From Octopus bimaculoides (lineage: Eukaryota), in NCBI RefSeq assembly GCF_001194135.2, contig NC_068982.1:61099217-61134015 (forward strand): DNA of 34,799 nucleotides, given 5' to 3'. Shown one piece after another: positions 1 to 34,799 of the stretch; the first letter of the stretch is position 1, and every line of letters starts with the position of its first letter. The notes below the pieces were generated by a model. The model worked only from the letters and a program-made list of their open reading frames with translations. It made no database searches and was not told where the DNA came from. Position numbers and translations under genes: made by a program.

Positions 1-20
1 ATATATATATATATATATAT

Positions 21-200
21 ATAGTCAATCCAAACATGAAAAAACAACAACGCGAGGATGTGGAGTAAGTACAGTGTTATTGGACTCTCAGGAAAGGGTA
101 GAAAAGAAAAAGGATTTCACGTTTCAAGTAAAGCTCTTCATCAGAAATATAGAAAAAGTCCAAAGAAGGGAAGATGGAGAAAGAAAATCACCAATGATAC
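21..200 (-). mobile_element. Interspersed repeat beside (AT)n, probably a Penelope-like pseudo-LTR fragment with a hammerhead-like motif
   Basis: Minus strand 148-114 reads ATTT-CTGATGA-A-GAGC-TTT-ACTT-GAAAC-GTG-AAAT, which resembles PLE terminal repeats. Confidence 0.5.
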
Positions 201-344
201 ACACACGAAATAATCACATGTCCAACCAGTCTATCAGATGCTATTACAAATTGCTGGTCACAATGCACTTTGCATTGTTTTAGCCTTCAAATGACATTAC
301 TCTGCTGGTTAGGTAGGTAGATCAACATTTTCCCCAGATCAAAA

Positions 345-476
345 AGGTGGACTTGGAGCAACCTGAAATGAAGTGTTTTGCTCAAGAACACAACATGCTG
401 CCTGGTCTGGGAATTGAACCCACAATCTAGTGATCATAAGTGCAACAGCCAAAACCACTAGGCTACACACCTTCAC
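345..476 (-). mobile_element. tRNA-derived SINE 5' part (family E, same head as 11206-11508)
   Basis: Minus strand: TAGCCTAGTGG (A-box-like), GGTTCAATTCC (B box), then GTGTTCTTGAGCAAAACACTT core. Confidence 0.7.
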
Positions 477-1104
477 ATATGTGTGTGTGTACATATATAT
501 ATACACACTCACACACAAACATTCATGTACACAAACACATATATTTATGTGTGTGTATATATACACATACGTATTTTCATGTATATTTATAAACATATAC
601 ACAGATATATATGCACACGCATATACAATGTGTATGTGTGTGTGTGTGCCATAGAGAAAAACTGTTTTCATATTGAGAGATTTTGTAGAGTATGTAAACA
701 AATTAAGTTACACAAGAAATTCTAATAACCATCATAAAAAGCAGAAAACACATGACAGCCTGCCACTGCGTGTCAAAATGCACAGGGTGACAGTAGCATT
801 GAGTCTGACCAGGGGTTTAATCAAGACTGCACAAAAAACAACAGTCATTCTCACTGCATATCATATGTTGTAGTTGTCACTGATGCATTAAATAAACTTA
901 CTGACACTGGCTACAGTTGATTATTACATTCATAGAGAGAAATTACTCATACACAGCTATTTTGATTTAACAAGTTATACTTGCAGTGTGAGTGTGTATG
1001 CGTGTGTGTGCATTTGTGTGTGTTACTACATATTTATGGATATTATAAAGTCTGTTAGTGTTTTTTTCTGAATTTAACCCATTAGTTACCAAATATATAC
1101 TAAC

Positions 1105-1670
1105 AACAGAGGCCGTATTAATACTGAGGGATAATACCTATCCCCATTTAAATATGGGTGTTCTGTTAGAACAAACTATACTGTGGTAGATATCATGAGA
1201 GAAACTGTCATATAGGCTTTTGGTGCAAAATGCACTCTTGTTTATATCGCTAATGGGGAGATAAATCCCTGCCATCTCCAGCACTGCGATTACCATCATG
1301 TGATTTTGACCTCCCTTGGTCTTGTCAATGATGGACACTCAACCACTAGAGATAGCAGTGACTCAGAACAGTGCCAGAACAGGTACTGCCAGTGAGCTTG
1401 TTGAAAAATATATATCAGTGGCAGAGGTAGTATTAATACCAAGAGATAATATTTATCTCCTCTTAGATGTTCTGTTAGAACATTTGGGGCAAAATGCACT
1501 CTTGTCTCAGTGCTGGAGATGGCAAGGATTTGTCTCCTCACTAGTGATATAAACAAGAGTGCATTTTGCACCAAAAGCCAATATGGGAATTTCTCTCAAG
1601 GTATCTATCATAGTATAGTTTGTTCTAACTGAGCATACATGTTTAAGTGAGTGTAAATATTATCTTTAGT
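1105..1670. mobile_element. Fold-back/MITE-like element with long inverted arms and an internal deleted direct copy of the left arm
   Basis: 1161-1286 matches the reverse complement of 1508-1633 at 111/126 positions ungapped (hand count), with weaker extension to ~1123 and ~1670; 1422-1506 is a shortened direct copy of the left arm. Confidence 0.75.
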
Positions 1671-2568
1671 TACCATATTTTTGTTGTAATACAATGTCTT
1701 TATCTCAATCAATTTTGAAAAGAAAGAATGAAGAATGTAACAAAGTATGTTAGGCATTTTTAAACTGGTAGTTGGAACATAAATAATACGAAATTTTGAT
1801 ACAAAGTTTTATTGTAGATTACTTTAAAACAAAGAGTTTGTTTCATAGAATCAGGAGAGCTCTCAAGAAGGTTCATATCAAACACTGAACTCAATGAAGA
1901 AACAGTTTTTGAGAGTAAGCCATGCTGCTTTTATCTAAAATCAACATATAAATAGCTGGGATTCAAAGGCTTTCATGCTTTTCATACATGGGTTGTAGAT
2001 CCCTTAGTAAGATCTTTTACTCTACTTTTACAGTTACACTCAAGATTGTGTTGTGTCCATTTATGGATCACTGTAACAACACTAAGAAATGTGTGTGGGG
2101 GGGGGTGTACATATTCTCTGATAATTATAAAGCATAATTCAATTTAGAAATGGAGGAATGTAAGATGGAAGTATATGGGAATGAGTATGTGAGAGAGAAA
2201 ATGTGCAGGTAGGTGAAAAAAAACATCAAAGATTAGTTGTGCTTGGGAAAGAGAGAATGGCATTGAGAGAGAGAGAGAGAGAGAGAGAGGTAGAGTGGAG
2301 GAGACTAGAAGAGAGGAAGTGGAAAAGAGAGTGGGAGTGATTGTGAGAGAAACAGAGTATTGTTATTTGGCTGCATTTATGAAATTCAATGACAATATAT
2401 TCAGGATCAATACAAGCATTATTTGAGGTATCATTAATATGCTATGAGATGGAAACTTCTAGAAACAAGCAGAGATCACATACTTCCTGTTATGTAAATA
2501 AACAGGTTCTAAAGCAAGTATACATAGCACACAATTATAATTAAAAAAAAAATGGAAATAGCTCTTAC

Positions 2569-2836
2569 CTAAAAGTTCTGCAACAGGTTTACTGAGCTGT
2601 GCACCAGCTCCAACATAATATTTCAGTCGGTTAAAGTTGACGGCTACTAAGCTCTCACCAAACTTATTCACGGTGGGATCGTAGGTACCAATTTGCTCAA
2701 TACATGTAGCATTTCGAGATTTTCGTTGGGGAATCACAATAATGTGAAAAAATGGCCGGTTCCTACATCCATAATAAGCAAATCGTATCATGAGGATATT
2801 TCGTGTTATCCTTTTAACTCCACTCAGTTGACCCAT
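2569..2836 (-). CDS. MRPS16: Coding exon of mitochondrial ribosomal protein S16 (bS16m); 89 codons + 1 nt, partial gene
   Basis: Translation MGQLSGVKRITRNILMIRFAYYGCRNRPFFHIIVIPQRKSRNATCIEQIGTYDPTVNKFGESLVAVNFNRLKYYVGAGAQLSKPVAELL-G has the S16 motifs (IR..G..NRPF..I.V; EQ.G.YDP; GAQ.SKPV..LLG). A polypyrimidine tract and TAG acceptor (2837-2839) sit directly before the ATG, and the donor G|GTAAGAG begins at 2568. The ORF-track tail (KSYFH...) is intron read-through. Confidence 0.95.
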
Positions 2837-2862
2837 CTATGAAGAGAAAAACAAAACAAAAA
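2837..2862 (-). promoter_or_regulatory. 3' splice site (polypyrimidine tract + TAG) of the MRPS16 coding exon
   Basis: Minus strand reads TTTTTGTTTTGTTTTTCTCTTCATAG|ATGGGT. Confidence 0.8.
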
Positions 2863-3147
2863 TACCATTTATTTGTTGTTATAACAAAATTAAATGCATA
2901 ATATAATGGGAAAATATCTGAAATTTTTACCCATGTATTCCCTCGTTATCCATATTTTCCCCAACAAATAGTGACAAACATATTCAAACTGAACATCAAT
3001 TATATTAATCCCACCAATATAAATGAAGAAAAAAAGAAAAGATACTATTTCCATTTCAAATAGATTGCAGAAGACAAAAATAGTAAATTTTTTTTTTAAC
3101 ATCTAAATTTGGTATTCTGAAAGTGAGACTGAATAATACACACTTAA

Positions 3148-3420
3148 CATCATCATCATCATCATCACCATCACCATCACCATCACCATCACCATCACCA
3201 TCACCATCATCGTTTAACGTCCACTTTCCATGCTAGCATGGGTTGGACGATTTGACTGAGGACTGCCGAACCAGATGGCTACACCAGGCTCCAATCTGAT
3301 TTGGCAGAGTTTCTAAAGCTAGATGCCCTTCCTAACGCCAACCACTCCGAGAGTGTAGTGGGTGCTTTTACGTGCCACCAGCAACGGCCACGCTCAAAAT
3401 GGTGTATTTTACGTGCCATA
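3148..3420 (-). mobile_element. RTE-type LINE 3' UTR with (GAT)n tail (family C), cut by a gap
   Basis: Homologous to 10581-11080, which carries the ORF2 C-terminus; (CAT/CAC)n tail on the plus strand and a 3' hairpin. Confidence 0.75.
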
Positions 3421-3424
3421 TATA

Positions 3425-3667
3425 NNNNNNNNNNNNNNNNNNNNNNNNNNNNNNNNNNNNNNNNNNNNNNNNNNNNNNNNNNNNNNNNNNNNNNNNNNNN
3501 NNNNNNNNNNNNNNNNNNNNNNNNNNNNNNNNNNNNNNNNNNNNNNNNNNNNNNNNNNNNNNNNNNNNNNNNNNNNNNNNNNNNNNNNNNNNNNNNNNNN
3601 NNNNNNNNNNNNNNNNNNNNNNNNNNNNNNNNNNNNNNNNNNNNNNNNNNNNNNNNNNNNNNNNNNN
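3425..3667. other. Assembly gap
   Basis: N run bounded by (TA)n. Confidence 0.95.
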
Positions 3668-3693
3668 ATATATATATATATATAAACATTTAG

Positions 3694-4050
3694 TTCTTGG
3701 GCAAGTGTCTTCTACTATAGTTTCAGAGCCAACCAAAGGCTTGTGAGTGGATTTGGTTCACGGAAACTGAAAGAACTTATCATGTATGTGTGTGTGTGTG
3801 TGTGTCAGTGTTTGTCCCCCACACCACACGACAACTGATCTTGGTGTGTTTACATTCCCATAACTTAGCAGTTCAGTAAAAGTGTCCAATAGAATAAAAA
3901 CCAGGCTTAAAAAAAGTACTGGGGTCAATTCATTCGACTAAAATTCCCCAGTATGGCTACAGTCTAATGACTGGACAAGAAGAAAAAAGACATGGCAGTG
4001 CCCCAGCATGGCCGCAGCCTCAAGGCTGAGACATATAAAAGAATACATAT
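3694..4050 (+). mobile_element. SINE family B, headless copy
   Basis: CTTGGGCAAGTGTCTTCTACTATAG...GTGAGTGGATTTGG...GGAAACTGAAAGAA-(TG)n body shared with the reverse complement of 8557-8965. Confidence 0.75.
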
Positions 4051-4057
4051 ACCTTCT

Positions 4058-4398
4058 ACCTTTTATTTGTTTCAGTCATTAGACTGCAGCCATGCAAGGG
4101 CACTACTTTGGATTTTTAGCTGAATGAATCAACCCTAGTGCCTTATTCTATCAGTCTCTTTTGCCGAACCACTAAGTTACAGGGATGTAAACACACCAAC
4201 ACCAGTTGTCAAGCGGTAGTGGTGGGACAAACACAGACACAAAGAGACACACACATAGTTTCAATTTCCCAAATCCACTCACAAGGCTTTGGTCAGCCCA
4301 AGGCTATAGTAGAAGACACTTGCCCAAAATACCATACAGTGGGACTGAACCCGGAATCATGTGGTTGGGGAGCAAGCTTCTTAACACACAACCAGTCA
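4058..4398 (-). mobile_element. SINE family B, near full length
   Basis: Collinear with 8557-8965; tRNA-like head at the right end. Confidence 0.8.
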
Positions 4399-4400
4399 TA

Positions 4401-4745
4401 TTTTTTTTTACTTGTTTCAGTCATTTGACTGCAGCCATGCTGGAGCANNNNNNNNNNGAGGCTATAGTAGAAGACATTTGCCCAAGGTGCCTTGCAGTGG
4501 GACTGAACCCAGAACCATGCGCTTGGGAAGCAAGCTTCTTACCACACAACCACTCCTAGATACAAAGAGATACAAACCATGCACACACAACACACACATA
4601 CATACACACATATGGGGCACTTTCAGTTTCTGTCAAACAATTCCGCTCCCAAGTCTTCGGTTGGCTCTGCACTATAATAGAAAAAAAACTTGCTCATGTT
4701 GCTACAGTGGGATTGAACCCAAAACCCACATGATTTGGAAGCAAG
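4401..4745 (-). mobile_element. SINE family B fragments (one spans the 10-N gap; partial copy at ~4615-4745)
   Basis: GAGGCTATAGTAGAAGACATTTGCCCAAGG...GGGACTGAACCC motifs repeated. Confidence 0.7.
4448..4457. other. Assembly gap (10 N)
   Basis: N run inside a SINE. Confidence 0.95.
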
Positions 4746-4919
4746 TTGCTGCTGCTGCTTCATCATCACCATCACCACCACTGCTATTACTTTTGGAGAA
4801 GACCTGTCCAACCCATATATGCATGGGAAAAAGTGTATGGTGACGACAATAACGACAACAACAAAAACAATGGTGACAATGAGAGTGACATTGATGATGA
4901 TACACACTTCAATGACATC

Positions 4920-5578
4920 GTTGTTGGCACTCTGTCGCTTACGACATCGAAGGTTCCAGTTGATCCGATCAACGGAACAGCCTGCTCATGAAATTAACGT
5001 GCAAGTGGCTGAGCACTCCACAGACACGTGCACCCTTAACGTAGTTCTCGGGGATATTCAGCGTGACACAGTGTGACAAGGCTGACCCTTTGAATTACAG
5101 GCACAACAGAAACAGGAAGTAAGAGTGAGAGAAAGTTGTGGTGAAAGAGTACAGCAGGGTTCGCCACCATCCCCTGCCGGAGCCTCATGGAGCTTTAGGT
5201 GTTTTCGCTCAATAAACACTCACAACGCCCAGTCTGGNNNNNNNNNNCGGAACAGCCTGCTCGTGAAATTAACGTACAAGTGGCTGAGCACTCCACAGAC
5301 ACGTGCACCCTTAACGTAGTTCTCGGGGATATTCAGCGTGACACAGTGTGACAAGGCTGACCCTTTGAATTACAGGCACAACAGAAACAGGAAGTAAGAG
5401 TGAGAGAAAGTTGTGGTGAAAGAGTACAGCAGGGTTCGCCACCATCCCCTGCCGGAGCCTCATGGAGCTTTAGGTGTTTTCGCTCAATAAACACTCACAA
5501 CGCCCAGTCTGGGAATCGAAATCGCGATCCTATGACCGCGAGTCTGCTGCCCTAACCACTGGGCCATTGCGCCTCCAC
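4920..5578 (-). mobile_element. tRNA-derived SINE family A, single insertion with 265 bp duplicated across a gap
   Basis: Head GTGGAGGCGCAATGGCCCAGTGG (A box) and TTTCGATTCCC (B-box-like); AAC tail; TSD core AATGACATC at 4911-4919 and 5581-5589. Confidence 0.85.
5238..5247. other. Assembly gap (10 N)
   Basis: N run between two overlapping SINE segments. Confidence 0.95.
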
Positions 5579-6405
5579 TGAATGACATCAGATTGGTATT
5601 ATTAAGCTATTCTACATGTTCTATCAACTGACATATCCTCATAAAAGCCCAAACATCATTCCAAGTTAAAGACTACAAACCAGTGTTTCCAAAATAATTG
5701 CAATGTTAAAGAGAAAAAAAAAAAAACAATGATTATGATAATAATGATGGTAATGACGATAGTGACATGCAAGTCCTATTTTTGTTACATAATTAGTAAA
5801 TAGTATTCAGTATTTTGTGAGCTACATAAAATTGTTAGGATGTGATGAAATAAATTTAGTTTTCAAAAATAAGATTTTGAGTCATTGAAGACAAAGTTGT
5901 TTATTAATTTTTTTCTTTTTTGCTCATTTTCCCAAAATGAATTGAAAGTCATTTAATACATAGTGATGGGGCTTTCTATATCATTCAACCATAATTTACT
6001 GTGTATCCTTTCTAATAGCCATTACTCATTTGTGCTGAATAAAGATTGTAATAATTTCTAAGAGAGAATTAAGAGTCATTTGTCAATATGTCCAGCAAAG
6101 TTTTTTTTAGAGTAAGAGAGAGAAAAAAAATCATCTCATATTTTGTGGCAGCAATCGTTCATTCATTTATTTATGCTTTTAACATCATATGGATGAACCT
6201 ATGAACATGGGTTTCATCTCCATCATAAAGTTCAGCATCCTGAGATCAGGCTTTACTACTTCTTCCAATGTTTGCTTTGGTCTGTCTCTTCAACAAGTTC
6301 CTTTACTTAGACCACTTGGCTCTCTTGCATATCATGATTATTTCTCCTTATTCTCAGGTTATCTATCAGCTCATATATGTTTTGTCTTGCGTGTATGCAA
6401 CAATA

Positions 6406-6784
6406 GTGGCGACGCAATGGCCCAGTGGTTAGGGCAGCAGACTTGCGGTCATAGGATTGCAGTTTCGATTCCCAGACTGGGTGTTGTGAGTGTTTATTGA
6501 GCGAAAGCACCTAAAGCTCCACGAGGCTCCAGCAGGGGATGGTGGCGAACCCTGCTGTACTCTTTCACCACAACTTTCTCTTACTTCCTGTTTCTGTTGT
6601 GCCTGTAATTCAAAGGGTCAGCCTTGTCACGCTGTGTCACGCTGAATATCCCCAAGAACTACGTTAAAGGTACATGTGTCTGTGGAGTGCTCAGCCACTT
6701 GCACGTTAATTTCATGAGCAGGCTGTTCCGTTGATCGGATCAACTGGAACCCTCGACGTCGTAAGCAACAGAGTGCCAACAACA
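6406..6784 (+). mobile_element. tRNA-derived SINE family A, full length
   Basis: A box TGGCCCAGTGG, B-box-like GTTTCGATTCCC, CCAACAAC tail; TSD ATGCAACAATA (6395-6405) / ATGCAACATTA (6785-6795). Confidence 0.85.
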
Positions 6785-6820
6785 ATGCAACATTAAAGGA
6801 ATGTTTGATATATAATTCAA

Positions 6821-7163
6821 CAGGGTGTGTAGCTCGGAGATCAGCAAATCGCTCCAGATCAAGATGCTACTTCTCCACATTGAAAGATTACAGCTCTGAT
6901 ATTATGGACATGTAAATAGAATGTTGCAGGAAAAAATTGCAAGATAGATTCTTCAAGCCAAATCCACTGGGAAAGAGCCTTAAGAGTAGACCAAGAATGA
7001 GTTGGTTGAATAATATCCATAGGCTCAATTGGTCACACATGAGAATCCAGCCAGAAAGTATAATTGTAGTTGCTTTTGATAGGACGTTATAGAGGATGTG
7101 CCTTAGGACTCTACCTCCACAACTCTACCAAGAATAGTGGGTGAAGAAGATGGATGAATGGAT
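6821..7163 (+). mobile_element. Decayed RTE-clade LINE ORF2 C-terminus with (GGAT)n-like tail (second RTE family)
   Basis: Translation with stops and a frameshift: RVCSSEISKSLQIKMLLLHIERLQL*YYGHVNRMLQEKIAR*ILQAK...SRPRMSWL...DRTL*R, matching the RTE pattern 'QLRWYGHV.RM...GRPR..W'. Confidence 0.75.
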
Positions 7164-8556
7164 ATCTTATAACCAACTCTAAGTTCATGTAAATAAGTAA
7201 CATAAGATCTAACATGAAATTTGGTAAAGAATTTTCTTTTACCCCTTTTTAATGTTAAATTCAGGAGTTCAATTAACTTCCTGGCAAAAAGAAAGAAAGA
7301 AATTAAATTTGCTCCATTGATATGAATATTATTTGACATCAGCACTACCTGAAAGAAGTCACTGAAATATAAACCGACCAGAGTAGGTTCAATTTCTGAT
7401 TACAGATGTGATAGCACTAGACTTTATTGAAAAATCATATTAGATAGGGAAAACTGGAACACTGTAAAGCCACCCTGCTGAGATAATGGCTGATGGAAAA
7501 AGTCGCTGATCTAATATTGGCACTTATTTATTGATTCTTTCGACTGCAACAGTGAAATACATACATCACTTTTGGATAATTCAACAAATACCTCTTACAA
7601 CTAAGTTTGTTCTGAGTTACAACTTCAATTTCTTCCTCAAGTTGATGCTACACATACAATGAACCAAACTCAATTCCTTCCTCTTTAACATCTATCAACT
7701 GATTTCAATTAATCAATTGGGATTAAGTATAAGTTCACTTGCGCTAAGCCTTATTATTTACTATTTCTTAAGGATTGAACTGCCTCTGAAATCAAACTTG
7801 TTGAAACGAGGGAGCCGTTAACACTGAAACCCTAATAATTAAACTGCCTAAATGTTTAACATATTAGATAATATCTACACCCCTAATATATCTACATACA
7901 ATATTCTTGAGAATCTTTGACAAAAAAAAAATAGGATACATTATTAGACGTACACATCTTTGATAATTTACAAGTGAAGATGGATACACCAATTACATAT
8001 GCATGTTTTGCTTGTGTATGTTTGTTTGCACATTGTGTGTGTAGTATGTGTGTGTGAGAATATGTGTATGTGTGTGTGTGGGTGTATACAAGTATGTGTG
8101 CGCAGGTGGTGGAAGAAGGCATGATTGACGAGAACATTTGTTGGAATGTATGTACATATAACGAGTCAAATAAATAAATAAATAGAATCTAAAAACTTAG
8201 AATGTCAGGTATGCTATGAATGATTAGAGAAATATGATGGGACTGAGGCAGGAGTTAGGGATGTGATGTAGTTTATTTAAAGCAAGAACTAAAGATCACT
8301 GATGAATGTTTGACACTCCCATCTTGTGTTCAGAAAATTTGAACTTACTAAGACTGGAATTTGAGAGGTGGGTTGTTGCAAAGTTCCACCACCAAAACAA
8401 AGCAAATGTGGGGTAGAGAGAGAGAGAGAGAAGAGTATAAGTGAATATAGTCTGAAGGACAATGAAAATAGCCACCCATGCAAAAAGAGACTAATGTTAC
8501 AGTTTTAAAGAAATCGCTTTCCAAAATCCTGAAAATAAATACAAATTCTTCAAACC

Positions 8557-8772
8557 TTACTCTTTTACTCTTTTACTTGTTTCAGTCATTTGACTGCGGC
8601 CATGCTGGAGCACCGCCTTTAGCCAAGCAGATCGACCCCAGGACTTATTCTTTGGAAGCCTAGTACTTATTCTATCGGTCTCTTTTGCCAAACCGCTAAG
8701 TTACGGGGATGTAAACACACCAGCATCGGTTGTCAAGCGATGTTGGGGGGACAAACACAGACACACAAACAT

Positions 8773-8807
<35 letters not shown>

Positions 8808-8965
8808 CATATATACGATGGGCTTCTTTCAGTTTCCGTCTACCAAATCCACTCACAAGGCTTTGATCAGCCCAAGGCTATAGTAGAAGACACTTGCCTA
8901 AGGTGCCACGCAGTGGGACTGAACCCAGAACCATGTGGTTGGTAAGCAAGCTACTTACCACACAG
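8557..8965 (-). mobile_element. tRNA-derived SINE family B, full-length and young-looking
   Basis: Minus strand: GTGTGGTAAGTAGCTTGCTTACCAACCACATGGTTCTGGGTTCAGTCCC head, CCTTAGGCAAGTGTCTTC core, internal (TA)n(TG)n, tail of GAGTAAAA repeats. Confidence 0.85.
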
Positions 8966-9167
8966 AAAAACAAATACATACAAAAATAAAACAAACAATA
9001 CATTACAGCAAAGAGAGACATTTTGAATCTTCAATCAAGGAATAGAGATATACCAGTTATATTACTATCAATAACAGCAATGCAAATGAGACCACATAAT
9101 AATAATAATTACTATGACGAAATGCTTAGCAGTATTTCACCAGATATATACATCTATATTCTGTATA

Positions 9168-9325
9168 TACAACAGGCTTCTTTCAGTTTCTGTCTATTGA
9201 ATCCACTTACAAGGCTTCGGTTGGCCTGAATTTATAGTAGAAAACACTTGTAAGATACTACTCAGTGGGACTGAACCTGGTCCATGTGATTGGGAAGTAA
9301 GCTTCTTACCACACAACCATGGCTG
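9168..9325 (-). mobile_element. SINE family B 5' half
   Basis: Similar to 8820-8965. Confidence 0.7.
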
Positions 9326-9840
9326 CACCTAAAGATATTGTTTCTAAATAACCTGCAGATACAAGTGCTAGCAGTTCACTGCTCTGTATACAAGACACTA
9401 GCAGACTTATTGGTTCACCAGGAGTGAATGTGTACAGGTTCAAGGCACTATTGTGCATTGGTCCCACTTCACTTAGATGAGGTCCCACTTGCCCATTCAT
9501 CTCTTTTTAACCAAATCCTGTGATTTGCCTTCTCCACTATAGTTTGAATACTGCTCATGATGGTATTTATTTTATGCTGGCTCAGGCCTAGTGACAACAG
9601 CCATCGCTTCATGCTGCTTCCAAGGAATCAAATACTAAAATAATATCAACTGGATTTGTACCTGCCAACTAAAATGCTTTGTTGAACTATATAAAATAAA
9701 AGTAAGCAGTCCGTAATGTTATGAAAAGATACGTATTTTCATTTTGTTCTCTCAAACTTTATTCCTTACCACCACCAATAACCATCACAAAAACCTTAGC
9801 CAAAGTAAAGAAACAGAAATTTACCTTTTCACAATTATCG

Positions 9841-9872
<32 letters not shown>

Positions 9873-10164
9873 TTCTCTTTTTCTCCTTAAATTAATATCA
9901 TGCTTCATATAGAGGAAGAATTTGCCAAAATCCACAGATGATTTTTATGAATACAGTACAAAAATATGTTCAATCAGTGGCAATTGAGAACTTCCTGTTA
10001 CACATGCACACGCACGCATGCACACACACACACACACATACATACATGAACAGTCCTCAAACATATGTAGAATATAGGTATATGTACACATACACACACG
10101 AATGAATGAAGATATGTGTGTATGTCTGATTGTTGGTATGCTCTCTCTCTCACTCTATATACAT

Positions 10165-10222
10165 ACACACACACAAACACACTCGCACACACACACACAC
10201 AAACACCATGTACACACACACA

Positions 10223-10289
<67 letters not shown>
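10165..10289. repeat. (CA)n microsatellite, interrupted
   Basis: Seen directly. Confidence 0.95.
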
Positions 10290-10290
<1 letters not shown>

Positions 10291-10580
10291 ATCATGCATA
10301 TCTATAAATACACATACACAAACTTAAAAAAACACATATTCACAAACACAATATATGAAAAAAACACATGTATCTGTATTTTAATATGTATGCCTTGATT
10401 TTGCAGTTAATTCCATTTTGATAATATATTTCATATATATCCTTGCTTAAACCTTACCTTAGCCCTACTGAGCCATTCTTGTCTACTTTACATGGGATGT
10501 AGGTTCTTGATGAATTTGATGAATATTTGCATACACACAGAAACACATATGCCAGTAGAGATATATATATATACATACTT

Positions 10581-11080
10581 ATCATCATCATCATCATCTA
10601 ACATCCGTTTTCCATGTTGGTATGGGTTGGACGGTTAGACCAGAGCTGGCATGCTGGAAGGCTGCACTAGGCTCCAGTCTGATTTGGCATGGTTTCTACA
10701 GGTGGATGCCTTCCCTAATGCCAATCACTTTGTGCTGGGGTGCTTTTAAATGGCACTACACAGGCACTTTTGCATGGCACTGCTCAGGCGCTTTCATGTG
10801 GCACCACATGGGGGATTTTTACATGGCACAGCCACAAATGTTTTACACCACTAGCAGAATTGGTTGCTGCAGGGTACACGTCTTGTTGAGTAAGGCCAGG
10901 CACAAGGTATCTGGGTCCTTTTGCCATCTCACCTGAAAGGTTCAGGGCCATTCTTGAGTACTTCATCCCATGTTTTCTTGGGTTTCCCACTTCCACATGT
11001 TCCATCCACTTTGAAAGATTGCACTTCTTCATGGAGCTGTCGACATCCATCCACATCACATAACCAAACCAGCATAGTCT
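10581..11080 (-). mobile_element. RTE-type LINE 3' end (family C): ORF2 C-terminus, 3' UTR and (GAT)n tail
   Basis: Frameshifted translation RLCWFGYVMWMDVDSSMKKC...KVDGTCGSGKPKKTWDEVLKN matches the RTE pattern 'RLRWFGHV.RM...VEG...GRPRKTW.EV'. Confidence 0.85.
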
Positions 11081-11084
11081 TTTT

Positions 11085-11105
11085 TCTCTCTCTCTCTCTC
11101 TCTCT

Positions 11106-11142
<37 letters not shown>

Positions 11143-11153
11143 CACACACACAC

Positions 11154-11206
<53 letters not shown>
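11085..11206. repeat. Compound microsatellite (TC)n(AT)n(AC)n-CG-(TG)n
   Basis: Seen directly. Confidence 0.95.
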
Positions 11207-11208
<2 letters not shown>

Positions 11209-11508
11209 GGCAAGTGGCTTAGTGGTCAGGGTACGTGGCACATGATCATAAGGTCATGAGTTTGATTCCCAGTAGTGCGTCGTGTCCTTGAGCAAAATAC
11301 TTTATTTCTCATTGCTCCAATTCGCTCAGTAGGTAAATATGAAGTTTACCTGTAATTCAAAGGACCAGCCTTGTCCCACTGAATCTCACTGGGAACTATG
11401 CTATGGGTACACGTGTCTATAGAGTGCTCAGCTAATTGGGCATTAATTTCATGAGCAGGTTGGTCAAATCAACTGGAATCTTCATTGTTATAACCAACGG
11501 AGCGCCCA
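11206..11508 (+). mobile_element. tRNA-derived SINE family E (different head, 3' half shared with family A)
   Basis: TGGCTTAGTGG A box, GTTTGATTCCC B-box-like, GTGTCCTTGAGCAAAATACTTT core, then CCTGTAATTCAAAGG..CAGCCTTGTC..TTAATTTCATGAGCAGG..ATCAACTGGAA as in family A. Confidence 0.75.
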
Positions 11509-11724
11509 GGATATACATGTGTGGGTGTTAGTGAGTGTGTGTGTGTGTGTGTACTCACACACACTCACACCCACATGCTTTATATAGAGAAAATTGCATG
11601 TATGTTTTGAGAAAAGGTTGGCTATATGATAAGTACACACTATCCACACAGGCATAAATTAATAGAAGACAGTGAGATTACTAATCTCAAAGTGAATGTT
11701 ATATCAAACCAAACCAATGCAATA

Positions 11725-11765
<41 letters not shown>

Positions 11766-12779
11766 AGCTATTCTTTAATTTCCAGTGTTATTTTTGTACA
11801 GAAGTTAAGCAGGAAGAGTTAGGCAGCATGCCAGTGGATAGGAAATGAAGAAAAGAACTCCCAACTGCTCAAGCTGTAAGCCTATACCTCATCCATTTGG
11901 TCACTGAGACGCCACAGAATACATAACAAAAAGCTAGATATAATAGGAAATTTTTATTCAACTATTCCAGCCAGATTATCAAACGCTGTGTTTACCCTTT
12001 CGGATAAACTTGTTAAAACTTCTAAGAATATTCAATAAATGTTACATATATTATATCAAGGCTGTTTTTTTTTTTTTCTTGCTTTTTTTTTTTAACTATA
12101 CTGACCAGATTAGCTTAGCAAATTTTGCTTTTAGCTGTCCATTCAGATAAACATGCTGTAAATTTTAACATCCTACTTACTATAAATGTTTTATTATTTT
12201 TTTTACTTTACGTAATCCATAGCAGAAATGGTGTTATGTAACAGAAAAAAAAAAGAACTTGATTTTTTTTTATCAGGTAAATGAATGCATTTATGTTACA
12301 TTGTCTATGATATTTTCTATTGAAAGAGCTGGTTTAATATTTTTATGGCATTTAAAAGAGTATGTAACCTTTTGCTAATGTAATCAGCATACATCACTAT
12401 TTGGGTAGCTGTCTCAATGCCAATGATATAGTTGATTCATCCTAACTACTAATCTCTATGTTGGCTTCTTGAAATATAAGGTTGTTTTAAAGAATAGTAA
12501 GGAGGTCATTTCTCTGCACCGTTTCTAGTTATTGAGTAGCAATAACTGAACTCAATTCGACAAATTTACAACACTAACCCTGACGGTTGTAAGAACATTT
12601 AAAGAGTAGACTTACTATTCCATCATGTAGTGATTAATCTAAAGTTTATTGTTGTTTAATATGGCTTTATATGCTTTAAAGGTTTTTAGCTTATTCAGTG
12701 CAGGGTAATTTAGATCACTTGAGTTTCAGTAAAGAGACTTAGCTAAGTGTCCACATTTTGGCATAGTAAGTAAATTAGA

Positions 12780-12945
12780 AGAGCATCCAGCCACAGAACC
12801 TAAGCCAGACATGAAAATTATGAGAAAGATGTGGTTGTCCCAGCCATTTAAGAGAGCAGTAACTCTGATAAGGAACTGAATGTGATTTGTTCGAGTCACA
12901 TCAGTATGGAAAGGAAGAGGAGGTGGTGTGATGATGATGATGACA
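12780..12945 (+). mobile_element. Old family C (RTE) 3' tail remnant
   Basis: GCATCCAGCC..AGAA...CAGTATGGAAAG..(GAT)n resembles the reverse complement of family C. Confidence 0.45.
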
Positions 12946-14438
12946 GTTATTTTGTTTATATATATTTGTATGTATAAGCAGCTTCTAAACAGAGACTGAT
13001 TTTAGGATGGTACCGTTGATAGGACTTCTTGATGTTCACTGAACAACACAGCTATCACAAATATATGACTATTTTGCTACCCATTAAAAAAAATTTTTCT
13101 TTGTTAAATAAGTCATTAGTCAAATAGGCAAATCGTCAATCATTAGGACTCTTTTCTGACCCCTGATATGTCTCACCTTTTCTTTATCTCTTCCAGTGTT
13201 ACTGCAAAAGATCCTGCTCAACTGAACATGTTAATTGTATGCCATCTACATAAACACACATTAACCTTCCTTTTCTTTCATCAGCCTCAGCTGATGTACA
13301 AGTCATCTGAAACACTTCACTTAATCAACCCTTTACAAACTACAAATCATGCTTTCACTCCAGCAGATATTCAAACTAAGTATCTACGACGTTAGTCACA
13401 TCAATGCTTTCGTATCCATCCTGTTTAGAAGCTATGGATATTCTGTTGTTGTCGCTGCATAAATTAGGGTTGTAACAATGAATGACATCTCTCTTATAAC
13501 TTCATTCATTTAGTTGTTTTTTGGGGTTTTTTTGTAAAATTAATAGTTAGGAATGTAGTCTCTTCTGTCGCAGAGATTTCAAGAATTGTGACAGAGATGT
13601 TGATAGGACAAATATATCAACAGTTTAAATTTCTTTACTGTGAACATGAGAAGTTTCAGGTGAAAAACTTCCCAAGCTACTGTTAAGTCCCCAAAAGATA
13701 ACCAAAGATCACCCCAACAATATGCTCAAATTTACATCAACTTTATCTAAAGAAAATGCACATATAAGATGCCCAGGATGTTCATTGGGATATTATACCA
13801 ACATACTTACTCCTACACGTATGGATTAGAACAAATATACACCTGCATTTGAATACAACTAGATTTGTCTATATATGTAAATATACATGCATGTAGATAT
13901 GCAAATATAAAACTGTGCATGCTATTATGCACAGAGTTATACATAGACATATAAATATATTTACACACACACACATATATAAATGTGTTTATGAATGGTT
14001 TATGTAGGAATTACTTAATCTCTAGGTTCTGAAGAAATAAGAAAGATTACAAGTAAGATGGCAGATTATGTTAGTTTATGAAAAATAGATTAACTTATTA
14101 AACAAGTGAGGTTGTGGGAGATAAGGTGGTACAACATAGGTGCTTATATACTGGTGAGAATAAACTGAAAGTGGCATTTCATGAATGGAAACATATACAA
14201 CACAAGGAGTACATGCTACTCTATATTCTATAGAGGAAAATGCAGAAGTTGGTGCATATATGCGGTAGTTTTTGAAGTTGCAGCTTGTGTAAAGATTAAG
14301 AGTTATCTGGACACATATAGCATACTTGATAAGTTAATTAGTCGTAGCTCAGTTGGGTCAAGATTTGTATCGGATCTCATAATTACTAAATATTAATAAA
14401 TATTATCAGAAATTAAACTGTCTGTCAGGCTGTCTGCT

Positions 14439-14444
<6 letters not shown>

Positions 14445-14487
<43 letters not shown>

Positions 14488-14490
14488 TTT

Positions 14491-14535
<45 letters not shown>

Positions 14536-14536
14536 T

Positions 14537-14571
<35 letters not shown>

Positions 14572-14588
14572 TTCTCTCTCCCTCTCTC
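14445..14588. repeat. (TC)n/(CT)n pyrimidine microsatellite
   Basis: Seen directly. Confidence 0.95.
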
Positions 14589-14689
14589 ACATGTACGCCT
14601 CCATGCAAGGCATATATATATGTGTGTGTGTGTTTGTATACACACATACATGTAAGGCCCAAGCATGACTGTAGACACAAGCATGGTTA

Positions 14690-14850
14690 TGTATGCATCC
14701 ATGATTGGGTGGTTTAGAAGTTCATTTCCTAACCACATGGTCCTGTGTTCAATTCCACTGCACAACATCTTGAGCAAGTGTCTTCTACTAAAACCCTGGG
14801 TCAGCCAAAAGCTTGTAAGTGGATTTAGTGGACAGAAACTGATAGAATAT
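14690..14850 (+). mobile_element. SINE family B 5' half, diverged
   Basis: CCTAACCACATGGTCCTGTGTTCAATTCCACTG..CTTGAGCAAGTGTCTTCTAC. Confidence 0.7.
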
Positions 14851-14873
14851 GTGTGTCTAACAACTTATATATA

Positions 14874-14906
<33 letters not shown>

Positions 14907-15289
14907 ATATATATATGCATATATATACACTTACAAACATTGTTCTCACAAAGAAGAGTTGTAGTATTAATCAGTCTAAAGTGAGCAAATATTTGAGTTG
15001 TATGCTGTAATGGAATCATTCAATAACAAAGGCAGTCAACTAATCTTCAGTCTTTATATATTCTATTATTCTTAAAATCATATCTGCCAACGTACCATGA
15101 GGAACATCTACAAAGACATAACATAATTAATTAAACATTTATGAACTTCAAATATAAGGGAATATTTACCCTTTTCTACCAATATTGGTAGTCAATTACA
15201 TCAATGACAAACTGGTATTGTCTCAAACAATTTGTGATGCTCTTGTGATCATGATGCCATCACAATGTTCAGTGCTTGCTATGTAGTAG

Positions 15290-15455
15290 CATGTGGGCCC
15301 CAATGACCCTGAGAGCTATGCTAATGGAGTGCAAGCACCTTGTAGGACCTCTTATATTGGAAAGGTTGGAGGATAGAAACTAGACTGATATGGATGACCT
15401 CTTCCCAAAGATAAAAATGGGTTTGCAAAAGGCCAACATCCCTACCTAGAAGAAA
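15290..15455 (+). mobile_element. Possible decayed RTE-type LINE 5' region
   Basis: CCCCAATGACCCTGAGAGCTATGCT resembles RTE 5' regions as I recall them; no ORF support. Confidence 0.3.
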
Positions 15456-15471
15456 GCAAACTAATAAAAAT

Positions 15472-15632
15472 AGGCACAAGCATGGCTGAGAGGTAAGATG
15501 TTTGCTTCCCAACCACATGGTTCTGGATCCAACTCATTGCATGACACTTTGGGCAAGTGTCTTCTACTATTGCCTTGGGCTGACCAAAGCTTTGTGAGGG
15601 GATTTGGTAGACGGAAACTGAAAGAAGCCTAT
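15472..15632 (+). mobile_element. SINE family B 5' half
   Basis: AGGCACAAGCATGGCTGAGAGGTAAG head, CTTTGGGCAAGTGTCTTCTAC, GACGGAAACTGAAAGAAGCC. Confidence 0.75.
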
Positions 15633-15770
15633 CATATATATATATATATATTAGATAATTAAACAAATGGTTTACACCTGGTAACTTACTGGTAAAGTAC
15701 AGTCACTTTCACATGTCCATTATGTATATGGTAAATAAAAAACGGAAGATGGAATATACGAGAATTTATT

Positions 15771-15881
15771 ATTAATCACAACAATCATTTTGACACATCT
15801 AGCAGCAATCCCTTACAAGTAAGACACTTAACTGGTTCAGGAGCATCCAGCAGTGCAGATGTGTCTCATCAGGTGATAAAT
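15771..15881 (-). ncRNA. Degenerate type I hammerhead ribozyme in the PLE pLTR (probably inactive)
   Basis: ATTTATCAC-CTGATGA-GACACATCT..AGATGTGTC-AAAA(=GAAA)-TGATTG-TT-GTGATTAAT; perfect 9-bp stem II, stem I 8/9; inferred consensus GAAACGATCGTC differs only at CpG positions. Confidence 0.7.
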
Positions 15882-16279
15882 AGATACAACACATTAAAAT
15901 AACAGTTCCGTAATGTATATTTTCATTTCGTAGAAAGAAAAGCAGCAAAAGACAGGAAATATCTTCATTTACATAGAAGATCAAAAATAAAATCACACAT
16001 GCAAAAAAGAAACAAACACACAATACAACAAGAAAAGTATTAAAAATAACCGTTAATAAATATGGATGTATAAACACCCTTGCACAAGCTGCATGGCACG
16101 TGTACACTCCCTCATACAAGCATCTGCGAAAATGTAAGCATATGCACACATGTGGTTTGGTGCACCCACAATCACAGAGTGAGTTAAATAGCCACCTGGT
16201 GTTTATAAAAATGGGGAGGTTAAAACTAAACTTAATTCATCCATACCTTAAAGTAAATTATGTTAATGGTTACTTAAAT

Positions 16280-16689
16280 TCATTCCCACTGCATTGTGCA
16301 AAAGTACATTTATATGCATGCAGGCATCTTGAGAGTCTTTCAGAAATCCTATTAATGATCTTTTCATTGGTCCACAGAATAGACAGGGGTTCCTTGGAAC
16401 AGAGTTGGCATCTCCTGGAAATGATACTGTATTGTTTCATGTGCCTTACTATGGACTAAGTTACAACTTAATTATGGATTCTCTTAAAGCTGGCGACATG
16501 GTTACACTAACAATTCTTAAATGAATCAGCCATCTGCCCAATGTAAACATACAATTCTCCCCTTGTGTGAATGGTACATTTATATACAAGATTTGTATTC
16601 ATAAAGAGGTTCATCAATGGGCATTTTGATTTATCTCTGTTATAAGCATTTGTCATATCTATTTGTATACATGGCAGTTCTGACTCCAT
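16280..16689 (-). pseudogene. GIY-YIG endonuclease domain of the Penelope-like element (in-frame stops, frameshift)
   Basis: 'NLVYKCTI...YVYIG' (GIY-YIG), 'SFK.[R]..NH..SF', and C-terminal CxxC...C.H typical of PLE endonucleases. Confidence 0.8.
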
Positions 16690-16711
16690 TTTCCAATGTT
16701 GTTACATGTAC

Positions 16712-17122
16712 TATAGGGCTTTCCTATAAGTAGGTTATACCCCTTGGCTAGGCAGCGCTCCATGTAGACAATTAAACTTCCGCAGACTATCCACGCTATT
16801 GTTATTGTTTTACGTCTTATCATGGTTATAAAGCAGGTCGATGATTTAGCTATCGAAGTACTTACTGTGCCTGAGTTAAAGAAATATTTAAGATTATATG
16901 GACAGTATGTTACTGGAAGAAAGGCGGACTTGACTGAAAGGTTGAAAGGTATAAAAATTCTGTCGATGAAGAATGTCAACAAAGTAAATTCATCGGACGA
17001 TAAGTCTGAAGTATCGGACGATACTTCAGACAGGAATAAGCAGAAGCTTATATCTCCTCTCAGTGTCTACATGGAGCGCCGCCTATCCAAGGGAGATAAC
17101 CTACTTATAGGAAAGCCCTATA
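16712..17122 (+). mobile_element. 411-bp non-autonomous DNA transposon (59-bp TIRs, probable TA TSD) nested in the PLE and carrying a SAP-domain ORF fragment
   Basis: TIRs 16712-16770 and 17064-17122 match at 55/59; ends TATAGGGC...GCCCTATA; it interrupts the PLE coding region between RT and endonuclease. Confidence 0.85.
16822..17063 (+). pseudogene. Truncated ORF with an N-terminal SAP DNA-binding motif (16861-16944)
   Basis: LTVPELKKYLRLYGQYVTGRKADLTERL fits the SAP pattern L.V.ELK..L...G....G.K..L..RL; the ORF runs into the right TIR. Confidence 0.75.
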
Positions 17123-17199
17123 TCATAAGCATTTGTACTATTACAATTTTGGACACAATTGGGGCTTTACATTGTGGTTTACATCTCCTTTGTTGGTAT

Positions 17200-17700
17200 T
17201 TAGTTGCATATGTCCACTAGATCAGGTAGGTGGGTTATTGAACCTTTGTCGCATTTTACTATGCAATGCATAAGCTGCTCTAAATTAGCAGAGTTAGCAT
17301 AGGATACCTTCATGGTGTGCCAATTAAAAATAGCATGATATCGATAAAATTTAGGAAAACATTTATCAAAAGTGGCAAAAATTTTTCCAGTAATCTTGGC
17401 TGAAACATGCAAACCGAAAATTGGGTTGAACCAGAGGACATCCTGATTTCTATATCTGTTGTTTAGATTAATGCATCTAGTGTGTTGTACAGGATTGGAA
17501 TAATTTACAGTGTTACAAGCAGCTGGAATACTATGTTGCATGTGTCTATGAGTTTTCATTGGTAGTTCATTGTCTTGACCAATTCTTCCTGGCCTGTATT
17601 CTCTGAGTGAGTTCTCATACCGTGATGTTGTGATGGTGTACAATGTGCATTACTATTGGAGAAATTACCAATGTTGTGTATGCCTGTTTCTTGTATATAT
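17200..17700 (-). pseudogene. RT C-terminal/thumb-linker region of the Penelope-like element
   Basis: 'WFNP.F...V...I..K.F...DK.FPK....H.IFN..T.KVSY' pattern characteristic of PLE polyproteins. Confidence 0.8.
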
Positions 17701-18019
17701 TGAATTTTTTTCACGTTACCCAGCCCTAGGTAAAGCAGCTTTATAATAAGTTGCATGTGATGCGAAAATTTTATTAGCAGATAATCTAGAAATTCTTGTA
17801 GAAATATTAACTAGTCCCCATATTATCAAGAGTGGGTGGTTGGATGCTACATTTATGTACTTAATATGAACATTTGGCTTATGAAATGATTCAAATAATC
17901 CAGTATCAAGACAGAAGGTAGTGTCAAGAAAATTTACACTGTATTGCTAGATGTGTCAAAACGATTATTGTGATTAATGATAAATTCTTGTATACTCCAT
18001 CTTCTGTCTTTCGTTTACT

Positions 18020-18236
18020 ATCATCATCATCATCATCGTTTAACGTCCACCTTCCATGCTAGCATGGGTTGGACGATTTGACTGAGGACTGGTGAAACCG
18101 GATGGCAACACCAGGCTCCAATCTAATTTGGCAGAGTTTCTACAGCTGGATGCCCTTCCTAACGCCAACCACTCAGAGAGTGTAGTGGGTGCTTTTACGT
18201 GTCATCCGCACGAAAACGGCCACGCTCGAAATGGTG

Positions 18237-18243
<7 letters not shown>
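18020..18243 (-). mobile_element. RTE family C 3' UTR with (GAT)n tail
   Basis: Near-identical to 3200-3420. Confidence 0.8.
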
Positions 18244-18277
<34 letters not shown>

Positions 18278-18278
18278 A

Positions 18279-18485
18279 ACATGTGTGTGTGTGTTTTTGT
18301 GTTGGTGTTTGTCCCACCACCACCACCACTTGACAAACAATGTTCATGTGTTTATGTCACTGTAACTTAGCAGTTCAGCAAAAGAGACTGATAGAATAAA
18401 TACCAGGCTTTAAAAGAAAATAAGTAAAAAGAAAATAAGTCATTCAACTAAAAATTCCTCAAGGCAGAAGTGCCCCAGCATGGCC
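18279..18485 (+). mobile_element. SINE family B 3' half
   Basis: (TG)n-TTTGTCCC..GACAAAC..GTAACTTAGCAGTTCAGCAAAAGAGACTGATAGAATAA..GTGCCCCAGCATGGCC. Confidence 0.7.
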
Positions 18486-18644
18486 AACAAGACCTGGGAG
18501 AGGAAAAGACAGTCTAGAATTGAGAACATTGGAGAAAAGTCATCGATAGCTTATGCTTCCATGCTTCATAGAGAGTTATGCTTGGTAAGTTATGATCATG
18601 ATGAGTTTCAATAAACTACAGAGGTCCAACACTTAACTATGAAT

Positions 18645-18878
18645 AAGGTGGTGAGTTGGCAGAATCATTAGCACACTGGGCAAAATGTTTAGTAGCATTT
18701 CAGCTGTCTTTATGTTCTGAGTTCAAATTCTGCCAATGTCATCTTTGCCATTTATCCTTTTCTGTTTTTTTTTGGGGGGGGGGGGGATAAAAATAGATAC
18801 CAGTTGAGCACTGGAGTTGATGTAATAGCCTTATCCCCTCCCCTGAAATTACCGGCCCTGTGCCAAAATTTGAAATCA
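18645..18878 (+). mobile_element. tRNA-derived SINE family D
   Basis: AGGTGGTGAGTTGGCAGAATCATTAG head, GAGTTCAAATTC (B-box-like), tail GTGCCAAAATTTGAAATC shared with 33834-33995. Confidence 0.7.
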
Positions 18879-19559
18879 AAACTATGAATTCAAATATGTT
18901 AATTGGATAAGAAGTGAATATCTACCTGTATACAATGTCAATTTATTACATGTCATGTTCTTACAAGAACTGCTAGAAATTTCGCTTGGTTAGGTGAACA
19001 GAGAATGTCTCTACTCAGACACAGAAGGAGACTTACAGCTAATCATCATCCAACATCCTTAGTGATTTTACTTCATTCTACTACAACAATCGACAGCATT
19101 AATACTTGCAATCTGATATGTTGAAGAAAGACAACAATACATCTGTCGGACACTTATTTAATTTTGTCATGATTAATTGTAATATATTTTTCTCATAAAT
19201 TTAATATAATGGGAAAGCAAGAATGTATCAAAATTAGATTTTAAAATATCTAATAAAATTAAGGAATTAAAAAACAAGACAAAATAACAAAGTGAGAAAA
19301 TGTCTCATAACCTATATATATACTTATTGTTTTATCTTACTTGAAAATAAAATTTGGAAAGTTTTTTTAATTAATTTTTTTTTTTCATTTGACTGTTTCA
19401 AAATAAAATCTATAATATCTAAATCAAAGAGTTATGATGTGAATACTGATGTAATATTTAAGGAAAGAAATATTTTTCATCTAGGAAAGGGTGTTAAACT
19501 TTGACCAAATATGATTAAACACTTTCACCTATTACCATGTTGAATTCTACAATATTCAG

Positions 19560-19830
19560 ATAACAATACTGGCTTACATTCCAAGTAGTGAAACCATCTT
19601 CTAAAAACCATACTTAGAAGGATAGACTTGTAATCATTTTCCCATTTTCTTTTGACATGTTTGGGTCAATTGCTCATCTACAGCTTGAAAATGAGAACTG
19701 AGCCAAGAATATCAACCACAGATTATTCAATACTAATTCTTATATCTCACTGATAACTTTTGGAACTCCTTTCCAGTGCATTGTCTCCATGAAGCAATTT
19801 TTCTTTTAAGTGTTAAGAAATTATAATTTA
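19560..19830 (+). mobile_element. Possible very old CR1/L2-type LINE C-terminal remnant
   Basis: Frame reading FWNSFPVHCLHE resembles 'LWNSLP.HCFP'; upstream 'NCSS'. Confidence 0.3.
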
Positions 19831-20348
19831 TTTTGTCTTTTGTAAAACACAACTCCAGCTTGTCTTAAAGTCATGCTAATCAGCAAAACCTAAGCCTTTG
19901 TAGATTTTTCCTAATGTAACTAATTTATAATGAAGAATTATTTTTAATCAATTTCATTCCCAAATGTTCATTTTACTCTATGGATATTTTGTTTTGCTGT
20001 TTTCTTTTATGGGGTAAAAAGTTATAGAAGTGACTGAAGAAGATCTCTTACTTCATTATTTAGACTAAAAATTTTGCTAAATACCAGTGTAAATTTCATC
20101 TTTGAAAATGAAGCAAAATAGACACAGGCATGACTGTATAGTTAAGAAGTTTGCCTCACAACCATGTGATTTAGGTTTCAATTCTACTGCCTAAAAAAGT
20201 AAAATAATAGAGACAAGATAACAACAGTGGGGACACCCATAGTTTATAGGTTTATTCAATCAGGGCTAATCTGGAGTTAAATAACAACTCTAACCAGGTA
20301 ACATGCTTATCCTATCTGCTTGTAATTCTTTTGTGTTTATATCAATAA

Positions 20349-20734
20349 GTGGAGGTGCATTGGCCTAGTGTTTAGGGCAGCGGACTCGCGGTCATAGGAT
20401 CGCAGTTTTGATTCCCAGACCGGGCGTTGTGAGTGTTTATTGAGCGAAAACACCTAAAAGCTCCACGATGCTCTGGCAGGGGATGGTGGCGAACCCTGCT
20501 GTACTCTTTCACCACAACTTTCTCTCACTCTTTCTTCCTGTTTCTATTGTGCCTGTAATTCAAAGGGTCAGCCTTGTCACACTGTGTCACGCTGGATATC
20601 CCCGAGAACTACGTTAAGGGTACACGTGTCTGTGGAATGCTCAACCACTTGCACGTTAATTTCACGAGCAGGCTGTTCCGTTGATCGGATCAACTGGAAC
20701 CCTCTACGTCGTAAGCGACAGAATGCCAACAACA
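20349..20734 (+). mobile_element. tRNA-derived SINE family A, full length
   Basis: Collinear with 6406-6784; perfect 10-bp TSD ATATCAATAA at 20339-20348 and 20735-20744. Confidence 0.9.
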
Positions 20735-21332
20735 ATATCAATAAAGTCTAAACTGTTTAAGAATCAAAGTGTTTCATTGGTAAATCTAAATGTTTTTGTT
20801 CACATCTTTGAACTAAATGGATTCTTGCAATTTTAAACATAGCAGAGAAAAAAACAACATATCTGTTAATGAGCTTCAAGTGACCAGGGTTGTTTTGTTG
20901 TCTTTTCTTTTTTTAAATTTCAAATTCATAATGTTTAAAATGTATATAGTTTTAATGATGTAGATAGTTCATTATTTGTCAATACATTACAATGATAATG
21001 TAGATAACAGACAGTTGTTACCTACTGTGGAAAGACAGTAAAAGAAAGCAGGTTGGTTCCAAGTTATCAGAGAAGGGAAGGTGAAGGAAGAGGAAGCCGA
21101 CAAGGAGGAAGAGAAGGAGGGGGGACAGATGTGATAATTCAGTTATCTTGCTCCCAACCAAAGGAAAAGAGGAGTTACACATGTGCAATGACTCTGGAGG
21201 ACAGTGAAACATCTATCTTAAAGACACAGGCCTAAGGTCAGGAGATTAATGTTCCTTTTTGTTTTTTCTCTAAACATTTCCTGTTAGTATATAGTCTTTA
21301 TTGAAAACAACAACATGAAAAAACAACATAAC

Positions 21333-21413
21333 AATACTACTACTACTACTAATAATAATAATAATAATAATAATAATGATGATGATGATGATGATAATAA
21401 TAATAAATGATAA
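21333..21413. repeat. Compound trinucleotide microsatellite (TAC)n(AAT)n(GAT)n(AAT)n
   Basis: Seen directly. Confidence 0.9.
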
Positions 21414-21543
21414 TACAGCCACCAGATTGAATATGTAAAATGTTCATCAAATAGATATGTTTTATTCTGTGCAGTATCAGATGTTTTAGAAAATAGAATA
21501 TATTTTTTGGTACGAACTGGAACAATAATATATATCAGAGTAA

Positions 21544-21582
<39 letters not shown>

Positions 21583-22043
21583 CAGTCACTGGTGGTATAT
21601 ACTGATATAAAATATATGTAACAGAATCAAAGTTGAATGTAAACTACTTTATCATGTTAGCAGTCTATAGATTTTGTAAGTCCTTGGTAACATTTTTTTA
21701 GGTTTTACCTAACATTTCTTCTTCAGCTAACTTGTTTTCTAATGCACACACACACACACAGAGAGAGTTTCAAATAGAAAGGTAATGGGATGATAAAGAA
21801 AGGGAAGAAATTTCACCATTATTTTTCACATGAATGCAAACTTTATTTGAACAGTTCTAAAAATTTCAAGAGAAATTTCCAATATGGTATGAGAAAGGAA
21901 CATGAGACTATCTTTTAGGCAAGTGTTTAGGCCCCAAGTTAACCATTATTGAGTAGACCATCATTAAAGTTGTTCAAGCCATGACCATATCATTTTGCTT
22001 TTTGACAGTCACCATATATCTAGGACTACATTGTTCAATATTC

Positions 22044-22257
22044 TTTTATCTTTTATTTGTTTCAGTTGTTAGACTACAACCATGCTGGAGCACTGCCTTG
22101 AAGAATTTTTAGCCAAATCAATCAACCCCAGTACTTAAATTTTGTTAAACCTGGTACTTATTTTATTGGGCTCTTTTACCAAACTGCTAAGTTACAGGGA
22201 CATAAACACACCAACACCAGTTGTCAAGGAGTGGTGGTGGTGAAAACACAAAGACAA

Positions 22258-22290
<33 letters not shown>
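22044..22290 (-). mobile_element. SINE family B 3' half
   Basis: TTGTTTCAG..CCATGCTGGAGCAC..AAGTTACAGGGACATAAACACACC. Confidence 0.75.
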
Positions 22291-22292
<2 letters not shown>

Positions 22293-22295
22293 CAG

Positions 22296-22752
22296 ATCAT
22301 CACCATCATCATCATTTAATAGCTGCTTTCCATGCTGGCATGGGTTAAACAGCTTGATTGGAACTGGCAAACTGGAGAGCTGCACCATGATCCAGTCTGA
22401 CTTTGGCTTGGTTTCTACAGCTGGATACCCTTCCTAATGACAACCACTCCAACAGTGTAGTGGGTGCCTTTTATGTGTCACCGGCATAGGTGCTTTATAT
22501 GTCATCAGTATGGGTGCTTATACATGTCACAGGCACAGATGCTGTTATGTGTCACCAGCACTGGCCACAACTATGATATCATTTGGTTTAACAGGTTTTC
22601 TCAAGCACAGCAAATCACCAAAGGCTACGGTCACTTGTCATCCTCTCCATGAAACCCCACATTCAAATATCAAGCTTCACCACCACATCCCATGTCTTCC
22701 TGGGTCTACCTCCTCTACAGGTTCCCTCCACAAAGTTTGGCATTTCTTTATG
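22296..22752 (-). mobile_element. RTE family C 3' end with ORF2 remnant
   Basis: Minus translation KKCQT-VEGTCRGGRPRKTWDVVVK; 3' UTR and (GAT)n tail as in 10581-11080. Confidence 0.8.
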
Positions 22753-23249
22753 AGATGGTCTGAATTACTTGAAACTGAGAGAATATAACCTTTAGAAGTT
22801 TCCATTCATAGCAGTTGACACAAACAAACATGACAAGACACACTAAGACTGCACGAAGGACAGTGTCTAATGTATGCAAAACGTGAAGGGTGAGTGTGAA
22901 GAAGTGTTGTTCGGATTGAATGAGACTGGAAGAAGCAATAAGTCAGTTGTAAATGTTAAGAAGGAGGATGGGACAGATTGTGAGCATTCTACGTCAACAA
23001 TTAGTACTATAAGTGTAATTAGTATTATAATTGTATGGAGGAGCGGAGGGTGCATTTCAAGATTCATGGGTTGTTTATAAATGTTATTATTGTTGATATG
23101 CTCAAAGTAAGAAAACTGATGAAAGGATTAGATTAAATGTTCTTCCGAAGGAGTCAGTTACACATAACCACACTGTTACATATAACTAAAGTAAACAGAA
23201 GCCAAAGAGGGCCTTCATAAAGAGTAGCTTTATCTCCCACATCTAATTA

Positions 23250-23390
23250 TATTTTTTAAAAAAAGGACACTTTGGAGAATGCACTCATAAATACAAAATA
23301 TCAAAAAGACAAATATGAGATGGTCATGGCTAGAAAGACTTTGATCATAGGTTTGCTCAGTCAGGGCTGTCTTGGGGCTAAATATTAACA
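23250..23390 (-). repeat. Unclassified interspersed repeat family F
   Basis: Minus strand CAGCCCTGACTGAGCAAACCTATGATCAAAG..TTCTAGCCATGACCATC shared with 29885-30100, ~21925-22035 and 34100-34485. Confidence 0.55.
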
Positions 23391-23411
23391 TAATAAGAGT
23401 TTGCTTTGAAA

Positions 23412-23744
23412 CAGTGATTATCAAGCATTTTTTTTTTTAATCTATGGACCCCTCTGTTTAATAATTTATTCTGGTGGTCTTCTATAGCCACTCTATGTTT
23501 AAAAACTAGCTTTATATATACTGCATTCAAAATTTCTATTTTGTTTTTCACTCATTCAATATGTAAGATGTTAGATAAATAAACTTAGCTATTTCTTGCA
23601 AGTAAATAACATCTGAAGCAAATTTTTTCCATGGGCCCTTAAAATACTATTGAGGATTCTCAGTTTACTATTTTGCTTGCATAGATCCCTAAAATTCTTA
23701 TATGAACCACCAAAGGTCATACGGATCCCGGTTGAGAACCACTG
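23412..23744. mobile_element. hAT (Charlie-type) MITE, 333 bp
   Basis: Left end CAGTGATTATCAAGC vs reverse complement of right end CAGTGGTTCTCAACC (12/15); degenerate 8-bp TSD CTTTGAAA / CTTTAAAG; repeated GGACCC-like subterminal motifs. Confidence 0.7.
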
Positions 23745-24244
23745 CTTTAAAGGAATAATAAAGGCCTTAACATGAGTGACAGATCATACAATGATCATTG
23801 AAATATGATATCCTGAACATAATATATAATAGTATATATATTTAAAGTTTGTTTTAGAAAATAGCAGCAACCATGAGTTTAGATGACACTTCAATATACT
23901 TTATATAAATAAAGACATACACTAAATGTAAAACGGGATAAAAATATAATTAGTAGAATAGTGTCAATAATAATCCTCACAGAATCTAATATTTGTGAAA
24001 AGGGATGACTTTAGAGATAGGTTTGTATGGGGAAAATGTATAAATGATAGAAGTGTATAAAAGTGGGTTTCAAGATGAAGATTAAAAGCTAAGCTAGTTC
24101 TAAAAATGAAGAAGCCTTGAATTTAAATAAAAATTAATATCCTAACAACAGAAGTTGTAAATTAGATACTTCTGATTTATACTAAATAGTTTAAAATTTA
24201 TTTTATATCTGTATTTTAACAATAACAACAACTGTTTTTAATTC

Positions 24245-24350
24245 AAGCACAAGACCAGCAATTTTTGAAAGAACGAGATTAGTCAATAATAATAACACCA
24301 GTTCTTGACTGGTATTTCATTTTATCAATCTCAAAAAGATGGATGAAGAA
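24245..24350 (-). mobile_element. SINE family D 3' remnant
   Basis: CACAAGACCAGCAATTTT..TAGTCAAT..ACCAGT..ACTGGTATTT..TTTTATCAAT resembles the reverse complement of the family D tail. Confidence 0.45.
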
Positions 24351-24954
24351 AAATATCATATGTAGAAGTACTAATTGTAGCAGAACAAATTACATTGATG
24401 GTAATAAAGAAAGGCACAATAATCGGAAATGTGCAGTTTGTTATCTTCAGATAAACAACAGAAGTCTTTATTCTCTTGTGCAAGCTCTTCTGTGTATCAT
24501 TTGTTTTATCAACTTACTATGTCACCAAATAGCAGTTTCTATGTTACGATATTACAAATAATCTGTCTTTGAAAGCAAGAATTCTTTGAATGAACTTGTA
24601 AATGATATGTAAATAAAAGAAAACATTCTTATAACTACTATGTCCACTAGTTTCCAGTGTTGTGTAAACCCTCATACAAGACAGAATAATTCATCTTATC
24701 TTGTTTTGGGGTTGTTGTTTTTTGTACTCTAAGGTTAATTGTTTAACAGCTCAAACGTCATTTCTAACTAATATACATTTTACTGTTTGTTGCCCCGCAC
24801 CATCTCAACCTGTCATGAATTGAGTGGGTGTGTAACAATGGTCTTTCTTTGTATCAACTTTGTAGCTTCTTTGATCTACAGCAAGTACCCGCCATCATCA
24901 AACTCATGATACTTTTCCACCCTAACATACATTTATAATCTATTTTCCTTTTTT

Positions 24955-25173
24955 TTTTCTTTATCTTTTATTTGTTTCAGTTATTGGACTGTGGCCATGC
25001 TGGGGCACCACCTTGAAGAATTTTTAATCAAATGTATCAACCCCAGTACTTATTTTTAAAGACTGATACTTATTCTATTAACCTTTTCTGGCCAAATCAC
25101 TAAGTTACAGGGACATAAACACACCGGCACTGGTTGTCATTTGGTGGGGGAGGGGGGTAAACAAGGACACAAA

Positions 25174-25225
<52 letters not shown>

Positions 25226-25395
25226 CATATATATATGCATATATACAACAGTCTTCTTTCAGTTTCCATCAACCAAATCCACTCACAAGGCTTTGGTTGA
25301 CTTGAGGTTACAGCAGAAGCCCAAGATGCCAAGCAGTGGGACTGAACCTGGAACCATGTGGTTGGGAAGCAAGCTTCTTACCACACAGCCATGCT
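24955..25395 (-). mobile_element. SINE family B, full length with expanded internal (CA)n(TA)n
   Basis: Collinear with 8557-8965. Confidence 0.85.
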
Positions 25396-25987
25396 AGCAC
25401 ATATTAGCTAAAAGTTCTCTTGTGATCAACTCTTCTCATAAATGAATGCTGCACATCTAATATGATTTAGACACAACAAATTAAAATATTCCTTAAATTT
25501 TCGTTTTAACTGATCCCCCACCACTTTTCTTAACCAGACTAATTTGAAATCACTTAAAGACAGAACAACAGCACTCCAACTTTTATATACTCATACCTAT
25601 AATTATTTAGGGAGTCTCTTTCCTCAATATTCCCCCAATTTTTCTTTTTTGCCTCTCTGCAAAAAGACTCTTAACATTTTTCTTTCTTACTGTCTTTTTT
25701 TTTTTTTTTTTCAAGACATTAGGAAATATTAAAAGAGACATGACAAATTATGTTTCAGAATTTCAAGCAAGCAACTATTGATTTTTCTGCAGTTAGGAGT
25801 GATGCTTGAGAATTGGTTTCTATTTTATGTTAAACAGTCTTAGACTTAAAATTATTATGACTTGTAATTTATTTTACCATACTTTTCTTTCTCCATTTTA
25901 TATTAACCAACTTCAAAAAATGGGATTTCAACTGCTCAAGCTTAAGACCATGTTCTTTTTCAGAACGTAGTCTAAAGAATATTAAAG

Positions 25988-26489
25988 NNNNNNNNNNNNN
26001 NNNNNNNNNNNNNNNNNNNNNNNNNNNNNNNNNNNNNNNNNNNNNNNNNNNNNNNNNNNNNNNNNNNNNNNNNNNNNNNNNNNNNNNNNNNNNNNNNNNN
26101 NNNNNNNNNNNNNNNNNNNNNNNNNNNNNNNNNNNNNNNNNNNNNNNNNNNNNNNNNNNNNNNNNNNNNNNNNNNNNNNNNNNNNNNNNNNNNNNNNNNN
26201 NNNNNNNNNNNNNNNNNNNNNNNNNNNNNNNNNNNNNNNNNNNNNNNNNNNNNNNNNNNNNNNNNNNNNNNNNNNNNNNNNNNNNNNNNNNNNNNNNNNN
26301 NNNNNNNNNNNNNNNNNNNNNNNNNNNNNNNNNNNNNNNNNNNNNNNNNNNNNNNNNNNNNNNNNNNNNNNNNNNNNNNNNNNNNNNNNNNNNNNNNNNN
26401 NNNNNNNNNNNNNNNNNNNNNNNNNNNNNNNNNNNNNNNNNNNNNNNNNNNNNNNNNNNNNNNNNNNNNNNNNNNNNNNNNNNNNNNNN
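25988..26489. other. Assembly gap
   Basis: N run. Confidence 0.95.
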
Positions 26490-26525
<36 letters not shown>

Positions 26526-26589
26526 TTTATCATTATTATTATTATTATTAACGAAACTGCAAAAACATCTCAAAAATATCACTATAAAA

Positions 26590-26650
26590 TGCTACTCAGA
26601 GTTTCACGTTTACGTTCGGCAGGAATGGGAATATGAAACTCTGAGTAGCA
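26590..26650 (+). other. Hairpin with a perfect 17-bp stem extending to 28 bp with G-U pairs; pre-miRNA-like candidate
   Basis: TGCTACTCAGAGTTTCA (26590-26606) / TGAAACTCTGAGTAGCA (26634-26650); the structure is certain, the function is not. Confidence 0.6.
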
Positions 26651-27037
26651 GGTGTTTATCATAATTTCCCCAACATTTGCTCATAACCAGTACAGTACAT
26701 AAGTACAGTACCAGCCAAACCACTGTACTTGAAGCAGACTGGTAAATCTGAAGAGCTCTACACCAAACAGTAGCAGTCATACATCTAATTGTACACACAA
26801 CATACAAGATATAAACACATACACACATATCAAAACAAATAATGAATGAGCAAAACATTTGGCATCATTCTAGAACATTTAATTAATCATACAAACATAG
26901 TGCAGGGTAGGTATAAGTAAAATATGCTACAGCTGTTTCTAGAATAGCTAAGCAGGTGAATCATATGTTATCAAGTAAAGAATTCCAGGTAAGCTAAGTA
27001 CTCCATCATCAGAGAGAGAGAGAGAGAAATAAGAAAA

Positions 27038-27085
27038 TATAGAAATGTAGAATATCCTCAATTGAGGATATTCTGCATTTCTATA
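27038..27085. repeat. 48-bp near-perfect palindrome with no spacer
   Basis: TATAGAAATGTAGAATATCCTCAA|TTGAGGATATTCTGCATTTCTATA, 23/24 Watson-Crick pairs plus one T-G. Confidence 0.9.
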
Positions 27086-27711
27086 GAATATAGAATATCT
27101 TTAATTAAGAATATTAGTAGTTACCAGTTCTTCAAGAAACCAAAGCATGCTCAGAGTGAAAGATAAATGTGTTTGGTATTTCCATGATGAAGGAGTTAAT
27201 AAAAATCCTCAGTAAAGGATAATGTCAGCAGTTCCATAGGTAAAGTTTCAAGGATTTTCAGAAAATCTGATTCACTTTCTGTTCAAAGATGGAACTAGTA
27301 ACTTCCATTTTCCTTTGCTAAGGATTCTCCTTGAAACTCATAACATACGTTATTGTCTTAGGTAAGGATGAGGTACATTAGATAATGTTGTTTTAGTAGC
27401 TACCTAACAAAATAGGAAGGTTACAGCTCAAATACCTGTGATCAAAGATCTGTTCTATTAGGGATGAAATACTGCTAAACAATAAGACAGATGAATGGCA
27501 ACTGAATCGATGACTGTGTAGATAGAAAGATGGATGGATGGACAGCTAAATATATATATATATATATATTTATGGTGAATAAGTAACTTGTGAAGTTTTA
27601 GATTATTGGAAAGGCAGTTCCATAAGGTGATTCCCTACATCCGATTTTCGGTTAGCTGCTGTTGGCAGAAATGCTTAGCAAGGTAAACACATGGATTCTA
27701 TTATACCAACT

Positions 27712-27797
27712 GTATATATACAGGAGGCCATCTTCTTCTAGCACATGTGATCTTCTAGCACATTACCAGTCCACCTAGTGGCCTCCTGTATATATAC
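27712..27797. mobile_element. Tiny TA-flanked inverted-repeat element (CAGGAGGCCA...TGGCCTCCTG), possible Tc1/mariner-type mini-MITE
   Basis: Perfect 19-bp inverted repeat 27712-27730 / 27779-27797; internal 13-bp direct repeat TCTTCTAGCACAT. Confidence 0.5.
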
Positions 27798-27950
27798 TCG
27801 TATATATTTTTATATAAACATATGCAATAATCCTTGAGATCTCAGATATTTTTTCTGAGTCTCCCTGATTCTTTTAATGTGCTAGTTACCTGCTATTAAA
27901 TTGATATTAATTAATATCCAATTTTTTACCCCATTGTTTGTGTGTGTGTT

Positions 27951-28031
<81 letters not shown>

Positions 28032-28771
28032 GAGGGGGGGAGATCAATAGAAATAGATAGAAAGACAGATAGGACAAGACAATTTTGTTGGTAAATTGAA
28101 TTTTCTCAGCTAATTTCTCCAGCCTCCCAACATTTTTTCTTTTTTTTAAAAAAAAAATCTGTTTTTCAGGTCACACAAACATCCCTTGTTTTAAGATATC
28201 AAATGATAGGAATTTGACATTAGATACCAATGAGGTTTTCCTTTTTTATTTTTGCAATGGTAATAACAAGCCACTTCTGTCACGAAGAGTTTAAAACTAG
28301 CTGTCCTCACCAAAAAAAAAAACCCATGGCCTCTCCCTACCCCACTGTCATTTCTTCCACTTCCTTTCCTCCACCCTCACCTTACTCACTCCACCCCCAC
28401 ATCCCAGTACTTTCTGAAGACACTGATGTGGAATTGGACCAGGCACAGGGTGTTGGTGTTGGTGGAGCTGGAGTTTGGTGGGTGGGTCAACTGAGGTTGA
28501 TAACTGAAACAGATGTGTGAAAATGTCACAGGAAAGTGTTAAACAACATATTGTGTATGTGTGCGTGCGTGCATGTGCGTGTGTGTGTACATGGACATGC
28601 TTGACTGTAAATACGTGTTGTGTGTGTATATGCATGTGGACATGTACACTGGCTTAACTGTAAATATGTACATGTATGTGTTTACACGTATGTATGTATG
28701 TATATGTATATATGTATATATATACATACATATATATGTGCATGTATATATATATATATATATATATATAT

Positions 28772-29151
28772 NNNNNNNNNNNNNNNNNNNNNNNNNNNNN
28801 NNNNNNNNNNNNNNNNNNNNNNNNNNNNNNNNNNNNNNNNNNNNNNNNNNNNNNNNNNNNNNNNNNNNNNNNNNNNNNNNNNNNNNNNNNNNNNNNNNNN
28901 NNNNNNNNNNNNNNNNNNNNNNNNNNNNNNNNNNNNNNNNNNNNNNNNNNNNNNNNNNNNNNNNNNNNNNNNNNNNNNNNNNNNNNNNNNNNNNNNNNNN
29001 NNNNNNNNNNNNNNNNNNNNNNNNNNNNNNNNNNNNNNNNNNNNNNNNNNNNNNNNNNNNNNNNNNNNNNNNNNNNNNNNNNNNNNNNNNNNNNNNNNNN
29101 NNNNNNNNNNNNNNNNNNNNNNNNNNNNNNNNNNNNNNNNNNNNNNNNNNN
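28772..29151. other. Assembly gap
   Basis: N run bounded by (TA)n. Confidence 0.95.
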
Positions 29152-29242
29152 ATATATATATATATATACATACACACACATGCAAATATATACAGACACA
29201 TGAATAAATATGTATGTGCATATATGTATATGTAAACAAGTA

Positions 29243-29244
<2 letters not shown>

Positions 29245-29283
<39 letters not shown>

Positions 29284-29324
29284 GCGTGTGTGCGTGTGCG
29301 TGTGCGTGTGTGCGCGCGCGCATG
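29245..29324. repeat. Alternating purine-pyrimidine tract (TG)n(CGTG)n(CG)n
   Basis: Seen directly. Confidence 0.9.
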
Positions 29325-29641
29325 AGCACAGTTATGTGTCAAACGGTGAGGAAGGACATTTTAGAAAGTCTTAAGTTCCTCCTATCCTTTTAGCACAACA
29401 TCTGTTGTCATGAAAAGATAACTTCCTTGGAGACAAAAAGCACAAACACATTGCTCTCTGTTCAAGCATTTCCTCTCTTCAACAGACTGGTTCTTCACAA
29501 AACTATCCTCCTTCTTCTGATTCCAGCACTACTTCCCTCCAGCCCCGCCATCTTTCCACTCTGCCATATACCAAGACTGTACTTAGAACACATATAATCA
29601 CACATTCAGTGACCCTCAAGCCTCTCTTGCTTTTTTCTATG

Positions 29642-29692
<51 letters not shown>

Positions 29693-29884
29693 GCCCTGTC
29701 CTAGCTTCTGAAATTTTTGCTTTGATTTTTTGTTCTATTTTATTTTTATTTCTTTACATGTCATTTCATGACACCACCCCCTCCATCTCACCTCCCACCC
29801 CAGCTCATAATCTTTTTGAAAGAGCCCATGACTCTTTTTCTTTGCAATCCCCCCTCACCAACCCACCACCTAAAATGTAGAGAT

Positions 29885-30100
29885 AACCTAGTTGTTGATG
29901 TTTAAGGTCCTAGATCAACCTTGATTGAGTTGATCTATAACCAAAAACCATTCCAGCCATGACCATCCTGTATTTTTAGGCATATACAGGAGAAAAAACA
30001 TCATCTCAAGCCTCCCCACTTCCTTATTTAAGACAGGAGGATGTTTGATTTAAGAGTGACTTGGTTGCTATTTCTAGCAGCTTGAGTGACTACATAGAGA
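29885..30100 (+). repeat. Unclassified interspersed repeat family F
   Basis: CATTCCAGCCATGACCATC...TTGGTTGCTATTTCTAGCAG..GAGTGACTACATAGAG, shared with other copies. Confidence 0.6.
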
Positions 30101-31344
30101 CAGATAACCCAGTTGGGACAGTTGGAGGTGTTGAAAAGAAAGACAGTCCCAGTCTTGCTAATGAAAGAAGCTAGTGTCATACCCTGCCCCCCCCTCTCTC
30201 TCTTTCTCTCTCTCTCCCCTTCCCCCCACTCTCACATTCACTCACACATATACATACAATCTCTTGGAAGCTCACACAAAATATTGTGATGCAAGTCGCA
30301 TTTCACTAACACTAATTAAATGTCATGTGTGTGCATGTATCTATATATATTTGCGTAGGTGTGTGTATACACACAGACACACAGACGACATGTACCTTAT
30401 AGGATTGTATGTCTGTGTTTGCACACACGTTCACACTTACAACAAACATACACGCACACTCGTATCTGGCTTGTGTGTGCTCGTTTGTTCAATTACATCC
30501 GACATATAGATTTAGGAAACAGATATTTCTTCAACAGATTATTTTCTGTCTCACACACACACACACACACACACAGGGCAGATAAGATACTGGTAAGATA
30601 TTTCCCTTCTCTCCCTACTCACATCACACACGCTGGTCTCCCGTAATTTTGCACCTGTCTCCTTTTCAATTACTGACATGTTACAAATATACAATACGTG
30701 ATCAGTAAAAATGATAACGAAGAAAAAAAATGAGAAGGGTTTAAGCTGCAACATTGATAAAGAATAGATGGGGTTGTGTAAGGTGCTTGCTTAGTAACTG
30801 AATTTTGGTACCTTGTAACTAGCACTACTTGTCTTGGTACTGAAATATCATTGAATATCAAATATCAATAATGTACTGAGACCAATTATGGATTAAACAT
30901 GGTAAACATCTTTATACATGCTGCTATTGTTTTCTCATGTTTGTGATGATGATGTCAAAAGAAATGTGCAACTTGGATATGTATTGAAATGTCTTCTTTT
31001 CTTTATGAATGTCAGATGAAGAGGGGAGGTGTAGTTTTGTAAGTTAGAAGTTTGCTTCCCAACCACATAATTCCAGATTTGATCCCACAGTGTAGCATCA
31101 CAGGTAAGGGTCTTAGACACTAGCTGGAGGTTCTGAGTAGAAATCAGCATATGTAAATTCTGAGTGTATGTGTGTGTGTGTGTATGTGTGTGTGTATGTG
31201 TGGGCATACATGTGCAGTCTGCCAAGTTGCTTCCCTAAATGTCAAAAGATAACTTAGCCAGTGCTTCTCATGTAGGTTGGGCAGCTGTGAGGATTGAAAA
31301 TGGGGCAGACAAATTGGTATCTTTTATCTTTCCTTTTCTTTTTA

Positions 31345-31707
31345 ATTTTTTTACTTGTTTCAGTCATTAAACTGTGGCCATGCTGTGACACCACGTTGAA
31401 GGGTTTTAGTCAAACAAACCAGCCCCAGTACTTTTTTTTTTAACTCTTATTCTATTAGTCTCTTAGGTTAAACAGTTAAATTACAGGAACATAAACAGAC
31501 CAACACTTTTTGTCAAGTGGAGGTGAGGAACACAAACAGAAAAACACACATATGATGGGATCCTTTCAGTTTCTGTCTACCAAATCCATTTACAAAGCTT
31601 TGATTGGCCTGAGACTATAGTAGAAGACATTTGCCTAAGATTCCATGCAGTGGAATTGAACTGAGAATCATGTGATTGGGAAGCAATCTTCTTACCACAC
31701 AGTCACA
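31345..31707 (-). mobile_element. SINE family B, full length and diverged
   Basis: Collinear with 8557-8965. Confidence 0.8.
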
Positions 31708-32031
31708 TCTTTGCTGGCATGCCAGGACTTATATGCTTAATAAAATTAAGATGTTTTCAAACATTTTATTTCACAACTGCTCCAGTTCACTCGCTTGTTG
31801 AAATGAGTTTTGATGTCACTGGTACCAAGCTATATTGGTTTTTGCCTTTCCATTGGATAACATTGGTGGCTGGTCTTCCATAAACAACCTAGCCCAGATT
31901 TGTGCCTCAGAGGGTAACTTTCTAGGTGCAATCAATCCCATGGTTATTCATGATCGAAGGGGTCCTTTCTAGGGGGTATAGAATTCATGGGGGGAAAAAA
32001 TAATGCCATAATGATTAGTGATTAAGAAATT

Positions 32032-32985
32032 ATTCCAAACTCCAGAAAGCCCATAAACAGCATGGGAGACTGAACATGCCTTCAGTCAGATCTGTTTGCT
32101 ATTGTCCAATGGGCGAAAAAAATCAATGTTTTTAAATGAAGATAAGTTTGATTTGATTCACTTTGGAAAAGAGTCAACTCTGAAATTACCATATGCTCTT
32201 CCCTCGGGCGACTCCCTAGTGTCATCCAACAACACCAAAGACCTTGGAGTAATTGTTGATAACAATCTAAGCTGGAGTTCCCACATAGACAGCAAGGTTG
32301 ACTTGGTCCACAAGATGTGCTCCTGAATTCTGAGAACTTTCCTGTCTAGAGATGCCCACACCATCACCCTTCTCTACTCTACTTTTGCCCAACCCCACCT
32401 TTAATACTGTTGCCCACTGTGGTCCCCCCATATGAAGCAACTCATTATGAAAGTAGAAGCACTTTAGAGGTCAATAACAAGAAAGATAGACAGCATGAGA
32501 GGCATTGATTATTGGGGTCGCCTAAAAAACTCAATCTCTACTTTCTCCAATGTCACCGGGAGTGCTACTTCATTTGTGTTATGTGGAAAATATTCCATCA
32601 ATATTGCACAAATGATGTTGGCATCAATTTTAAAATCCATCCAAGACTTGGTTCCTGTGCTATCCGCCCACTACAAAAATTGAACTCAAGACACATAACA
32701 ACATTACGTCACAACTACTTTACCTCAACCGGTCTGGCTCTCTTTAATATTACACCAAAATACATCAAAACAGAAACAGATCCCATAAAATTCAAATCTT
32801 CACTGGACAAATTTCTTCAAAAAATCCCAGACCAACCTCCTACACCCGGATATGTCTCCAACAATAATAACTCTTTGCTAGCTAGAGTGGGCCATGGTGC
32901 CCCATATATGACTAAAAGACTTCACCAGGTGGTGCTGCTAAGTTAGACATGGCCTGGGCCTGTACTGGCCAAAAGTTATCAAAGT
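32032..32985 (+). mobile_element. 5'-truncated CR1/L2-group LINE (RT C-terminal half), decayed
   Basis: SKLQKA..LQSDLFAIVQWAKKN/FLNEDKFDLIHFG..KDLGVIVDNNLSWSSHI..ILRTF..PHL*YCCPLWSP..YWGRLKKLNLY..FKSSLDKFLQKIPDQP; starts just after where the YADD motif would be. Confidence 0.85.
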
Positions 32986-33745
32986 TATTACCAATAACAC
33001 AATGGATGAGACCAAGAATGACCTTCTCTTTTATTAAAACATTGGATGCAATGACGAAATGCCTGATTCCTTTTCAAGTGAAAATGAAAGTAATGAGAAT
33101 CTTGTAGGTTTTGAAGTGAACTAAACAAAATTACATTTTTTTTTTTTTTAAATTTACTGTATCTTCTTATTTCAATGTTTTGAAAATTTTTGTTTTGAAC
33201 AATTCTTTTATTCTTTTACTTGTTTCAATCATTTGACTGCAGCCATGCTGGAGCACCACCTTGAAGGATTTTAGTTGAACAAATCAATCCCAGGACTTAT
33301 TTCTTTGTAAGCCTATTACTTTTTCTTTCAGTTTCTTTTGCCAAACCGCTAAGTTACGGGTACATAAACACACCAACACTAGTTGTCAAGTGGTGATGGG
33401 AGGACAAACACACACACACAAACACACATATATACACACACAACAGGCTTCTTTCAGTTTCCATCTATTAAATCCACTCATAAGGCTTTAGTCAGCCTGA
33501 GGTTATAGAAGAAGATACTTTTCCCAAGGTGCCACAAAATAGGACTGAACCTAGAACCATGTAGTTGGAAAGCAAGCTTCTTACCACACAACCACGACTG
33601 AATTGGTGCAGCCTGTTAACAACTAAATTTTAAAGTATCAAATTGAATTTCTGTTTTAGGAAAAGTTTTTAAACATGACTTTTTTTCTCCACCAAAACTT
33701 TACCTTCAATATAAAGGTACATCATTTATGCCCCAAAATACGGTA
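32986..33745 (+). mobile_element. 3' end of a pogo/Tc2-type DNA transposon, interrupted by a SINE
   Basis: Remnant C-terminus MDETKNDLLF...SSENESNENLVGF* (cf. 'LDGTEDD.L....EF.GF'); terminus TATGCCCCAAAATACGG followed by TA (33744-33745). Confidence 0.55.
33205..33597 (-). mobile_element. SINE family B, full length
   Basis: Collinear with 8557-8965. Confidence 0.85.
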
Positions 33746-33833
33746 AAAGAGTACCACAAATAAAGTTTGTCTTTGATAGGTTATTTTGATACAATAAATG
33801 TCCTACTATTGCAGCTATTACAACAACTGTAGC

Positions 33834-33995
33834 TAAGGCGGCAAGTTGGTATTTCTGAGTTCAAATTCTGCCAAAGCCAACTTTGCCTTTCTCCTCACAG
33901 GGTTGAGAAAATAAGTACCAGTTGAACACTGGTGTCAATGTAATTGAATTATCCCTTCCCCAAAAACTACTGGCCCCATGCCAAAATTTGAAATC
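33834..33995 (+). mobile_element. SINE family D, internally deleted
   Basis: TAAGGCGGCAAGTTGG..CTGAGTTCAAATTCTGCC..AAATAAGTACCAGTTGAACACTGG..GCCAAAATTTGAAATC. Confidence 0.7.
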
Positions 33996-34099
33996 AGCTG
34001 TGGCTACAAAATACCAACTATTTGACAAAACAACAGACATCTTGCACACAGAATATATTATGGGTGTTGTAGTAGTTGTTGTTGTTGTTGTTGTAGACA

Positions 34100-34485
34100 A
34101 TGATCTATCCTGACAGCAAACTGAAAATCAAAAGTGTTCCAGCCATTCCATTCCATCTCATATTATCTGATGTTTTTTCTTCTCTCCATCTCTCTCTGTT
34201 TGTTAAGACAGTAGAGACCAATTTGCAGAAGAATTGGCTGCTAATTCTCACAGGTCAAGCTATCGTGTAAAGGCTCCCTTGGTGGCTTATTATTGTCATT
34301 CCTGAACAGACACATGATCAAAGCGATTCTAGCTGTAAATATTGCACCAGGTTTTTCAGGCATAAAATATCTAGAATTACATTATCCAATGTGTCTTTTC
34401 CTTTTTAAAAGATAGTAGAACATGATTTGAGGTAGAGCTAGCAGTTATTTCTTCTAAGTAGAACAACCACGTAGAAGCTCGTTTT
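34100..34485 (+). repeat. Two adjacent diverged copies of repeat family F
   Basis: ATCAAAAGTGTTCCAGCC..TTGGCTGCTAATTCT..AGGCTCCC (34100-34280) and ATGATCAAAGCGATTCTAGC..ACCACGTAGAAGCTC (34300-34485). Confidence 0.5.
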
Positions 34486-34799
34486 GGCTTATGCTTATGT
34501 TTATTTCTGTTCTTTTTAAGACAATTTATGTGCTGTTTTAGAGGTGATGTAATCCAAGATGAACCTAACTGTTCAACACTTTCTAAACTAGTGATACTTT
34601 TCCCTTATTTTAGCTGAATATTTGACAGACTGCATAGTCTTTTAACATATTTCAACATCTAACCAAATTTATATTGGTCTTTCAGATTCTACCCATCCAT
34701 CAAAACTCACCTTCTACTGAGCTAGTTAAAATTTCTCAAAAATTAATCAGCATATTTTTTGCTTTTGTTTTTTGTTTTGGTGGGGGCTTTTTGTTATTT

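What the first reader, a model, noticed from the sequence alone, without database searches (positions are those of the whole stretch)
16712..17122. SAP-domain-carrying TIR element nested in the Penelope element
Seen: a 411-bp insert with 59-bp TIRs (55/59), ends TA-TAGGGC...GCCCTA-TA, retained CpGs suggesting it is younger than its host, and an ATG-initiated ORF with a clear SAP motif that runs into the right TIR. Established: SAP is a chromatin/DNA-binding module, and SAP domains occur in KDZ (Kyakuja-Dileera-Zisupton) transposases. Inference: this is an internal-deletion derivative of an autonomous DNA transposon whose termini I cannot match to a superfamily I know, so it may be an undescribed family or a gene-fragment-capturing MITE that could express a small DNA-binding peptide.
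Basis: partly seen in the sequence, partly recalled or inferred. Interest (0 to 1): 0.75.

Follow-up and report, generated by a model that had tools for sequence, protein, structure and literature searches.

The report
Octopus ISL2EU transposon deletion remnant
The 411-bp insert is a real but ordinary non-autonomous remnant of an ISL2EU-type (PIF/Harbinger-related) cut-and-paste DNA transposon in an octopus genome, and its "SAP" reading frame is just the first 80 codons of that transposon's second gene.

Summary
There is a 59-nt inverted repeat (55/59), a TATA on each flank, an ATG ORF with a Pfam-significant SAP domain, and far more CpG than the surrounding DNA.

The insert is an internal-deletion derivative of a DNA transposon, but not one of an unknown or KDZ/Zisupton-like kind.

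- **Octopus copies.** All database matches to the ORF are Octopus bimaculoides copies (82-95% identical). Longer copies continue into a SWIM-like zinc finger.
- **Full-length relatives.** These occur in bivalves and gastropods (best match Sinanodonta woodiana, 61%). They are 565-609-aa SAP + SWIM + YqaJ-exonuclease proteins.
- **Gene neighbourhood.** In three mollusc families this gene lies beside a convergent THAP + HTH_Tnp_4 + DDE_Tnp_4 transposase gene. Both sit between inverted repeats homologous to the window's (TAT-AGGGC(T/A)TTCC.ATAAG). This two-gene layout defines the published ISL2EU group of the PHIS superfamily.
- **Target duplication.** Eight independent insertions fit a 2-bp AT duplication in a T|AT|A target. 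No empty site could be obtained.

The window copy keeps both ends, the 5' leader and codons 1-80, and has lost everything else, including the transposase gene. It is a known kind of element and of low interest.

The parts
16713..16714 (.). Left copy of the inferred 2-bp target-site duplication (AT); the T at 16712 is flank (target T|AT|A)
   Evidence: Flank comparison of 8 independent insertions in 4 mollusc families. AT is the published ISL2EU duplication. No empty site was obtained, so this is an inference.
16715..16770 (+). Left terminal inverted repeat (AGGGCTTTCCTATAAGTAGG...)
   Evidence: the repeat finder I1. Homologous to the ends of the autonomous S. woodiana, Gigantopelta and Haliotis elements.
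16775..16793 (+). Subterminal motif AACTTCCGCAGACTATCCA in the 5' leader of ORF2. It contains an ACTTCCG core that recurs near both ends of the related autonomous elements, so it may be a promoter or transposase-binding element.
   Evidence: Alignment A1; sequences read. Its function is inferred only.
16822..17061 (+). Retained first 80 codons of the element's ORF2 (SAP-SWIM-YqaJ protein): SAP domain plus a Ser/Asp-rich linker
   Evidence: 3/80 differences from the O. bimaculoides consensus. BLASTP to the N-terminus of the 565-aa S. woodiana protein P0020, aa 4-77, E=6e-16.
16858..16947 (+). SAP domain (aa 13-42 of the ORF)
   Evidence: PF02037, E=1.9e-5, 24.6 bits > cutoff 23.9. The same domain is found in full-length relatives with E down to 1e-10.
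16992..17030 (+). Imperfect 21-bp tandem duplication inside the linker (codes SDDKSEV / SDDTSDR)
   Evidence: the repeat finder D2, 83% identity.
17061..17063 (.). Internal deletion junction. Longer octopus copies continue ...LISPL-GEVLLDLCKLPNFTDNDIYNYLV...; here ...LISPL is joined directly to the inner edge of the right repeat.
   Evidence: Comparison of the window ORF with P0003, P0016 and P0001.
17064..17119 (-). Right terminal inverted repeat
   Evidence: the repeat finder I1; alignment A1.
17120..17121 (.). Right copy of the inferred AT target-site duplication; the A at 17122 is flank
   Evidence: Same as for the left copy.
17062..17220 (+). Read-through tail of the ORF: right repeat plus host DNA up to the stop at 17218-17220. 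It is not homologous to any part of the ORF2 protein.
   Evidence: relatives diverge from the window ORF at this point.
16320..17930 (-). Host sequence (approximate limits, interrupted by the insert): a decayed, CpG-poor remnant on the minus strand with a GIY-YIG-like motif (LVYKCTI...YVYIGQ). This is consistent with a Penelope-like element but is not confirmed.
   Evidence: Conceptual translations. No Pfam hit and no homologues.

Best explanation
Window 16715-17119 is a 405-bp non-autonomous internal-deletion copy of an ISL2EU-group transposon (PHIS / PIF-Harbinger-like superfamily) of an octopus.

Autonomous ISL2EU elements carry two convergent genes between their inverted repeats:
- ORF2, read inward from the left end. 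In this clade it is a SAP + SWIM-like + YqaJ-exonuclease protein.
- A THAP + HTH + DDE transposase, read inward from the right end.

This copy keeps the two repeats that the transposase recognises, the ORF2 leader, and ORF2 codons 1-80. It has lost the rest of ORF2 and the whole transposase gene. It can therefore have moved only if a full-length element supplied the transposase in trans. That would be cut-and-paste with a 2-bp staggered cut at T|AT|A.

It inserted into an older, CpG-depleted repeat and has since accumulated few changes. The SAP ORF is a by-product of where the deletion fell. Any peptide made would be SAP + linker + about 50 unrelated residues.

Shown: the repeats, the SAP domain, the homology of ORF and termini to autonomous two-gene elements, multiple copies in Octopus, and the CpG excess. 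Inferred: trans-mobilisation, the AT duplication, origin by deletion from an octopus autonomous copy, and the absence of a function for the peptide.
For: 1. The repeat and the SAP domain are real.
2. There are 14 O. bimaculoides proteins 82-95% identical to the ORF. Longer ones extend into ...LPNFTDNDIYNYLV...HVHSIEYHDVSESCSHC...SADCNC.
3. An exhaustive HMMER search with that extension found 77 relatives. The long ones (P0020, P0028, P0029, P0035 and others) are SAP + SWIM-like + YqaJ/viral alkaline exonuclease. All named ones are molluscan.
4. The window ORF aligns to the N-terminus of P0020 (E=6e-16).
5. At the P0020 locus (S. woodiana, L001) a 4570-bp element holds that gene plus a convergent gene with DDE_Tnp_4 (1e-43), HTH_Tnp_4 (2e-14) and THAP (3e-8). 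It is bounded by TATAGGGCATTCCAATAAGT... repeats that match the window's (81% over 48 nt).
6. The same two-gene layout and related termini occur in Haliotis (L016-L019) and Gigantopelta (L020).
7. The published definition of ISL2EU is two ORFs (a DDE/HTH/THAP transposase and a YqaJ protein), an AT duplication, presence in animals only, about 4.8 kb, and TIRs of 6-259 bp. Four Crassostrea families are listed (PMC4482050; PMC9179366).
8. Of 16 insertion ends, 15 read TAT and one reads AAT. Positions beyond that vary.
Against: - No octopus autonomous copy or octopus transposase was seen, because the genome could not be searched.
- No empty site was obtained. A Spy-like insertion without duplication into TAT^ATA is therefore not excluded.
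- The AT reading rests partly on one variant flank (L003) and on assuming conserved spacing between families.
- Under that reading the repeats start AGGG or TCGA rather than the 'usually GG' of published ISL2EU, and the target flanks are T/A rather than A/T.
- The copy number of this exact 405-bp form is unknown.
- Whether Repbase or Dfam already hold the family could not be checked.
Confidence: 0.9

Rival explanations
1. The truncated SAP ORF is itself functional. Deletion copies that keep the ORF2 leader and SAP domain would express a small DNA-binding peptide. That peptide would regulate the family's transposition, like the truncated KP repressor of P elements, or would have been co-opted by the host.
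For: - The copy keeps the leader with the conserved ACTTCCG motif and an ATG in good context (A at -3, G at +4).
- The SAP domain is identical to the octopus consensus.
- Many octopus copies keep an open N-terminal ORF.
Against: - Three changes in 80 codons is what a young neutral copy would show (the repeat arms differ at 4/59).
- The database ORFs are a biased sample, because only open frames get annotated.
- The ORF ends in about 50 residues of repeat and host read-through, with no element-derived terminator.
- ORF2 starts about 100 nt from the left end, so any deletion derivative keeping the left 350 nt would contain it.
Confidence: 0.06
2. This is the first reader's version: a derivative of an undescribed or KDZ/Zisupton-like superfamily, with SAP as part of the transposase.
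For: SAP domains have been reported in Zisupton transposons (statement in PMC8557442). No catalogue comparison (Repbase, Dfam) was possible here.
Against: - In the full-length relatives, SAP belongs to a YqaJ-exonuclease protein.
- The transposase in the same elements is THAP + HTH_Tnp_4 + DDE_Tnp_4.
- No KDZ domain was hit in any of ten full-length relatives.
- The flanks do not allow an 8-bp duplication.
Confidence: 0.02
3. This is a gene-fragment-capturing (Pack-MITE-like) element that picked up a piece of a host SAP gene.
For: A short element bounded by inverted repeats contains a fragment of a protein-coding sequence.
Against: - The fragment is colinear with the element's own ORF2, from the same start position about 100 nt inside the left repeat, in four mollusc families.
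- The leader upstream of the ATG is conserved between octopus copies (P0014).
Confidence: 0.02

Closest known systems
ISL2EU (also IS4EU) group of the PHIS / PIF-Harbinger-like superfamily, e.g. ISL2EU-15_CGi of Crassostrea gigas (5351 bp, 48-bp TIR, THAP/HTH_Tnp_4/DDE_Tnp_4 transposase of 537 aa, YqaJ ORF2 of 536 aa; PMC4482050 Table S2)
   Same: - Relatives that share the window's termini and ORF have exactly this two-gene architecture and size (4.6-6.9 kb).
- The host is an animal (a mollusc).
- The TIR length is within the published range.
- The flanks are compatible with the AT duplication in a short AT-rich palindromic target.
   Different: - The window copy is a 405-bp deletion derivative without either complete gene.
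- The target flanks are T..A (TATA) rather than A..T (AATT).
- Under the AT reading, the repeat begins AGGG rather than GG.
- In the papers read or found here, ORF2 is described only by its YqaJ exonuclease domain (as a DNA-binding protein or as an exonuclease). Its SAP and SWIM-like modules are not mentioned.
MITEs and other internal-deletion derivatives of DNA transposons
   Same: Short, bounded by inverted repeats, lacks a transposase, depends on one supplied in trans, and folds into a long hairpin (-173 kcal/mol, z=-14.5).
   Different: It still carries a recognisable 240-nt coding fragment with its start codon. The abundance of this particular deletion form is unknown.
PIF/Harbinger elements with their Myb/SANT-like second ORF
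   Same: The transposase fold is the same (DDE_Tnp_4), and there is a second gene encoding a DNA-binding protein.
   Different: Harbinger makes a 3-bp TWA duplication and its ORF2 is Myb-like. Here ORF2 is SAP-SWIM-YqaJ, and a 3-bp duplication is excluded because the flanks read TAT on the left and ATA on the right.
Zisupton / KDZ transposons
   Same: A SAP domain occurs in a transposon-encoded protein.
   Different: The protein is different (KDZ-type transposase versus YqaJ exonuclease), the transposase is different, and Zisupton's 8-bp duplication is not present here.
P-element KP repressor (a truncated protein from internally deleted copies)
   Same: An internally deleted copy retains the N-terminal DNA-binding module of an element-encoded protein.
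   Different: KP derives from the transposase itself and its repressor activity is demonstrated. Here the fragment comes from the accessory ORF2, and no activity or expression is known.

Membership tests
ISL2EU group (PHIS superfamily) | Transposase with a PIF/Harbinger-type DDE domain (DDE_Tnp_4), usually with HTH_Tnp_4 and THAP | tested here: met
   Met by proxy; the window copy has no transposase gene. Elements with homologous termini and ORF2 encode it in S. woodiana L001 (DDE_Tnp_4 1e-43, HTH_Tnp_4 2e-14, THAP 3e-8), Haliotis L016/L018 and Gigantopelta L020. An octopus transposase was not seen.
ISL2EU group (PHIS superfamily) | [quoted passage not shown] | tested here: met
   The window ORF is the N-terminal 80 aa of this protein (BLASTP E=6e-16 to P0020). 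Full-length relatives hit YqaJ with E from 4e-12 to 8e-19.
ISL2EU group (PHIS superfamily) | 2-bp target-site duplication 5'-AT-3' | tested here: inconclusive
   AT is the only duplication consistent with all 8 insertions compared. Fifteen ends read TAT and one reads AAT, and the outer positions vary. The palindromic target means only an empty site can prove it, and none could be obtained. No duplication at all (Spy-like) is not excluded.
ISL2EU group (PHIS superfamily) | Terminal inverted repeats of 6-259 bp, usually starting GG | tested here: met
   The repeats are 56-59 nt. They start AGGG under the AT reading and GGG under a TA reading. The published 'GG' is only 'usually'.
ISL2EU group (PHIS superfamily) | Found in animals only; multi-copy | tested here: met
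   All close matches are Octopus bimaculoides, with at least 19 gene models. Relatives are in bivalves and gastropods.
KDZ / Zisupton transposons | KDZ-type transposase; 8-bp duplication (Zisupton) | tested here: not met
   No KDZ Pfam hit in ten full-length relatives, which carry YqaJ instead. The neighbouring transposase is DDE_Tnp_4. The 8-bp flanks atgtacta and tatcataa do not match.
Tc1/mariner (TA duplication) | TA duplication with a DD(E/D) mariner-type transposase | tested here: not met
   A TA duplication outside TAGGGC is contradicted by S. woodiana L003 (AA on the left, TA on the right). The associated transposase is Harbinger-type.
SAP domain (PF02037) | HMM score above the Pfam gathering threshold | tested here: met
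   24.6 bits against a cutoff of 23.9, E=1.9e-5, aa 13-42.
MITE | Short, TIR-bounded, non-coding for transposase, high copy number of a homogeneous form | tested here: inconclusive
   The first three properties are met.
Penelope-like element (host of the insertion) | Reverse transcriptase plus GIY-YIG endonuclease | tested here: inconclusive
   A GIY-YIG-like motif (LVYKCTI..YVYIGQ) and an ..SNHP.. block are visible in minus-strand translations. There is no Pfam hit at E<=1 and no database homologue.

The most novel reading that the evidence does not exclude
Deletion copies of this ISL2EU family that keep the ORF2 leader and SAP domain are transcribed. They would produce SAP-only peptides that compete with the full SAP-SWIM-YqaJ protein at the element's DNA, giving a self-limiting, KP-like brake on transposition. 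Alternatively such peptides could be raw material for host co-option. A by-product would be the first functional clue to what the unexplained second ORF of ISL2EU does.
Probability: 0.06. Interest if true: 0.5.

Novelty: new member of a known kind. Interest (0 to 1): 0.18.

Why it matters
Mostly this is a matter of housekeeping.

- **Annotation.** It assigns an unclassified octopus repeat to a known group. It also explains at least 19 'SAP domain-containing' or 'uncharacterized' proteins in the O. bimaculoides proteome as transposon fragments. One of them (P0045) is a chimeric gene model fused to host exons.
- **ISL2EU ORF2.** In this mollusc clade the ISL2EU second ORF has a SAP - SWIM-like - YqaJ architecture.
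- **Conserved ends.** The first ~45 nt of the termini and a subterminal ACTTCCG motif are conserved across cephalopods, bivalves and gastropods. This marks likely transposase-binding or promoter sites.
- **Experimental material.** S. woodiana has near-identical (99.4-99.7%) intact two-gene copies. These could serve to test what the YqaJ protein contributes to transposition, a question the ISL2EU literature leaves open.

Tried and rejected
- Expression and population-level empty sites are untested.
- **Empty site from the window.** No second copy of the host repeat exists in the window; only SINE-like repeats do.
- **Empty site from host protein paralogues.** The third and last homologous-protein search, using the host translation, returned nothing.
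- **Empty site from other loci.** Flanks of the S. woodiana copies have no paralogue among the fetched loci.
- **Metagenome scan.** A degenerate terminal pattern gave 9 hits. None has the TAT flank or the downstream conserved bases, so they are chance matches.
- **Viral-contig scan.** No hits.
- **Exact look-ups.** The window ORF and octopus P0016 are not on record.
- **Rfam.** No match over the insert.
- **Paper searches.** Zisupton/SAP/SWIM and ISL2EU/SAP/SWIM/octopus were swamped by unrelated papers.
- **8-bp (hAT-like) duplication.** Considered because the end TAGGG fits a hAT-like terminus. Rejected because the flanks do not match.
- **3-bp and 4-bp duplications.** Rejected.
- **The 24-nt direct repeat 16635/17118 as a long target duplication.** Rejected. 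Similarity is a 12-nt core plus weak extension, and it reflects a repeated ..TNAY.. segment of the host.

Full report
**1. The observation**

Window 16712-17122 is bounded by a 59-nt inverted repeat, 55/59 complementary. A 26-nt probe from its end finds only the two arms in the whole 34.8-kb window, against 0.00 expected from shuffles. The ends read gtac-TATA-GGGC...GCCC-TATA-tcat.

An ATG at 16822 opens a frame with a SAP domain. Pfam PF02037 scores E=1.9e-5 and 24.6 bits, just above the 23.9-bit gathering cutoff, over aa 13-42. The frame runs through the right repeat into the flank and stops at 17220, giving 132 aa.

CpG observed/expected is 0.86 inside the insert and 0.29 in the rest of the window (0.16 and 0.29 in the 3-kb flanks). 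That is 14 CpGs where 4.7 are expected, P=3.6e-4.

**2. Organism and copy number**

All 14 database proteins similar to the ORF are Octopus bimaculoides entries, 82-95% identical. Most are named 'SAP domain-containing protein'. A second search added five more. The window ORF differs from their consensus at 3 of 80 residues. The element is therefore a multi-copy octopus repeat.

**3. What the ORF is a piece of**

Longer octopus copies do not stop at ...KQKLISPL. They continue GEVLLDLCKLPNFTDNDIYNYLVLRMKAKQQLRSGIFYHDRYVHSIEYHDVSESCSHCIVRCLVIPS...VTGNVHSADCNC.

An exhaustive HMMER search with such a copy (P0016) found 77 relatives. The long ones (565-609 aa) carry three modules:
- an N-terminal SAP domain;
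- a CxC...CxH SWIM-like finger (sub-threshold in Pfam at E=0.003, but called SWIM-type by UniProt);
- a C-terminal YqaJ / viral alkaline exonuclease domain (E down to 8e-19).

All the named ones come from molluscs: Sinanodonta, Mizuhopecten, Mercenaria, Mya, Solemya, Ruditapes, Haliotis and Gigantopelta. The window ORF aligns with residues 4-77 of the best one, S. woodiana P0020 (E=6e-16). The 'SAP peptide' is therefore the first 80 codons of a SAP-SWIM-YqaJ gene.

**4. The element that gene belongs to**

At the P0020 locus (L001) the gene starts about 100 nt inside a terminal repeat, TATAGGGCATTCCAATAAGT.... A convergent gene ends at the mirror-image repeat 4570 bp away. The gene has two exons, with the intron splitting the SWIM finger. 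The convergent gene has DDE_Tnp_4 (1e-43), HTH_Tnp_4 (2e-14) and THAP (3e-8) domains.

The S. woodiana termini match the window's at 81% over 48 nt. In a four-way alignment the blocks TATAGGGC.TTCC.ATAAG and CCC.T...TAGG are invariant. Three further S. woodiana copies are 99.4-99.7% identical to L001.

The same pair of genes, between related termini, is found in two other families:
- Haliotis: TAT-TCGACTTTCCGAAAAGT, 6.9 kb.
- Gigantopelta: TAT-AGTCCTTTCCAATAAGGT, 5.6 kb.

**5. Comparison with what is known**

Han et al. 2015 (PMC4482050) define the ISL2EU group of the PHIS superfamily by these features:
- a 5'-AT-3' duplication (target A|AT|T);
- TIRs of 6-259 bp, usually starting GG;
- a mean length of about 4.8 kb;
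- presence in animals only.

Their table lists four Crassostrea families with the Pfam architecture seen here. PMC9179366 gives the same definition. The coding architecture, size, host range and TIR length of the window element's relatives all fit this definition.

SAP has been reported in Zisupton, but here SAP sits on the YqaJ protein, the transposase is Harbinger-type, and no 8-bp duplication is possible.

**6. Target-site duplication**

The target is palindromic, so the window alone cannot separate four readings: a TA duplication outside TAGGGC, AT outside AGGGC, TA outside GGGC, or a 4-bp TATA duplication.

Eight independent insertions in four families were lined up on the conserved TTCC block. 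Fifteen of sixteen ends are preceded by TAT, and one (S. woodiana L003) by AAT. The next position outward varies freely.
- L003 (AAT...ATA) contradicts the outer TA reading and the 4-bp reading. With copies about 0.3-0.6% diverged, a mutation at those few sites is unlikely.
- Haliotis (TAT-TCGAC...GTCGA-ATA) contradicts the inner TA reading, if spacing is conserved between families.
- A 3-bp duplication is impossible, because the flanks are TAT and ATA.

The one reading that fits everything is an AT duplication in T|AT|A. This is the ISL2EU duplication with different flanking preference. The element proper is then 16715-17119.

This is an inference. An insertion without duplication into TAT^ATA, as in Spy elements, would look the same, and I could not obtain an empty site.

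**7. How the window copy arose and works**

Relative to longer copies, everything from codon 81 of ORF2 to the inner edge of the right repeat is missing (junction at 17061-17063). The missing part includes the SWIM and YqaJ parts and the whole transposase gene.

What remains is:
- both repeats;
- a leader with the motif AACTTCCGCAGACTATCCA (16775-16793);
- the SAP segment.

The ACTTCCG core of that motif recurs upstream of both genes in the S. woodiana and Haliotis elements.

The copy can only have moved using a transposase supplied by a full-length element. That step, and the existence (now or in the past) of an autonomous octopus copy, are inferred and not shown.

The element sits in a decayed minus-strand repeat with a GIY-YIG-like motif. 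The CpG excess and the few differences from the consensus indicate that the insert is much younger than its host.

**8. Is the SAP peptide meaningful?**

Nothing requires it to be. ORF2 starts about 100 nt from the left end, so any deletion copy that keeps the left 350 nt contains SAP. The frame ends in about 50 residues of repeat and host read-through. Three substitutions in 80 codons is what a young neutral copy would show.

I give that reading about 6%.

**9. Verdict**

This is a real feature, correctly seen, and correctly guessed to be a deletion derivative. It belongs to a described group (ISL2EU), not to a new or KDZ-like one. I could not check Repbase or Dfam, so I rate it a new member of a known kind, of low interest.

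Noticed in passing
window 16712-16770 / 17064-17122; L001 9898-9945 and 14420-14467; L016 7904-7945; L020 7959-7995: The first ~45 nt of the element ends are recognisably conserved between a cephalopod, a bivalve and two gastropods (81% over 48 nt between Octopus and Sinanodonta), while ORF2 is only 41-61% identical. This means either strong constraint from transposase binding or horizontal transfer among molluscs.
   Followed up: partly
window 16775-16793; L001 ~9958-9975 and ~14365-14385; L016 ~7975-7990 and ~14735-14765: A subterminal ACTTCCG(C/G) motif (the reverse complement of an ETS-like CGGAAGT core) lies upstream of the start codon of both convergent genes in the autonomous elements. 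It is retained on the left side of the window copy. It may be a promoter or binding site.
   Followed up: partly
L018 2560-17677 (Haliotis rufescens JALGQA010000006.1): A full two-gene ISL2EU copy lies inside the span (presumably an intron) of a gene whose product hits the abalone egg-lysin family (PF01303).
   Followed up: no
L002 vs L004 (S. woodiana CM100982.1, ~1.15 Mb apart); L016 vs L017 (H. rufescens, ~33 kb apart); L005 vs L006: These pairs of element copies share identical flanks. They are segmental or assembly duplications rather than independent insertions.
   Followed up: partly
O. bimaculoides proteins P0001-P0019, P0045 (UniRef A0A0L8...): At least 19 annotated octopus 'proteins' are fragments of this transposon's ORF2. 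P0045 (278 aa) is a chimeric model that joins the SAP fragment to unrelated host-like Cys-rich and acidic sequence. Several models skip different internal stretches, either through predicted splicing or real deletions.
   Followed up: partly
window 16635-16658 and 17118-17141: A 24-nt direct repeat (79%, 12-nt exact core) lies in the host on either side of the insert. On the minus strand both copies code ..TNAY.. within Cys-containing stretches (PNCVQNCNSTNAYD / LPCIQIDMTNAYNRDKSKCPL). This suggests an internal duplication in the host repeat and not a target duplication.
   Followed up: partly
window 15492-15657 and 18017-18243: Two short interspersed repeats interrupt or flank the host remnant and recur across the window. 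The first matches 8792-8959 (86%), 4257-4383, 31550-31696, 33445-33585 and 25220-25395. The second matches 3191-3411 (90%), 22296-22483 and 10576-10729. They are probably SINE families.
   Followed up: no
window 26001-27000; 14393-14960: There is an extremely AT-rich kilobase (GC 0.16) with TA-type microsatellites. There are also GA/CA dinucleotide microsatellites that create long spurious RE/TH-repeat ORFs.
   Followed up: no
window 16992-17030: An imperfect 21-bp tandem duplication in the ORF2 linker (SDDKSEV / SDDTSDR) forms a small local hairpin in the predicted RNA fold.
   Followed up: no
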